A stretch of DNA of 64,000 nucleotides from an uncultured Eubacteriales bacterium (GTDB taxonomy: Bacteria; Bacillota; Clostridia; Lachnospirales; CAZTAY01): positions 3,847 through 67,846 of the forward strand of contig CAZTAY010000001.1 in the NCBI GenBank assembly GCA_964611655.1, written 5' to 3'. Positions within the stretch are counted from its first letter, which is position 1. Each line of letters begins with the position of its first letter. Shown here piece after piece: positions 1-64,000 of this stretch. Under the pieces are notes generated by a model. The model had not been told where the DNA came from. It saw nothing but the letters and a program-made list of their open reading frames with translations, and did not search any database. Both the position numbers and the translations under genes were made by a program.

Positions 1-1000
1 TACCAAAGAAAACAAGGTCAGCTGGTTGAAGTTGTGATCTTTCAACAAATCTGCCGTTTGAAGGCATACTTCTTGAAGTACGGTTAAGGGTATATCCAAA
101 TTTTTTGAATACTGAATATAAATAGCCTGAGCAATCTACACCTGAGTTTAGATTTGTTCCACCCCAAACATAAGGAGTACCAATAAATTGTTTTGCATAA
201 GCAATGATTTCATCTGCTTTAGAAGTTACAATAACTTGAGATGGTTTAACTCCAACTCTAACAGACACAAACTCTGCACTAACATAACCTTCCTTGCCGT
301 CTTTTGTTTTAACTTTAATCCATTGTGCACTGCTTTCTAAAATATCAAGGACTTCACCGCTTGCAAGTAATTTTACAACTTCTGCATCAGCAGCATCTGA
401 AGATCTTAAATTAAGACCTGAGCTAGAAGATACTATTGCATACATAACAACTGAATTTGCGTCATCTTGCTTTGGCTGAGCAACTTCTTTATTTTTAGGT
501 TCTTCAGTTTTTACAGTTTCATCTTTCTTTATATAGTTCTTGAAATCGGATACAACAGCAGTTTGAGAAATATAAGCAGCCTTGCCATTATAATCAATTT
601 CAAAAAAATCGCCGTTGGCAACCTTTAAAACAATTTCTTCATTAGCAGGAATGTTTCCTAAAACAGTTGCAGATTGTTCTGGAGCAGCGTATACAGGAGC
701 TTTGTCAGTCTTAACAGTTCCAGAAGCATTTTCTATGGTAACAAACTCGCAAGCTATATAAGCACTAGAATCTCCATTATACGTAACCTTAAAATAATCA
801 CCGGTTTTTCCGAGTATTTGCACTTCATGATCTGTTGAGAGCTGAGCAAGAACATTTCCAGAAGATGTACCAGAGTTTCTCAAATTCACATTATCAGAAT
901 TTACATAAGCTTTCATTGAACCAAAAACACCAGTAACAAGCAAGCATGAGCTTAGTGCAATAACGGATGTAAACGAAGCAATCTTTCTGCAAATTTTCAT
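1..1000 (-). CDS. SH3b-repeat NlpC/P60 family cell-wall peptidase (C-terminal end runs off the window start)
   Basis: Absent from the ORF track because no stop lies inside the window. My translation of the minus strand from the ATG at 1000-998 gives MKICRKIASFTSVIALSSCLL (signal peptide). It continues with repeated SH3b-like segments (VNLRNSGTSSGNVLAQL...GDYFKVTYNG). It ends with GTPYVWGGTNLNSGVDCSGYLYSVF, the NlpC/P60 catalytic-Cys motif. Confidence 0.85.
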   Translation of the reverse strand, partial: MKICRKIASFTSVIALSSCLLVTGVFGSMKAYVNSDNVNLRNSGTSSGNVLAQLSTDHEVQILGKTGDYFKVTYNGDSSAYIACEFVTIENASGTVKTDKAPVYAAPEQSATVLGNIPANEEIVLKVANGDFFEIDYNGKAAYISQTAVVSDFKNYIKKDETVKTEEPKNKEVAQPKQDDANSVVMYAIVSSSSGLNLRSSDAADAEVVKLLASGEVLDILESSAQWIKVKTKDGKEGYVSAEFVSVRVGVKPSQVIVTSKADEIIAYAKQFIGTPYVWGGTNLNSGVDCSGYLYSVFKKFGYTLNRTSRSMPSNGRFVERSQLQPADLVFFG

Positions 1001-1340
1001 CTTTGAAAAATCCCCCTAATATGTATTATGCGCATAGCGCCTCTTATTCTTATTATCTATTAGAATTATACATTTTATTTCCAAAATTGTCAAGCAAAAT
1101 GTTAATAAATTATTACAAAATTGTTTTAATTGTTAATAAGTCCTTTAAAAATCAGCTTTTCAAGCAACCAAAGATAGTTAATAATTTATTTCGCATATTA
1201 TATGAAAAAATTTTAATAATAAGCGTATAGTGACAAAAATGTTAAAAACATGTATGATTATATTGCAGTTTACATGTAATGTCAAATTGCTATATCCATA
1301 TTTTTAATACATTCATTTTATTTAAGGCAGGCGTTATCAT

Positions 1341-3269
1341 ATGTTTGGATATGTCAAAACCGGGGTTGGAATACCCCTTGCAAAAGTTGCCGACTGCGAA
1401 TTTAACCGTTTGCAGATTCAAGAACTTATTTTAGAAGCATACAAAAAGAATGTTAAAATATTAACATTTCCAGAGTTATCTTTAACAGGTTATACTTGTG
1501 GCGATTTATTTCTACAAAATTCTTTAATCCTAGAAGCCGAGAATCAACTTGGTATATTATTGGAAGAAACAAAGAATATGGACATGGTAATTGCTGTGGG
1601 ATTGCCTGTTATTTGTCAAAACAAATGTTTTAATGCTGCTGCAATCTTATTAAGAGGCAAGATACTTGGGGTTGTGGCAAAAACTTATTTACCTAATTAT
1701 GGCGAGTTTTATGAAAGACGTTGGTTTTCTTCATCTTCTGAACTTAATAGTAAAACTGCTTTTGTTTGTTCTCAAGAAGTACCTATTGGCTCTGACTTGA
1801 TTTTTAAATGTGGGAATAGAAAAAGCTTAATTTTTGGTGCAGAGATTTGTGAAGATTTATGGGCTCCAATCCCTCCTGGAACTTATCTTTCAATGTCAGG
1901 AGCAACAATATTACTTAACCTTTCTGCAAGCAATGCACTTGCCGGGAAAAATGAGTTTAGGCTTGACCTAGTATTGCAGCAGTCAGAAAGATGTATTTGT
2001 GGTTATGTATATGCCTCAGCAGGTATAGGAGAATCAACCACAGACATTGTATTTGACGGTCATTCTATTATTTGCGAAAAAGGATCATTAATTTCCGAGT
2101 CTGAAAAATTTATTGATAAGAACAGATTAATTACCGGGGAAATTGATACTGATTACATTCTACGTGAGAGATTGCGGAGGAAATATTCAGGAGATTCAAA
2201 TGTTATCCTTAACACAAGAGAAATAAATTTTGAATTTGAAAGCGGAATTCCAAAACCTGATACTGTATTACCTTTATCACCATTTTTGCCTTCAAATGAT
2301 GATGACAGGCGACGTTATTTCAATGATATATTCCATATTCAGTCATTTGGTTTAATAAAAAGACTTAGGCATATTAACAACGCAAAAGCTGTTATAGGAA
2401 TATCCGGTGGTCTTGATTCAACGCTTGCATTGCTGGTTTCTGCTTTTGCAGTGGACAAACTTGGTGTGGGCAGAAAAAACATTATAGGTGTTACTATGCC
2501 GGGCTTTGGTACAACTGGCAGGACTTATAATAACGCTTTAAGGTTAATGCAAGAACTTGGTATAGAAACCATGGAAATATCCATTAAAGAAGCATGTTTA
2601 CAGCATTTTCAAAGTATAGGTCATGATCCTGATAACCATGATTTAACTTATGAAAATACACAAGCTCGCGAAAGAACACAGGTTTTAATGGATATTGCTA
2701 ACAAGGAATCAGGAATTGTGGTTGGAACAGGAGATATGTCGGAGCTTGCACTTGGTTTTGCAACCTATAATGGTGACCATATGTCAATGTACGGTGTTAA
2801 CGCAGGTGTTCCCAAAACAATAATTAAAAACATGATTTCGTGGATTTCCGAAAACAACTTGTTTGGAAATTCCGTTTCTTCTATATTAAACGATGTACTT
2901 GACACACCTGTTAGTCCGGAGCTTTTGCCTGGAGACGATAAAGGTGGCATAACTCAAAAAACCGAGGAAATAGTGGGACCTTATGAGGTTCATGATTATT
3001 TTATCTACTATATGCTTGGAAGAGGCTTTTCTCCTGCCAAACTTTATCATATGGCAATTAGAACCTTTAATGGTAAATATACTCATGAACAAATTCTGGA
3101 TTGGTTGAGAACATTCTATAAAAGATTCTTTTCTCAGCAATATAAACGTTCCTGTATGCCTGACGGACCAAAGGTTATTGGTATTGGACTTTCACCAAGG
3201 GGAGATTTGAAAATGCCAAGCGACGCAATGCCCACATTATGGCTAAAAGAACTGGATGAACTTAATTAG
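1341..3269 (+). CDS. nadE: glutamine-dependent NAD+ synthetase (N-terminal CN-hydrolase domain plus NAD synthase domain)
   Basis: 642-aa ORF. The N-terminal half is nitrilase-like (FPELSLTGYTCGDLF, EICEDLW). The C-terminal half carries the PP-loop ISGGLDST and the TGDMSELALGF motif. Confidence 0.9.
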   Translation: MFGYVKTGVGIPLAKVADCEFNRLQIQELILEAYKKNVKILTFPELSLTGYTCGDLFLQNSLILEAENQLGILLEETKNMDMVIAVGLPVICQNKCFNAAAILLRGKILGVVAKTYLPNYGEFYERRWFSSSSELNSKTAFVCSQEVPIGSDLIFKCGNRKSLIFGAEICEDLWAPIPPGTYLSMSGATILLNLSASNALAGKNEFRLDLVLQQSERCICGYVYASAGIGESTTDIVFDGHSIICEKGSLISESEKFIDKNRLITGEIDTDYILRERLRRKYSGDSNVILNTREINFEFESGIPKPDTVLPLSPFLPSNDDDRRRYFNDIFHIQSFGLIKRLRHINNAKAVIGISGGLDSTLALLVSAFAVDKLGVGRKNIIGVTMPGFGTTGRTYNNALRLMQELGIETMEISIKEACLQHFQSIGHDPDNHDLTYENTQARERTQVLMDIANKESGIVVGTGDMSELALGFATYNGDHMSMYGVNAGVPKTIIKNMISWISENNLFGNSVSSILNDVLDTPVSPELLPGDDKGGITQKTEEIVGPYEVHDYFIYYMLGRGFSPAKLYHMAIRTFNGKYTHEQILDWLRTFYKRFFSQQYKRSCMPDGPKVIGIGLSPRGDLKMPSDAMPTLWLKELDELN

Positions 3270-3303
3270 AGCCTTTTAGGCTATTAACAATAGGGGGAAA
3301 AAT

Positions 3304-4860
3304 ATGAAAAGAGCGCTAATAAGTCTTTCTGATAAGACTGGAATTTTAGAGTTGGCAAATGAACTCGATAAATTAGGCTATGAAATTATCTCTACAGGAG
3401 GAACGGCAGAAACTTTAAAACAAGGGGGTATTTCTGTTACTGGCGTATCAGATATTACAGGTTTTCCCGAATGCCTTGATGGCAGGGTTAAAACACTGCA
3501 CCCTGCAATACACGGAGGTCTGCTTGCTAGGCGTGATCTACCATTACACATGAACCAGATTGATGAGCTTAACATAAAGCCTATTGACCTTCTAGTAGTG
3601 AACCTGTATCCTTTTAAAGCAACAATCGAAAAAGATAATGTTCTTTTTGAGGATGCAATTGAAAACATAGATATTGGCGGTCCTGCCATGCTTCGTTCTG
3701 CTGCAAAGAATTTTAAAGATGTACTTGTAGTTACAGATCCTTCCGACTACACTCTTTTAATTGACCAGCTTAAAAAGGGAGTTGTTTCAGAAGAAACAAG
3801 ATTGTATTTTGCACTTAAGGTCTTTGAACATACATCCGCATACGACAGCATGATCGCTGCTTATTTGAAGTCAAAAAGTGGCTCTGTAGGCTTCTCAAAT
3901 CAACTCACTTTGACTTTTGAAAAAGCTCAGGAAATGCGTTATGGGGAAAACCCTCATCAAATGGCTTGTTTTTACAAAGATCCTATTCCCGAAACAGGTT
4001 CTCTTGCACTATTTGAACAACTACACGGCAAAGAACTTTCTTTTAATAATATAAACGATGCAAACGGTGCAATAGAGCTATTAAGTGAGTACGATGAACC
4101 TACAATAATTGCTGTTAAACACGCAAACCCCTGTGGTGTTGGAAGCGCTGAAACTATCTTTGAAGCGTATATGAAAGCATACAATTCAGATAAAACATCT
4201 ATATTTGGAGGAATTGTTGCTTCTAACAGAGAAATAGATAAAAATACTGCTACGGAAATGAATAAAATATTTCTTGAGATAATAATAGCTCCCTCATTCT
4301 CTAAAGAGGCACTAGATATTCTAACAGCAAAACAAAACATACGACTTCTTACGCTGGACTTAGGCTCAAAAAATTCAAGAAAATCTTTATTTGATTTTGA
4401 TATTAAGAGAGTCAGTGGCGGAATCTTAGTGCAAGAGCGAAATCTTTCTCTAGTACCAGAAGAGCTTAACTTTGTCACAAACCGCAAACCATCCCAAGAA
4501 GAGTTAAATGATCTTTTATTTACATGGAAAATGGTTAAACATGTTAAATCAAATGCCATTGCAATAGGTAAAAACAAACAATCAGTAGGCATAGGTCCCG
4601 GTCAAGTTAACAGAATTTGGGCTTGCATACAAGCAATTGAACACGGCAAGGATCACTTGGGTGATGAATACCTAAAAGGCGCAGTAATGGCATCTGATGC
4701 ATACTTTCCCTTCCCAGACTGCGCTACGGAAGCTGCTAAAGCCGGTATAACTGCAATCATATGCCCCGGCGGCTCAAAAAACGATCAGCTTTCAATTGAT
4801 GTTTGCAATGCAAATAATATTGCAATGGTGTTTACCGGAATGAGGCATTTTAAACATTAG
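3304..4860 (+). CDS. purH: bifunctional AICAR transformylase / IMP cyclohydrolase
   Basis: 518-aa ORF with an MGS-like N-terminus (ALISLSDKTG...STGGTA...GRVKTLHP) and a C-terminal AICARFT domain. A GGGGGA RBS lies upstream. Confidence 0.95.
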   Translation: MKRALISLSDKTGILELANELDKLGYEIISTGGTAETLKQGGISVTGVSDITGFPECLDGRVKTLHPAIHGGLLARRDLPLHMNQIDELNIKPIDLLVVNLYPFKATIEKDNVLFEDAIENIDIGGPAMLRSAAKNFKDVLVVTDPSDYTLLIDQLKKGVVSEETRLYFALKVFEHTSAYDSMIAAYLKSKSGSVGFSNQLTLTFEKAQEMRYGENPHQMACFYKDPIPETGSLALFEQLHGKELSFNNINDANGAIELLSEYDEPTIIAVKHANPCGVGSAETIFEAYMKAYNSDKTSIFGGIVASNREIDKNTATEMNKIFLEIIIAPSFSKEALDILTAKQNIRLLTLDLGSKNSRKSLFDFDIKRVSGGILVQERNLSLVPEELNFVTNRKPSQEELNDLLFTWKMVKHVKSNAIAIGKNKQSVGIGPGQVNRIWACIQAIEHGKDHLGDEYLKGAVMASDAYFPFPDCATEAAKAGITAIICPGGSKNDQLSIDVCNANNIAMVFTGMRHFKH

Positions 4861-6268
4861 AATTAAAAAACTCTTTAATAAGATTTAAACCTTTTTCTAT
4901 TTCTTTTTCATTTGCGTTGGCAAATGATATTCTAATGTAATCGTTAAATTCTTCGTCGTTTAAGTTGTATAGGTATCCTGGAGAAATTAACACACCTTTT
5001 TCAAGGAGGTTGTTATGAAGCTTATCTATAACTTCACGCCCTCCTTGAACTTTTGCCCAAATACCTGTACCGCCTTTTGGAGGATTTAAGAGTAATTCAG
5101 ATTTTAGATTTTTGTTCCAACACGAAATAAGAGTTTTATATCTGTTTTCAAGTATGTTAAAAATATTATATTTATGCTCTGCATATGAACCATCCCTAAT
5201 CATTAAATCAACTACCTTTTGAATGATTCCTAGGTCATTGCTAATGTGTTCACTTATCCAGCTTTCCATTAACTTTTTAAGCCTAGGAGGAACTACACAT
5301 ACACCTAGATTTAGACCCGGCAAAAGCATATTGGTCAGATTTTTGTAATATATTACAACATTTTTGTAATCCAGGCTTTTTAGTGTTACTATAGAGCCAC
5401 AGGAATAATTAAAATCACTAAAACTATCATCCTCCAAAATTAAGAAACCATATTTGCTAGCAAGCTCTATAAGTTTTCTTTTGCAAAAATTACTTTGACT
5501 TATACCTGTTGGGGTCTGAAAATACGGTGATATATATAATAGTTTAGGTTTAAATACTTTTGCATACTTTTCAAGCTCTAAAATGTCAATACCTTCATCT
5601 GTCAATGAAATGCCGACCGTTTTTGCCCCTTTTTTTAAAAAAGCACCTGTAATATATGGATTGCACGGTTTTTCTGTTAGAACATACTCTCCTGGTTTTA
5701 TTAATGCATCAGAGATTTGGAACAGTAATTGGTAGATACCCTTTGTTATAAAAATATTTTCTTTATGTGAACTAAAATTAATTTCTTTACCTAACACATC
5801 ATAGCAAACAGATTCTATAAGAGGCTCATAACCAAAGGGATTAACCCCTTTCATACTGTTGCCGCCTTCTTTATCCAGTACATAATTAATTGCTTGCCTG
5901 AACTCTTCCGTAGGAAAAAAGTCCTCCCCTGCGGTTGCTTTAGACAGATTTATTTTACAATTGATATCATCTAAAGTTACAACTCTTTCTTGTTCTAGAT
6001 TAACAACTGTGTTCGCTTTAATGGGAGAGGTATATGTTCCGCTACCCGTAACCGAATAAACCGCTTGCTTACTTAATAAGTATTTATAGGCATTAACAAC
6101 AGTAGAATTGTTTATTTTTAAACTTTTTGACATTTTTCTAATAGGAGGAAGCTTACTGTCAGGAGGAATAGTTCCGTCAGTAATCAATTGTAAAAGAGCA
6201 TCGCCTAGCTGTTGATAAATAGGTTTTTGACTATTCTTATCCAAAAAGACTGAAAAGAAGCTATTCAT
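4850..6268 (-). CDS. MocR/GabR-type regulator (GntR wHTH fused to a class I aminotransferase-like domain)
   Basis: 472 aa. The N-terminus PIYQQLGDALLQLITDGTIPPDSKLPPIRKMSKSLKINNSTVVNAYKYL is a GntR-type wHTH. The remainder is an aminotransferase fold. Its 3' end overlaps the purH 3' end by 11 nt in convergent orientation. Confidence 0.75.
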   Translation of the reverse strand: MNSFFSVFLDKNSQKPIYQQLGDALLQLITDGTIPPDSKLPPIRKMSKSLKINNSTVVNAYKYLLSKQAVYSVTGSGTYTSPIKANTVVNLEQERVVTLDDINCKINLSKATAGEDFFPTEEFRQAINYVLDKEGGNSMKGVNPFGYEPLIESVCYDVLGKEINFSSHKENIFITKGIYQLLFQISDALIKPGEYVLTEKPCNPYITGAFLKKGAKTVGISLTDEGIDILELEKYAKVFKPKLLYISPYFQTPTGISQSNFCKRKLIELASKYGFLILEDDSFSDFNYSCGSIVTLKSLDYKNVVIYYKNLTNMLLPGLNLGVCVVPPRLKKLMESWISEHISNDLGIIQKVVDLMIRDGSYAEHKYNIFNILENRYKTLISCWNKNLKSELLLNPPKGGTGIWAKVQGGREVIDKLHNNLLEKGVLISPGYLYNLNDEEFNDYIRISFANANEKEIEKGLNLIKEFFNSNV

Positions 6269-6344
6269 AATTAGCCCTCCAAACTATTTTAAAAAATCTG
6301 CTCATAACATTGTATACAGTCTTATTAAAAATAATGAAAGGTAA

Positions 6345-6893
6345 ATGATTATGAAAGATTTATCAATGCATGTTTTAGATATTATTCAAAATTCAGTTGC
6401 CGCCGGAGCAAAGAACATTGAGATTCTTATCGACGAAGAAATAAGCAAAGACATTTTAACCATTTGCATCAAAGACGACGGAAAAGGCATGAGCCCTTCC
6501 CTTTTAGCACAAATTCGAGATCCTTTCATTACCAGTAGAACTACCAGAAAAGTCGGTCTTGGAATACCACTATTTGAACAGACCTGTTCTATATCAGCAG
6601 GTGACATTCTGATTGAGTCGGAAGTTGACGTTGGCACAACTGTAACCGCAACGCTTAAACACTCTCACATCGACAGACCGCCTCTTGGTGATATTGGCGG
6701 AACAATGTTTATTCAAATTGTTACAGAACCTGACATTGATTATATTTATAAACATACAATTAATGGGAAATCCTTTGAAATTAAGACAGTTGAAATAAAA
6801 AAGATTCTGGAAGGAATACCATTTTCTGAGCCAAGTGTTATGGAATGGATAAGGTCAAGCATTGAAGAAGGTCTTGAAATGCTAGGTTCTTAG
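6345..6893 (+). CDS. stand-alone GHKL (HATPase_c-like) ATP-binding protein
   Basis: 182 aa. The sequence contains N-box-like DIIQNSVAAGA and G-box-like DDGKGM...GLGIPL. No DHp/HisKA domain is present. The gene is divergent from the MocR gene. Confidence 0.55.
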   Translation: MIMKDLSMHVLDIIQNSVAAGAKNIEILIDEEISKDILTICIKDDGKGMSPSLLAQIRDPFITSRTTRKVGLGIPLFEQTCSISAGDILIESEVDVGTTVTATLKHSHIDRPPLGDIGGTMFIQIVTEPDIDYIYKHTINGKSFEIKTVEIKKILEGIPFSEPSVMEWIRSSIEEGLEMLGS

Positions 6894-6909
6894 GCAATTT
6901 CTTTTTTTT
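6876..6909 (+). terminator. probable intrinsic terminator of the GHKL gene
   Basis: An imperfect hairpin gaaatgc/gcaatttc (one bulge) spans the stop codon and is followed by T8 (6902-6909). Confidence 0.4.
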
Positions 6910-6949
6910 GGTTATTTATTATAAAAGTAAAATTATTATAGATGTTTAG

Positions 6950-6978
6950 TTGTCATAAGTATTATGATATAGTATAAT
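6950..6978 (+). promoter_or_regulatory. sigma-A-type promoter candidate for the rnf operon
   Basis: TTGTCA (6950-6955), a 17-nt spacer, then TATAAT (6973-6978). Confidence 0.5.
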
Positions 6979-6984
6979 ATGTTG

Positions 6985-7309
6985 GTATTTGTTACTTTGC
7001 ATTTATTAGGATAGTGAAAAAAATGCTAAGTAATACGGTTGTTTAAGGGACTGTCTAATATCTCGGCTTTGAGCAAAATTCCAAGATAATTTTGCGCCTA
7101 ATGATGAAGTAGCAACTAGCATAATGACTAAAATTATGTTAGGAGCTGCTATAGAAGCTTGGTGCAAAGTCCTACGGAATTATGCCTGATTGGAGGTATT
7201 AAACAGGTTCAAAGTTGGCAAACAACCTGGATTGCGTGTTGTCCTTGTATTTTATTTCTAAGGACTATGAGGGCAATTAAAAAATTTTCTAAAATTAAGG
7301 AGGAGGAAA
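6985..7309 (+). promoter_or_regulatory. long structured 5' leader of rnfC, class unknown
   Basis: About 325 nt lie between the predicted TSS and the rnfC ATG, with no RBS-preceded ORF. Perfect hairpins occur at 7073-7095, 7116-7142, 7204-7229 and 7241-7265. Confidence 0.35.
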
Positions 7310-8632
7310 ATGCCAGGTTTAACGTTTAAGGGCGGTATCCATCCAAACGAGCGAAAAGGCTTAACCGAGGAATACAAGGTAAGCAGGGTATTGCTTAGAC
7401 CTAAGACAGAAATGATTTTTCCTATGTCTCAGCATATCGGTGCTCCATGCGAACCTACAGTTGCCATTGGTGATAGGGTACTGACAGGACAAAAAATCGG
7501 AGAACCTAAGGCGTATGTATCAGCGCCTGTCCATTCAAGCGTTTCGGGGACGGTGACGGACATTAGGCCTGTTCTAAACGCAACGGGATCAGTTGTAAAT
7601 GCGGTGATAGTTGAAAATGATGGCTTATACGAAGAAATTGAGGGTATGGAGCCAAAGAAGCATTATTCAGAATACACCAAAGAAGAAAAACTTGAAATAA
7701 TCAAAGAAGCCGGAGTTGTGGGACTTGGAGGTGCAGGCTTTCCAACACATGTGAAGCTTAATGTTCCTGCGGATAAAGACATTGATACAGTAATAATCAA
7801 TGCAGCAGAGTGTGAACCTTATCTAACCACTGACTATAGGGTTATGATTGAGGAAGGCGAAAACCTGATTTCAGGTCTGCAAATTATTTTAAGTATTGTA
7901 AGCAGTGCAAAACGTGGTGTTATTGCAATTGAGGATAATAAACCAAAAGCTATTAAGCATCTTAAAGAGCTTGCTAAAGACGTGCCTAATATCGAAGTTG
8001 TGGCAATCAAGACAAAATACCCTCAAGGCTCTGAAAAACAATTAATTTATTCTATTACTAAAAGAGAAGTGCCATCAGGAGGTCTTCCTTCAGATGTTGG
8101 CTGTGTTGTAAACAATGTTGATACAGCTGTTGCTATTTCAAGAGCTTTTATGCAAGGTCGTCCATTAATGCGTAAAATTGTTACTGTTTCCGGTAAAGCA
8201 GTTGTAAATCCCGGTAACTACGAAGTACGTCTTGGAATGACTTTCCGTGATCTGATTGAATTTACCGGTGGACTTAAAGAGGAACCCAAAAAGATTGTTG
8301 CAGGCGGTCCTATGATGGGTGTTGCACTTTACTCTCTTGACGTTCCGATTATAAAAACTTCTGGCGGAATTCTCTGCCTAACCGAAGAAGAAACATATGT
8401 TCCTGAGAACTTCAATTGCATTAGATGTTCAAAATGCGTTCAAATTTGTCCAATGGGTCTTATGCCTCTTTATCTTGACAAGTTTGTTTTAGAGCGTGAA
8501 TTTGATAATTTTAAAAAGTATAACGGTTTGGACTGTGTGGAATGTGGAAGTTGCTCTTATGTTTGTCCGGCAAAGAGAAGTTTGGCTCAATCAATAAGGT
8601 CAACAAAAAAAGAGCTGCTCAAGAAAAAGTGA
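7310..8632 (+). CDS. rnfC: Rnf electron-transport complex subunit C
   Basis: 440 aa with N-terminus MPGLTFKGGIHP, the NADH-binding-like GLGGAGFPT motif and two C-terminal 4Fe-4S motifs (CIRCSKCVQICP, CVECGSCSYVCP). A strong RBS AAGGAGGAGG lies upstream. Confidence 0.93.
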   Translation: MPGLTFKGGIHPNERKGLTEEYKVSRVLLRPKTEMIFPMSQHIGAPCEPTVAIGDRVLTGQKIGEPKAYVSAPVHSSVSGTVTDIRPVLNATGSVVNAVIVENDGLYEEIEGMEPKKHYSEYTKEEKLEIIKEAGVVGLGGAGFPTHVKLNVPADKDIDTVIINAAECEPYLTTDYRVMIEEGENLISGLQIILSIVSSAKRGVIAIEDNKPKAIKHLKELAKDVPNIEVVAIKTKYPQGSEKQLIYSITKREVPSGGLPSDVGCVVNNVDTAVAISRAFMQGRPLMRKIVTVSGKAVVNPGNYEVRLGMTFRDLIEFTGGLKEEPKKIVAGGPMMGVALYSLDVPIIKTSGGILCLTEEETYVPENFNCIRCSKCVQICPMGLMPLYLDKFVLEREFDNFKKYNGLDCVECGSCSYVCPAKRSLAQSIRSTKKELLKKK

Positions 8633-8645
8633 GGGATGAATTAAA

Positions 8646-9608
8646 ATGAGTGATTCAACATATTATATGACTTCGACGCCCCATACAAGTTCGCCGGTAA
8701 ATACGCAAAACATAATGAAGCACGTTATAATAGCGCTTTTACCCGCAACGTTAATGGGTGTCTATATCTTTGGAATGTCTGCTCTTCTTGTAATTCTTGT
8801 TTCAGTTGCTTCTTGCGTAATTGCAGAATATGCATATAATAAAGCGCTTGGAAAAAAGCAGACCGCTGGAGATCTTAGTGCAGCATTAACAGGACTTTTA
8901 CTTGCAATGAACTTGCCTTCTAGCGTACCAATGTATGTTCCTGTTGTGGGTAGTATTTTTGCAATTATTGTTGTAAAACAACTTTTTGGCGGCATTGGTC
9001 AAAACATTGTTAACCCTGCGCTTGCAGCCAGAGCGTTTTTGCTTGTAAGTTATCCTACTGAAATGACAACATGGCCTGTGCCCTTTGATGCAGTAACAGG
9101 TCCAACACCTCTTGCGCTTTTAAAAACAGGTCAGCTTGTTCCCGGTCAAGAGGACTATATCTCTGCCTTTGTAGGAACCATTGGTGGATGTATCGGTGAA
9201 ACTTGTGCAATAGGTCTTATACTAGGCGGACTTTATCTTCTTTTTAAAGGTATTATAAACTGGAGAACTCCAGTGTTCTATATTGGAACTGTATTTATTC
9301 TTTCTTCATTGCTACGTCAAGGCGGTATGATGATCGGATTGTATGATCTTATTGTTGGCGGACTTATGCTTGGTGCATTTTTCATGGCAACAGACTATAC
9401 AACTTCACCTGTTACATATACAGGAAAAATAATTATGGGTATAGGTTGCGGTATTTTAACCGTTGTAATAAGGGTTTACGGCGGCTATCCTGAAGGTGTT
9501 TCTTATTCCATCTTGCTTATGAACCTTATTGTTCCTCTTATTGACAGGTTTGTAAGACCAAAAGTATTTGGGGTCTCCCGCGAAAAGAAAAAGGAGGCTA
9601 AAGCATAA
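8646..9608 (+). CDS. rnfD: Rnf complex subunit D (membrane, FMN-binding)
   Basis: 320-aa polytopic membrane protein of the NqrB/RnfD family, including the FFMATDYTTSP motif. It sits at the expected position in the rnf operon. Confidence 0.9.
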   Translation: MSDSTYYMTSTPHTSSPVNTQNIMKHVIIALLPATLMGVYIFGMSALLVILVSVASCVIAEYAYNKALGKKQTAGDLSAALTGLLLAMNLPSSVPMYVPVVGSIFAIIVVKQLFGGIGQNIVNPALAARAFLLVSYPTEMTTWPVPFDAVTGPTPLALLKTGQLVPGQEDYISAFVGTIGGCIGETCAIGLILGGLYLLFKGIINWRTPVFYIGTVFILSSLLRQGGMMIGLYDLIVGGLMLGAFFMATDYTTSPVTYTGKIIMGIGCGILTVVIRVYGGYPEGVSYSILLMNLIVPLIDRFVRPKVFGVSREKKKEAKA

Positions 9609-10171
9609 TGAAAGAAATAATTAAAGCAGGCTTAATTTTATTTATAATTACTGCTGTTGCAGGTATCGCACTTGGTTTTGTATACGATGTTACAAAAGAA
9701 CCTATTCAGAAACAAGCTGAGATTGAAGAACAAACTGCTCTCAAAAAGCTAATTGAAACAGCCGATAATTTTAACGGCGATGAAATAGCTGCTCCAGAAG
9801 GAATTGAAAAAATATTTGTAGCATACGATTCTTCTAACAGTGCTATTGGATATGTAGTAAGATTAGTTTCAACAGGTTATGGCGGCCCAATATCAATGCT
9901 TGTTGGTATTGACACATCAGGGTCGGTTACAGGTATTCAAATACTAAACCATACTGAAACGCCTGGTCTTGGAGCTAATGCCACAGAAGAAAAATTTAGA
10001 AACCAGTTTGTAGGTAAAACGGAATTCCCTCTTGTTGTTACTAAGACTGGTGCAACTGCTCCTAATGAGATTGATGCTATTACCAGCTCAACCATTACTA
10101 CAACAGCAGTTACCAAAGGTGTTAACACTGCCTATGAATGGTACAAAACCCATGAAGGAGGCGGAAATTAA
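9608..10171 (+). CDS. rnfG: Rnf complex subunit G (FMN-binding)
   Basis: 187 aa with an N-terminal TM helix and an FMN_bind motif (DAITSSTITTTAV). Its start overlaps the rnfD stop as TAATG. Confidence 0.9.
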   Translation: MKEIIKAGLILFIITAVAGIALGFVYDVTKEPIQKQAEIEEQTALKKLIETADNFNGDEIAAPEGIEKIFVAYDSSNSAIGYVVRLVSTGYGGPISMLVGIDTSGSVTGIQILNHTETPGLGANATEEKFRNQFVGKTEFPLVVTKTGATAPNEIDAITSSTITTTAVTKGVNTAYEWYKTHEGGGN

Positions 10172-10776
10172 TGAGTTTAACGAAAATTTTTAAAAACGGT
10201 TTAGCTAACGAGAACCCTGTCTTTGTTCAGGTAATCGGTATGTGTCCCGTTCTTGCGGTTACAACAAGTGCTATAAACGGTCTTGCTATGGGTCTTGCTA
10301 CTACTGCCGTTTTGACTTGTTCAAACCTTGTAATCTCAATGATTAGAAAGTTTGTATCTCCTAAAGTAAGAATACCTGCTTTCATTGTTGTTATTGCAAC
10401 TTTTGTAACATTGGTAGACTTCTTAATGAAGGCATATACACCTGGCTTAAACAAAGCATTGGGGCTTTTTATTCCCCTTATTGTTGTTAACTGTACAATC
10501 CTTGCAAGAGCTGAGTCATTTGCCTCAAAAAACGGCGTTGTAAATTCATTTGTTGACGGTGTTGGTATGGGTCTTGGATTCACTATCGCTCTGTTATGTA
10601 TGGGTATAGTACGTGAAATATTAGGAAACGGTTCCGTATTTAACTTTACTATCTTACCTGATGCAGTTCATAACACATTGGTTATGATTATGGCACCGGG
10701 CGCCTTCTTTACACTGGGCTTTCTTATGGCACTCATCGCCTATGTTGGCGCTAAGAAAAAGGAGGCTCATGAATAA
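10171..10776 (+). CDS. rnfE: Rnf complex subunit E
   Basis: 201-aa membrane protein of the RnfA/E (NqrD/E) family. It overlaps rnfG as TAATG. Confidence 0.9.
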   Translation: MSLTKIFKNGLANENPVFVQVIGMCPVLAVTTSAINGLAMGLATTAVLTCSNLVISMIRKFVSPKVRIPAFIVVIATFVTLVDFLMKAYTPGLNKALGLFIPLIVVNCTILARAESFASKNGVVNSFVDGVGMGLGFTIALLCMGIVREILGNGSVFNFTILPDAVHNTLVMIMAPGAFFTLGFLMALIAYVGAKKKEAHE

Positions 10777-11351
10777 TGAATCTTATTCTAATTGCGCTTA
10801 GCGCATCACTTATTAATAACTTTGTACTTTCAAGATTCTTAGGTATCTGCCCATTCTTAGGCGTTTCCAAGAAGATTGAGACAGCAACCGGTATGGGTGT
10901 TGCGGTTATGTTCGTTATGACCCTTGCATCTGCTGTTTGTTTCCTTATCAATCAGTTCTTGCTTGTACCTTATGACATGGCATACCTTTATACTATAGCT
11001 TTCATACTTGTAATTGCTTCACTTGTACAGGTAGTTGAAATGTTTATTAAAAAATCAAGCCCTACTCTTTACAAGGCGCTTGGTGTTTATCTTCCGCTTA
11101 TTACTACTAACTGTGCTGTTCTTGGTGCTACTGTATTAAACAAGGACGCCGGTTATGATTTAATCGAGTCAGTTGTAAACGGACTTTTTGCAGCAGTAGG
11201 TTTTACTATTGCAATTGTACTTTATGCCGGAATCAGAGAAGCAACGGAAAAGAACGATATTCCTAAATCGTTTAGGGGTTTCCCAATTGCACTTTTAACG
11301 GCAGGACTTATGTCTATTGCTTTTATGGGCTTTTCAGGCCTTATTAAATAA
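10776..11351 (+). CDS. rnfA: Rnf complex subunit A
   Basis: 191-aa membrane protein paralogous to RnfE. It overlaps rnfE as TAATG. Confidence 0.9.
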   Translation: MNLILIALSASLINNFVLSRFLGICPFLGVSKKIETATGMGVAVMFVMTLASAVCFLINQFLLVPYDMAYLYTIAFILVIASLVQVVEMFIKKSSPTLYKALGVYLPLITTNCAVLGATVLNKDAGYDLIESVVNGLFAAVGFTIAIVLYAGIREATEKNDIPKSFRGFPIALLTAGLMSIAFMGFSGLIK

Positions 11352-11365
11352 AGGGGGAGAAAAGT

Positions 11366-12175
11366 ATGCCAATAGTAATAATAGGCCCCCTTGCTGTTAT
11401 TGGGGGATTAGGACTTTTATTCGGATTAGCGCTTGGTGTTGCAGATAAATTTCTCGCTGTTGAAGTTGATCCGAAGATAGATGCTTTAAAAGACGCTGTT
11501 CCTGGCGCAAACTGCGGCGGTTGCGGTTTTGCAGGCTGTGGTGCTTTTGCAGAAGCTGTATTTAGCGGTGATGCAAAGACCAGCGGATGTCCTGTTGGTG
11601 GTCAATCAGTTGCTGATAAGCTTGCTGAAATCATGGGCGTTGAAGCCGGTGCACTGGCGAAGAAGGTGGCGCATGTTAAATGCGGCGGCTCTTGCGACAA
11701 GGCAAAAATAAGATATGATTATGCAGGTCTTAAAGACTGTGTTGCTGCAACAATGCTTGCAGGCGGCAGTAACAGGGATTGTAATTTTGGATGTTTAGGA
11801 CTTGGCACATGTCAGGATGTATGTCCCTTTGATGCAATTAATGTTGTAAACGGTTTAGCATTTGTTGATCCTGACAAATGTACTGCATGTGGAATGTGTA
11901 TTGATGCATGTCCTAAAGCACTCATTGATTTAGCTAACTATGAAAGCCTTGTAACGGTTAACTGTAATTCAACCGAAAAGGGTAAAGAAGTAAAAGAAAA
12001 GTGCGAAGTCGGCTGTATTGCTTGCCGCTTATGCGTTAAGGCTTGCCAGTATGATGCGATTGTGTTTGAAAATAATCTTGCCAAAGTTGACTACGACAAA
12101 TGTACTAATTGTGGTGACTGCGTGCTTAAGTGCCCTACAAACACCATCAGTTTTTCAGGACGCCGAAAAGGATGA
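11366..12175 (+). CDS. rnfB: Rnf complex subunit B (ferredoxin-like, polyferredoxin tail)
   Basis: 269 aa with an N-terminal TM helix, the CGGCGFAGCGAFAEAV motif and several CxxCxxCxxxCP 4Fe-4S motifs. Confidence 0.9.
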   Translation: MPIVIIGPLAVIGGLGLLFGLALGVADKFLAVEVDPKIDALKDAVPGANCGGCGFAGCGAFAEAVFSGDAKTSGCPVGGQSVADKLAEIMGVEAGALAKKVAHVKCGGSCDKAKIRYDYAGLKDCVAATMLAGGSNRDCNFGCLGLGTCQDVCPFDAINVVNGLAFVDPDKCTACGMCIDACPKALIDLANYESLVTVNCNSTEKGKEVKEKCEVGCIACRLCVKACQYDAIVFENNLAKVDYDKCTNCGDCVLKCPTNTISFSGRRKG

Positions 12176-12180
12176 TTTAA

Positions 12181-14589
12181 TTGAAAAAAAAGCAAAAGAA
12201 GATCGGCTTTTTCACCGTTTTAAAACTTGCTTTTATATTGGGGATAGCCGCCGTTTTGGCGGCTTTTTCCTTTATTTTTATGATTTATTATGGTATATAC
12301 AAAACCAGCAAACCCATACCATACCTAAGTATTAAGCCCAATCAATTTGTAACAACTATTTATGCTGGTGCCAATGTACTGGATACGCTGCATGGTGAGG
12401 AAAACAGAGAATATGTTCCTATTGGAGAAATTCCTGATTCCCTTATAAATGCTGTTATATCCGTTGAGGATATGCGTTTTTATGAACACGACGGCGTTGA
12501 TATTTACTCCATTTTCAGGGCAATTGTAAAGAACTTAGAAAGCGGTTCTTTTGCCGAAGGTGCAAGCACAATAACCCAGCAATTAGTCAAGAATAACTTA
12601 CTTAAGGATACTTCTTTGACCTTAGAACGGAAAATACAGGAACAATGCCTTGCCTATAAATTAGAAAAAGACCTGGAAGCAAAGCTTGGCGGTAAGCTTG
12701 CTGCAAAACGATATGTTATGGAGCAATATTTAAACAGTGTTAATTTAGCTCATGGTCTTAACGGTGTTAAAACCGCTGCTAAATATTATTTTGGGAAAGA
12801 AACCAAAGACTTGACCTTGTCTGAATCTACTGTAATTGCAGCCATCATTAAGAATCCTGTCAAGTTCTCTCCAGTAAATTCAATAGATAACAATAAAGAA
12901 AGAGCCACGCTAATCTTAAATAATATGTTTAATCAACAAATGATTGACTTTGATGAATATGACGCTGCAATAAATGATGATGTGTATTCTAGGCTAAAGA
13001 ATCCTAAAGATTATGCAGCCAGTAAACGATTATCCCCTCATTCTTATTTTGTCGACCAGTTAATCATAGATATTGCAAATGATTTAATGTATCAAAAAGG
13101 CATGAGCGAAAATGCCGCATATAATTTAATATATAGTGGTGGCTTAAGCATATATAGTACTTTTGATTTTGAAGTGCAAAGGATTATTGACGAGACATTT
13201 AGCAACAATTCACTTTTCCCGCCAGGTAATACTGGAATTGAGGCATATGTAACCATTGAAACGGAATCTGAAACTATACGTAAAAATTCTTTCTGCAAAA
13301 CCGACCAAGAAGCAGAGAATTTTTTCGAAACCCTTAAGAAAAGCACTACTGAAAAGGGTGGCGTTATTGTTACTGCTGATTTACAGAAAATCAGGCAGCC
13401 TCAAGCTGCTTTTGCAATAATAGATTATAGAACAGGTAATGTTTTAGGACTAGGTGGTGGTGTTGGTAAAAAAGAGTATAATCTTGCTTTTAATAGAGCA
13501 ACTCAGGCTAAAAGGCATCCCGGTTCATGTTTTAAGATTCTTGCAGCCTATGCACCTGCTCTTGACTTAGGTGTAATAGACATAAATACTTTATTAGAAG
13601 ATGAACCATTTACTGTTAATGGATACAGACCTCTAAACTATGATTTCAAATACCGTGGAAAAACTTCTTTAAGAAACGCTATTAAATATTCAATAAACGT
13701 TTTAGCTGTTAAAACCCTTGTGAGTGTTGGTTATGACCGTGCTTTTGAGTATTTGAAAAAGTTTGGATTTACAACGTTAGTGGAAAGCGAGGAAAGGAAT
13801 GGCAGGATATATACAGATAAAGGACCTGCGTTAGCACTTGGCGGACTTACTGATGGTGTAACAATGCTTGAACTGGCATCAGCTTATGGTACTATTGCTA
13901 ACAACGGCCTTTATAATAAACCAGTTCTGTATACCAAAGTAATTTCCCATGACGGAACAGTTCTCTTAGAGAACAAACCATTGCAAGCAGAAGTTCTCAA
14001 GCCTAAAACAGCTTATATTCTAACGGATTTAATGAAGGATGTAATTAAAAGCGGCACAGGAACTGCGGCAGGGTTTACCGAAACAAAGATGCCCCTTGCT
14101 GGCAAAACTGGTACTTCTTCAAAAGACAAAGACTTGGTTTTTGCCGGTTATACCCCTTATTATGCAGCAGCAGTCTGGATGGGTTATGACATTCCCATGG
14201 AACTTTCTTACAAAGAAAACTATCATTTATTGTTGTTTAGAGATATCATGGAAAATATTCATATAAGTAAAGGTCTTGCATATAAAGAGTTCGATATACC
14301 ACAAGGCGTGTCAGAAAAAGACGTGAAATCAGTAAATGATTATGTTGCTCCAAAACCAAAACCTGTACAGACACAAAAAACTGCTGATTCAGCAACAGAA
14401 CAAGCAGCAAATACTAATGATAATCCCGTGGATGAAGTTGAACCTCAAGGCCCTAACGATGTAATACCTGAAAATTTCAATGAAGCTGGTAATCAAGACT
14501 CAGAAAATGCAAATTTAACTCAGCCCGAGACGAATAATGAGACTAGTCTAATAGACTCATCAGTAACGGCCGAATTACATCAAGACTAG
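12181..14589 (+). CDS. class A penicillin-binding protein (glycosyltransferase plus transpeptidase), PBP1A-like
   Basis: 802 aa with a TTG start 5 nt after the rnfB stop. GT51 motifs are EDMRFYEHDGVD and GASTITQQLVKN. Transpeptidase motifs are SCFK, SIN and KTGTS. The C-terminal tail is low-complexity and rich in Q, N, P and E. Confidence 0.9.
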   Translation: MKKKQKKIGFFTVLKLAFILGIAAVLAAFSFIFMIYYGIYKTSKPIPYLSIKPNQFVTTIYAGANVLDTLHGEENREYVPIGEIPDSLINAVISVEDMRFYEHDGVDIYSIFRAIVKNLESGSFAEGASTITQQLVKNNLLKDTSLTLERKIQEQCLAYKLEKDLEAKLGGKLAAKRYVMEQYLNSVNLAHGLNGVKTAAKYYFGKETKDLTLSESTVIAAIIKNPVKFSPVNSIDNNKERATLILNNMFNQQMIDFDEYDAAINDDVYSRLKNPKDYAASKRLSPHSYFVDQLIIDIANDLMYQKGMSENAAYNLIYSGGLSIYSTFDFEVQRIIDETFSNNSLFPPGNTGIEAYVTIETESETIRKNSFCKTDQEAENFFETLKKSTTEKGGVIVTADLQKIRQPQAAFAIIDYRTGNVLGLGGGVGKKEYNLAFNRATQAKRHPGSCFKILAAYAPALDLGVIDINTLLEDEPFTVNGYRPLNYDFKYRGKTSLRNAIKYSINVLAVKTLVSVGYDRAFEYLKKFGFTTLVESEERNGRIYTDKGPALALGGLTDGVTMLELASAYGTIANNGLYNKPVLYTKVISHDGTVLLENKPLQAEVLKPKTAYILTDLMKDVIKSGTGTAAGFTETKMPLAGKTGTSSKDKDLVFAGYTPYYAAAVWMGYDIPMELSYKENYHLLLFRDIMENIHISKGLAYKEFDIPQGVSEKDVKSVNDYVAPKPKPVQTQKTADSATEQAANTNDNPVDEVEPQGPNDVIPENFNEAGNQDSENANLTQPETNNETSLIDSSVTAELHQD

Positions 14590-14593
14590 GAGA

Positions 14594-14989
14594 TTATTTG
14601 ATTACATTTCGCCAATCCAAATCTCCCCTGTCAAGAGCAAGCAAAATTATCTCCGCTGTAGCAAGATTGCTTGCCATAGGTATGTTGTGAACATCACAAA
14701 GTCTAAGAATACTATTTGCGTCAGGCTCATAATTTTTTGGTGCAACAGGATCCCTTAAAAAAATTACTACGTCAATATCGTTGTGGGCAATTTGGGCACC
14801 TAGCTGTTGCTCTCCGCCTAGCTTGCCCGCAAGATATTTATGAACTGTTAAATTTGCAGCATTTTCAACAATTCTGCCTGTTGTGCCTGTGGCATACAGA
14901 TTATGTTTGTTTAAAATATGCCTGTAAGCCAGACAAAGATTTTCCATTAACTTTTTTTTGTTATCATGTGCTATAAGAGCAATATTCAT
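14594..14989 (-). CDS. mgsA: methylglyoxal synthase
   Basis: 131 aa starting MNIALIAHDNKK, with YATGTTG and GGEQQLGA motifs. It lies last in the mre/min/rodA block. Confidence 0.92.
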   Translation of the reverse strand: MNIALIAHDNKKKLMENLCLAYRHILNKHNLYATGTTGRIVENAANLTVHKYLAGKLGGEQQLGAQIAHNDIDVVIFLRDPVAPKNYEPDANSILRLCDVHNIPMASNLATAEIILLALDRGDLDWRNVIK

Positions 14990-14991
14990 AA

Positions 14992-16164
14992 TTAATCTCC
15001 TTTAAACAGCGACTTTTCAGTTTTTAACCTGACATTAAGTACAAGACCTATTGCTATCATATTGGTTAGCAAGCTACTTCCACCGGCACTTATAAAGGGC
15101 AGAGCCATACCAGTAGTTGGTAAAACGGCTGTTGCAACTCCTATGTTGACAAATGTCTGAAATGCAAGCATACCGGCCACTCCCATACAAATCAAACATC
15201 CAAATAAGTCAAGAGATTTGTTTGCTGCCTGAACACATCTTAAAATTATAATAAGTATTACAAAAATGACTAATACTGATCCAATGAAACCAAATTCCTC
15301 ACCAATAACTGAAAAAATAAAGTCGTTATGCTGCTCTGGAAGATAAGAAAGCTTGTTTAATGTACCTCCGTATAAACCTCTTCCGGAGAACTTTCCAGAG
15401 CCGATTGCTCTGACTGACTTTGAAATCTGATAATTAATTGCATCCACATTGCCTGCTTTGTCTTGGTTTGCCAGTATTCTGGTTATTTGATATTCAAACT
15501 TACCTCCGGCAAAGTTCTTAAAGAAATTGACGATAAAAGAGTTTTCACTTCTAATGTCAAGAAAAAAGACAACCACAGCCGGGGCTGCTACTGCGATTGT
15601 AGTATAAATATACTTAGCGGCTACCCCGGCAACAAATATTTGAAATAAGAAAACAACTAATACCACTAGTGACGTTGATAATGACGGCTGAAGAAGTATT
15701 AAAAATATTGGTGCAAAAGCAAACGCACCGAGTAACATCAGTATCTTAAATTCATTTATTCGATCCCAATATTTAGAGATCATTGCAGCATTACAAAATA
15801 TCATTACTACCTTTGAAAACTCTGACGGCTGTAACCTAATTGTTCCGACTTCAAGCCATCTTTGAGCGCCGTTTGCTGAGTCACCGATTAATAATACAAG
15901 TATCAGCATTAGAATATTAGCAATATAAGCAACCCAAAAGAACTGCTGCAAGAAATTATAATCAATTGCAGCCACTGCAACTAAAACTACTATCCCTAAT
16001 ACAAAGAAAATGATTTGATTACGGAACTCTATATAGTTCTTTCCTTCAACCACCCAATTTATATGAGTCGCACTACCAATTGCAATGATTCCAAAAACCG
16101 TCAATGCTATAACCAAAGCAAACAGCAGAAAATCAAAATTTTGAATCTTTCTGTTAAAAAGCAT
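14992..16164 (-). CDS. rodA: SEDS-family peptidoglycan polymerase (RodA by synteny with mre/min/PBP2)
   Basis: 390-aa polytopic FtsW/RodA/SpoVE-family protein containing the PEQHNDFIFSVIGEEFGFIGS motif. Confidence 0.8.
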   Translation of the reverse strand: MLFNRKIQNFDFLLFALVIALTVFGIIAIGSATHINWVVEGKNYIEFRNQIIFFVLGIVVLVAVAAIDYNFLQQFFWVAYIANILMLILVLLIGDSANGAQRWLEVGTIRLQPSEFSKVVMIFCNAAMISKYWDRINEFKILMLLGAFAFAPIFLILLQPSLSTSLVVLVVFLFQIFVAGVAAKYIYTTIAVAAPAVVVFFLDIRSENSFIVNFFKNFAGGKFEYQITRILANQDKAGNVDAINYQISKSVRAIGSGKFSGRGLYGGTLNKLSYLPEQHNDFIFSVIGEEFGFIGSVLVIFVILIIILRCVQAANKSLDLFGCLICMGVAGMLAFQTFVNIGVATAVLPTTGMALPFISAGGSSLLTNMIAIGLVLNVRLKTEKSLFKGD

Positions 16165-16200
16165 AATTGTACCTCAGAAAAACTATCCTGTTATATGTAT

Positions 16201-16494
16201 CTATCTTACACTTTCTCCAACCTTACGCATACTTTTAATCGGAATATTAGCATATAAAACAGGAACAGTATTATTTCCATGATCCGATTTAGTCTGTGAG
16301 ATTTGAATATCCATATCGAGCTCGTCAATTTCCATGTAATTGGAAATAACTTTTATTATATCTGTTTTTAGCATCTCTAAAAACTGTGTCGAACAATTAA
16401 CCCTATCATGAATCAAAACTAGTTTCAAACGATCCTTAGCTATATCCTTTGAATTTGCTTTAGTTTTCTTTCCGAAAATTCCTGTTAGATCCAT
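16201..16494 (-). CDS. minE: cell division topological specificity factor MinE
   Basis: 97 aa with an N-terminus FGKK...AKDRLKLVLIHDR typical of MinE. It follows minD. Confidence 0.9.
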   Translation of the reverse strand: MDLTGIFGKKTKANSKDIAKDRLKLVLIHDRVNCSTQFLEMLKTDIIKVISNYMEIDELDMDIQISQTKSDHGNNTVPVLYANIPIKSMRKVGESVR

Positions 16495-16507
16495 TTAGAC
16501 ACATCCT

Positions 16508-17311
16508 TTAACCACCGAAACTAAATAATTTTTTTAATCTTATCATGAACCCTTCCTGAACACTTAAATCCATAAGAGGCACTTCTTTACCCATAATTCT
16601 GTCGGCAATATTTCTAAATGCTTGTCCAGCTTTTGACACCATATCCGTAACGGCAGGTTCCCCTCTATTAGTAGATATTACTATGTACTCGTCATCTGGA
16701 ACAACCCCAAGAATTTCTATTGCTAAAATCTCAAGTACATCCTCAATCGCCATCATATCACCGCGCTTTATCATATCCATTTTTATACGATTAAGCACTA
16801 GCATGGGATTTCTAATGTCACTTGCTTCTAAAAGACCTATTATTCTATCAGCGTCTCTGACCGCAGAAACCTCCGGTGTTGTAACAACTATTGCCCTGTC
16901 AGCGCCTGCAATAGCATTTTTGAAACCTTGCTCAATTCCTGCTGGACAGTCGATTATGACATAATCAAATTCTTCTTTTAAAGATATACAAAGCTTTTGC
17001 ATCTGTTCCGGGCTAACCGCAGTCTTATCTCTCGTTTGAGCAGCCGGCAATAAATGCAAATTAGGATAACGCTTGTCCTTAATCAAAGCTTGTTTTAATC
17101 TGCAATGACCTTCTACAACATCCACAACATCGTAAACGATTCTATTCTCAAGACCCATAACTACGTCGAGATTTCTTAGTCCAATATCCGCATCCACAAG
17201 TGCAACTTTATTACCGGCAAGTGTTAGCCCGGTTCCGATGTTGGCTGAAGTGGTTGTTTTACCCACACCGCCTTTTCCAGACGTAATAACAATTACTTCG
17301 CCCATTTTCAT
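16508..17311 (-). CDS. minD: septum site-determining ATPase MinD
   Basis: 267 aa with the deviant Walker A motif SGKGGVGKTT. The C-terminus forms an amphipathic helix. Confidence 0.95.
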   Translation of the reverse strand: MKMGEVIVITSGKGGVGKTTTSANIGTGLTLAGNKVALVDADIGLRNLDVVMGLENRIVYDVVDVVEGHCRLKQALIKDKRYPNLHLLPAAQTRDKTAVSPEQMQKLCISLKEEFDYVIIDCPAGIEQGFKNAIAGADRAIVVTTPEVSAVRDADRIIGLLEASDIRNPMLVLNRIKMDMIKRGDMMAIEDVLEILAIEILGVVPDDEYIVISTNRGEPAVTDMVSKAGQAFRNIADRIMGKEVPLMDLSVQEGFMIRLKKLFSFGG

Positions 17312-17436
17312 CCCCCTTGGTAGTTGAAATTCTAATTTAAGCCTATTTACATATATAATAATATCAAAAGATCAAATAAATTGCAGCAAAATGTTATATA
17401 AAAATTCTCCTAAAATTTTGCATATTAATAAATAAA

Positions 17437-18084
17437 TTACATTGTTTCGACAAACATTTGACCGTCTTTAATGTATGCAATGGTAGGAATTTTTTCAGTT
17501 TCTTTGTTTTCTTCCTTTGGGAATGAAGCAATGATATCTGCAATCCTTAATTGTGTTGGAAAAAGTCCTATTGCAGCAATATACGCACTCCTGTCACCTT
17601 TACAACCAGCATGAGCCATACCTTTTAGTGCACCAAAAATCGTCACATTACCAGCGGATATTACCTCTGCGCCAGGGTTTATATCTCCTAGAACAATGAT
17701 ACTAGTTTCAGTGGAGATTTTTTGACCGCTTCTTACAGAATTCTTATAATAAACAGTTTGATCTCCGTGGAGTTTAATTTCATTGTCCGCTATATATGCT
17801 ATACCATCAAACATACGTTTGCTTTGCATTTCAATTTTTTCTTTTGGAATGATTTCAAGATTAGTATTATTAACAATTATCTCCATTAATTCTGCTTCTT
17901 GTTCTTCAGAAAGGTCTTTGCCTTCAAAAACAATTCCTGATTTAGCACCTTCAAAGAACTTTACAGATTTCATTACCCTTTCCATGAACTTTTCCTTAAG
18001 CTCTGAGAAAGAAAGATTTTCATCCAAATAGACAGAAATGCCTTTGTTAGTTCCTTTAAACATTACACTTCTTTCATTAATCAC
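17437..18084 (-). CDS. minC: septum site-determining protein MinC
   Basis: 215 aa. The C-terminal beta-helix domain carries the GDINPGAEVISAGNVTIFGALKG motif. Confidence 0.88.
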   Translation of the reverse strand: MINERSVMFKGTNKGISVYLDENLSFSELKEKFMERVMKSVKFFEGAKSGIVFEGKDLSEEQEAELMEIIVNNTNLEIIPKEKIEMQSKRMFDGIAYIADNEIKLHGDQTVYYKNSVRSGQKISTETSIIVLGDINPGAEVISAGNVTIFGALKGMAHAGCKGDRSAYIAAIGLFPTQLRIADIIASFPKEENKETEKIPTIAYIKDGQMFVETM

Positions 18085-18131
18085 TGGTGTTCCTCCTAGA
18101 GATTAACTTACTGTGGTCAATTCACCATCTA

Positions 18132-20738
18132 TTATTTAGACAATGTGTTTACCTGGCTGTTTACTTCTGCTTCATTATTAAGTCCAAAATATTCTGCAAT
18201 AACATCCCTTGCAATCACAGCAGCAGGATACATGGATGCTTCACCGTATGGAACCATAACTGAAATTGCTATTTGAGGGTTATCATATGGTGCAAACGCA
18301 ACAAACCATGTATGTGAAGGTCTTTTTGTACTTTCTTGGGCCGTACCTGTTTTTCCAGCAACTTCAATAGGAAACGAATCAAATACATGCCTAGCTGTTC
18401 CGTCTGTTCCATTCATAGTAACCGCTCTCATACCAGAAAACACTGACTTCAAATTTTCTTTTGAAATGTCCATATTATATTCAACTACTGGCTGGTTTAT
18501 ATTGACTACCGAACCGTCGTTAGCAGAATCCTGCATAATTAACGTGCTTTTAAATCTAGTGCCTCCGTTGGCTAAAGTTGCTATATATTTTGCCATATGC
18601 ACAGGAGCAAAACTATTGTAACTCTGACCTATATATGCTCTAATACTATCACCTTCAGTCCATCTAGTTTGGGATACTGGCGCTAGAGGATCTATGGATA
18701 GTTCAACAGATTCTTTGTACATAGGATTTGCCATAATAGGTTTATATTCCTCTATTTCAACTCCAGAATAATCACCAAGTCCAAAATATTCCATATATTT
18801 ATTAAGAATATTTATAGGCTCTAGTTTGTTTCCAGACTGAATTCCCATTTGATAAGCTAACTCGTAAAAATAGTAATTACAAGAAACTTCGACTGCTCTT
18901 TCAACATCTACTGTTCCATGAGTACCGCCCTGTGAATATATCCAGCATTTAGCATAAGGCTTGCCTGCTTTTGTAAATATACCCTGATCCCTTATGGTTG
19001 ATCTTGGTGATACATAACTTTCCTGCAATCCGGCTATGGCAGGAATCATTTTAAAAGTAGAACCTGGAGCTTTTCTTGTCATGAATGGTCTGTTTATAAG
19101 AGGAGATGTTAAATCCCCGTTCAATTGTCTGTAATACGCCAGATCACTTAAATATCTATTGTTGTCGTATGTTGGGTAGCTCACTGCTGCAATAGTTTGA
19201 CCAGTTTTTATCTCTGTTACCACAAGCCCTGCAGAAGATGGATCAAGTCCTGTATCCATTGGCTTAATTTTGCCTGATAAAAGCATTTCCCTAACAAAAG
19301 TCATTGCACCAACTGAGTTATTTAAAACCCTATTATAATCATTCTGGTCTGTTAGTCTTTTCTGTTCAAACATGGTTAAAAGTATGTGCCTAAGGGTCAC
19401 TTCTCCAGTCTCAGCTTTATCCAATAGTATTTTTCGACCCTCTGACAGATGTTCCATATTCTTAGAGTTAAACAGAATCTTTTGTACATTACTTTCCGGG
19501 AGTTTTTTTATTGTTTCTTCATAAATTGCTGTTTGTTTATTGTCAAACTCTTCAGCAATAATAGATTTAAGTTCATTTTGAGCTTGTCCAGGTAATGCTT
19601 CTATCCAAAGTTGTTCAACAGAAATTGCGCTTGAACTAATCATCCCTTTTGTTAATACGGTTTGTGTTATATATTGATCCTTAACTTTGCCATCTATCTT
19701 ATCAACAAGAAGTTTTGTTAGGGTATTTTCAACGATTGTAGCTGCCTTATTTTGAAGATAAGCGTCTACTGTAAGAAGTACATTATTGCCAGGAATAGGT
19801 TTTCTAACCATTTCAGTTCTAACAACTCTACCCGCAGAGTCAATCTCAACTGATTTTTCTCCGTCTTTACCCTTAAGCTTATCTTCCATAGATTTTTCTA
19901 TTCCAAGTTTTCCGATTGAGGAGTTCAAGTCGTATCCCATATCTTCACGCTCTTTTAACTCTTCTTCGTTAATAGAGCCTAAATATCCTAAAATATGCGA
20001 AAAGTTTACTCCGCCGGTGTAATTTCTTTTTGCCTCAACACCTACTAAAACATTTTCAAATACTTCCCTTTGCTCTTCAATTAGAGCAACTGTGCTGTCT
20101 TTTATGTCAGGAGCAACTGTTACAGGCTTTAGCGCCCATCTATTCATATAAATCAGATAGTTCAATGAAAGCAGTTTTCGCTCAGTGTTTTTGTCCAAAT
20201 CATCAGGAATTTTAAATAGTTCCTCGCATAGGTATTTATAAGCTTGATCCGCATTCATGTCAGTATCTTTAATTTGCATTTCTTTTTTCCAGTTTTGTTC
20301 ACGAGTTGAACTTCCGTTAAATAAAAATTCTCTTGGCTGATCATGTGAAATTGGAATATCATCAACAATAGTTTCATTATTTTGGTCAATTATATCGATT
20401 AGATTCAAAAGATTTTTTTGTTTATCATTTGTCACAGGAATAGAGGGATCTATTTTCAGATTAAAAACAACATTGTTAATAGCAAGCGGACGACCGAATC
20501 TATCCAGAATAAGACCTCTAGGCGCTTCTTCTTTATATGTCTTAACCACGCTGGCAGTTATTTCCTTTAAGTATGATTCTCCTGAAACTATTTGGAGTTC
20601 AAAAAGTCTTATTATAAGAACAGCAAACAATCCTGAAATAACCACAAAAGATATAAAAAGCCTATTTGTAAAGAATTTTAATATCTTAGTAATTAAACCT
20701 TCATCCTCCATGACAACACCTTCTTTAACAGGCAGCAT
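18132..20738 (-). CDS. mrdA: class B penicillin-binding protein 2 (elongasome transpeptidase) with a large internal insertion
   Basis: 868-aa ORF. The likely true start is M10 (ATG at 20711), preceded by an AAGGTG RBS. Transpeptidase motifs are STFK, SCN and KTGTA. It is located between mreD and minC. Confidence 0.85.
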   Translation of the reverse strand: MLPVKEGVVMEDEGLITKILKFFTNRLFISFVVISGLFAVLIIRLFELQIVSGESYLKEITASVVKTYKEEAPRGLILDRFGRPLAINNVVFNLKIDPSIPVTNDKQKNLLNLIDIIDQNNETIVDDIPISHDQPREFLFNGSSTREQNWKKEMQIKDTDMNADQAYKYLCEELFKIPDDLDKNTERKLLSLNYLIYMNRWALKPVTVAPDIKDSTVALIEEQREVFENVLVGVEAKRNYTGGVNFSHILGYLGSINEEELKEREDMGYDLNSSIGKLGIEKSMEDKLKGKDGEKSVEIDSAGRVVRTEMVRKPIPGNNVLLTVDAYLQNKAATIVENTLTKLLVDKIDGKVKDQYITQTVLTKGMISSSAISVEQLWIEALPGQAQNELKSIIAEEFDNKQTAIYEETIKKLPESNVQKILFNSKNMEHLSEGRKILLDKAETGEVTLRHILLTMFEQKRLTDQNDYNRVLNNSVGAMTFVREMLLSGKIKPMDTGLDPSSAGLVVTEIKTGQTIAAVSYPTYDNNRYLSDLAYYRQLNGDLTSPLINRPFMTRKAPGSTFKMIPAIAGLQESYVSPRSTIRDQGIFTKAGKPYAKCWIYSQGGTHGTVDVERAVEVSCNYYFYELAYQMGIQSGNKLEPINILNKYMEYFGLGDYSGVEIEEYKPIMANPMYKESVELSIDPLAPVSQTRWTEGDSIRAYIGQSYNSFAPVHMAKYIATLANGGTRFKSTLIMQDSANDGSVVNINQPVVEYNMDISKENLKSVFSGMRAVTMNGTDGTARHVFDSFPIEVAGKTGTAQESTKRPSHTWFVAFAPYDNPQIAISVMVPYGEASMYPAAVIARDVIAEYFGLNNEAEVNSQVNTLSK

Positions 20739-20761
20739 AACATTTTGTATTACTAAACTGC

Positions 20762-21274
20762 CTAAAACATTTTTTGCTTTCCTTTTTCATGTGATTCTAA
20801 TTTTTTATTAATCGCATATAAGATTCTGTATATTATAAGAGAAGTTATTGATGTATATATAACCTCCGGCAATATAATATTCATACTGAAAAAGATTATG
20901 TCTGTATAACCTTTAAACAAAAACCCTGTTACATAAAAGTATAAACCTGATATCAGGGTACCTATAAATGTAAATAGAAGGGGAAGCAGCAGGTTTTCTC
21001 TATAAAAGTTTTCTGTTGGAGCTCCACAAAGAATACCTAGATACATGAAAATCAATGCGTTATGTCCTAATGCATAGCCACAAAATATGTCGGCAAGCAG
21101 ACCTGTGAAAAAGCCGCAAATGGCACCTTCATACCTTCCTCTTAAGATTGCATAACTTATTACAATAGCAATTGCAGTATTGGGTTTAATTTCTCTTATT
21201 TGTATGTAATTAAATAAAGTTGATTGCATAATACAATCAAAAAAGATAATGATAGCTGTAACTAAAACCCGCAA
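20762..21274 (-). CDS. mreD: rod shape-determining protein MreD
   Basis: Small polytopic membrane protein after mreC. The ORF track extends it to 21328, but a TTG at 21274 preceded by GGAGGA gives MRVLVTAIIIFF, which is more plausible. Confidence 0.75.
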   Translation of the reverse strand: MRVLVTAIIIFFDCIMQSTLFNYIQIREIKPNTAIAIVISYAILRGRYEGAICGFFTGLLADIFCGYALGHNALIFMYLGILCGAPTENFYRENLLLPLLFTFIGTLISGLYFYVTGFLFKGYTDIIFFSMNIILPEVIYTSITSLIIYRILYAINKKLESHEKGKQKMF

Positions 21275-21380
21275 ATTAAATCCTCCAATTGTTTGTATCG
21301 CATACTTAATTAAACATGCATTAGGCAAAGCCGAACATCAGCAAGTCACTGATAATACACCATTAAAGGACTAAAAAATA

Positions 21381-22223
21381 CTAGTTTTTAATTCCTTCCT
21401 CAGGTTTATGCATTACAATCAAGACTTTATTTAAGTGTTTCAAATCCACTGCTGGTTCAATAATAGCATACTTAGTCAAACCGTCAGGTTCTATTCCTAC
21501 CTCTTTTACATAACCAATAGTCAAGCCTGCCGGATAAAGACTGAATGAGGACGTTATAATCTCATCACCTTCAGAAATTTCAGCATAAAGGTCAATATAT
21601 TCCATTCTGCACAAGGTGCTTTTCATTAACAAAGCATTTCCTTTTACAACACCAATATCCTCTGTTTGCTTGCTTTTGGCATGAAATGCACTTCTTTCAT
21701 CCGTAATGACAGTTACTTTAGAATAGTTGTAGCCAACTTCAAAAATCTTGCCTACAAGACCACCTTCTGCAACAACGAACATGTCAGGTTCAACACCGTC
21801 TTTTGAACCTCTGTCAATTTCAAATATATTATACCAGTTGCTTGTTCCGTTTGATATAATCTGAGCTCCCAATTTCTCATAATCCGGATATTTTTCGTTC
21901 ATTTTTAGGAGCTTGTTAAGTTCATCATTTTCTTTTTTTAAAAGCATAAGCCTTTTATTTTCATCCTTAAGCTCTGAGTTCTCTTGAATAAGCTTTTTAT
22001 TTTCTTCGTTCAACAAATCTATATCCCTATTCTGACCGAACAATTCTCCAATGGAGATAGATATATTTGTTGAAACTTTTTGCATGGGCGTTATTATAAA
22101 CCCTAGACTGTCCTCTAAAAATCCTGTTCGATCTTTAAAACTATAGGATAATAGCATAACAGCAATTAAAAGTACAGTTATAACTACCAATATCTTTTTA
22201 ATATGACGTCTGATAAAATCCAT
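21381..22223 (-). CDS. mreC: rod shape-determining protein MreC
   Basis: 280 aa with an N-terminal TM helix, a coiled coil (LNEENKKLIQENSELKDENKRL) and a C-terminal beta domain. Confidence 0.9.
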   Translation of the reverse strand: MDFIRRHIKKILVVITVLLIAVMLLSYSFKDRTGFLEDSLGFIITPMQKVSTNISISIGELFGQNRDIDLLNEENKKLIQENSELKDENKRLMLLKKENDELNKLLKMNEKYPDYEKLGAQIISNGTSNWYNIFEIDRGSKDGVEPDMFVVAEGGLVGKIFEVGYNYSKVTVITDERSAFHAKSKQTEDIGVVKGNALLMKSTLCRMEYIDLYAEISEGDEIITSSFSLYPAGLTIGYVKEVGIEPDGLTKYAIIEPAVDLKHLNKVLIVMHKPEEGIKN

Positions 22224-22239
22224 TTTTCACCGCCGATTT

Positions 22240-23262
22240 TTACAATCTCAGTTTTTTAGGAGAAATTAATACGTCTTTTAAAACCCCCATTTGTTCAAGA
22301 ACAAGACCTGTTCCTATTGCAACACAATAAAGAGGCTCAGGCGCAATCAAAACCGGCATACCTGTTTCTGAACTTATAAGCTGATCAAGACCCGGAAGCA
22401 ATGCTCCGCCGCCTGCAAGCATAATCCCACTTTCCATAATATCGGCAGCAAGCTCTGGAGGAGTTTTTTCTAAAGTAAGCTTAATTGCATCAACAATTGC
22501 GTTAAGAGGTTCGGTTATTGCTTCAAGAACCATTGATGAAGTCATTGTAATCGTTTTTGGAAGTCCTGACAAAAGATCTCTGCCTCTAACTTCCATGCTT
22601 TCTTCACGCACATCATTAAACGCACATCCAATATTAATTTTTATGTCTTCTGCGGTTCTTTCTCCAATTGATAAACTAAATTCTTTTTTAATATAATTAA
22701 TTATGCATTCTTCTAATTCATCTCCGGCAACTCTTAAGGATTTACTTGTTACTATTCCGCCAAGAGAAATTATTGCAACCTCACTTGTACCACCACCAAT
22801 ATCTACAACCATATTACCCATTGGCTCTTCCACTGCAAGTCCTGCACCAATTGCCGCAGCCATAGGCTCTTCAATTAAATACGCTTCTTTTGAGCCTGCA
22901 GCAATTGCAGCTTCAAGAACTGCCCTTTTTTCAACTTCTGTTACACCTGATGGTACACAAATTACTATTTTGGGTCTTGCAAAAATAAACGATGATTTAA
23001 TTGCTTTTTTGATAAAAGCTTTTAACATAGCCTGAGTTGTCTCAAAATCCGCAATTACTCCATCTTTCATAGGCCTTATAGCAACAATTGAACCAGGTGT
23101 TCTACCGATCATCTGCTTAGCTTCATTTCCAACTGCAAGAACTTCATGCTTTTGAGTGTTAACTGCAACCACGGAAGGTTCATTTACTACAATTCCTTTA
23201 TTCTTAACAAACACCAAAGTATTTGCTGTGCCCAAGTCGATACCCATTTCTTTAGAAAACAT
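22240..23262 (-). CDS. mreB: actin-like rod shape-determining protein MreB
   Basis: 340 aa. Motifs include [21 protein letters not shown] and [10 protein letters not shown]. Confidence 0.96.
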
Positions 23263-23391
23263 TGTTTTCTCCTTCCTTAAAATGCTAATTATATTTTATT
23301 ATTAACTTTTATAGCGCAGCCTATTCTAATCTAAAATAATTCTTAATTCATAGGAAGCGATATTAAAGAGATATTTTTTCATTTCTAAATT

Positions 23392-23420
23392 AATATACCT
23401 GATTTTACTATATTTTTCAA
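23392..23420 (-). promoter_or_regulatory. possible sigma-A promoter for the mreBCD operon
   Basis: The minus strand reads TTGAAA (23420-23415), a 17-nt spacer, then TATATT (23397-23392). Confidence 0.3.
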
Positions 23421-23518
23421 CATTAAATTACTACTTGCATATTAACATTTTATTAAGAGCATGTTAAGTTTTAGTATATTATCCCATAATTCCTGTATAA
23501 ATATAGAAAAACAAAAAC

Positions 23519-23549
23519 TTAAATAAAAATGGCGCTAAAATGCGCCATT
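23519..23549 (-). terminator. intrinsic terminator (hairpin copy 1)
   Basis: The 8-bp stem aatggcgc/gcgccatt has a 6-nt loop (23528-23549). On the minus strand it is followed by TTTTTATTT. Confidence 0.6.
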
Positions 23550-23669
23550 GATGATTTCTAAAATCGATTGAGAACCTTTTTTTCTTTAAAATACTGCTAT
23601 CGGGTCATTTCCATGGAAATTATTTGCTCATATCTAATAAAAGATATTGGGATTTAGTGCAACAGTTTG

Positions 23670-23691
23670 AATGGCGCTAAAATGCGCCATT
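23670..23691. repeat. second identical copy of the 22-nt hairpin aatggcgctaaaatgcgccatt
   Basis: This is an exact repeat of 23528-23549, lying 25 nt downstream of the spoIVB stop. The T-rich flank (ttttat) is on the plus-strand side here. Confidence 0.7.
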
Positions 23692-23715
23692 TTATAAGTT
23701 TGAGTTATTGCTATA

Positions 23716-25020
23716 TTATACACTTTCTTCTTGCTTAAGCATGTTTTCAATAAAAATACCGTAACCTCTTTGGGGATCTTGAACAAAAACATGTGTTATT
23801 GCTCCAACAATTTTATTATTTTGAATTATAGGACTTCCGCTCATACCCTGCACAATTCCTCCAGTAATATCAAGTAGCTGTTTATCAGTAATTTTTATAA
23901 CCATGCCTTTAGAATCGTCATTAGAATATTTATTTACACTTTGGATTTCAACCTCAAATTTTTGCACATTCTTGCCATCAACATTTGACAATATGTATGC
24001 AGAACCTTCCTTAACCTCGCTTTGTAAACCTATAGGCATCTTTTCTGAAGAAATAACATCGCTTTTATTTAAGTATCCATATATACCGTATGGAGTATTT
24101 AATTTTATATTACCTAAAATATTTTGATTATCAAGACGACCTATAAGTTCTCCTGGTACACCTTTTTTGCCTTTTTTTACAGCTCTTATTTCAGAAGCTA
24201 TTATATTACCCTCTTTTATACTCATTAGCTGACTTGTATCAATGTCCATGATACCATGTCCAAGTGAGCCAAATTTTTTTGTTTCAGGATTGTAATATGT
24301 GATTGTACCAATGCCTTGGGTTGAGTCTCTAACCCATACACCAATTTTATAATTACCGTCATCCACACATTTAGCCGGAACTATTTCTGTTTCTATTGTT
24401 TGATTGTCTCTTTTAATAGAAAAATACATTGTTTCACCTTTTGATTTGTTTACCTGATCAATGAGTGATTCTTTGCTTTCTATTTTTGTTCCGTTGACGG
24501 CAGTTATAAGATCTCCCGACTTAAGGATATCTTTTGCAGGTTCAAAAGAGCCTTTATCTTCGGAATTAACAAAACCCGTACCTAAAACCATAATACCATC
24601 TGTATTTATCCTGACACCAACTGTTACACCCATAGGAATTACATTCATTTCCGGCATAACTGAAACAACCATTTTTTTAAGAGGAATAACTCCGAATAAT
24701 GAAAGGTTCATATCAACCGAACCTTCTTTTTCGGATAAGATAGTAAAGTTTTTATTCAAGTTAATATGAATATTATCTTTTATAGGTTGCTGATTGATTT
24801 TAATGCCGTTTATGGTGTTTTCATCTGCTTCAAAAGCAGCAAAAACAGGTGCATGGAAGCTAAGTTGTTCTTCTTTTCCAGCAATAATATTTATCTTTTC
24901 TGGAAGAAACGTTAGTGATAAAATTATAGGACTAGTCAAAAACAGTATTGAGCACAAAAAAAACAAAAATAAAATCAGCTTTTTACGCCGATAATAATCT
25001 TTGATAAACATTACACACAC
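23716..25020 (-). CDS. spoIVB: SpoIVB signalling serine peptidase (S55) with PDZ domain
   Basis: 434 aa with an N-terminal TM helix and a PDZ-like segment (GDLITAVNG). S55 motifs are GIGTITYYNP...GSLGHGI and GMSGSPIIQNNKIVGAITHVF. Confidence 0.88.
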   Translation of the reverse strand: MCVMFIKDYYRRKKLILFLFFLCSILFLTSPIILSLTFLPEKINIIAGKEEQLSFHAPVFAAFEADENTINGIKINQQPIKDNIHINLNKNFTILSEKEGSVDMNLSLFGVIPLKKMVVSVMPEMNVIPMGVTVGVRINTDGIMVLGTGFVNSEDKGSFEPAKDILKSGDLITAVNGTKIESKESLIDQVNKSKGETMYFSIKRDNQTIETEIVPAKCVDDGNYKIGVWVRDSTQGIGTITYYNPETKKFGSLGHGIMDIDTSQLMSIKEGNIIASEIRAVKKGKKGVPGELIGRLDNQNILGNIKLNTPYGIYGYLNKSDVISSEKMPIGLQSEVKEGSAYILSNVDGKNVQKFEVEIQSVNKYSNDDSKGMVIKITDKQLLDITGGIVQGMSGSPIIQNNKIVGAITHVFVQDPQRGYGIFIENMLKQEESV

Positions 25021-25170
25021 ATCCTAAAAGTTTAAATTTATAGCTAAATTGTTTAAAGTTTATTGAATTCTTTATCTATAAATTAACCTTTTTGGGATGC
25101 TTCTATACTACATAAAATATGACCTTAATGTAAAAAAAAAATAAAAAAAGAATATATTGAAATTATTAAT

Positions 25171-25209
25171 AAAAAAAACAAGGAAATTACAGATAATTGT
25201 AATTTCCTT
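25171..25209 (-). terminator. intrinsic terminator of cheV
   Basis: A perfect 12-bp stem aaggaaattaca/tgtaatttcctt (25180-25209) is followed on the minus strand by GTTTTTTTT. Confidence 0.75.
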
Positions 25210-25225
25210 AAATAAAATTTTAATA

Positions 25226-26158
25226 CTAATGAATATGAAAATCGTGTACCGCTTTATCGATAGATTCAACAAGCCTACCTATATCAGGTTTACTTATTTG
25301 ATCAGTAGCTCCTAATGATCTGCCTTTGATTTTCATTTCTTCAGTAATTAATGAAGAAAAGACAATTACGGGCAATGGTTTAAGAAATTCATCATCTTTA
25401 ACGAGCTTTAAAAGTCTATGGCCATCCATTTGTGGCATCTCTATATCTGTTATTATACAATGGGCATGTTCCAAAAGAGGATCACCGCTTGCTTTGATAT
25501 GCTGTAAAAAATCCCAAGCTTCTTTTCCGTTTTGGAAAGTTGATAAATTAACATAACCAGCTTCTTCCAAACAGCTTTTAATCATATTCATAAGCAATTT
25601 AGAATCTTCAATCACGATTATAGGCGCTATATTTCTCTTTCTTTGATCAAGCTTCTTTATTTTAGAAATATCAAGACCTGTTTCGGGGTTTATTTCATAT
25701 AAAATTTTCTCAAAATCAATGATCGCAATAAGTCTGTCGTCGTATCTTGCAATCCCAGTTGCAAGACCATCTTGACCGCCATATATAGAAGAACTTGGTT
25801 TCTCTATCTTATCCCAAGAAATTCTATGTATACCTTCTACTGTATGCACATGAAAAGCCGTAATTACTTGATTAAAGTTAGTAATAATAAAAATGTCCCG
25901 TTCGGAATTTTTTTCTCCTTCAATCCCCATAAATTTTGGAAGGTCAATAACTGTCATAACCGTATCTCTAGGTTTAAAAATGCCTTCTACATTCGGATTC
26001 GCATTTGGCATTGGGGTCACTTCCGTGTATTGAAGGATTTCAACGACTTTAGATACATTGATACCAAAATGATTTCCAGAAATAGTAAACTCCAAAAGTT
26101 CTAGCTCATTTGTCCCACTTTCAAGCAAAATTTCGTTCCGTTTGCTTTTACCCGGCAT
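25226..26158 (-). CDS. cheV: chemotaxis coupling protein CheV (CheW-like domain plus receiver domain)
   Basis: 310 aa. The N-terminal region is CheW-like (LELLEFTISGNHFGINVSKV). The C-terminal REC domain contains IITDIEMPQMDG and VIVFSS. Confidence 0.88.
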   Translation of the reverse strand: MPGKSKRNEILLESGTNELELLEFTISGNHFGINVSKVVEILQYTEVTPMPNANPNVEGIFKPRDTVMTVIDLPKFMGIEGEKNSERDIFIITNFNQVITAFHVHTVEGIHRISWDKIEKPSSSIYGGQDGLATGIARYDDRLIAIIDFEKILYEINPETGLDISKIKKLDQRKRNIAPIIVIEDSKLLMNMIKSCLEEAGYVNLSTFQNGKEAWDFLQHIKASGDPLLEHAHCIITDIEMPQMDGHRLLKLVKDDEFLKPLPVIVFSSLITEEMKIKGRSLGATDQISKPDIGRLVESIDKAVHDFHIH

Positions 26159-26281
26159 CTGATATCTTCCTTTCCCTGTTAATAGACTAATATTATTATA
26201 ACACTATTTCTAGTTAGTAAACAATATATAATTACATTTTTTATATAAATGTGTAATTGTGAAAATTGAATCAACAATTAT

Positions 26282-27487
26282 TTAAATTCCTGTCAGAGAA
26301 AAATGCATATAGTCTTTGCCTGTATTCCAGCCTATACCTCCCCAATACCAGCCGTATTTTGAAAAAGCTTTTACAACATCACCATTTTCTTTAATTGAAT
26401 ATTGATTTTCTGCAGGCTTCCAGAACTTTCCTGCTCTTATGTCACCTGACGATGATATAAAATAATTTTCGTCAGGGTTTATGTCAATAGCTAGTCCAAT
26501 ATTATGAGATGACTTGCTTCCGGCACCTCGCCATGAATAACCGCTAACTGCTTTAATAGGGAACTTTTCTGAACCCTTATAAATTTCATCAAATATTTTC
26601 AAAACGTCCGGTGCTACATCTTTATGTACTAAAATGGATTGACTTCCTGTAATCTTATTACCATTTCCATCAACTTTCCACACACTAAACGTAATTCTTG
26701 TCATGCTTAAAAGGGCTTGATCGTTGCTGGCAAAAGAAAGTGATGAAAGGCTTTTCTTAAGGTCATTTTCGTTAAAAACAGTTTTCGTATCTACTTCAGC
26801 AATTGTTTCTGGTGGCGAAGAAAGTTTTACTAATTGTATACCTTTTATGCTTTCAAACAATTTAATTACCATTACATAAATATCTTCGCGTTTACAATAT
26901 ACTTTCGGATTAAATAAATTATTAGAGCCATTAACAATGCCTTTGCCTGTCATTTCTGTTACTGCTTCTAATGCCCAAGGCGATATCTTATTTTTATCCT
27001 TAAAACTTATAGTTGGATTAGCTTTTCTATCATTATCTTTGTCAAAATTTTTATATATATTATATAATACTAGTGTTGCCTGTTCTCTTGTTACATGCTG
27101 TTCAGGAGCAAAAAAAAGCAAATCACTATCATTTTCTTTATAAGTATTTGTGCTTGACATTATTTTAAACTTTATTGCTTTTAAAATTCCCTCCGAAAGA
27201 TTTTTGTCGCCATATAGTTCTTTAAGTTCTTCAATATCTTCCTTTGTAATTTCAACCTCACTTCCGGCAGCTTCATAAATTGCAATTGCCAATTCTGCAA
27301 GTTCTCCCCTTGTAAGGAGTAATTTAAAGTTAGTGTCTGTATTAGAGATTTTTAATTGCATAGATTTTGCTGCTTCAATATAAGGCTTAGACCATTCGCT
27401 AGAAATTTCTGCAGCAACTACTGTTGATGTGGCAAAAAATGTCAATGTAATTAAAAGAAGAACGGCAATGAGTTTAAATCTTAACAT
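26282..27487 (-). CDS. secreted protein with SLH-like repeats and a C-terminal M15-family (VanY/endolysin-type) metallopeptidase domain
   Basis: 401 aa with a signal peptide. SLH-like segments include SPWALEAVTEMTGKGIVNGSNNLFNP. M15 zinc ligand motifs are SSHNIGLAIDIN and DYMHFS. Confidence 0.65.
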   Translation of the reverse strand: MLRFKLIAVLLLITLTFFATSTVVAAEISSEWSKPYIEAAKSMQLKISNTDTNFKLLLTRGELAELAIAIYEAAGSEVEITKEDIEELKELYGDKNLSEGILKAIKFKIMSSTNTYKENDSDLLFFAPEQHVTREQATLVLYNIYKNFDKDNDRKANPTISFKDKNKISPWALEAVTEMTGKGIVNGSNNLFNPKVYCKREDIYVMVIKLFESIKGIQLVKLSSPPETIAEVDTKTVFNENDLKKSLSSLSFASNDQALLSMTRITFSVWKVDGNGNKITGSQSILVHKDVAPDVLKIFDEIYKGSEKFPIKAVSGYSWRGAGSKSSHNIGLAIDINPDENYFISSSGDIRAGKFWKPAENQYSIKENGDVVKAFSKYGWYWGGIGWNTGKDYMHFSLTGI

Positions 27488-27553
27488 AACGCGAAGCCTC
27501 CCGAATTTTATTTTCTTCTTTTATTTTACATCAAAAACCGACACGGATCAAAT

Positions 27554-27604
27554 AAAAAAAGGTTGGATTTTGTAGACCTTAAAACAAGCCTATACTCCAA
27601 CCTT
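27554..27604 (-). terminator. probable intrinsic terminator
   Basis: A 9-bp stem aaggttgga/tccaacctt encloses a large loop. A T-run follows on the minus strand, just after the stop of the 27611-28531 gene. Confidence 0.45.
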
Positions 27605-27610
27605 AATTCA

Positions 27611-28531
27611 TTAATAAACCGTTATAATTTTGTTGTTATATTCAATATTTGGTGAAGGAATGCCTAACGCCGTAACAAACATGGCTCTAAGAGGCAAATA
27701 AGCCCTTCCTCCATACATATAAGGAGCTGTCAAGCGTCCTGACGCATCATAAAGAGTTTCTGCCTTTCCGTTTATGTATGCAGTTGATGAGTTAACTGTT
27801 AATACTATAGATCTGTCTAAATTATCAATCTTAATTTGCTTGTTCTGAGGACTCCATTCAACAAAACCTACAAATGCTAGATCTTCTAAGAATCTGATAG
27901 GAATCATTGTATTGCCCTTTGAATCAATGAATGGTTTTGGTGTACCGCTTGAAAGTTTAACCTGAGTTCCAAATGCAGTATAAATACCGTTATTCATGTC
28001 AATTATCAATTGAGGTGTTCTGTCGTTTGTAGAAGCCTGTGGAGAACCTTGTACTTGTCCGAATAATTCAAATGAATAAGTAATTTCCAAGCCATTTGGT
28101 GTCATTTCTCCGTCAAACTCGTTGGCAAATATGTATTCAGGAGCTGAAATTGTAACAGTATAATTACCTGCGGGCATAATTTCTGATGCCTTTTCCCATG
28201 CTGCTTCACCCTGATGATATTCAACTGTCCTTGCTATTTTTTCATCGGAATTATGATAATACTCTGAAAAATAACCGTCTAGTGATTGAATTGACACAAT
28301 CCATTCAATATCTGTAGGAGATTGGCTTGACTGACCGAACATATAAAAGCCAACAGACGTAGGGTTATCTAAAACAAGAGAATATTCATGTAGCGAATTT
28401 CCTAGGTTAAAAACCCCTGAAACACTTGAATTTAAACTGATATTTTCCATTGCAAAAGTAATTACATTTAACTGAATAATACAGAACATTAAAACAAATA
28501 TAGAGATTAGTTTGCGTTTCAGTGCTTTCAT
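27611..28531 (-). CDS. secreted protein with a C-terminal copper-amine-oxidase-N-terminal-like ('stalk') domain
   Basis: 306 aa with a signal peptide. The C-terminal part FIDSKGNTMIPIRFLEDL...YINGK...GRAYLPLRAM matches the Cu_amine_oxidN1-type repeat common in clostridial wall proteins. Confidence 0.6.
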   Translation of the reverse strand: MKALKRKLISIFVLMFCIIQLNVITFAMENISLNSSVSGVFNLGNSLHEYSLVLDNPTSVGFYMFGQSSQSPTDIEWIVSIQSLDGYFSEYYHNSDEKIARTVEYHQGEAAWEKASEIMPAGNYTVTISAPEYIFANEFDGEMTPNGLEITYSFELFGQVQGSPQASTNDRTPQLIIDMNNGIYTAFGTQVKLSSGTPKPFIDSKGNTMIPIRFLEDLAFVGFVEWSPQNKQIKIDNLDRSIVLTVNSSTAYINGKAETLYDASGRLTAPYMYGGRAYLPLRAMFVTALGIPSPNIEYNNKIITVY

Positions 28532-28873
28532 TTATTTACCTCCTTTAAATTAAACTTATACTTTAAACTGTGTGGAATCTGTTTCATTTTTGAACCATAA
28601 CTTAGATGATTATTAAACTATATTATATCAGCTTTATGTAATCATAAGCAAGCATAAAAAATTGGGCGTGTTCCAACTAAAAGCTAGTGCAATCTTTCGA
28701 CATAATTTATATGCTCATAATCATAGACAAAAAACTGACCCTGTGGCATTCGCCATCCCTCTGTTAGTCTTTGTATACCTAGAAACATAATAGCATATTT
28801 TTATTTATGCATTACTGGAATGGCAGCATTTACTGATCACGCCTTAAAGAGCTAGTTAGAATTAACCCCTAAA

Positions 28874-31342
28874 TTATTCTTTATTAATTACCTTTAATTC
28901 ACATCCTGAAAAATATCTATTCAAAATCTCTATATAATCAACACCGTCAATTGCCATTGCGTTTGCGCCTTCTTGACTAAGTCCTGTACCATGTCCGTTT
29001 CCACCACCTGCCAGACTTATGTTAATAAGCTTTCCTGTTGAATCCTTTTCTTCTTGAAGCGCAAAGAAAGAACTTGGCAAGGCTTCACAATTTTCAGCTT
29101 TTAGGTTTCCTACAAGATTTACTACAATCGGTTCTTTTCCGTTAGAGTATTCAAAAGGTTTTAAAATGGCCCTAATATTGGCTTCCCCTTTGATGAGAGC
29201 AGAATGTGTGGTTCCTGTTATTTCAATTTCCATAACATTTCCTCCTCCTCCCCTTTTTAATATTTTAACTCCTGTTATATCACCTAAAGTTTTGACCCCA
29301 TCTTTAATCACATTGCCGCCTTTATCCTTAATTTCCACCAGCTTTGGCTCAAGTTTTTGTCTCTGGGGTAAATTATTATTTACAGAATTCTTCAGCTGTT
29401 CCGATGTAAGTTTTAGATTCCACCTGAACCATGGACTTTTGCTATCCCAACAAAGGATATTTTGATTTTTAAAGAATATTAGGGCTTTTTCTTCATTCTC
29501 AAAAAATTCTTTTTCCTCTGAATTAAACCATTGCGCTGCTTTTAAGTAATTGGGAGAATTAGCAGGATATTTCAGCGTTCGTCTGTCTTGCCATAATTCA
29601 CCTGAACTTGCTGTAAACCCACAAGAGGCAAGAAAGTAGTTAGCTGATGCCACTTCATTTTCATAAACAAGACAGACCCCTTTAGTTGCCTCAACAGCTT
29701 CTATAGCATCCTTTCTTTCATCTTTTTCCCCATATGGCTGGGATAAATGTGAATCATCTACATGTCCTCCATAGGGGCTAAAAGAATTTAAGTAGTATTG
29801 ATTATATGCTATACTTCTTGATGCTATAGCCTGAGCTTTTAATGATTCTAGATTAGAATTAGCAAATGACTGGGCCGAAACAACACTGTATAAATATTCT
29901 TCAAAAGGCAGAACGTTAGTTATTGTATATACTTTTTGAGCCTTGGCAATTTCTATTGTTCCCCTATACAAAGGCGCTTTCCTCTCTCCCCTTTTAATAC
30001 TGTTAATACTAAGCAAACCGCCTTCTGCAGGAGTAATCTTAATCCTCAAAGAATCAAACAATGTATCATTATTTTGTTCATCAATTTTTAGCACTTGACC
30101 TGGTGCATATTGTATCTCATCTTTTTCTGTTTTGATATTAAAACCTTTATCACAGGTCAATTCGATTTTTGAATGAAACAAAGATTTGTAACCTGTATTA
30201 TTAAGAGCAACCCTTATTTCTTCGATCTTTGGTTTATTATTTATTACAACCGCTGCAATTTCACCTTTATTTATATAAAAATCAGCGTCCTTCATTCCAA
30301 CAAGAATGTCGCCAGATTCTTTAACACTCACTTTTGAACCATATAGTCCATATATGTTTGCATCCTGTTTCAGTTTTATTAGTCCCAAACCATCCACTTC
30401 TAGAGAAGTATGTAAATTTCTCTTGACTTCACCTGTTTTTATATCAGTCACAGGTGTTAATTCCATAACAATACCATCCTTAATTTGTATACTTGCAACC
30501 TTAACACCTTCTTGCAACGTTCCATTAAATGGATATGTCCTTAAAGCACCCTGCACAAATATTTTAATTTTTCCCTCTGATGCTCCAACTATATAAGCAT
30601 TTTCAATAAGTGGTGTTTCTAAGTTGTTTTCATTTAAAATACCAAATAATTGGCTACCTCTTGTTTGAACTAAAATCTTTTTGTCTATATACTTGTCCAT
30701 ATCAAAACCGCTACAATAAATAATTCCCTTGTCTGTGATCATAACACCGTCAGACAATGAATTTGTATTAGCTGAGGTTGCAAGAGGTATAACTTCTTTG
30801 TTTTCTATACCAAAATATTCCTCAAGGCTTTTTCCGCCCCGCATTTTATCCATAACTTTTTCCAAAAGGTCTTGCCATAATGCATAAGAAACAGGTAAAT
30901 TTTTATTTTCATCTGTTATCTTTATTTTAATAGAATTATTTTTATATAGCCTGTCCATTAGTTGTTGTGCTTCATAAATTGTCAAATAATCTTCCGGTCT
31001 AAAATTTTCATCAAACCCTGACATAAATCCATATGACACAGCACAGTTAACAAAATCCCTATACCATGCACTTTCTGAAACATCTTTGAACTTTTTTGCA
31101 TCAGAAAACGACAGAAAATCCGTTTCCTTAGTAAATCCAATTGATAACATTTTAGCCGCCACTGCTCTTGTAACAGGCTTTTCGTCTAAGTTTTTGTATT
31201 CATCCAAGTTTTCAATAACAATTGTTTCGTTGTTTTTGTTGCCAGACTGCTCTGTTTTGCCTTCTTTTTTTAGAAAACCACAACCAGCTACTGTTAATGA
31301 AATTAAAAAAAAGACGGCGAAATCTAACATTAATTTTTTCAT
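28874..31342 (-). CDS. lipoprotein with an N-terminal SLH-like region and a C-terminal SpoIID/LytB domain
   Basis: 822 aa with the lipobox LTVAGCG. An SLH-like segment reads FKDVSESAWYRDFVNCAVSYGFMSG. The SpoIID/LytB-like region contains ESLKAQAIASRSIAYNQY...ATKGVCLVYENEVASANYF...GHGTGLSQEGA. Confidence 0.7.
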   Translation of the reverse strand: MKKLMLDFAVFFLISLTVAGCGFLKKEGKTEQSGNKNNETIVIENLDEYKNLDEKPVTRAVAAKMLSIGFTKETDFLSFSDAKKFKDVSESAWYRDFVNCAVSYGFMSGFDENFRPEDYLTIYEAQQLMDRLYKNNSIKIKITDENKNLPVSYALWQDLLEKVMDKMRGGKSLEEYFGIENKEVIPLATSANTNSLSDGVMITDKGIIYCSGFDMDKYIDKKILVQTRGSQLFGILNENNLETPLIENAYIVGASEGKIKIFVQGALRTYPFNGTLQEGVKVASIQIKDGIVMELTPVTDIKTGEVKRNLHTSLEVDGLGLIKLKQDANIYGLYGSKVSVKESGDILVGMKDADFYINKGEIAAVVINNKPKIEEIRVALNNTGYKSLFHSKIELTCDKGFNIKTEKDEIQYAPGQVLKIDEQNNDTLFDSLRIKITPAEGGLLSINSIKRGERKAPLYRGTIEIAKAQKVYTITNVLPFEEYLYSVVSAQSFANSNLESLKAQAIASRSIAYNQYYLNSFSPYGGHVDDSHLSQPYGEKDERKDAIEAVEATKGVCLVYENEVASANYFLASCGFTASSGELWQDRRTLKYPANSPNYLKAAQWFNSEEKEFFENEEKALIFFKNQNILCWDSKSPWFRWNLKLTSEQLKNSVNNNLPQRQKLEPKLVEIKDKGGNVIKDGVKTLGDITGVKILKRGGGGNVMEIEITGTTHSALIKGEANIRAILKPFEYSNGKEPIVVNLVGNLKAENCEALPSSFFALQEEKDSTGKLINISLAGGGNGHGTGLSQEGANAMAIDGVDYIEILNRYFSGCELKVINKE

Positions 31343-31435
31343 TTGTTTTCACCCCATTATTTTTTCTTTTGGTTTGTCCTCTTTTTAATATATGCTTGTG
31401 AGTTTCGAATATGACTTTAAAATTTACTCATTAGT

Positions 31436-31621
31436 TCATTCATTGTTATGGCGTTTTAGGACTTTTTCGCGTAAGTCAATTAGTTGGTCTTCATTTAGTT
31501 CTACATAAATGCAGTCGGCACAAACTCCTCCAATGGACAAACTTACATTGTTTAGTATGCAATTTTTATTTTCACAATATATGCAGAAAATGTTTTCACA
31601 ATTCATTAGAATTCTATCCAA
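31436..31621 (-). CDS. small six-cysteine protein of unknown function
   Basis: 61-aa ORF with cysteines arranged C8, C13-x2-C16, C21 and C34-x2-C37, and an acidic/basic helical tail. It is divergent from the XRE genes. I recognise no family. Confidence 0.45.
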   Translation of the reverse strand: MDRILMNCENIFCIYCENKNCILNNVSLSIGGVCADCIYVELNEDQLIDLREKVLKRHNNE

Positions 31622-31651
31622 ATTTGAATAAAATCAAGACCTCATTTATTT

Positions 31652-31694
31652 TACTACTATTTGATAGTACAGTCAATACTATCATGCAGTAGTA
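31652..31694. promoter_or_regulatory. 43-bp nested palindrome (likely XRE operator) in the divergent promoter region
   Basis: The sequence reads tactact-attt-gatagta-cagtcaa-tactatc-atgc-agtagta. The outer 7-bp arms and inner 7-bp arms are both perfect inverted repeats. Confidence 0.5.
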
Positions 31695-31720
31695 AATTAA
31701 TATGTAGTGAGGTGAATTAC

Positions 31721-31951
31721 ATGTATTATAGAAGATTAAGAGATCTTAGAGAGGATAACGAGCTGACACAAAAAGAAGTTGCAGAAATTTTAGGTATAGA
31801 TCAAAGAGTTTACAGCAATTATGAAACAGGCAAACGGGAAATTCCAACTAGATTCGTTGTAAAACTTGCTGTTTTTTACAATACAAGCACTGATTATATT
31901 TTAGGTCTTTCAAAAACTATTAGAGCAAATGAAAACAAACAAAATTCTTAA
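31721..31951 (+). CDS. XRE-family HTH transcriptional regulator
   Basis: The ORF track starts at a TTG at 31661. The ATG at 31721 is preceded by GAGGTG and gives MYYRRLRDLREDNELTQKEVAEILGIDQRVYSNYETGKREIP, an HTH_3 domain of 76 aa. Confidence 0.85.
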   Translation: MYYRRLRDLREDNELTQKEVAEILGIDQRVYSNYETGKREIPTRFVVKLAVFYNTSTDYILGLSKTIRANENKQNS

Positions 31952-31965
31952 CGTTGGTGAAGTCT

Positions 31966-32205
31966 ATGCAAAAATTTAGGCCTGATATGAACATAGGCGG
32001 AAATATTCGTAATTTACGTAGAAATTGTGGATTAACTCAAGAACAGGTGGTAGCCAGGCTGCAACTACTGGGGTTTGAGATATCCAGAAGTGTTTATTCA
32101 AGATATGAGATTAATAAACTAAATATCTGTGTCAGTGAAATTGTCGCCTTAAAAAAGATATTTATTTGCTCATATGATGATTTCTTTGAGGGACTGGATA
32201 TATAG
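31966..32205 (+). CDS. second XRE-family HTH regulator
   Basis: The ORF runs 31954-32205. The ATG at 31966 after GGTGA is plausible as the true start. The HTH_3 segment is NIRNLRRNCGLTQEQVVARLQLLGFEISRSVYSRYE. Confidence 0.75.
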   Translation: MQKFRPDMNIGGNIRNLRRNCGLTQEQVVARLQLLGFEISRSVYSRYEINKLNICVSEIVALKKIFICSYDDFFEGLDI

Positions 32206-32211
32206 GCAATT

Positions 32212-32340
32212 GTATACAGCAACTATGAGACGGATAAACGTGAAATTCCTACCAGACTTATTATAAAACTGGCTGAATTTTATAACACCAGTACCGATTA
32301 TATTTTGGGTCTTTCAAAAAACAATAAAAAAAAGATTTAG
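32212..32340 (+). pseudogene. 5'-truncated XRE paralogue (C-terminal 42 codons only)
   Basis: It translates to VYSNYETDKREIPTRLIIKLAEFYNTSTDYILGLSKNNKKKI*. By hand alignment to residues 30-66 of the 31721 gene, 31/37 aa and 88/111 nt are identical. It has no start codon and no helix-turn-helix N-terminal half. Confidence 0.7.
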
Positions 32341-32341
32341 A

Positions 32342-32758
32342 ATGGAGGTACTTTATTTGAACATTCAATACAGAGAATCTAAATCATTTGAAATTCAGGA
32401 ACTTTATAAACTATTTAAATCTGTAAATTGGTTATCAGCAAACCATCCTGAAAGATTACAAAAAGCCATTTCAGGTTCCTCTACTGTTATTTCTGCGTGG
32501 GATAACGGCAAATTAGTGGCTCTTATTAATGCAATAGATGATGGAGAAATGACCGCTTATGTACATTACTTATTGGTACATCCTGAATATCAAAGACATG
32601 GGATCGCTGCGCATTTAATCAATTGTATCAAGGAAAAATACAAAGACTTTCTTTATTTGATTATAATACCAGATGATGTTAAAAACGTAACTTTATATGA
32701 AAAATTCGGTTTTAGAGTCATGGCAGGCTCTACACCCATGTACGTATTTAATCAATAA
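32342..32758 (+). CDS. GNAT-family N-acetyltransferase
   Basis: 138 aa containing the acetyl-CoA-binding-type segment VHPEYQRHGIAAHLI. The alternative TTG start at 32357 is better spaced from GGAGG (32344-32348). Confidence 0.75.
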   Translation: MEVLYLNIQYRESKSFEIQELYKLFKSVNWLSANHPERLQKAISGSSTVISAWDNGKLVALINAIDDGEMTAYVHYLLVHPEYQRHGIAAHLINCIKEKYKDFLYLIIIPDDVKNVTLYEKFGFRVMAGSTPMYVFNQ

Positions 32759-32788
32759 AAAACAGGCTGTGGACATCCCAACAGCCTG
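32756..32788 (-). terminator. intrinsic terminator of rplL (possibly bidirectional)
   Basis: The stem caggctgt/acagcctg (32763-32788) is followed by TTTTTTATT on the minus strand. Confidence 0.7.
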
Positions 32789-32804
32789 CATATGTTCGGT
32801 TAAA

Positions 32805-33185
32805 TTACTTAAGTGTAATTTTTGCGCCAACTTCTTCAAACTTAGCTTTGATTGAGTCAGCTTCTTCTTTGCTTGCGCCTTCTTTGAATACTTTAGGAGC
32901 GCCATCAACGATTTCTTTTGCTTCTTTAAGACCAAGGCCTGTAACTTCTCTAACAACCTTGATAACCTTGATTTTTTCAGCGCCAACGTCTGAAAGTTCG
33001 AGATCAAATTCTGTTTTTTCTTCAGCAGCTTCAGCACCTGCAGCAGGGCCAGCAGCAGCAACTACCATACCAGCAGCAGCAGAAACACCAAACTCTTCTT
33101 CTGCTTTTTTAACAAGATCATTAAGTTCAATCACGGTAAGCTCTTTGATAGCTTCGATGATTTCATCTATGGATAACTTTGCCAT
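32805..33185 (-). CDS. rplL: 50S ribosomal protein L7/L12
   Basis: 126 aa. It begins [26 protein letters not shown], has an Ala-rich hinge, and ends with [22 protein letters not shown]. Confidence 0.97.
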
Positions 33186-33221
33186 TTTAAATTTCCTCCG
33201 TTTTATATTATTTTAATTTAA

Positions 33222-33722
33222 TTATTCTGCGCTTGGAGCGCCTTCTTTGTCAGCAATTGCTTGAATAATTCTTGCAAATGAAGACATAGGTGATTTGAAG
33301 CTTCCAAGAAGTTTTGAAAGAAGTTCTTCTCTTGATGGAATATTAGCAATTGCTTGGACTTCTTCTGCATTATATACGTTGTTTTCAATAACCCCTGCTT
33401 TAAACTCTAAGAGTTTAACATCTTTAGCAATCTTGCTAATTACCCTTGCAGCAGCAGTTGGGTCATCATAACAGAAAGCAGCAGCGCTTGGACCTTCAAG
33501 GTATTCATCAAGTTTTGCAAAATCAGAGCCTTCAAAACCAAGTCTCATAAGCCTGTTTTTATATACTTTGTAATCAACGCCTATTTCTCTAAGGCTTTTT
33601 CTAAGAGCAGTGTCTTGAGCAACAGTAAGTCCTCTAGGGTCAACTAAAACAACTGATGTAGCTCTTGAAACCTTTTCTTTGATTTCATCCACGATTAGTT
33701 TTTTGGAATCGATGTTTGGCAC
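33222..33722 (-). CDS. rplJ: 50S ribosomal protein L10
   Basis: 166 aa, positioned immediately upstream of rplL. The sequence is typical of L10. Confidence 0.95.
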   Translation of the reverse strand: MPNIDSKKLIVDEIKEKVSRATSVVLVDPRGLTVAQDTALRKSLREIGVDYKVYKNRLMRLGFEGSDFAKLDEYLEGPSAAAFCYDDPTAAARVISKIAKDVKLLEFKAGVIENNVYNAEEVQAIANIPSREELLSKLLGSFKSPMSSFARIIQAIADKEGAPSAE

Positions 33723-33877
33723 GTTTTCACCTCCGTATCAAATAATAAACCCTCATATCAAAACAAGACATGAGGGTATACAAAATCCAATATCAATAAC
33801 CTCGGTTGGCAGGAATGTTCCTTTTACGCAAAGCACCAACTGTCTTAGGTGGTTATTCAATTTTATTATTGCGAACG
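33723..33877 (-). promoter_or_regulatory. ribosomal protein L10 leader (autoregulatory attenuator)
   Basis: A leader of about 155 nt lies between the rplJ promoter and its ATG. It ends in the hairpin ccctcat/atgaggg (33750-33776), followed on the minus strand by TTTATTATTT. The position and architecture match the Firmicute L10 leader, but I could not align it to a model. Confidence 0.55.
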
Positions 33878-33883
33878 AATGTA

Positions 33884-33912
33884 ATTCTACAACAAATAAG
33901 GACTTGTGTCAA
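33884..33912 (-). promoter_or_regulatory. sigma-A promoter for rplJL
   Basis: The minus strand reads TTGACA (33912-33907), a 17-nt spacer, then TAGAAT (33889-33884). It lies directly after the rplA stop. Confidence 0.6.
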
Positions 33913-33917
33913 TACAA

Positions 33918-34613
33918 TTATTCAGAAACCTTAGCAGTGTTAATTTTGATTCCAGGTCCCATAGTTGAGCTGATGGAAATGCTCTTTAAGTATTGTCCTT
34001 TTGCAGCAGATGGTTTAGCTTTAATAACCGCTCCAATTAGGGCATCAAAGTTTTCTTTTAATTTATCAGTGCCGAAAGAAACCTTACCTATTGGCACGTG
34101 GATAATATTAGTTTTATCAAGTCTGTATTCGATCTTACCAGCCTTAATATCTTTAATAGCTTTTGTAACGTCAACGGTAACCGTACCTGCTTTAGGGTTT
34201 GGCATTAAACCTTTAGGACCTAAAACCTTACCAAGACGTCCAACAACACCCATCATGTCAGGGGTTGCAACAGTTACATCAAAATCAAACCAGTTATCGT
34301 TTTGGATTCTTGGAATAAGTTCTTCTGCTCCAACATGGTCTGCACCGGCTGCTTCAGCTTCTGTTGCCTTTTCGCCTTTAGCAAAAACCAATACTCTAAG
34401 GGTTTTACCGGTTCCGTGAGGAAGAACGATAGCACCTCTAACCTGTTGATCCGCGTGTCTTGAGTCAACACCTAAGCGGATATGTGCTTCAACAGTTTCA
34501 TCAAACTTTGCAAAAGAAGTCTTTTGAACTAAGTCAACCGCATCTGCAACATCATATAAAACGCTGTTTTGAATCAGCTTTGATTTTTCTTTGTAATTCT
34601 TTCCTCTTTTCAA
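33918..34613 (-). CDS. rplA: 50S ribosomal protein L1
   Basis: 231 aa with a TTG start after AGGAGG. The sequence contains [14 protein letters not shown] and [21 protein letters not shown]. Confidence 0.96.
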
Positions 34614-34629
34614 TTCTTATCCTCCTCAT

Positions 34630-34659
34630 GTGGTATTATCGGGAGAAAACCCCTCCCAC
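34630..34659 (-). promoter_or_regulatory. putative L1-binding mRNA mimic, copy B (upstream of rplA)
   Basis: The minus strand reads gtgggaggggttttctcccgataataccac and abuts the rplA RBS. It is near-identical in design to the element upstream of rplK. Confidence 0.45.
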
Positions 34660-34667
34660 AGCGCCGA

Positions 34668-35093
34668 CTATTCAGATACTACAATGCCCATACTTCTAGC
34701 TGTACCTTTTATCATACTCATAGCAGATTCAATAGACGCCGCATTTAGGTCAGGCATTTTTGTTTCAGCTATTTTTCTGACTTCATCCATGGAAATCGTA
34801 GCAACCTTTGTTTTATTGGGGACACCTGAACCCGATTCAATTTTACAAGCTTTTTTAAGCAAAACTGCCGCCGGCGGAGTTTTAGTAATAAAACTGAATG
34901 TTCTGTCTTGATATACTGTTATTACAACGGGGATTACAAGACCAGCTTGACTTGCCGTTCTTTCGTTATATTCCTTGCAAAATCCCATAATATTAACTCC
35001 GTGCTGACCTAAAGCCGGACCTACAGGTGGCGCTGGAGTTGCTTTACCAGCAGGAATTTGCAATTTAATATAAGCTGTTACCTTTTTTGCCAT
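34668..35093 (-). CDS. rplK: 50S ribosomal protein L11
   Basis: 141 aa beginning [35 protein letters not shown]. Confidence 0.97.
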
Positions 35094-35110
35094 TTCTGTT
35101 CCTCCTCAAA

Positions 35111-35139
35111 GTGGTATTTAACGGGATTTTCCCTCCCAC
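35111..35139 (-). promoter_or_regulatory. putative L1-binding mRNA mimic, copy A (upstream of rplK)
   Basis: The minus strand reads gtgggagggaaaatcccgttaaataccac: helix gtgg/ccac enclosing GGGAG plus a small inner stem. It sits directly 5' of the rplK RBS, the classical site for L1 autoregulation of the L11 operon. Confidence 0.5.
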
Positions 35140-35148
35140 AAAACGCCT

Positions 35149-35667
35149 TTACATTTTTTGAATTTGGGTAAATGAAATTTCAACAGGCGTTTCACGACCA
35201 AATATTGACAACATAACCGTAACGCTTTTCTTATGAGCGTTTACTTCTTTGACGATACCAATAGAATTTTCAAAAGGACCGCCAATTACCTTGACTGCCT
35301 CATCAATTCCAATATCAAGCATCGGTTCGTCAATCTCAATGCCCATTGCTCTAACTTCATCATCAGAAAGAGGCACGGGTTTTGAGCCGGGGCCTACAAA
35401 GCTTGTAACGCCCCTTGTGTTTCTTACAACATACCAAGTGTCATCATTCATGTGCATCTTAATTAAAACATATCCCGGGAAAATTTTACGCTGAACAGTC
35501 TTTTTCTTTCCGTTTTTAAGTTCCACTGAATCCAGCATCGGCACAACGACTTCGTATATCGAATCCTTCATGTTTCGGTTTTCGATAATCTTTTCGATAT
35601 TCGCTTTTACTTTATTTTCATATCCGGAATACGTATGCACAACGTACCATTTTGACTCTTCAGCCAT
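35149..35667 (-). CDS. nusG: transcription termination/antitermination factor NusG
   Basis: 172 aa. The NGN domain begins WYVVHTYSGYENKV and a C-terminal KOW domain follows. Confidence 0.95.
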   Translation of the reverse strand: MAEESKWYVVHTYSGYENKVKANIEKIIENRNMKDSIYEVVVPMLDSVELKNGKKKTVQRKIFPGYVLIKMHMNDDTWYVVRNTRGVTSFVGPGSKPVPLSDDEVRAMGIEIDEPMLDIGIDEAVKVIGGPFENSIGIVKEVNAHKKSVTVMLSIFGRETPVEISFTQIQKM

Positions 35668-35751
35668 ACAATCATCCTTTAAGAACCTGCTTCAATTTAC
35701 TGATACTAATTTCAAACATAGAAATTAGTAATAAAGTTAAACATGTTTAAT

Positions 35752-35961
35752 TTAGAAAATATTCATGAGATTGGTTATAACAAACTCAAAACAGAAATCA
35801 GAAACTGAAATGGCTGCGCCTAATAAAATGGTGGTAAAAATAACCGTAATGGTGTGTTTGTACAATTCTTTTCTTGATGGCCAAGTAATTCTTCCAAATT
35901 CTGCTCTATATTCCCTTGCAGTTTCCTTAAAGCTTTTCTTTTCGCTTTTGGAATTGTCCAA
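35752..35961 (-). CDS. secE: preprotein translocase subunit SecE
   Basis: 69 aa with a single C-terminal TM helix. The segment ELKKVTWP appears here as EFGRITWPSRKEL. It lies between rpmG and nusG. Confidence 0.88.
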   Translation of the reverse strand: MDNSKSEKKSFKETAREYRAEFGRITWPSRKELYKHTITVIFTTILLGAAISVSDFCFEFVITNLMNIF

Positions 35962-35976
35962 AATACCACATCCTTT

Positions 35977-36126
35977 TTATTTCGTTTCTCTGTGGAGTGT
36001 GTGCTTGTTGCAGAATTTACAGTATTTCTTCATTTCCATTCTGTCCGGATGGTTCTTCTTTTCTTTTGTTGAGTTGTAATTTCTTTGTTTGCAATCCGTA
36101 CAAGCCAGTGTTATTTTTGTCCTCAA
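35977..36126 (-). CDS. rpmG: 50S ribosomal protein L33
   Basis: Not in the ORF track because it is under 60 aa. My minus-strand translation is (M)[48 protein letters not shown], 50 codons in total. The TTG start is preceded by GAGGTG. It sits at the canonical position before secE. Confidence 0.9.
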
Positions 36127-36470
36127 TTTTTACACCTCTTTCGCTACCCTTAATCCCCGCTTGATAAGCAATAATAAGGCAATGCAGCATAACTTATGTA
36201 AACAAAAGAGTAGCCGCATAATGCCAATAAAAAAAGACATACGTCCTTTGGAGTTAGATTAACATAAAAAGATCTGTATGTCAATTAAAAAATCTGTTTT
36301 ATTGCAATATTATAAATTGCAAGTTTTATTGAAGTATTAAATGCATTCAGCTTCGTTAACAGTCTTGAAACTAGTTTTATTTTTAGATGATAATTTATAT
36401 AATTTTCTATTCTTTTACTTATTCAAATGTGTATAGAAATTCAAAAAGAACTGACACGGACGATCATTTT

Positions 36471-37394
36471 TTATGGCACTTCTATATTAGAATCTTTATA
36501 TACATAAAGCAGTTCTTTGTCTTTATTAAAAACTCTTACTTCCTTAGATGGGTTCCAATTATCTTCCGTACTATCACCAACCAGTCTTTGAACGCACTGA
36601 TAACTTAGACCATTATTATCCACCATCTCTATAATCAACTCTAACGTATCATCTTTTAGAACCTTTCCGCTTATTGACTTCTCAATAGTAAGGTTACCAG
36701 TATTAAATAAATTAATATTAGAGAAATTAATAGGTTGAGTTTCCTGTATAGTATTATTTAGTTTCTTAATTAAATTAAGTTCTTTTATTTGCCCCCATTG
36801 AGAAGGAAAACTAAGAACATAAAAATGTAACGTTAAAGAATACTCCAAACCCTTGTTTTCTATGGGTCCAATCGAACCAGTAAAATAAGAAAAAACATTT
36901 GGCACAACTTCAGAAGCAGGTTCAATATTCCAATTAAGCCTTTCTGTATGAGAAGTTTCACCATCAATAAAGGTAATAGCGGATATGTTTTGAACTCTAA
37001 AGATTGAGGTTTCGTATTTTGCAATAAAAGCACCTTGTTCTAGTTCAAGAGGAATGTTTTCTCCATTGCAATGCAAGAGAGCTATTATGGAATTATTAAA
37101 ATTAGTTTTAGGTGTAAATGACAAGGTAATTGGAATGGTATAATTTTTAGCATCAAAGTTCCCGAATGTGCAAGCTTTACTCTCTAAAAAACTTGATTCC
37201 GGAAAAAGCTTGTATTCCAAACTACTTAATCTAGTTTCAATGGCATCTATAGACTCTTGTGTCACATTTAAACTTAAGTCATTAAAAAGTTTTTCTTTAT
37301 TTAGAGCTTCAAATAGAAGCAAACATAAAGTTAAAAGTAGAATGGTTGTAATAGGAAGAGTTATTTTAATTAGAAAGTCTTTAAAGTTTTTCAT
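36471..37394 (-). CDS. membrane-anchored protein of unknown function
   Basis: 307 aa with a single N-terminal TM helix (ITLPITTILLLTLCLLLF) followed by a probable extracytoplasmic domain. I recognise no motif. Confidence 0.5.
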   Translation of the reverse strand: MKNFKDFLIKITLPITTILLLTLCLLLFEALNKEKLFNDLSLNVTQESIDAIETRLSSLEYKLFPESSFLESKACTFGNFDAKNYTIPITLSFTPKTNFNNSIIALLHCNGENIPLELEQGAFIAKYETSIFRVQNISAITFIDGETSHTERLNWNIEPASEVVPNVFSYFTGSIGPIENKGLEYSLTLHFYVLSFPSQWGQIKELNLIKKLNNTIQETQPINFSNINLFNTGNLTIEKSISGKVLKDDTLELIIEMVDNNGLSYQCVQRLVGDSTEDNWNPSKEVRVFNKDKELLYVYKDSNIEVP

Positions 37395-37559
37395 GTCCCA
37401 TTCCCTTCAAATATGTTAAACAGGTTCACTAACAAGGACTTTTACCTGTACGTGAACCATATAGTAAATACATCTAATCTAGCCAAAAACATTTAATCAG
37501 GTTATGCGATCCTTGGGTTTTGAACATTTAACCTTTCTATTCATCGCTTTAATTGAATA

Positions 37560-38018
37560 TTATATTTGAATTAATCTAAGATTTTTGTTAAATCTCTTGG
37601 CATGACTTATTGTTGCCGCTGTTCCTCCAGTGTGCCTTCCGTCCCAGACCGCTATAACAAGTTCCGATTGTTCTACCATGTAGCGATTTCGCTTTATATA
37701 GCAATCTTTTGAATAAGCGTCGCAGTGGATAACAATCTTATTACAATACTTGATAAGTTTTTGAAACATTTTGTCAGGCGTTTTTAATCGTTTGGAATAT
37801 GGAATTGCCGCTTCTAGTATAATTGGATATTTGTCTTTTAGCTCTACAATAATTTCAGAAAATAATAAATCTGTTCCTGCTGCAAATCCGCTAATGAAGC
37901 GTGTATATCCGCCTTCTATAGCTCTCATAATTTCTTGCTCCAACTTAACGGTAACATATTCAACTTTTTTCGTTGGTACGTTACGATGTCCTGTTACACA
38001 ACACGTTTTTATACTCAT
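37560..38018 (-). CDS. SLOG-family (DUF1273 / YpsA-YoqJ-like) protein
   Basis: 152 aa. Hallmarks of the DUF1273 SLOG family are present: CCVTGHR, GFAAGTDLLFSEIIVELK, KRNRYMVEQSELVIAVWDG and TGGTAATISHA. Confidence 0.75.
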   Translation of the reverse strand: MSIKTCCVTGHRNVPTKKVEYVTVKLEQEIMRAIEGGYTRFISGFAAGTDLLFSEIIVELKDKYPIILEAAIPYSKRLKTPDKMFQKLIKYCNKIVIHCDAYSKDCYIKRNRYMVEQSELVIAVWDGRHTGGTAATISHAKRFNKNLRLIQI

Positions 38019-38032
38019 ATTTTTCTCCCTTC

Positions 38033-38069
38033 AGGCTATATATAGACTATACAGTAGCATATATAGCCT
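38033..38069. promoter_or_regulatory. 11-bp perfect inverted repeat (putative operator) between the SLOG and XRE genes
   Basis: aggctatatat (38033-38043) and atatatagcct (38059-38069) are separated by 15 nt. The right arm abuts TATAAT (38069-38074). The direct repeat atagacta occurs at 38042-38049 and 38090-38097. Confidence 0.5.
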
Positions 38070-38125
38070 ATAATTTTCAAGCCTTTTAGATAGACTAAGT
38101 ATAATCTGGTTGAAAGGAGCAAAAA

Positions 38126-38368
38126 ATGAGTACTCGAATTGCTGTTGCAAATAGGTTTCAACAATTATGTGAAAAAAAGGATATTTCTTTAAACAAACTA
38201 GCTAATCTGGCAGCTATTCCCCCTTCAACTCTTAAAAATATTCTTTATGGAAAAAGTAAAAATCCCGGTATTGTCACAATAAAAAAGCTTTGTGACGGAC
38301 TTGAGATAACTTTGGGTGAATTTTTTTCAACACCGGAATTCGATTTTTTAGAGCAAGAAATAAATTAA
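38126..38368 (+). CDS. XRE-family HTH transcriptional regulator
   Basis: 80 aa forming an HTH_3/HTH_26-type domain (ANRFQQLCEKKDISLNKLANLAAIPPSTLKNILYGKSKNP). An RBS AAAGGAG lies upstream. Confidence 0.85.
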   Translation: MSTRIAVANRFQQLCEKKDISLNKLANLAAIPPSTLKNILYGKSKNPGIVTIKKLCDGLEITLGEFFSTPEFDFLEQEIN

Positions 38369-38391
38369 CGGTGCACAAACACCACTGTGCC

Positions 38392-39408
38392 CTAGTTCGT
38401 AATATAATTATATTTCTGCATATACCACTGTATAGTGCTTATAATTCCCGATTCGAAATCAGTTTCAGGCTCCCATCCTAATTCTGTTCTAATTTTATTT
38501 GCATCTATTGCATAACGCCTGTCATGACCTTTTCTATCGGGAACATGTTTAATTAGCTCATTGGTGATTAAACAGTTTACGTTTTTATTCAAGAAATTAA
38601 TAATATATTTAGCCAGTTCAATATTAGTTCTTTCGTTATTACTTCCTACATTATATATTTCTCCAATCTTACCCTTTTCAATCACTAAATCAATGGCCTT
38701 GCAATGATCCATTACATATATCCAGTCCCTGATCTGTAAACCATCTCCATATATAGGGATATTCCTGCCGTACAGTGCATTTTTGATTAATACAGGAATT
38801 AATTTTTCATCATGCTGATTGGGGCCATAATTGTTTGAGCATCTGGTTATATTAGCAGGTAATTTGTAAGTGTCAAAATATGATTTTACTATTAGATCAG
38901 CCGAAGCTTTACTTGCTGCATAAGGGCTATGGGGTTCAATCAGGGATGTTTCATAAAAACAGCCTTCTTCACCTAATGAACCATATACTTCATCAGTTGA
39001 AATTTGAATGAACTTTACTCCGTCCTTATAAACATCATCATCTACGCTCCAAGCCTTTTTTGCGCAATTTAAAAGGTTGTATGTTCCCGAGATATTCGTT
39101 CTTATAAACAAATCAGGGCTTAAAATACTTCTATCCACATGACTTTCAGCGGCAAAGTTTACAATACAGTCGATATTGTATGTAGTAAGTAGCTTTAAGA
39201 CTAAAGACTCATCGCATATATCTCCACAGACAAATAAATGCCTATTATCGTTATTAGCAAAACTTAAATTATTTATGTTGCCTGCATATGTTAAATTATC
39301 TATAGTAATTACCTTAATTTCATTATATTTCTCAAGCAGGTATTTAATAAAGTTTGAGCCTATAAAACCTGCACCACCGGTTATAAGATAAGTTTTCATT
39401 CTTTTCAA
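38392..39408 (-). CDS. rfbB: dTDP-glucose 4,6-dehydratase
   Basis: 338 aa. The sequence contains the Rossmann motif TGGAGFIGSN, the YAASKASAD catalytic motif, and HVPDRKGHDRRYAID. Confidence 0.92.
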   Translation of the reverse strand: MKRMKTYLITGGAGFIGSNFIKYLLEKYNEIKVITIDNLTYAGNINNLSFANNDNRHLFVCGDICDESLVLKLLTTYNIDCIVNFAAESHVDRSILSPDLFIRTNISGTYNLLNCAKKAWSVDDDVYKDGVKFIQISTDEVYGSLGEEGCFYETSLIEPHSPYAASKASADLIVKSYFDTYKLPANITRCSNNYGPNQHDEKLIPVLIKNALYGRNIPIYGDGLQIRDWIYVMDHCKAIDLVIEKGKIGEIYNVGSNNERTNIELAKYIINFLNKNVNCLITNELIKHVPDRKGHDRRYAIDANKIRTELGWEPETDFESGIISTIQWYMQKYNYITN

Positions 39409-40280
39409 TCCTTAGCGGTATTTGCAATTTGAAATAAATACTTCCCGTAATCAGTTGTAATTAAGCTCTCACCAAGCTTTCTAAGCTGATCTGCATCTAT
39501 ATAGCCCATCCTGAATGCTATTTCTTCAATACAGCATATATACAAACCTTGTCTGGTCTGAAGTGATTCTATATAATTTGATGCCTTTAACATAGATTTG
39601 TGAGTTCCTGTATCAAGCCAAGCAATTCCACGTTCTAATAGTCTTACCTTAAGTTTTCCTAGTTTCAAATATTCTGAATTTAGATCAGATATTTCTAATT
39701 CTCCTCTTTCTGAAACTTTAACTTTCTTTGCAATTTCTACAACTTCGTTATCGTAAAAATAAAGCCCAGGTATTGCATAATTTGATTTTGGCATTCTGGG
39801 TTTTTCTTCAATTGAGATAACGTTCATTTGATTGTCAAAATTTAGTATTCCAAATTTGGATGGATTAGATACATGATATCCAAAAATTAAGCAACCGTCG
39901 TTTAGCTGTGCTGCATTTTGCAAAATCTCCATCAATCTATGTCCATGAAAGATATTATCTCCAAGAGCGAGGCAAACATTGGCATTTCCTATAAACTCTT
40001 CGCCTATTATAAATGCATCCGCAATTCCACGGGGCGATAATTGAGATTTATACGAGAATTTTAATCCCAATCTATCACCGTCACCTAGAAGTTTTTGATA
40101 AAGCGAAATGTCATCCGGGGTTGTAATAATCAGAATATCTCTTATGCCCGCTAGCATCAAAGTAGATATTGGATAATATATCATAGGTTTATCGTAAATC
40201 GTAAGCAGATGCTTTGAAACAGCAATGGTAGACGGGTAGAGCCTTGTGCCCCGTCCTCCAGCCAATATAATGCCTTTCAA
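39405..40280 (-). CDS. rfbA: glucose-1-phosphate thymidylyltransferase
   Basis: 291 aa with a TTG start. It begins MKGIILAGGRGTRLYP and contains LGDNIF. It overlaps rfbB by 4 nt. Confidence 0.92.
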   Translation of the reverse strand: MKGIILAGGRGTRLYPSTIAVSKHLLTIYDKPMIYYPISTLMLAGIRDILIITTPDDISLYQKLLGDGDRLGLKFSYKSQLSPRGIADAFIIGEEFIGNANVCLALGDNIFHGHRLMEILQNAAQLNDGCLIFGYHVSNPSKFGILNFDNQMNVISIEEKPRMPKSNYAIPGLYFYDNEVVEIAKKVKVSERGELEISDLNSEYLKLGKLKVRLLERGIAWLDTGTHKSMLKASNYIESLQTRQGLYICCIEEIAFRMGYIDADQLRKLGESLITTDYGKYLFQIANTAKD

Positions 40281-40488
40281 ACTCCAACACCTTCTTTAAT
40301 AGTCATAGACTTTTAAACAGTACAATTGGCGGCTAATACTTTTTCATAGATCAAGTAAGAGAATGAGCCATGCTAAAAGGTATGGTGACTGACAAAGCTA
40401 TACATAAAATAAGCCGCTATATAGTATTGATTATTAAGCTCGTTGATTATGATACAATCATTTATAAACTATAATATTTCAAACCTAC

Positions 40489-40529
40489 AAAAAATTAACC
40501 ATTAAAAGAATAAATCTTAAAATGGTTAA
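40489..40529 (-). terminator. intrinsic terminator after rsfS
   Basis: The stem ttaaccatt/aatggttaa (40495-40529) is followed by TTTTTT on the minus strand. Confidence 0.5.
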
Positions 40530-40537
40530 TCTAGTAT

Positions 40538-40918
40538 CTAAGCAAAGTCAATCTCTTTAGCGTCCGCCCAAATGTGTTCCATATCGTAAAACTCCCGATC
40601 CTCTTTTGAGAAAATATGTAACACTATCCTGCCAAAATCAACTAGAATCCATCTAGCACTTTGATAGCCTTCTAGTCCTTTTGGCAAAACATTTTTTTCT
40701 TTTAGTATAAACACTGATTCATCAATTAAGGTTTTCATGTGGGGAGGATTGTTACCTGTTGCCACTATGAAAATGTCTGCTATGGGAGATAAACTACTTA
40801 TGTCCAAAACCTTGATGTCTTGTGCCATTTTGTCATCAAGTTTATCATATACTAATTTTGCAAGCTCCAGCGCAGTAAGCTCATTACCATTATTACCCAT
40901 TAATTCATTATTCAACAA
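40538..40918 (-). CDS. rsfS: ribosome silencing factor RsfS
   Basis: 126 aa of the RsfS/YbeB/iojap family (DIFIVATGNNPPHMKTL...WILVDFGRIVLHIF). Confidence 0.88.
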   Translation of the reverse strand: MLNNELMGNNGNELTALELAKLVYDKLDDKMAQDIKVLDISSLSPIADIFIVATGNNPPHMKTLIDESVFILKEKNVLPKGLEGYQSARWILVDFGRIVLHIFSKEDREFYDMEHIWADAKEIDFA

Positions 40919-41490
40919 ATCGCCTCCTGTTTTTTCATATACTCCAGCGCCTCAACAGTTAAGTAATATATATTAATGCGCCTCTTTTTTAAATGCCTTA
41001 TGGTATCCTTTAGCATACATGAAAAAGCCTTGTCCAAATCTTCGTATGCCAATTCCCTTATATTTTTTATAAATTCAGTATCCTTCCTGTTTGGCTCAAT
41101 TCCGTCTGCAACATAAATGATTTTTTCAAGTGCCGACATATCCGGTTTACCCGTTGTATGATATTTTATTGAATTTAGGATCTCTGAATCTTGAACCTGA
41201 TAAACCCTTTTTGCAACCTCCGCCCCTAAAAAGCTATGGATCAATTCCGGCTGGTTAAGTAAAAAATCGTCTAATTTAACGTGGTATTCTTTACATAAGT
41301 TAATTTTTAATTGATTGGGATAATCTTTAGCACAATCATGAAGTAATCCCGCAATTTCCGCTTTTTCCTCAGACACGCCATAGACTCTAGCGAGTTTTTT
41401 CGCCTCTTCCATCACACCTAAAGTGTGTATATATCTTTTGATGCTTAAAGAGGACCGCAGTTTTTCGCACATCTGCTCAAGCGTTAACAT
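40912..41490 (-). CDS. yqeK: HD-domain bis(5'-nucleosyl)-tetraphosphatase YqeK
   Basis: 192 aa with the HD motif HTLGV...LLHDCAK. The nadD-yqeK-rsfS gene order is conserved. Confidence 0.8.
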   Translation of the reverse strand: MLTLEQMCEKLRSSLSIKRYIHTLGVMEEAKKLARVYGVSEEKAEIAGLLHDCAKDYPNQLKINLCKEYHVKLDDFLLNQPELIHSFLGAEVAKRVYQVQDSEILNSIKYHTTGKPDMSALEKIIYVADGIEPNRKDTEFIKNIRELAYEDLDKAFSCMLKDTIRHLKKRRINIYYLTVEALEYMKKQEAIC

Positions 41491-41516
41491 AATTTCACCC
41501 TTTTTCGTCTACTTAA

Positions 41517-42164
41517 CTACTGATACAGTCCATGCTCATTTATATAATCGTAAACAGGTTCAGGCACTAAATACTTAATGGATTGACCCTCTTGAATTTT
41601 TGATCTTATATTCGAAGACGATATATCCAAAGACGGCACTTCCATTAATTGAATTGCGCTGCAGTATTTTCTCATTAGGATTTCAGTTTCTTTTTCCAAT
41701 GCACTTTTGTCATACCCCGGTCTTGTTATTGCAATAAAATGGCATAGAGTAAAAAGTTCATCAACATCCTTCCATGTCTCAATTTCAAAGACAGTATCTG
41801 CTCCCGTTATAAAGTAAATTTCGCTGTCGGCAGCAATCTTTTTAATTTCCTTTATTGTATCAATAGTAAAAGTATTCCCGGTTCTATTAATTTCCAAGTC
41901 TGATATAATAAAATTAGGATTATCCATTATAGCAAGCCTAGTCATTTCGTATCTGTGTTCAGCCTCTAAAACCGTAGGGGGTTTATGAGGGGGCGTACCC
42001 GATGGCATAAAAACTATTTTTTCAAACCCAAATTTACATCTTACCGCTTCAGCACAAGCTAAATGACCCATATGAATTGGGTTAAAAGTTCCTCCCATTA
42101 AAGGGATAATACTAAGATTTTTAATACTGGTATTGTCACATTCAACCATAAAACAACCTACCAT
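41517..42164 (-). CDS. nadD: nicotinate-nucleotide adenylyltransferase
   Basis: Contains GGTFNPIHMGH and the ISSSNIR motif. The true start may be the internal ATG (M6). Confidence 0.9.
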   Translation of the reverse strand: MVGCFMVECDNTSIKNLSIIPLMGGTFNPIHMGHLACAEAVRCKFGFEKIVFMPSGTPPHKPPTVLEAEHRYEMTRLAIMDNPNFIISDLEINRTGNTFTIDTIKEIKKIAADSEIYFITGADTVFEIETWKDVDELFTLCHFIAITRPGYDKSALEKETEILMRKYCSAIQLMEVPSLDISSSNIRSKIQEGQSIKYLVPEPVYDYINEHGLYQ

Positions 42165-42240
42165 TTCTAAATCTATTATGCATTATACAAAAATGCTCGA
42201 TAAAAGTCAAATATTGATAGAAGATGTAATAATGGAATAA

Positions 42241-42591
42241 TCAAGCAAAAAATAAAAGTATACCTACAATAACAGCTGATAAAGCACTAATAAAGACAGC
42301 ACCGGCAGCAACATCTTTTGCAATCTTACCATAAGGGTTAAGCTCTGAACCACAAACAAGGTCAACAATCGCTTCAATTGCTGTATTAATCAGTTCAGCT
42401 ACTAAAACTAGCGCTGTTATCATAACAACACCAGCCTTAGATTTGTTGTCTAAATTAAAGGCAAATGAAGCAAAAATGGCAAGAATACCTGCAACAAAAT
42501 GAATTCTTAAATTTTTTTCCTGTTTAAGCGCAGTCAGTATACCTATTATTGCATACTTGAAGCTTGTGACAATATTTTTATTTTTATTCAT
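42241..42591 (-). CDS. dgkA: diacylglycerol/undecaprenol kinase (DagK family)
   Basis: 116 aa with three TM helices. The sequence contains the ELINTAIEAIVD motif. Confidence 0.85.
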   Translation of the reverse strand: MNKNKNIVTSFKYAIIGILTALKQEKNLRIHFVAGILAIFASFAFNLDNKSKAGVVMITALVLVAELINTAIEAIVDLVCGSELNPYGKIAKDVAAGAVFISALSAVIVGILLFFA

Positions 42592-43049
42592 CTAAAAATA
42601 CCCGCATAATTTAATATTTCGTTTTGCTTTAAAAACATTTCCTTTTCATCTTCATCATTCATGTGGTCATAGCCTAAAAGATGCAATACACCGTGTACAG
42701 TTAAAAACGCAAGTTCTCTATCCAAAGAGTGACCGTATTCTTTTGCTTGTGATATAGCTGTTTGTGTTGAAATAACGATATCTCCAAGTATTATGTATTC
42801 GTTTTCCAAAACACTGATATAATCTCCGGCTCTAAAATCCTGTAGCCTAAAGGAAAGCACATCGGTTTTACAGTCCTTTTTTCGGTACTTTAAATTAAGT
42901 TCATGTATCTGAGAATCGTTAACAAGTGATAGGGATATTTCTCCATCACCGGTAAACTTTTCATATTCCAAAGCAACTTTAGTAATCTTCTCTATAAGAA
43001 TAAGATATTTATTATCAATATCCGTTTTATTTGTTATCTCCACGTTCAT
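42588..43049 (-). CDS. ybeY: rRNA maturation endoribonuclease YbeY
   Basis: Contains the zinc motif HGVLHLLGYDH. The ORF track starts at 43085, but the ATG at 43049 (MNVEITNK) is correctly spaced from AGGAGG. Confidence 0.9.
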   Translation of the reverse strand: MNVEITNKTDIDNKYLILIEKITKVALEYEKFTGDGEISLSLVNDSQIHELNLKYRKKDCKTDVLSFRLQDFRAGDYISVLENEYIILGDIVISTQTAISQAKEYGHSLDRELAFLTVHGVLHLLGYDHMNDEDEKEMFLKQNEILNYAGIFR

Positions 43050-45162
43050 CATTATCCTCCTGAGCTTTGACCTCTTTTTCTTCAATTTCCTTAGAGTTCA
43101 TTATTTTTTCAGGATAAGCAACTCTTTCATGATACATACCCTTTAAAACCTTCATAAAAGATTTTCTTATTGTATCCATCTCTTTTATTGTCAGGGAACT
43201 GTCATCAAGTTGTCCGTTGTCCAGCTTCTCCTTAAACAACACCTTCATAAACTCTTCAACTTCCACCATTGACGCACCTGAGGAAACTTTGCTCCTGACA
43301 GCAGCTTCTATAGTATCTGCAAGCATTATAATCGCATATTCCTTAGATTTTGGTATTGTTCCCTTATATCTAAAGTCATCCTCGTTTACGTTTTCGTTGC
43401 CATAAATATTAACTGCCTTTGTATAAAAATACTTCGCAACAGTAGTACCATGGTGTTGCACAATTGCATCCTTAACAGGTCTTGGTAAATGATTATTATC
43501 AGCCAGCTCTAATCCATATTCTACATGCTGCATTATTACTTTCGTACTGTCATATGGATCAAGAGAATCATGGGGATTTTCCGAGGTTTGGTTTTCCGAA
43601 AAATAAATAGGGTATTTAAGCTTGCCAATATCATGATAATAAGCTCCCACTCTTGCAAGGGCAGAATTTGCGTTAATATCAAGTGCAGCTATTTCGGCTA
43701 GATTTGCAACAATTAGGCTGTGGTGATAAGTTCCAGGGGCTTCAAGTGATAGTTTTCTAAGAAGTGTCTTATTAGGGTTTGTTAGGTCTGCAAGCTTAAC
43801 CGGCGTCACAACATCAAACAACGCCTCCCAAACAGGCAGGCTTCCAAGGGCAAAAATCAAAGAGAAAACACCGTTAGCAAATGCTGTCATTGGATTAATT
43901 ACAAGGGAATAAGTTACTGATTTCTCAAACATTAGCGTGCATGCAGCGGCTGAAATTGCACCAACAACACCTATTAATAGTCCAACATAAACTATTTTAG
44001 ACCTTTCAAAGAGATATCTTGCTGAAAGAGCAGAAACCGTACCTATTATATAGAAAAAAATTATAAAGTCTATTCCGCCGTTGTAAATTAATGCGCTTAC
44101 CAAAACAACCGCCGTGTTAGTAGCAATTGCAAATCGGCTTTCAACAAGAATTGAGGCTAATATTACGATCATAGGCAGAGGGATTAGATAAAAAGTCATG
44201 GAATCAAACAGCCTGACAAAAATTATTGAAGCACAATAAAGCAAGCAAAGAATAAATGCTTCCTTTTTGTCTTGAAAAATCTTCTTATAAAATATAATCA
44301 TATATGCCAAAGTTGCAGCAATTGCTAATACAACAAGTATTATAGTTCCAAAGATAGGAATAATATCCTCTTTGCTTTGTTGATCAATGAACCCAAGAGC
44401 ATTTAGAACTTCATAGATTTCTTCTGTTATAATTTCGCCTTCGTCAACAATTTTCTGGTTCTTAATAATCATTACCGGAGAAACTTCAGATGCTTTATTG
44501 CTCTTTGCTGCCTCTGTTGCTTCTATGTCAACAATCATGTTAGGCTCAAGATAATAAGTAATAACTGAATATGACAGATCCTTAATGTCTTGGCTCCATT
44601 CTTCTTTGCTTATGAGCTCCCTTAAGTACAACAGGCTTCTTGGATCGCCATCGTCTTTTACGCCTTCGGCAAACAGTTCAGTAGTAATTCTAATGAGTCC
44701 TTTTTTTAATGAAGACTTGCTCTCATACGATAAGCTCTTGTATGCATTTTCCTGGGCTTTATTCATTATATTTTGCAAATCTGAACTTGACTGATCATCT
44801 GCATTTTCAATGAAATTATTAATAATTCCGCCCACATATAACGGATTATTTAGCAATGTATCCAGCTCATTAAAAAAATTCTTTATTTTGCCGTTTACCT
44901 TATCTAAAACGCCAGAGTCGTTTGTGTATAAAGGGGTAACACTATCTCTTGCTGCATCAATTTTCCTTTGAGTTGCTACTGTATCCACAATATCTCTTGG
45001 TGCGATAAATTTCTTGGTGGACACCTTATCCACGGAAATATCGTAGCTCTCTTTTATATAATTTCCCGAAAGCAAACAAAAAATCGTCACTAAAAAAGCA
45101 GCCAACACCAATACTCTATTATATATGGTTTTTCTTCTTTTGGCTTGTCCTTTGTTACGCAA
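43027..45162 (-). CDS. pgpH: 7TM-receptor HD-domain phosphohydrolase (PgpH-type c-di-AMP phosphodiesterase family)
   Basis: 711 aa with a TTG start. It has an extracellular N-terminal domain, a 7-TM block and a C-terminal HD domain (HHSLIVANLAE...YYHDIGK). The phoH-pgpH-ybeY-dgkA order matches B. subtilis yqfEFG. Confidence 0.75.
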   Translation of the reverse strand: MRNKGQAKRRKTIYNRVLVLAAFLVTIFCLLSGNYIKESYDISVDKVSTKKFIAPRDIVDTVATQRKIDAARDSVTPLYTNDSGVLDKVNGKIKNFFNELDTLLNNPLYVGGIINNFIENADDQSSSDLQNIMNKAQENAYKSLSYESKSSLKKGLIRITTELFAEGVKDDGDPRSLLYLRELISKEEWSQDIKDLSYSVITYYLEPNMIVDIEATEAAKSNKASEVSPVMIIKNQKIVDEGEIITEEIYEVLNALGFIDQQSKEDIIPIFGTIILVVLAIAATLAYMIIFYKKIFQDKKEAFILCLLYCASIIFVRLFDSMTFYLIPLPMIVILASILVESRFAIATNTAVVLVSALIYNGGIDFIIFFYIIGTVSALSARYLFERSKIVYVGLLIGVVGAISAAACTLMFEKSVTYSLVINPMTAFANGVFSLIFALGSLPVWEALFDVVTPVKLADLTNPNKTLLRKLSLEAPGTYHHSLIVANLAEIAALDINANSALARVGAYYHDIGKLKYPIYFSENQTSENPHDSLDPYDSTKVIMQHVEYGLELADNNHLPRPVKDAIVQHHGTTVAKYFYTKAVNIYGNENVNEDDFRYKGTIPKSKEYAIIMLADTIEAAVRSKVSSGASMVEVEEFMKVLFKEKLDNGQLDDSSLTIKEMDTIRKSFMKVLKGMYHERVAYPEKIMNSKEIEEKEVKAQEDNDERGDNK

Positions 45163-45202
45163 TGATCTTCACCCCAAAAATAATCTCTACCTAGAATCAA
45201 TC

Positions 45203-46189
45203 TTAGTTTCTTCGCTTGCTTCGTCTTTTTTCATGTTGTTCGTATGCTAGCACGATTTTTTGTACCAGGGGATGTCTTACAACATCTTTGTTAGTAAGAT
45301 AAGAAATACCAATTTTGTCGATTCCGTCTAAGATTTTTGTGGCTTCAACAAGGCCTGATTTAGTTTTGTCAGGTAAGTCCACTTGTGTACTGTCTCCTGT
45401 TATAACCGCTTTTGAGCCAAAACCTATCCTTGTTAGAAACATTTTCATCTGCGGCGGTGTAGTGTTTTGTGCTTCGTCAAGGACTATAAAACAATTATCA
45501 AGAGTCCTTCCTCTCATGTACGCCAAAGGCGCAACCTCTATAGCGCCCTTTTCCATGTTCTTTACAAAAGCATCAGTACCCATAATTTCATGAAGTGCAT
45601 CATAAAGAGGTCTTAGATAGGGATCTACCTTCTGCTGTAAATCACCAGGCAAAAAACCAAGCTTTTCACCTGCTTCTATTGCAGGTCTGGTTAATATAAT
45701 GCGTTGAACTTCGTTATTTTTAAAGGCCTTTACAGCCATTGCCATTGCTAAATAAGTCTTTCCTGTTCCAGCAGGACCAACACAGAAAATCACTGTGTCA
45801 TTTTTTATCATGTCAACATACTTTTTTTGTCCAAGGGTTCTTGGGGCAATTTTTTTGCCGTTAAAAGCAGTGCATACATGATCATCATAAATATCACTTA
45901 TATTATTAAATTCTTTATCCTCATCAACCGCACTTTGAATAACGTAATTAACCTTTTGTTCAGTGATCTCTTCTTTTTTCAAGGACAATTCAATAAGAGA
46001 TGATATAACTTTTCCGGCTTTTTCCGCATCCCTTTTTGTTCCCATGATTTTTACGTTGTTATCCCTATTTACGATGGTTACGTTAAAGGCTTTTTCTATT
46101 AATTTAATATTAAAGTCATAGTGACCAAATACATTTATAATATGTCCATTGTCTGTATCTATAACGGATTCAAAACGTTGTGTCAACAA
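45203..46189 (-). CDS. phoH: PhoH-family ATPase
   Basis: 328 aa with a TTG start after GGGAGG. The Walker A motif is GPAGTGKTYLAMA. Confidence 0.9.
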   Translation of the reverse strand: MLTQRFESVIDTDNGHIINVFGHYDFNIKLIEKAFNVTIVNRDNNVKIMGTKRDAEKAGKVISSLIELSLKKEEITEQKVNYVIQSAVDEDKEFNNISDIYDDHVCTAFNGKKIAPRTLGQKKYVDMIKNDTVIFCVGPAGTGKTYLAMAMAVKAFKNNEVQRIILTRPAIEAGEKLGFLPGDLQQKVDPYLRPLYDALHEIMGTDAFVKNMEKGAIEVAPLAYMRGRTLDNCFIVLDEAQNTTPPQMKMFLTRIGFGSKAVITGDSTQVDLPDKTKSGLVEATKILDGIDKIGISYLTNKDVVRHPLVQKIVLAYEQHEKRRSKRRN

Positions 46190-46351
46190 TATACCTCCCG
46201 AACTGACATTATTTGTTGCTGTGTTTCTTTATAGCTGTTTCGACTAGAATCGAACAGAAACTCGCGCTCTGTCCATTCGCTACGCTCGTGTTGCAGGAAG
46301 CTTAATTCCATTGATAATCATTTTACACAAACAAGTTTCCTACAACCGATT

Positions 46352-47638
46352 TTAAATTGAATTAGCTGTATTAACATTATCCTCATTATTTTTAGGTGCA
46401 AATTCAGGCATTTGTATTATTTCTGATTCCGAAACTGCTTTTTCAACATCTATTCTTTCAACAGACGCTACAATTGCCTTAACTTCAACCTTATCCTTTG
46501 ACATTTCCTGGGAAGAAAATAAAACATTCTTATCCATAATTATAACTTCTTCGCCGGGAACTTCAAGTTTTTTATTAATTATGTCATCAATTTTTCTGTT
46601 TAATATGTCAACTGCTTCGCTATACGTACGTTTTTTCTTTTCTTTTACATATTCCCTAAATTCATAGGTTGTAAACACAATGGGCAGAGCAATATCATCT
46701 CCAAACTCAAGTCTATTGCTAAGGGTTATTTTATCAAACTCTTTATAGGGTTTATTATCTAAAAAGAAATTGATCTCATTGCCAAAAAATTCAACAGCAT
46801 ACTTCTTTTTTTTCTGTCCTGTATAAATTTTTTCAATATATTCAAGAGGCTCCGAAAGCTTAATCTCATACCAAACCTTTCCATATACCTCTGCTTTTGC
46901 ATGAATATATCTATATCCCAAAACCTGTTGGTCATCTTTAATTTCAAGTTTTCCGCTTACAAGCAAATCTCCTTTTCTTACAACATTCTTAGGTTTAATA
47001 ACAGGTGTACCATTGATAACAACCACATCCGTTATCAGTGCATCTGTTTTAGCAACAATATCACAAGGACTTGCTTTATCAATTAGTTCGGGTTTTTTAA
47101 TCGTCTCCACCAGGTCTATTTTAACTTTAGTACCATTTATATTTATGGCAATCCACGACAAGTCTGCAAACTGTTCAATAAATTTATCAGCGCATTTCTT
47201 TGTGTCGATAGTAAATTTAAAGACACCCGGTTTTATTCCCAGCTCCTCGCAAAAAATCATCAATGATTCTTTTGGAATTCTTGCATTACCTTCTATTTCC
47301 ACCAGCCACACAAAAGTTGACATAAAATAAAGAGACAGTACAAAAATAGCTCCGCCTAATAAGAGAACTTTTCTTTTTCTGTATCTATGTTTAATAAATG
47401 GTATGCCTTCTTTTTTTACAATCTTTATTTTACAGCCGGTTTTCTTTGCACAATCTTTTAATTTCAAGATATCTTTTGCTTTAATTTTCATGGAGACGAT
47501 ACCACCTTCATGAATAACGTCCCACATATGAATTTTTCTGAAAGACGCCATGTTCATAAAGCGTTCAACAGAAAAACCACTTACATTTATCATAACATAT
47601 CCTTTGAAATAATTCCACAATTGCTCAAACATTTGCAA
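46352..47638 (-). CDS. yqfD: sporulation protein YqfD
   Basis: 428 aa with a central TM segment (LLLGGAIFVLSLYFMSTFVW). Its position after yqfC and before phoH is conserved. Confidence 0.8.
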   Translation of the reverse strand: MQMFEQLWNYFKGYVMINVSGFSVERFMNMASFRKIHMWDVIHEGGIVSMKIKAKDILKLKDCAKKTGCKIKIVKKEGIPFIKHRYRKRKVLLLGGAIFVLSLYFMSTFVWLVEIEGNARIPKESLMIFCEELGIKPGVFKFTIDTKKCADKFIEQFADLSWIAININGTKVKIDLVETIKKPELIDKASPCDIVAKTDALITDVVVINGTPVIKPKNVVRKGDLLVSGKLEIKDDQQVLGYRYIHAKAEVYGKVWYEIKLSEPLEYIEKIYTGQKKKKYAVEFFGNEINFFLDNKPYKEFDKITLSNRLEFGDDIALPIVFTTYEFREYVKEKKKRTYSEAVDILNRKIDDIINKKLEVPGEEVIIMDKNVLFSSQEMSKDKVEVKAIVASVERIDVEKAVSESEIIQMPEFAPKNNEDNVNTANSI

Positions 47639-47716
47639 TACCTCATTATGTATACTGATTCGCGTTTAATGAAATCCGTGAATCAGCGTAAATTTTCCGG
47701 CAATCTGCCATATGTT

Positions 47717-47986
47717 TTACCTAGGAAATTCCACTGAAAGAATGAATCCTGTTATTTGAATTGCCTCGGTGTTTATTTCGTTTAGGATCAGCTTTCTTCC
47801 CGTCACTTTTATTATTCCGCTTGCCGTGCTAATTCTGATGGCTTCCTCGTCATATTCAAGTATTCCCTTATAGTTTTCTATAGTTAGGCTTTTGTTGCCT
47901 GTGATCGCAATAAGAGGAAGGTTTAAAATGACTTCTTTGGGAAGCTCGGTCAGTTTGGCTATTTGACCTCTTATTTTCTTTAACAT
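47717..47986 (-). CDS. yqfC: sporulation protein YqfC
   Basis: 89 aa containing LTELPKEVILNLPLIAITGNKSLTIENYKGILEYDEE, typical of YqfC. Confidence 0.82.
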   Translation of the reverse strand: MLKKIRGQIAKLTELPKEVILNLPLIAITGNKSLTIENYKGILEYDEEAIRISTASGIIKVTGRKLILNEINTEAIQITGFILSVEFPR

Positions 47987-48219
47987 CTATATATCCCCCA
48001 ATAAATTTTATGCAAGAGTTAGCAATATTAGAATTATAGCGTGTTCCAGTATAGCGGGTTGCTTTGATAGAGAACCAAAAGAAGAAGCGACCCATAGGCA
48101 ATTCAGCTTTAATTAAATGAAAAAGTGCTTGTAAGTACTTGTATAAAGTTGAATAACTGTAATGCGATGACAAGATCTTAATAAACTTAACAGGAACACT
48201 CCCTTGATTAGAAAAGCAC

Positions 48220-48257
48220 AAAAAAACCTACTCAAAGTATTTTATACCCTAAGTAGG
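48220..48257 (-). terminator. intrinsic terminator downstream of purE
   Basis: The stem cctact/agtagg has an inner gtat/atac helix. It is followed by T7 on the minus strand (48226-48220). Confidence 0.5.
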
Positions 48258-48378
48258 CTTTTAGAGCCTGTCATTTATAGAGTTGTTTAACTTAATAGTT
48301 ATCAAGAAAACTTCTCTTTGGTAAATTTAAATTTGGTTCACATAGTTTGACATTTTAACAAAAACCTGATTTTTAACC

Positions 48379-48894
48379 CTACATACCCGAAAGATATTCA
48401 TATGCTCCAAGCTCTTCAAGCTTTTCGGCTTTTGCAAGTACTAAATCTTTAAGGTTTTCAGAATATTCTATGACCTTTTTTCCGATATCCGAATCAAAAG
48501 CACCCAATATACGTGCAGCTAATATTCCTGCGTTTTCTCCTGCATTTATAGCAACGGTTGCAACTGGTATTCCTGCAGGCATTTGTACTATGGAATACAA
48601 AGAATCTACACCGCTAAGTGTTGATGTTTTAATTGGAACACCTATAACAGGCAATGAAGTCAGGGATGCAACCATTCCAGGAAGGTGCGCTGCTCCCCCT
48701 GCACCAGCTATAATCACTTTAATACCTCTATCTCTTGCTGTTTTTGCATATTCAAACATTCGTTCCGGCGTTCTATGCGCTGAAACAATGGTTATTTCAT
48801 AAGGGATTCCCAATTTGTCTAAAAAATCTGCTCCTTTAGTCATAACAGGCAAATCCGAGTCGCTTCCCATAATAATGCCCACAAGTTTTTCCAA
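48379..48894 (-). CDS. purE: N5-carboxyaminoimidazole ribonucleotide mutase (class I PurE)
   Basis: 171 aa. Motifs include [13 protein letters not shown], the class I signature SAHR, and AGGAAHLPG. Confidence 0.93.
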
Positions 48895-48933
48895 TTTATA
48901 AACTCCTTTCGTACTTTCTAAATTGCCTGGTTT

Positions 48934-49560
48934 TTATTGTACAGGATACAGCACCCTATATGCAAACACTTTTCCATGGGTTGATAAAGGTATTGGCATT
49001 TTGTTTTTATTAGCTGGATCATAGATCAAAAATTCACCGTCTTTTGCTCCAACAACAATAACCCAATGGGTAACACCGTTGCCGTTAAACCTAACATTAA
49101 CAATGGGAAGTCTGTTGTTTTTCAAATCATTTTCAATTGTGCTCCCCGAAAAAATTCTGTTATATTGGTACTCTACTTCCGGAATGATTTCATTAATTTT
49201 GTACCAAATAAGATCTGCACCCTCAAAACCATTTACTGATGATAAACTCTTATTAAGCTCCTTTGGTGTTATTGTTTGTCCAAGGTCTTTAAGTGCGCTT
49301 GCCACACAAGTAATCAGGCAACCTGTACTGCCCATTACATAACTGCTGTTTCCTATTTTGTCTTTGGACCAGTCATCGTCATTTTGTAAGAAGTATGTAA
49401 CTTTATGCACGGGAAAATCCTGAGAAGGTGTTATCGCAATTCCGTTATTTTTTATGTATCGTGCTCTTAAATAATAAACTAGAATTCCGGTTAGTAAGAC
49501 AATTATAATTGATAAAATTAATATTACCGCAAATAGTTTCTTATTACGTAACAAAAACAT
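48934..49560 (-). CDS. membrane-anchored papain-like (C39-like) cysteine peptidase domain protein
   Basis: 208 aa with an N-terminal TM helix. Candidate catalytic residues are Cys in GSTGCLITCVASAL, His in GVTHWVIVVG and Asp in IYDP. Confidence 0.5.
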   Translation of the reverse strand: MFLLRNKKLFAVILILSIIIVLLTGILVYYLRARYIKNNGIAITPSQDFPVHKVTYFLQNDDDWSKDKIGNSSYVMGSTGCLITCVASALKDLGQTITPKELNKSLSSVNGFEGADLIWYKINEIIPEVEYQYNRIFSGSTIENDLKNNRLPIVNVRFNGNGVTHWVIVVGAKDGEFLIYDPANKNKMPIPLSTHGKVFAYRVLYPVQ

Positions 49561-49726
49561 TTTCTTTTCTCACTCCCTAAATCAGGATTCTATTAAAAGC
49601 ATTAACAATTAGCTTTACCTAAAACTAGGAATAAATAGATGGTTTTTTAACCTTTAAATACATATTAACATAAATTATAAAAAACTGATAGAATAAATAA
49701 GCAATTATTTTTGGAAGGAGACTCAA

Positions 49727-50653
49727 ATGTATTCTTTTTTTGACGGACATTGCGATACTATAACAACCATGTTTGAAAATGGTTCATCTTTATACAGGAA
49801 CAATCTTCACATTGATATAGAAAGACTACTTGCATATAAAAATCCTACACAGGTTTTCGCTGTTTGGCTAAAACCCGAATACTATAAAACTGCTTATTCT
49901 AAAACCTTACAGATTCTTTCATTCTATTATAAAGAGCTTGAAAATAATAAAAGTTTTATAATGCCTGTGTTTCGTTATGAGGATATAGGGAATAATAAAG
50001 AAAATAACAAGATTTCTGCAATACTTTCACTAGAAGGCGCTGAAAGTGTTCTTGCGGATTTAAACCGTATACCCATTCTTTATCATAAAGGCGTAAGAAT
50101 GATGAGCCTTACTTGGAATCACAGGAATATTCTAGCTTCCGGAGTCTTAAATGAATATGGCAGCCTTACTGACATGGGTGCGAACGCCCTTTCCATGATG
50201 GAGGATATGGGAATTATTGTGGACGTGTCACATCTTAACCAAAATAGCTTTTGGGAAGTTGCCCGTTTGTGTAAAAATCCAATTGTTGCAAGCCATTCAA
50301 ACCCTAAACAAGTTTGCAATGTAAAGAGGAATTTAACAGATGGTCAGATACGGGCAATTGCTTCTAAGGGAGGCGTTATTGGAATTAACTTAAACCCTCC
50401 ATTTTTAGGAAAAGATAGCATAAATATTGAATTGATTCTTGAACACATTGAACATCTTGCTAAGGTAGGCGGATATGATTGCCCTGGACTTGGTTGTGAT
50501 TTTGATGGAATAGTAAATACTCCTCCCCACATAAAAGGATGCCAGGATATCAAAATCTTATTAAACTCAATAGAGAAAAAATTTGGTGTTGACTTTCTGG
50601 ATAAGATTGCGGAAAAGAATTTTCTAAGGGTTGCAAAAGAAGTTTGGAAGTGA
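49727..50653 (+). CDS. membrane dipeptidase (peptidase M19 family)
   Basis: 308 aa. The sequence contains FDGHCDT, LEGAE, VDVSHL, ASHSN and GLGCDFDG metal-ligand motifs. Confidence 0.88.
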   Translation: MYSFFDGHCDTITTMFENGSSLYRNNLHIDIERLLAYKNPTQVFAVWLKPEYYKTAYSKTLQILSFYYKELENNKSFIMPVFRYEDIGNNKENNKISAILSLEGAESVLADLNRIPILYHKGVRMMSLTWNHRNILASGVLNEYGSLTDMGANALSMMEDMGIIVDVSHLNQNSFWEVARLCKNPIVASHSNPKQVCNVKRNLTDGQIRAIASKGGVIGINLNPPFLGKDSINIELILEHIEHLAKVGGYDCPGLGCDFDGIVNTPPHIKGCQDIKILLNSIEKKFGVDFLDKIAEKNFLRVAKEVWK

Positions 50654-50863
50654 GCAATACGTACGCACAATCAATAGCTATCTTAATGATTTACGTGAAT
50701 TCTTCAAAATCGAACAAGCCACAGAGAGGCTAAAATTCAATACATTCTTCACACAATGAGTTAGAATCATGAGTTTTTATGCAAATCGTGTGAATATGGC
50801 TAAAGTTTTATGTATGTAACAAAATGTTTTGTAAAGATAGAATTCCATTAATTTATGTATATC

Positions 50864-50892
50864 TTGTCATTTGTTGTTAACTGTGCTAATAT
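50864..50892 (+). promoter_or_regulatory. sigma-A promoter candidate for tyrS
   Basis: TTGTCA (50864-50869), a 17-nt spacer ending in TGC, then TAATAT (50887-50892). It lies about 75 nt before the tyrS ATG. Confidence 0.5.
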
Positions 50893-50965
50893 AGCGTTGT
50901 GACTTTTCATGTTAATACTATAAATTCTTGCTAATTTACAATAGATTTACAAAGGGGTAATTTCA

Positions 50966-52195
50966 ATGTCAGATAATATATACGATATACTGCTTGAAAG
51001 AGGATTTATTGAGCAAATAACCCATGAAGATGAAGTTAAAGAACTTCTCTCTAAGGAAAAAGTAACTTTTTATATTGGTTATGATCCCACAGCCGACAGC
51101 CTTACTGTTGGTCATTTCCTGACTGTTATGGCAATGATGCATATGCAAAAAGCAGGTCACAGACCAATTGTGCTTGTTGGCGGCGGAACAGGCATGGTAG
51201 GGGATCCTACTTTTAAAAATGATATGCGTAGGATTATGACAGTGGAGGAAATTGATCATAATTGTGAGCAATTTAAAGGTCAGCTTTCTCGTTATATTGA
51301 TTTCAGTGATGATAAAGCTATACTTGTAAATAATGCACATTGGTTAAGGGATATAAAATATGTTGATTTCTTGCGTGAAATTGGTATTCATTTTTCAGTT
51401 AACCGTATGCTTACTGCTGAAGCATTTAAAACAAGAATGGAAAGAGGCCTTTCTTTCTTAGAGTTTAACTATATGCTTATGCAGTCCTATGATTTCCTTG
51501 AACTCCATAGACGTTATGGCTGCAAGCTCCAGCTTGGTGGTAATGACCAATGGTCTAATATAATAAGCGGTGTTGATTTAATCAGAAGAGTTGAAGGAGA
51601 AAGTGCATATGGCATGACTTTTACCTTGCTTACTACAAGCGAAGGCATCAAAATGGGTAAGACAGAAAAAGGGGCATTATGGCTTGATGAAGCCAAGACC
51701 TCTCCTTACGAGTTCTTCCAATACTGGCGTAACGTTGCTGATGCGGATGTGTTAAAATGTTTATCCCTTCTGACTTTCTTGCCTATGGAAGAAGTTAGAG
51801 CACTTGCAAGCCTTAAAGATAATAAGATTAACGAGGCAAAAGAAGTTCTTGCATATGAAATAACAAAGATTGTACATGGGGAAGAGAAGGCAAGTGACGC
51901 TAGGGCTGCTGCAAGAGCATTGTTCTCCGGAGCAGCAATGGAAGGCTCTATACCTACTACAGAAATCGCATCCGCACTCATTAATGACGGAATTGACGTT
52001 ATAAGTATACTTGAAAAAGCCGGATTAATACCTTCAAGAGGAGAAGGCAGGCGACTAATACAACAAGGCGGTCTTAAAATTAACGGTGAAAAAGTAACTG
52101 AGTTTGACCGTATTTATACTACAAGCGACCTTGATAACGGCAGCTTAATGATACAAAAAGGAAAGAAAATTTATCATAAGATAGAATCCAAGTAA
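50966..52195 (+). CDS. tyrS: tyrosyl-tRNA synthetase
   Basis: 409 aa. It has a HIGH-type motif (TVGHFL), the KMGKT (KMSKS) motif and a C-terminal S4 domain. Confidence 0.95.
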
Positions 52196-52209
52196 TTAAG
52201 GGTGAAACT

Positions 52210-52749
52210 ATGAAGAAAATTTTTTTAATGCTTACAGTTATAGTTTTTACTTTCTTATTATTTGCCTGCAATCAGCCACAACAACCAACTGATGCTAAAA
52301 TTACGCAAGCATATAAAGATGCTACAGAAGCATATGGTTGGTTTGATTTATCAACACTTAGATCTGACAGCAGTGATTCAAAAGATATAAATGGTAGTCT
52401 TTATTATAGGGTTACCAATGAAAGGTTTAAAACATATGCCGATCTAAAGACTTATCTTGAGACATTGTTTGACAGTAGTATAGTTGAACAGCTCTTTAGC
52501 CGGGAAATTTATGTGGACATTGATGGTGTTTTGTATTCAATTGATGCTGCAAGGGGAGCAGATATAACAAAAGGTGAAGAAAAGATTACCATCACTAGAG
52601 AAGATGAAAACAAAATAATAGTACAAGTTGATGTGGATGTTATAGGTGATATAGAAACCGGTCAAGTAACCGGTACTGAAATGCATAAATACCCTTACGA
52701 GCTTGTAAATGGAAAATGGATATTTACAGATTTTTATTTATTTAAATAA
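52210..52749 (+). CDS. lipoprotein, possibly IseA/YoeB-like
   Basis: 179 aa with the lipobox LLFACN. The body (YYRVTNERFKTYADLKTYLETLFDSSIVEQLFS...DGVLY) resembles the IseA DL-endopeptidase-inhibitor family as I remember it. Confidence 0.4.
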   Translation: MKKIFLMLTVIVFTFLLFACNQPQQPTDAKITQAYKDATEAYGWFDLSTLRSDSSDSKDINGSLYYRVTNERFKTYADLKTYLETLFDSSIVEQLFSREIYVDIDGVLYSIDAARGADITKGEEKITITREDENKIIVQVDVDVIGDIETGQVTGTEMHKYPYELVNGKWIFTDFYLFK

Positions 52750-52752
52750 TTT

Positions 52753-52777
52753 GGATGGCTTGTGCCGTCCTTTTTTT
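52753..52777 (+). terminator. intrinsic terminator of the tyrS-lipoprotein unit
   Basis: The stem ggatggc/gccgtcc (one G-U pair) has loop ttgt and is followed by T7. Confidence 0.75.
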
Positions 52778-52789
52778 AATGCTTGAAAA

Positions 52790-52827
52790 GCTAGAGGAAC
52801 AATTATAAGCGTTCCTCTAGCTTTTTT
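52790..52827. terminator. bidirectional intrinsic terminator (second hairpin, serves asnA on the minus strand)
   Basis: A perfect 11-bp stem gctagaggaac/gttcctctagc is flanked by T6 on the plus strand and TTTT on the minus strand. Confidence 0.7.
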
Positions 52828-52829
52828 AA

Positions 52830-53843
52830 TTAAAGCAAATGTATTCCTTTTTCTCTGCAAACCCTCTCAACCTCATCAGGCCAAATAGAAACTTGAACTT
52901 CTCCTATATGTGCTTTTTTAAGTAGGAACATGCATAGTCTTGACTGACCTATACCACCGCCAATCGTAAATGGCAGTTCTTCGTTTATAAGAGATTTTTG
53001 GTATGGCATATTGATTTTATGTTCTTGATTTTTTAGCTTAAGCTGTCTCAATAATGCTTCTTTATCCACCCTTATACCCATACTGGAAATTTCAAAAACA
53101 GTGTCTAAGACAGGGTAGTACAAAAGTATGTCTCCGTTTAAAGACCAATCGTCATAATCTGCTGCACGGCCGTCATGGGGTTCTCCTGAATTTAAGTTGT
53201 CACCAACTTGCATTATAAAAACTGCGCCGTATCTCTTTGCAAATTCCATTTCTCTTTCCTTTGGTGAGAGATTTGGGAATTCATCTTCCATTTCTTGAGT
53301 TTTTATAAATGTAATTCTTTCCGGAAGAACACCTTTTCCAATCTCAGGAAACTTTCCTTCTATAAATTCTTCAGTCTTTTTAATGACACGGTAAATACTC
53401 TCAACACAAGCTCTTAAAACAGATTCCGTACGCTCTTCTCTTAAAATAACCCTTTCCCAGTCCCACTGGTCAACATATATAGAATGCAGGTTATCCGTTA
53501 TTTCATCACGTCTTATGGCGTTCATATTTGTATAGATACCCTCGCCTGGGTTAAAGTCATACTTCCACAGAGCATATCTTTTCCACTTTGCAAGTGATTG
53601 GACAATCTCGCAAATAACGTCTTCCTGTTCCAGGATATTAAATGAAACAGGTCGTTCAACTTCATTCAAGTTGTCATTTAATCCGCTTTCAGGTCTTACA
53701 AAAAGTGGCGCTGAAACCCTCATTAGGTTTAATTCTTCTGAAAGGGTTTCCTCGAAAAAAATCCTCAAGGCTTTAATTGCTTTTTCCGTTTCTTTTACGT
53801 TTAAAACGGAATCGTACCCGTCAGGTACTATTAGATTTAACAT
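52830..53843 (-). CDS. asnA: aspartate--ammonia ligase (asparagine synthetase A)
   Basis: Begins MLNLIVPDGYDSVLNVKETEKAIK and contains the GGGIGQSRLCMFLL motif. The ATG at 53843 lies 9-10 nt after GGAGGA. The track's TTG at 53861 overlaps that RBS. Confidence 0.9.
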   Translation of the reverse strand: MLNLIVPDGYDSVLNVKETEKAIKALRIFFEETLSEELNLMRVSAPLFVRPESGLNDNLNEVERPVSFNILEQEDVICEIVQSLAKWKRYALWKYDFNPGEGIYTNMNAIRRDEITDNLHSIYVDQWDWERVILREERTESVLRACVESIYRVIKKTEEFIEGKFPEIGKGVLPERITFIKTQEMEDEFPNLSPKEREMEFAKRYGAVFIMQVGDNLNSGEPHDGRAADYDDWSLNGDILLYYPVLDTVFEISSMGIRVDKEALLRQLKLKNQEHKINMPYQKSLINEELPFTIGGGIGQSRLCMFLLKKAHIGEVQVSIWPDEVERVCREKGIHLL

Positions 53844-53865
53844 ATTTCTACATTCCTCCAACCGG

Positions 53866-56800
53866 CTATTTTTTACTTATTCTCATGAGAAGTTCGCCGG
53901 ATTTAACTGACTGCCCTTCATTTACATAGACATCTTCAATTACGCCTTCAGTCCTTGCTACAACGCTGGTTTCCATTTTCATTGCTTCGATTACCACAAG
54001 AAGCTGATTCTTTTCTACTTTATCGCCTTTTTTAACATGAATCTTTGAAATGGCACCGGGTATGCTTGAACCGACTTGGGTTTCATCAAGGATGTCAGCA
54101 TATTGCACTTTATCATCAACAACTTTGACGTTTTTGTCTTCTACAAGCACGTCACGTCTTGCACCGTTTAATTCAAACTGCATATATCTTGTGCCGTCGT
54201 TGTTGTGTTCTCCTTTTCCTATGTATTTAATAATAAGAGTCTTTCCTTTTTCTATTGATATTTCAGTTGATTCATTCCTTGCCATACCCATAAAGAATAC
54301 ATGGGATTCCATATGACTGATGTCACTGTACATTTCACGTCTTTTAATGTATTCCTCAACAACCTTAGGGTATAAACACCAGCTAATTGCGTCCCTCATA
54401 CTAGTTTTTTCAGTTATACTTTTTAAATTTTCTAAAACTTCATCAAAGTTTATAGGGGCTAAATGTTCACCTGGCCTTGATGTAATAGGCTCTTCTCCCT
54501 TTAAAACAATTTTTTGAAGTTCTTTTGGGAAACCAAACGCCGGCTGACCCATCATACCCTTAAAATAACTTACTACAGAATCAGGATAATTATATGCAGC
54601 TCCCTTTTCAAGTATGTTTTCGGCATTTAGGTCATTTTGTACCATGAATATAGCTAAGTCGCCAACCATTTTTGAAGAAGGCGTAACTTTTACTATATCA
54701 CCAAGAAGCTTATTAACTTCTCTGTACTTATCTTTAACGTCATCAAAACGGTGTCCAAGGCCAAGGCTTTCAACCTGTGGTTTAAGGTTAGTATACTGTC
54801 CACCCGGAATCTCAAGCTTATAAATTTCTGTTTGAGGAGTGTGAATATCTGCTTCAAACTCTTTATAATACGGGCGTACGTCTTCCCAATAATCGGACAA
54901 TTTTTGCAGTGAATCAAGGTCAATCTGTGTATCTCTTTCAGTCAAATCAAGAGCTGCCACAAGTGAGTTCATTGACGGTTGACTTGTAAGAGAGCTCATA
55001 GATGAAATTGCTGTATCTACAATGTCAACTCCTGATTCTGCCGCTAACATATAAGCTGCAATCTGGTTTGCTGTTGTGTCATGGGTATGAAGATGTATAG
55101 GCATACCCACTTCCTCTTTAAGAGCTTTTACTAACTTCTTAGCAGCATATGGTTTTAACAGACCCGACATGTCTTTAATACAAAGAATATGCGCTCCTCT
55201 TTTTTCAAGCTCTTTTGCAAAATCAACATAATATTTAAGTGAGTATTTATCTCTGTTTGGATCAAGGATATTTCCTGTATAACAAACGGTAGCTTCAACT
55301 ACCTTGCCTGCTTTTGCAACTTCTTCAATAGCAAGCTCCATATTAGGAAGCCAGTTTAATGAATCGAATATTCTGAAAATATCAATTCCACTTCTTGCAG
55401 CTTCTTTTATAAATTCTTTGATTAGGTTATCTGGATAACTGCTGTATCCAACTGCATTTGAACCTCTAAATAGCATTTGGAAAGGTATATTAGGGATTCT
55501 GCTTCTCAGTTCATCAAGACGCACCCATGGTGATTCTGTTAAAAAGCGGTATGATGCATCAAATGTTGCTCCGCCCCACATTTCAAGAGAAAAACAATCT
55601 TTAAGGACATGAGCAGTAGCGTTTGCAATTGTTACCATATCCCTAGTACGAACACGCGTCGCCATAAGAGACTGATTTGCATCCCTAAAAGTTGTATCTG
55701 TTATTAATAATTTTTTCTGATCTAAAATCCAGTTTTTAAATTTTTCAGGACCGTTTTTATCTAAAAATTGTTTTAGTCCTACAGGCGGTTCGCCTTTAAA
55801 CTCTGGCACTCTAGGGGATAGATATTCTTTCTTGTTCTTGCTTTCAGGTTTATCAAGTATAAGTCCGCCTATATATGTAAGTACCTTTGTGGCTCTATCC
55901 TTTGATTCAACTATTTCGAATAAGGAAGGTGTTTCGTCAATGAACTTTGTATGGCATTTTCCTTCCATAAAAGTTTCGTTTGCCAAAATATTATTTAAAA
56001 ATGAAATATTGGTTTTAACGCCTCTTATACGAATTTCTGAAACGGATCGTAACATTTTACGAACAGCGCCTTCAAAGGTTCTATCAAGTGTTGTAAGCTT
56101 AACTAAAAGACTGTCGTAGTATGGAGTTATTTCAGCGCCTACGAATGCATTCCCAGCATCAAGCCTCACACCATAACCGCCGCCAGATCTATACGTAGTA
56201 ATAATACCTGTGTCAGGAGCAAAATTGTTAAGAGGATCCTCAGTTGTGATACGGCATTGTATTGAGTATCCTGTTAAGTGAACATCCTCTTGAGAGTTGA
56301 TGCCAATGCTAGGTGAGGATAGTTTTTCGCCATGAGCAATTGCAATTTGAGCTTTTACAATGTCAATACCCGTTACCATTTCTGTAACTGTATGCTCGAC
56401 CTGAATTCTTGGGTTCATTTCAATAAAATAATGGTTGCCGTGTTTATCAACTAAAAACTCTACTGTTCCAGCATTAACATAGCCAACAGCTTTTGCAATT
56501 TTAACAGCATCTTCATGAATTTTAGCACGCTTTTCTACTGGAATCGTAAAGGCGGGGGTATATTCCACTACTTTTTGATAGCGTCTTTGAACGGAGCAGT
56601 CTCTTTCAAACAAATGGACAATGTTACCGTAAGAGTCTGCTAGGATTTGAACTTCAACGTGCTTTGGTTCTTCCAGGTATTTCTCCATAAATATATCATC
56701 GCTGCCAAAAGCTTTCAGTGATTCACTTTTAACTGTGGATAAAGCTGTACCCATTTCGTCCGGGCTGTTAACCAGGCGCATACCTCTACCGCCGCCGCCT

Positions 56801-57309
56801 GCCGCCGCTTTTAGAATAACAGGATAACCAAATTTCTCGGCATATTCAAGTGCTTCTGATGTTGAAGCAATAGGGTTATCCATTCCATTTATAACCGGTA
56901 CTCCACATTCAATTGCAACCTTTTTTGCCATAAGCTTATCGCCCATTTTTGCAAGGATATCAGATGGAGGACCTATGTATACAATGCCATTATCTTCACA
57001 GGCTTTTGCAAGATTTGGATTTTCAGACAAAAAACCATAACCGGGGTGAATTGCTGTTGCTCCCCTTTTCTTTGCAAGGTCAATAACCAAGTCAATGTCT
57101 AAATAAGCTCCAAGTGGGCTTTTATTCTCTCCGATTAAATAAGCCTCATCCGCTTTTGTCCTGAAAATATTATATTTATCCTCTTTTGAATACATTGCAA
57201 TCGTATTTAGACCTATGTCATAACAAGCTCTGAAAATACGAATCGCAATTTCTCCCCTGTTTGCTACTAATACCTTTTTCTTTGCATTACTTACCTTTGA
57301 ATCGTTCAT
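53866..57309 (-). CDS. pyc: pyruvate carboxylase (biotin carboxylase, carboxyltransferase and biotinyl domains)
   Basis: The ATG at 57309 follows GAGGTGG, whereas the ORF track extends to 57366. The sequence contains KKVLVANRGEIAIRI, an ATP-grasp domain, an HMGL-like CT domain and the biotin attachment site IEAMKMET. Confidence 0.95.
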   Translation of the reverse strand: MNDSKVSNAKKKVLVANRGEIAIRIFRACYDIGLNTIAMYSKEDKYNIFRTKADEAYLIGENKSPLGAYLDIDLVIDLAKKRGATAIHPGYGFLSENPNLAKACEDNGIVYIGPPSDILAKMGDKLMAKKVAIECGVPVINGMDNPIASTSEALEYAEKFGYPVILKAAAGGGGRGMRLVNSPDEMGTALSTVKSESLKAFGSDDIFMEKYLEEPKHVEVQILADSYGNIVHLFERDCSVQRRYQKVVEYTPAFTIPVEKRAKIHEDAVKIAKAVGYVNAGTVEFLVDKHGNHYFIEMNPRIQVEHTVTEMVTGIDIVKAQIAIAHGEKLSSPSIGINSQEDVHLTGYSIQCRITTEDPLNNFAPDTGIITTYRSGGGYGVRLDAGNAFVGAEITPYYDSLLVKLTTLDRTFEGAVRKMLRSVSEIRIRGVKTNISFLNNILANETFMEGKCHTKFIDETPSLFEIVESKDRATKVLTYIGGLILDKPESKNKKEYLSPRVPEFKGEPPVGLKQFLDKNGPEKFKNWILDQKKLLITDTTFRDANQSLMATRVRTRDMVTIANATAHVLKDCFSLEMWGGATFDASYRFLTESPWVRLDELRSRIPNIPFQMLFRGSNAVGYSSYPDNLIKEFIKEAARSGIDIFRIFDSLNWLPNMELAIEEVAKAGKVVEATVCYTGNILDPNRDKYSLKYYVDFAKELEKRGAHILCIKDMSGLLKPYAAKKLVKALKEEVGMPIHLHTHDTTANQIAAYMLAAESGVDIVDTAISSMSSLTSQPSMNSLVAALDLTERDTQIDLDSLQKLSDYWEDVRPYYKEFEADIHTPQTEIYKLEIPGGQYTNLKPQVESLGLGHRFDDVKDKYREVNKLLGDIVKVTPSSKMVGDLAIFMVQNDLNAENILEKGAAYNYPDSVVSYFKGMMGQPAFGFPKELQKIVLKGEEPITSRPGEHLAPINFDEVLENLKSITEKTSMRDAISWCLYPKVVEEYIKRREMYSDISHMESHVFFMGMARNESTEISIEKGKTLIIKYIGKGEHNNDGTRYMQFELNGARRDVLVEDKNVKVVDDKVQYADILDETQVGSSIPGAISKIHVKKGDKVEKNQLLVVIEAMKMETSVVARTEGVIEDVYVNEGQSVKSGELLMRISKK

Positions 57310-57416
57310 TTTCCACCTCACAATTTCTAGTTCTTGAATACCGAAAGTCCAAAGCAATTGCAGCACAATTAATTTGACTCTCGTTTAGTACATTCTAATC
57401 ATACAGAATATACTGA

Positions 57417-57483
57417 TTTGAAATCTAAATTGCAGGATATTGCACAGCTAAAGCCGGCAATATCGTGCCTTATAGATTTCAAA
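57417..57483. repeat. 67-bp nested imperfect palindrome upstream of pyc
   Basis: The outer 11-bp arms are tttgaaatcta/tagatttcaaa. The inner 8-bp arms are gatattgc/gcaatatc (57436-57464). Both pairs are perfect. Confidence 0.6.
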
Positions 57484-57527
57484 CCGGTATTAGAGCCTTT
57501 TTTGAGACCTTTTAAAGTTAATGGCTC

Positions 57528-58226
57528 TTAAAACTTTTCAAGCATCTTTTCAACTAATTGCGCCGATCTTAAAACCGCCGCATCTATAAATTTATTATAA
57601 TCTGTTCCTGCGCTTCCATCAGCTTTATCTGAGATTGCTCTTATAATAACAAACGGAATCTTATTAAGAGTACAAGTTTGAGCAATGGCTGCTCCTTCCA
57701 TTTCAACACAAGAAGCAGAGAATTTATCCCAAATAAATCTTTTTTTCTCTGGGCTTGCAATAAACTGATCCCCCGTTGCTACTCTACCTTTGAAAATATT
57801 TGTATCAAAACCTAATGCTTCTGCCTGTTCAACAGCAATGTCCACTAATACCTCGTCAGCCTCAAAAATACTGGTTGACATTCTCGGAATTTCTCCAAGC
57901 TTATATCCAAACCCTGTTGCGTCCATATCATGATGAAGCGCATCAACCGACACAATAATGTCGCCTGTTTCAAGTTTGTTATCGATTCCCCCTGCAACAC
58001 CTGTGTTGATAATATAGTCAACAGCGAACAAATCAATTAGAACCTGAGCGCAAATCGCAGCATTTACCTTGCCAATCCCACACCATACAGCAACAAGATT
58101 TTTTCCTTGATAGGTGCCGACATAAAAATCCATTCCAACAGCGTTTCTAGTAACCTTTACATCAATGCCTGCTATTATATGTTTTATTTCTTCTTCCATT
58201 GCAGCAACTATGCCAATTGTCTTCAA
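57528..58226 (-). CDS. mtnN: 5'-methylthioadenosine/S-adenosylhomocysteine nucleosidase
   Basis: 232 aa with a TTG start after GAGGTG. It begins IGIVAAMEEE and contains GVAGG, VEMEGAAIAQ and IRAISD. Confidence 0.92.
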   Translation of the reverse strand: MKTIGIVAAMEEEIKHIIAGIDVKVTRNAVGMDFYVGTYQGKNLVAVWCGIGKVNAAICAQVLIDLFAVDYIINTGVAGGIDNKLETGDIIVSVDALHHDMDATGFGYKLGEIPRMSTSIFEADEVLVDIAVEQAEALGFDTNIFKGRVATGDQFIASPEKKRFIWDKFSASCVEMEGAAIAQTCTLNKIPFVIIRAISDKADGSAGTDYNKFIDAAVLRSAQLVEKMLEKF

Positions 58227-58423
58227 GTAATCACCTCATATACTTCGCTTTAAAAGGGGGTGTCAAATAATTTTAGCATAGGGATCAAATAAAAACAATC
58301 CCTACGCCAAACAAAAGAAAGGCAAAACATGTATATATATAAAAATTCCAAGAACTTTAGATAAAATCTATTGCTTTAATTGTTTGCTTACGATTTTAAC
58401 GCAAGCAGACAAATTTCAATAAG

Positions 58424-60256
58424 CTATTCTACAGTAACACTCTTTGCTAGGTTTCTAGGTTTATCCACATCGTTTCCTAAGCCTTTTGCAACATAATAAG
58501 CAAATAATTGCTGGGGTATGTTTGCAAGTAGCGGTGCGAAAATCCAATGTGTTCTCGGAATATAAAAAACATCGTCTGCTATCTTATCAATTGACTTTTC
58601 GCCTTCCATGGCAATTGCTAATATTTTAGCGCCTCTTGCCTTAACCTCTTTTAAATTGGATGCTGACTTTTCAAACAATTCTTCCTGGGTTACCAGACCA
58701 ATTACAAGTGTATTTTCTTCGATTAAAGCAATTGGACCGTGTTTTAATTCGCCTGCTGCATATGGTTCACTATGAAGATAAGCAATCTCTTTTAATTTTA
58801 GAGAGCCTTCCATAGATATAATATGGTCTAGCCCTCTTCCTATATAAAAAACATTTTTTACAGATAAATATTTATTGGCAAAGTATTCTATAACCGAAAA
58901 ACGTTGTAGTATATTATCGACCTTGGATGGCAAAGTTCTTAGCTCATTTTTTAGCTCCAGTGCTTCTTGTTCAGAAATCCGATTAAGGTTTGAAGAAATA
59001 TGGAAAGCCAGCAAATAGGTTGCAACAACCTGAGTTGAAAACGCTTTTGTTGAAGCAACTGCAATTTCAGGACCGGCAAGTGTATAAAAAACATCGTCAG
59101 ATTCTCTGGCAATTGAGGAGCCCACTGCGTTTACAATACTGACAATCCTCGCGCCGGCTTTTTTTGCAAGCCTTAAAGCTGCTAATGTATCAGCAGTTTC
59201 TCCTGATTGAGATATAACTATCATAAGAGTTTTTTCATCAATAGGAGGGTATTTATACCTAAACTCTGAAGCCACGTCTGCAAAAACAGGAATTCTGGCA
59301 AGACGCTCTAAGAGGTATTTCCCAACTAATCCAGCATAATAGGCTGTTCCGCAGGCAACAATATAAATTTTGTCAATGCCCATAATATCTTCTTTTGTAA
59401 GAGAAATATTATCAAGCGTGATCTGATCGGAATCATCAGGAAGTCTAGGCAATATAGTATCCCTAATAACCCTGGGCTGCTCAAATATTTCTTTTAGCAT
59501 GAAATGCTCGTATCCGCCTTTTTCCGCAGATTCAATATCCCATGTTACATGGAAAACTTCTCTTTCTATTTCTTGTCGTTGAGAGCTGAAAATCCTCACT
59601 CCGTCTTTTGTAAGCTCTGCCACTTCATTGTCCTCAAGGAAGTATACATCTCTTGTGTATTCCAGTATGGCTGGAATATCAGATGATATATAATTTGAGT
59701 CATTAGAAGTTCCGATTATTAAAGGACTGTCTTTTCTAGCTGCAATAAGCTTGTCAGGAAAGTCTTTAAACACAATACCAAGTGCGTATGAGCCATTAAG
59801 CCTGTCAAGGGCTCTAAAAACAGAATCAAGAGGATTTCCTGATTCTTTATAAAACAAATCAATAAGATGAGCGGCTGTTTCTGTGTCTGTATCTGAAACA
59901 AATGCATAGCCTTTTGAAAGTAACTCTTCTTTTAAATCTATATAATTTTCTATTATCCCGTTATGAACAACTGCAACATTTTCATTGCTTGCGTGGGGAT
60001 GAGAGTTTAAATCGGAAGGCGCACCATGGGTAGCCCATCTGGTATGTCCTATTCCAAGATTGCCTTTTAAAGGGTTTTGCAATAATTTGTCATTTAAGTT
60101 GGATATTCTTCCTTTTGTCTTAACAATATCAATTTCTTTTCCATTGTGTACTGCTATTCCTGCTGAGTCGTAACCTCTGTATTCTAAATGCGATAGTCCA
60201 TTAATTATTATAGGAACGCTGTTTGAGTTCCCCACAAATCCAACTATTCCACACAT
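58424..60256 (-). CDS. glmS: glutamine--fructose-6-phosphate aminotransferase
   Basis: 610 aa with the MCGIVGFVG N-terminal nucleophile. It has two SIS domains and ends in KSVTVE. Confidence 0.97.
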   Translation of the reverse strand: MCGIVGFVGNSNSVPIIINGLSHLEYRGYDSAGIAVHNGKEIDIVKTKGRISNLNDKLLQNPLKGNLGIGHTRWATHGAPSDLNSHPHASNENVAVVHNGIIENYIDLKEELLSKGYAFVSDTDTETAAHLIDLFYKESGNPLDSVFRALDRLNGSYALGIVFKDFPDKLIAARKDSPLIIGTSNDSNYISSDIPAILEYTRDVYFLEDNEVAELTKDGVRIFSSQRQEIEREVFHVTWDIESAEKGGYEHFMLKEIFEQPRVIRDTILPRLPDDSDQITLDNISLTKEDIMGIDKIYIVACGTAYYAGLVGKYLLERLARIPVFADVASEFRYKYPPIDEKTLMIVISQSGETADTLAALRLAKKAGARIVSIVNAVGSSIARESDDVFYTLAGPEIAVASTKAFSTQVVATYLLAFHISSNLNRISEQEALELKNELRTLPSKVDNILQRFSVIEYFANKYLSVKNVFYIGRGLDHIISMEGSLKLKEIAYLHSEPYAAGELKHGPIALIEENTLVIGLVTQEELFEKSASNLKEVKARGAKILAIAMEGEKSIDKIADDVFYIPRTHWIFAPLLANIPQQLFAYYVAKGLGNDVDKPRNLAKSVTVE

Positions 60257-60282
60257 TTCAATCCCCCTCTTTACAATCTAGC

Positions 60283-60307
60283 GGTTTGTTTCAAAGAAAA
60301 ACAAACC
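60283..60307 (-). other. 9-bp hairpin in the 59-nt glmM-glmS spacer
   Basis: The stem ggtttgttt/aaacaaacc has a 7-nt loop. No U-tract follows on the minus strand. Confidence 0.6.
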
Positions 60308-60315
60308 TTTGGCTG

Positions 60316-61677
60316 TTATCCAAGATGATTTTCAATAAGCAATGCTAATTCTTTGGCTTCGCTATTGATTTTTTCTATGTCTTTTCCTTCGATCATTACT
60401 CTAACTAAAGGTTCAGTTCCTGATGGCCTTACTAAAACCCTGCCTTTGTTTTTATAGTTGTCAATAAGCCTATTAATTTCATTTTGAACAGGTTTACATT
60501 CAGATAGTTTATACTTGTTTCCATTCTTTACTATTGCGTTTACCAACACCTGTGGCAAAGATTCCATTATTGACGCAAGCTCTGAAAGTTTTTTGCCTGT
60601 TTGTTTCATGATATTAAGCAATTGAATTGCTGTTAAAATTCCATCACCTGTTGTGTTATGTTCGAGAAAAATAATATGGCCTGACTGTTCTCCTCCAATA
60701 TTAATGCCTTTTTCCAGCATTGCCTCAAGAACATATCTGTCACCCACATTAGTTAATTCAGTTTCAATACCCTTTTCCTCTGCCATTAGAAAGAAGCCAA
60801 GGTTAGTCATTACAGTAACCACTATTTTATTGTTTTTCAGTCTGTTTTTTTCTTTCATGAAGTTTGCGAATATTGCTAATAGCTTATCGCCGTCTATTAT
60901 ATTACCCAATTCATCAACGGCAAGACAGCGGTCAGCATCTCCATCAAAGGCAAAACCTACATCTGCATTGGTTTCTTTAACAAATTTAACAATTGAGTCC
61001 AAATGTGTAGAACCGCAACCTTTGTTAATATTAATGCCGTTTGGTTGGTTATTTATCACCCTGACACTAGCACCTAGCTCCGAAATTGCAAAAGGGGCAA
61101 TTGTATATGCTGCGCCGTTTGCGCAATCAAGAGCAACCTTAATGCCAGATAAGGAATCATCTGTAGTTGTTTTTATAAAATCAACATATTCAATTTTCGC
61201 CCGTTCATTTTCAATCTTCCTTCCAATATTTACACCAGAAGGCATAGGCAAATTGTTGTATTTTTCATCGTCAAGCAAAATCTCTTCGATTTCGTTCTCA
61301 ATATCATCAGAGAGTTTAAAACCTAGTTCATTGAAGATCTTGATGCCGTTGTATTCAAAAGTATTATGAGAGGCAGAAATAACAACCCCTGCATCCATAT
61401 TGTATTTTTTAACCAAATACGCAATACCTGGCGTCGGAATAACTCCTGCACAAATTGCATCAACACCCATAGAGCAAATTCCTGCAACAATTGCTGATTC
61501 TAACATATGACCTGAAATTCTTGTATCAGCGCCAACTATTATTTTAGGCGTTTTTTCACCTTGTTTATGCTCAGTTATAACATAGGCGCTAACCCTGCCA
61601 ACTTTATATGCAAGTTCCGCAGTTAACTCTATATTAGCAACTCCTCTAATTCCGTCTGTTCCAAATAACTTACCCAT
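60316..61677 (-). CDS. glmM: phosphoglucosamine mutase
   Basis: The ATG at 61677 follows AGGAGG and gives MGKLFGTDGIRGVAN. The active-site loop is SASHNTFEYNGIK. The ORF track start at 61749 is probably upstream read-through. Confidence 0.95.
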   Translation of the reverse strand: MGKLFGTDGIRGVANIELTAELAYKVGRVSAYVITEHKQGEKTPKIIVGADTRISGHMLESAIVAGICSMGVDAICAGVIPTPGIAYLVKKYNMDAGVVISASHNTFEYNGIKIFNELGFKLSDDIENEIEEILLDDEKYNNLPMPSGVNIGRKIENERAKIEYVDFIKTTTDDSLSGIKVALDCANGAAYTIAPFAISELGASVRVINNQPNGININKGCGSTHLDSIVKFVKETNADVGFAFDGDADRCLAVDELGNIIDGDKLLAIFANFMKEKNRLKNNKIVVTVMTNLGFFLMAEEKGIETELTNVGDRYVLEAMLEKGINIGGEQSGHIIFLEHNTTGDGILTAIQLLNIMKQTGKKLSELASIMESLPQVLVNAIVKNGNKYKLSECKPVQNEINRLIDNYKNKGRVLVRPSGTEPLVRVMIEGKDIEKINSEAKELALLIENHLG

Positions 61678-61797
61678 AAAAGCCTCCTGTAAATCTCTGT
61701 GACCAATTCTGACAGAGGGTAATTGGTCTAAAGTTATTACTCTATTCATATTATATAGTAAATAATATTGTTAACACAGTATAATGAAAACATAAAC

Positions 61798-63135
61798 CTA
61801 TCTAATATTATCCCGCTCTTGTTCCTCATTTGCTTTTAATTTTGTCTGAATACTTATAGCAGGCTCATTAACATATTCAATACCTTGAGGCAGCTCCAGA
61901 TTAAGCATTACTTCCTCATTTCCCTGTGTCAGCTCTGAAACATCTACCGACGCCTTTAATCCACTTTTCTCCAACTCTAAAAGAGCTTTTTCAGAACCTC
62001 TTAAAGTTACTTTTACCGACTCAGACAAAATATAATATTCAAAGTTTTTGTCTAGGTTACCAGTTGTAGTTATATTATCCTTGTTAATGGTAAATTCCTT
62101 AAAGGACTCCTCTTCAATAAAAATTTTTATGGTTACAGCATTAGGAGTACCGTTTTTAATACTTATGTCCGGCGGCAGAATATTTAAGTTTCTAACATCA
62201 AAAGTTTGTATCAAAGTAGATGTTGAATTAGGGGGGATTAAAATGCTTGGCAGTTTAATTTCTGAAAAAGAATTAACAGCCTCATCAGTTCCCACTATTT
62301 CCAGTTCCTTAGGAGTCCATTCAATATCAGATATAACAAAACCACTATCAGGTCTTCCTTCATATCTGTTAGCAACTACCGCAACCTTTTTATATCTATT
62401 GATCGGTACAAATATATTAGCAGAATTTGTATTAGGTTTAATACCGCTTACAACTTTCTCATAAATATCCAGAATCACAATTGGAGAGGTTACCACCACA
62501 TCCTTTGTTGCACCTTTTACTTCAGCATAAGCAACCACTGTATCAATAGCTTGAATAGCGGATTCCGGACCTTTTAGCAGTACTTTTTCTGGTTTAATTT
62601 CTGCTGTAAGAGCTACATAACCTTCCTTGGGTTCGCCCTTAATACTAACCTTTATTGGTTTTTCGACCTCAACAACTTTTTCAACTTGAATTGTTAGATA
62701 TTTGGGGTTAAGTTCAAAGTCAAATGCATCAACCCTTGAGTCAAGCTTGTTTTCGGGATAGACAATATCAATTGGCACTTGAACAGGTGATTCAAGATTT
62801 AAAAGCATTACATTGAAGTTTGCCACTGCCTTTATATCTTTTTTGAATTTATCCAACTTTTGCAATGTGGAACGTTTGCCTTTGACCTTTAGTGAAACGG
62901 TTTTTCCATCAAGTGAGTCGATGTCTTTTATAGAAAGATCCTGTTCTTCAAGTATAGTAACCTTTTCCAATGATATTGGTATTGTAAATGTCCAAGCTTC
63001 AACTGGATCAGACAAACTAACAACCATAAACCAAAAAAGAAGAGCCGCAAAAAGAGAAAAGATTTTCCAGCCGAGATTTTTAGATAAGAAGCTTCCTGAT
63101 AAAATTTTTAGTCTTAGATTTTTTAAAAATTTCAT
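61798..63135 (-). CDS. cdaR: CdaA regulatory protein CdaR (YbbR-domain repeats)
   Basis: It has an N-terminal TM helix and repeated YbbR-like beta domains. The ATG at 63135 overlaps the cdaA stop as ATGA. Confidence 0.8.
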   Translation of the reverse strand: MKFLKNLRLKILSGSFLSKNLGWKIFSLFAALLFWFMVVSLSDPVEAWTFTIPISLEKVTILEEQDLSIKDIDSLDGKTVSLKVKGKRSTLQKLDKFKKDIKAVANFNVMLLNLESPVQVPIDIVYPENKLDSRVDAFDFELNPKYLTIQVEKVVEVEKPIKVSIKGEPKEGYVALTAEIKPEKVLLKGPESAIQAIDTVVAYAEVKGATKDVVVTSPIVILDIYEKVVSGIKPNTNSANIFVPINRYKKVAVVANRYEGRPDSGFVISDIEWTPKELEIVGTDEAVNSFSEIKLPSILIPPNSTSTLIQTFDVRNLNILPPDISIKNGTPNAVTIKIFIEEESFKEFTINKDNITTTGNLDKNFEYYILSESVKVTLRGSEKALLELEKSGLKASVDVSELTQGNEEVMLNLELPQGIEYVNEPAISIQTKLKANEEQERDNIR

Positions 63136-63995
63136 CTTCTGCCTCCCTTTCTCCAAATAGGCATACGAATCTTTTTGCTAAACCTTGATTCTCCAAAGTA
63201 TAATGAGTTAATCTCTTCAGTAGATATATTCCTACTTAGTTTACCATTTTTTGCAACCGAGATAGTTCCTGTTTCTTCTGACACTATTATAATAAATGCA
63301 TCAGACACTTCGCTTGCACCAACCCCTGCTCTATGTCTAGTACCAAGTTCCTTGCTTAAATCCGCATCGGTAAGAGGTAAAAAACAGCTTGCAGCAGCTA
63401 CCTTGTTATTTCTAATAATAACAGCCCCGTCGTGCAAAGGCGTATTATGTTCAAAAATATTAATCAACAATTCCTTTGAGATAACAGCATCTATTTTAAT
63501 ACCTGTTTCAATGATATCTCCAAGAGGGACAGAGTCCTCAATTAAAATCAGTGCACCTGTTTTATTTTCCGACATTTTGTTAACAGCTTGAGTAATCTGA
63601 TTAAAAACACCTGGTGAGCATCTTCCGTCGTCTTCACCGTTTTCATATGTTTCTATGAGAAAAGTAGACAGGAAATGTCCTTTACCCAGTTGTTCCAGTG
63701 CTTTTCTAAGCTCAGGCTGGAAAACAACAATTATTGCAATAATACCCACTGAAAGGGTATTAGATAAAATCCAAAGTATAGTGTTTAGTTGCAGCACAAC
63801 AGCTATTATGCAAAAAGCAAACACTACAAGAATACCTTTAAACAAGGTCCAAGCTCTCGTTTCTTTTATCCATAATACAATTTGATAAATAATAAAAGCA
63901 ACTATCAATATGTCCAAAATGTCCATCGGCCTAATAATAGGCAGATTTATAACGGATATTCCAAAATCGGATAAAAACTGTTGTATTGCAGACAT
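63132..63995 (-). CDS. cdaA: diadenylate cyclase CdaA
   Basis: 287 aa with three N-terminal TM helices. The DAC domain contains TPLHDGAVIIRNNKVAAASCFLPLT and GTRHRAG. Confidence 0.93.
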   Translation of the reverse strand: MSAIQQFLSDFGISVINLPIIRPMDILDILIVAFIIYQIVLWIKETRAWTLFKGILVVFAFCIIAVVLQLNTILWILSNTLSVGIIAIIVVFQPELRKALEQLGKGHFLSTFLIETYENGEDDGRCSPGVFNQITQAVNKMSENKTGALILIEDSVPLGDIIETGIKIDAVISKELLINIFEHNTPLHDGAVIIRNNKVAAASCFLPLTDADLSKELGTRHRAGVGASEVSDAFIIIVSEETGTISVAKNGKLSRNISTEEINSLYFGESRFSKKIRMPIWRKGGRR

Positions 63996-64000
63996 ACTCT

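Follow-up and report, generated by a model that had tools for sequence, protein, structure and literature searches.

In many anaerobes, Rnf determines both the ferredoxin/NAD+ balance and the ion gradient. To our knowledge, little is understood about the regulation of rnf apart from rseC and a report that translation is repressed in Clostridium ljungdahlii. In the DNA analysed here, a stretch of 64,000 nucleotides that we refer to as the window, an rnfCDGEAB operon (7310-12175, + strand) is preceded by a gap of 416 nt (6894-7309) that is among the window's longer non-coding stretches. What does this gap contain, and could an RNA transcribed from it act on the expression of the operon? An earlier note on this DNA had described the region as a structured 5' leader of no recognised class and had proposed a riboswitch or attenuator sensing redox or ion state.

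Genomic context of the rnf operon

The window is AT-rich (G+C content 35%) and Clostridia-like in sequence. The rnf operon was assigned on the basis of its ORFs, of RnfC homologues and of the same gene order in relatives. Upstream of it lie purH (3304-4860, + strand), a MocR/PdxR-like GntR regulator (4850-6268, - strand) and the gene of a stand-alone HATPase_c protein of 182 aa (6345-6893, + strand; Pfam HATPase_c), which borders the gap. A terminator-like hairpin (6876-6901) overlaps the stop codon of the HATPase gene and is followed by a T8 run (6902-6909). The earlier note had seen both, and had placed the promoter of the rnf transcript behind them; however, the terminator is weaker than it was described, with a predicted stem of 8 bp containing a bulge and a folding energy of -4.4 kcal/mol, and the terminator scan did not call it. 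Read-through from the HATPase gene is therefore plausible, and this gene may be co-transcribed with rnf.

Stand-alone HATPase_c proteins of about 180 aa are encoded directly 5' of rnfC not only in the window but also in two of the relatives' loci (L022, 2170-2703; L028, 1724-2269), and in a further locus (L029) the HATPase_c gene (2029-2520) overlaps rnfC. The closest homologues of the window protein are found within [FeFe]-hydrogenase clusters (L030 and L032, 2501-3058), in which the HATPase_c gene is located one small ORF upstream of the gene of a NuoF-like subunit. In both settings, a gene encoding Complex1_51K and SLBB domains lies near and downstream of HATPase_c, in the case of rnfC directly adjacent to it. 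The best relative of the HATPase protein is 58% identical and adjoins an ORF other than rnfC.

Promoter and coding potential

The only strong promoter site within 6300-7800 is of the sigma-70 type, TTGTCA-17-TATAAT (6950-6978, + strand), and agrees with the consensus at 11 of 12 positions, which confirms the near-consensus promoter reported earlier. Sites of equal quality occur nine times in the 64 kb, compared with 3.7 expected. An Rfam-confirmed L10 leader (RF00557, 77 bits; 33735-33912, - strand) and its promoter, one of the nine and an 11/12 match directly upstream (33884-33912), served as positive control for the promoter scan. From the position of the -10 box (6973-6978) we infer a transcription start at about 6985, giving a predicted leader of approximately 325 nt up to the rnfC ATG at 7310. 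Elsewhere in the window, two perfect 12/12 promoters (TTGACA-17-TATAAT, - strand, 1065-1093 and 1257-1285) are located 190 nt apart, upstream of a minus-strand ORF whose start is near 999 and whose other end lies beyond the window.

The spacer of the rnf promoter harbours a perfect 6-3-6 palindrome, TCATAA-gta-TTATGA (6953-6967), which by its sequence could be a repressor operator. There is no sign of a regulon, and a recurring operator was rejected, the sole other near-match in the window (61355-61369) lying within a coding region. A Rex-controlled redox operon, for which a Rex operator would be expected at the promoter or in the leader, was likewise rejected: 6894-7309 contains no Rex operator (TTGTTAA-N4-TTAACAA-like, with up to 3 mismatches), and Rex-like matches across the whole window number 14 versus 18.5 expected.

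A strong Shine-Dalgarno sequence, AAGGAGGAGG (7297-7306, + strand), precedes the rnfC start codon (7310-7312). A CsrA reading was considered: GGA motifs, counted by eye in the sequence, occur 10 times compared with approximately 4 expected, but three of them fall within the Shine-Dalgarno sequence. The longest ATG ORF in the gap comprises 21 codons (7124-7189), as stated previously; longer ORFs starting with TTG encode 56 aa (+ strand) and 53 aa (- strand). None of the gap ORFs has a usable Shine-Dalgarno sequence or a match in Pfam or NCBIfam, and a small protein encoded in the leader was rejected on these grounds. With the promoter match and no credible ORF, the stretch is most likely a 5' untranslated region, in agreement with the earlier note.

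The 53-aa minus-strand ORF (7167-7006) raises the alternative that the region is a separate small gene, encoding an sRNA, an antisense RNA or, via this ORF, a type I toxin-antitoxin system. The ORF does contain a hydrophobic core, IAAPNIILVIMLVATSSLGA, and a weak promoter-like site lies on the minus strand (7276-7249), but the ORF starts with TTG, is devoid of a properly spaced Shine-Dalgarno sequence and matches no family. Likewise, although type I toxin mRNAs are often highly structured, the structure described below loses much of its strength on the minus strand, and neither strand carries a terminator by which an sRNA could end inside the leader. We consider a separate small gene to be very improbable.

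Predicted structure of the leader

The structural evidence consists of thermodynamic predictions from a single sequence. Folding of 6985-7345 gives an anatomy of three elements. Hairpin A (6990-7035, + strand) consists of 14 bp and an apical stem, has a mean pair probability of 0.89-0.93 and begins about 5 nt past the transcription start predicted from the -10 box. Hairpin B (7037-7227, + strand) is a rod-like, imperfect hairpin of approximately 68 bp over 191 nt with pair probabilities of 0.9-1.0; its core extends over 7048-7210, its apical stem (7116-7142) carries a 7-nt loop, and the consensus fold comprises 68 pairs with no branch point. The helices of hairpin B (10, 10, 9, 8, 6 and 6 bp) are separated by small loops, so that the longest uninterrupted ones measure 9-10 bp, and seven of its ten symmetric mismatches oppose two purines, a tandem G·A/A·G at 7103-4/7154-5 among them. 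Module C (7230-7278, + strand), in which a helix (7230-7235/7273-7278) encloses a hairpin (7241-7265; GUCCUUG/UAAGGAC), is predicted with a pair probability of only about 0.47, and the z-score of 7200-7309 is only -1.6.

Two structural candidates were rejected. A K-turn or box C/D motif, considered for AUGAUGA together with the tandem G·A (7102-7107), is contradicted by 4-5 extra nucleotides on the opposite strand and by the lack of a direct run into the C-stem. A 6S-like RNA would have a central bubble, which the fold lacks, and has no Rfam match here.

The four perfect local helices listed in the earlier note can all form, but the predicted ensemble retains only those at 7116-7142 and 7241-7265, the first as the apical stem of hairpin B. 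The other two (7073-7095 and 7204-7229) are outcompeted by the long-range pairs 7089-7098/7161-7170 and 7037-7044/7220-7227. The complementary boxes that had been seen as competing with each other are mostly absorbed into hairpin B, and a single conformation dominates the ensemble (mean base-pair distance of 11 over 176 nt).

These predictions bear on the possibility of a new riboregulator, in which hairpin B would sense a ligand or ion (e.g., NAD(H) or Na+) or bind a regulatory protein and, through alternative pairings among the GGGAC, GUCCU and AGGAC boxes and the Shine-Dalgarno sequence, would tie the translation or stability of the rnf mRNA to redox or ion state. The purine-rich internal loops are possible binding sites, and UCCUU (7242-7246) has two possible partners, AAGGA at 7260-7264 and the AAGGA of the Shine-Dalgarno sequence (7297-7301). 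However, the predicted pairing and accessibility of the Shine-Dalgarno sequence vary with the stretch folded and are not robust in this respect, and both the single dominant conformation and the lack of a multi-helix junction speak against such a switch. A rod with small loops and without branch points does not resemble known aptamers and is more in keeping with a duplex-type element for processing or stability. A terminator-type expression platform is missing as well: no intrinsic terminator was found on the + strand in 6300-7800, and no U-run follows 7037-7227 or 7241-7265. With no terminator between the promoter and rnfC, transcription attenuation is out.

Stability and strand preference

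The earlier description of the leader as strongly structured is supported by a z-score of -4.9 for 6985-7325 versus shuffled sequence. The leader core reaches values of about -6 to -8; 7040-7215 (-6.1, 100 shuffles) is the most extreme among the 724 strand-tiles of 176 nt in the window, in a tiling whose phase was set on the hairpin and thus favours it. Hairpin B folds with -68.4 kcal/mol on the sense strand and with -49.4 kcal/mol on the opposite strand (z-scores of -6.1 and -3.9, respectively). Its frame contains 9-10 G·U pairs versus one C·A opposition (binomial p of about 0.02), and its G+C content of 0.39 exceeds that of its flanks (0.18-0.32), the promoter part of the gap having 18% and the pooled non-coding sequence 31%.

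Some of these properties would also be expected of a palindromic insertion that has no dedicated function and is merely co-transcribed, be it a miniature inverted-repeat element, a REP/ERIC/Correia-like element or some other palindrome at the DNA level. Hairpin B is one long imperfect palindrome, it folds on the opposite strand too, and its G+C content differs from that of the flanks. On the other hand, the decay of a DNA palindrome should give G·U and C·A in similar numbers, and the G·U excess therefore argues against neutral decay, as does the advantage of 19 kcal/mol for the sense strand. The boundaries at 7037 and 7227 show neither a target-site duplication nor clean terminal repeats. Taken together, the stability, the sense-strand bias, the type of mismatch and the G+C content of the predicted structure favour a feature at the RNA level, on the sense strand. 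A highly significant, sense-biased and G+C-enriched structure in the long leader of an energy-metabolism operon is also a point in favour of a riboregulator.

A second strongly folded spacer is located before the pyruvate carboxylase gene (53866-57366, - strand). This spacer (57367-57527, 160 nt) exceeds the rnf leader in predicted folding strength (-59.6 kcal/mol, z-score of -8.5), forming an outer stem that surrounds two hairpins, one of them with 34-bp arms (57410-57490), and has no Rfam match. Two leaders with such strong predicted structure in one window suggest a general habit of the organism rather than a dedicated sensor.

Search for RNA families and related leaders

Searching the leader region against Rfam 15 (E-value up to 10) returned noise only, with best scores of 15-20 bits compared with gathering thresholds of 47-90 and E-values of 1.6-9. 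This agrees with the earlier note, which had recognised no known RNA class. The L10 leader, away from rnf, is the sole Rfam family in the window at gathering thresholds, and a scan for tRNA and tmRNA found none.

None of the collections queried yielded a close relative of this lineage. The best RnfC relatives are 54% identical in species-representative genomes and 49% in JGI metagenomes; in a set of 5.8 billion proteins, the best ones reach 71%, 63% and 61%. The contig with the most similar RnfC (L021, 71%) begins 66 nt before rnfC, and the remaining stretch shares only the ribosome binding site with the window. The next (L022, 63%) retains the order GntR / HATPase / rnfC, while its spacer, 297 nt long, has an unrelated sequence and is unstructured (z-scores of -0.5 to -0.8). 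The other spacers before rnfC differ greatly in length: in L029 the two genes overlap by 20 nt, and elsewhere the spacers measure 60, 102 (L024), 138 (L023), 231, 234 and 310 nt. Folding of the relatives' spacers revealed no common architecture (z-scores of +0.5 to -3.0). BLAST and nhmmer searches for a leader homologue in 23 loci and a search with a single-sequence covariance model in 24 sources gave the self match only, and hairpin B is absent from the spacers of all fetched relatives, including the syntenic loci L022 and L028. As the relatives' spacers are short, overlapping or unstructured, the role of the hairpin is not needed for rnf expression in general. The leader element thus appears, as far as the sequence data go, to be lineage-specific. 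A lack of conservation in relatives had been named in the earlier note as evidence against its proposal; such a lack is what we found, although it weighs little given that the relatives are all distant (RnfC at most 71% identical).

The 310-nt spacer belongs to a locus with an RnfC of 54% identity (L001) and contains a promoter-like site whose -10 box is TG-extended (2830-2858) and, about 60 nt before rnfC, a G+C-rich terminator-like hairpin with a T-run (2914-2933). Its sequence is unrelated to the window leader. The hairpin and T-run could be an attenuator.

The absence of hairpin B from all relatives' spacers and the variable length of these spacers are what a palindromic insertion would leave behind. 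Such an element would, however, be expected in further copies, and neither BLAST nor the covariance model detected a second one in the 64-kb window; collections of plasmid, phage and viral sequences contained no match either. We regard a palindromic insertion as the main rival explanation, albeit an unlikely one. For the riboregulator, the search results also point both ways: in its favour, no known family accounts for the structure, while the structure is not conserved in the rnf loci fetched and the literature searched contained no rnf-associated riboswitch. A new riboregulator is, in our view, improbable, and the redox- or ion-sensing riboswitch or attenuator of the earlier note finds no support, considering the lack of a terminator, the rod-like fold and the lack of any related leader.

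Discussion

We tentatively propose, as the best of the explanations considered and a quite possible one, that the region is the 5' leader of the rnfCDGEAB mRNA, specific to this lineage, and controls how stable the message is or how it is processed or translated. We infer the transcription start, the processing, the action after transcription and the regulatory effect from the predicted promoter and fold. According to this hypothetical scenario, (i) transcription would proceed from about 6985 off the promoter at 6950-6978, possibly with additional read-through from the HATPase gene; (ii) hairpin A would lie next to the 5' end, with the very stable hairpin B right after it, followed by a loose, A/U-rich stretch of about 80 nt with the strong Shine-Dalgarno sequence; (iii) hairpin A would shield the transcript against 5'-end-dependent attack; (iv) hairpin B would, through its duplex, either be acted on by a double-strand-specific factor such as RNase III or stand in the way of such a factor; and (v) cleavage at hairpin B would determine the half-life of the rnf mRNA and its translation, or would uncouple rnf from the HATPase gene. 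In its predicted fold, hairpin B has the geometry of an RNase III substrate, a roughly coaxial duplex of at least about two helical turns. Its longest uninterrupted helices measure only 9-10 bp, however, which makes RNase III cleavage a guess.

As a long, hairpin-rich 5' leader, the rnf leader is of a known kind, whereas the specific RNA is new and currently an orphan. RNase III processes long structured 5' leaders such as those of Escherichia coli adhE, rnc and pnp and the cspA 5' UTR of Staphylococcus aureus. Like the rnf leader, these are several hundred nucleotides long, belong to metabolic or housekeeping mRNAs, and are dominated, ahead of the ribosome binding site, by an extended imperfect duplex that involves no ligand. 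In contrast, they have no sequence relationship to the rnf leader, whose predicted helices are broken every 3-10 bp and which comes from an uncultured, Clostridia-like lineage. Hairpin A is comparable to the 5'-terminal stabiliser stem-loops of Firmicutes mRNAs, such as the Bacillus subtilis aprE leader and ermC, in its position about 5 nt from the predicted 5' end and in a geometry that would block 5'-end-dependent decay, the difference being that the rnf start is placed from the -10 box only.

With the riboswitches, T-boxes and attenuators of Rfam 15, the rnf leader shares a long operon 5' UTR, G+C enrichment and strong predicted structure; it differs from them in having no Rfam match, no terminator/antiterminator, no junction and no conservation. 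Transcribed palindromic repeats, i.e., miniature inverted-repeat elements of the ERIC, Correia and RUP type, resemble hairpin B in their size of 100-200 nt, in being palindromic throughout, intergenic and co-transcribed, and in being missing from orthologous spacers. Unlike them, hairpin B is present as a single copy in 64 kb, shows no terminal repeats or target duplication, and has a strong strand bias.

A functional comparison for a leader acting after transcription is the rnf operon of C. ljungdahlii, which is transcribed from a start site of its own 5' of rnfC and for which translational control (repression) of rnfC is documented (PMC6203783); its regulation also involves rseC (PMC9124969). 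This control of rnfC after transcription is a precedent that fits the proposed role of the leader. The two loci share a start upstream of rnfC, observed in C. ljungdahlii and predicted in the window, and regulation at the post-transcriptional level, proposed for the window (PMC6203783, PMC9124969). They differ in that rseC takes the place of the HATPase gene upstream in C. ljungdahlii, and no long hairpin leader has been described there.

In summary, the region upstream of rnfC appears to be an mRNA leader specific to its lineage rather than a demonstrable new sensor RNA. As one sequence with no relatives, the locus nominates a candidate only. Its practical value is that of a well-defined test object, with a promoter, two hairpins and a ribosome binding site within 360 nt, and of a query for future sister genomes. 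If the proposal is true, a cis-acting RNA controlling rnf would constitute a new regulatory layer for this operon, in a deep-branching uncultured lineage of the Clostridia.
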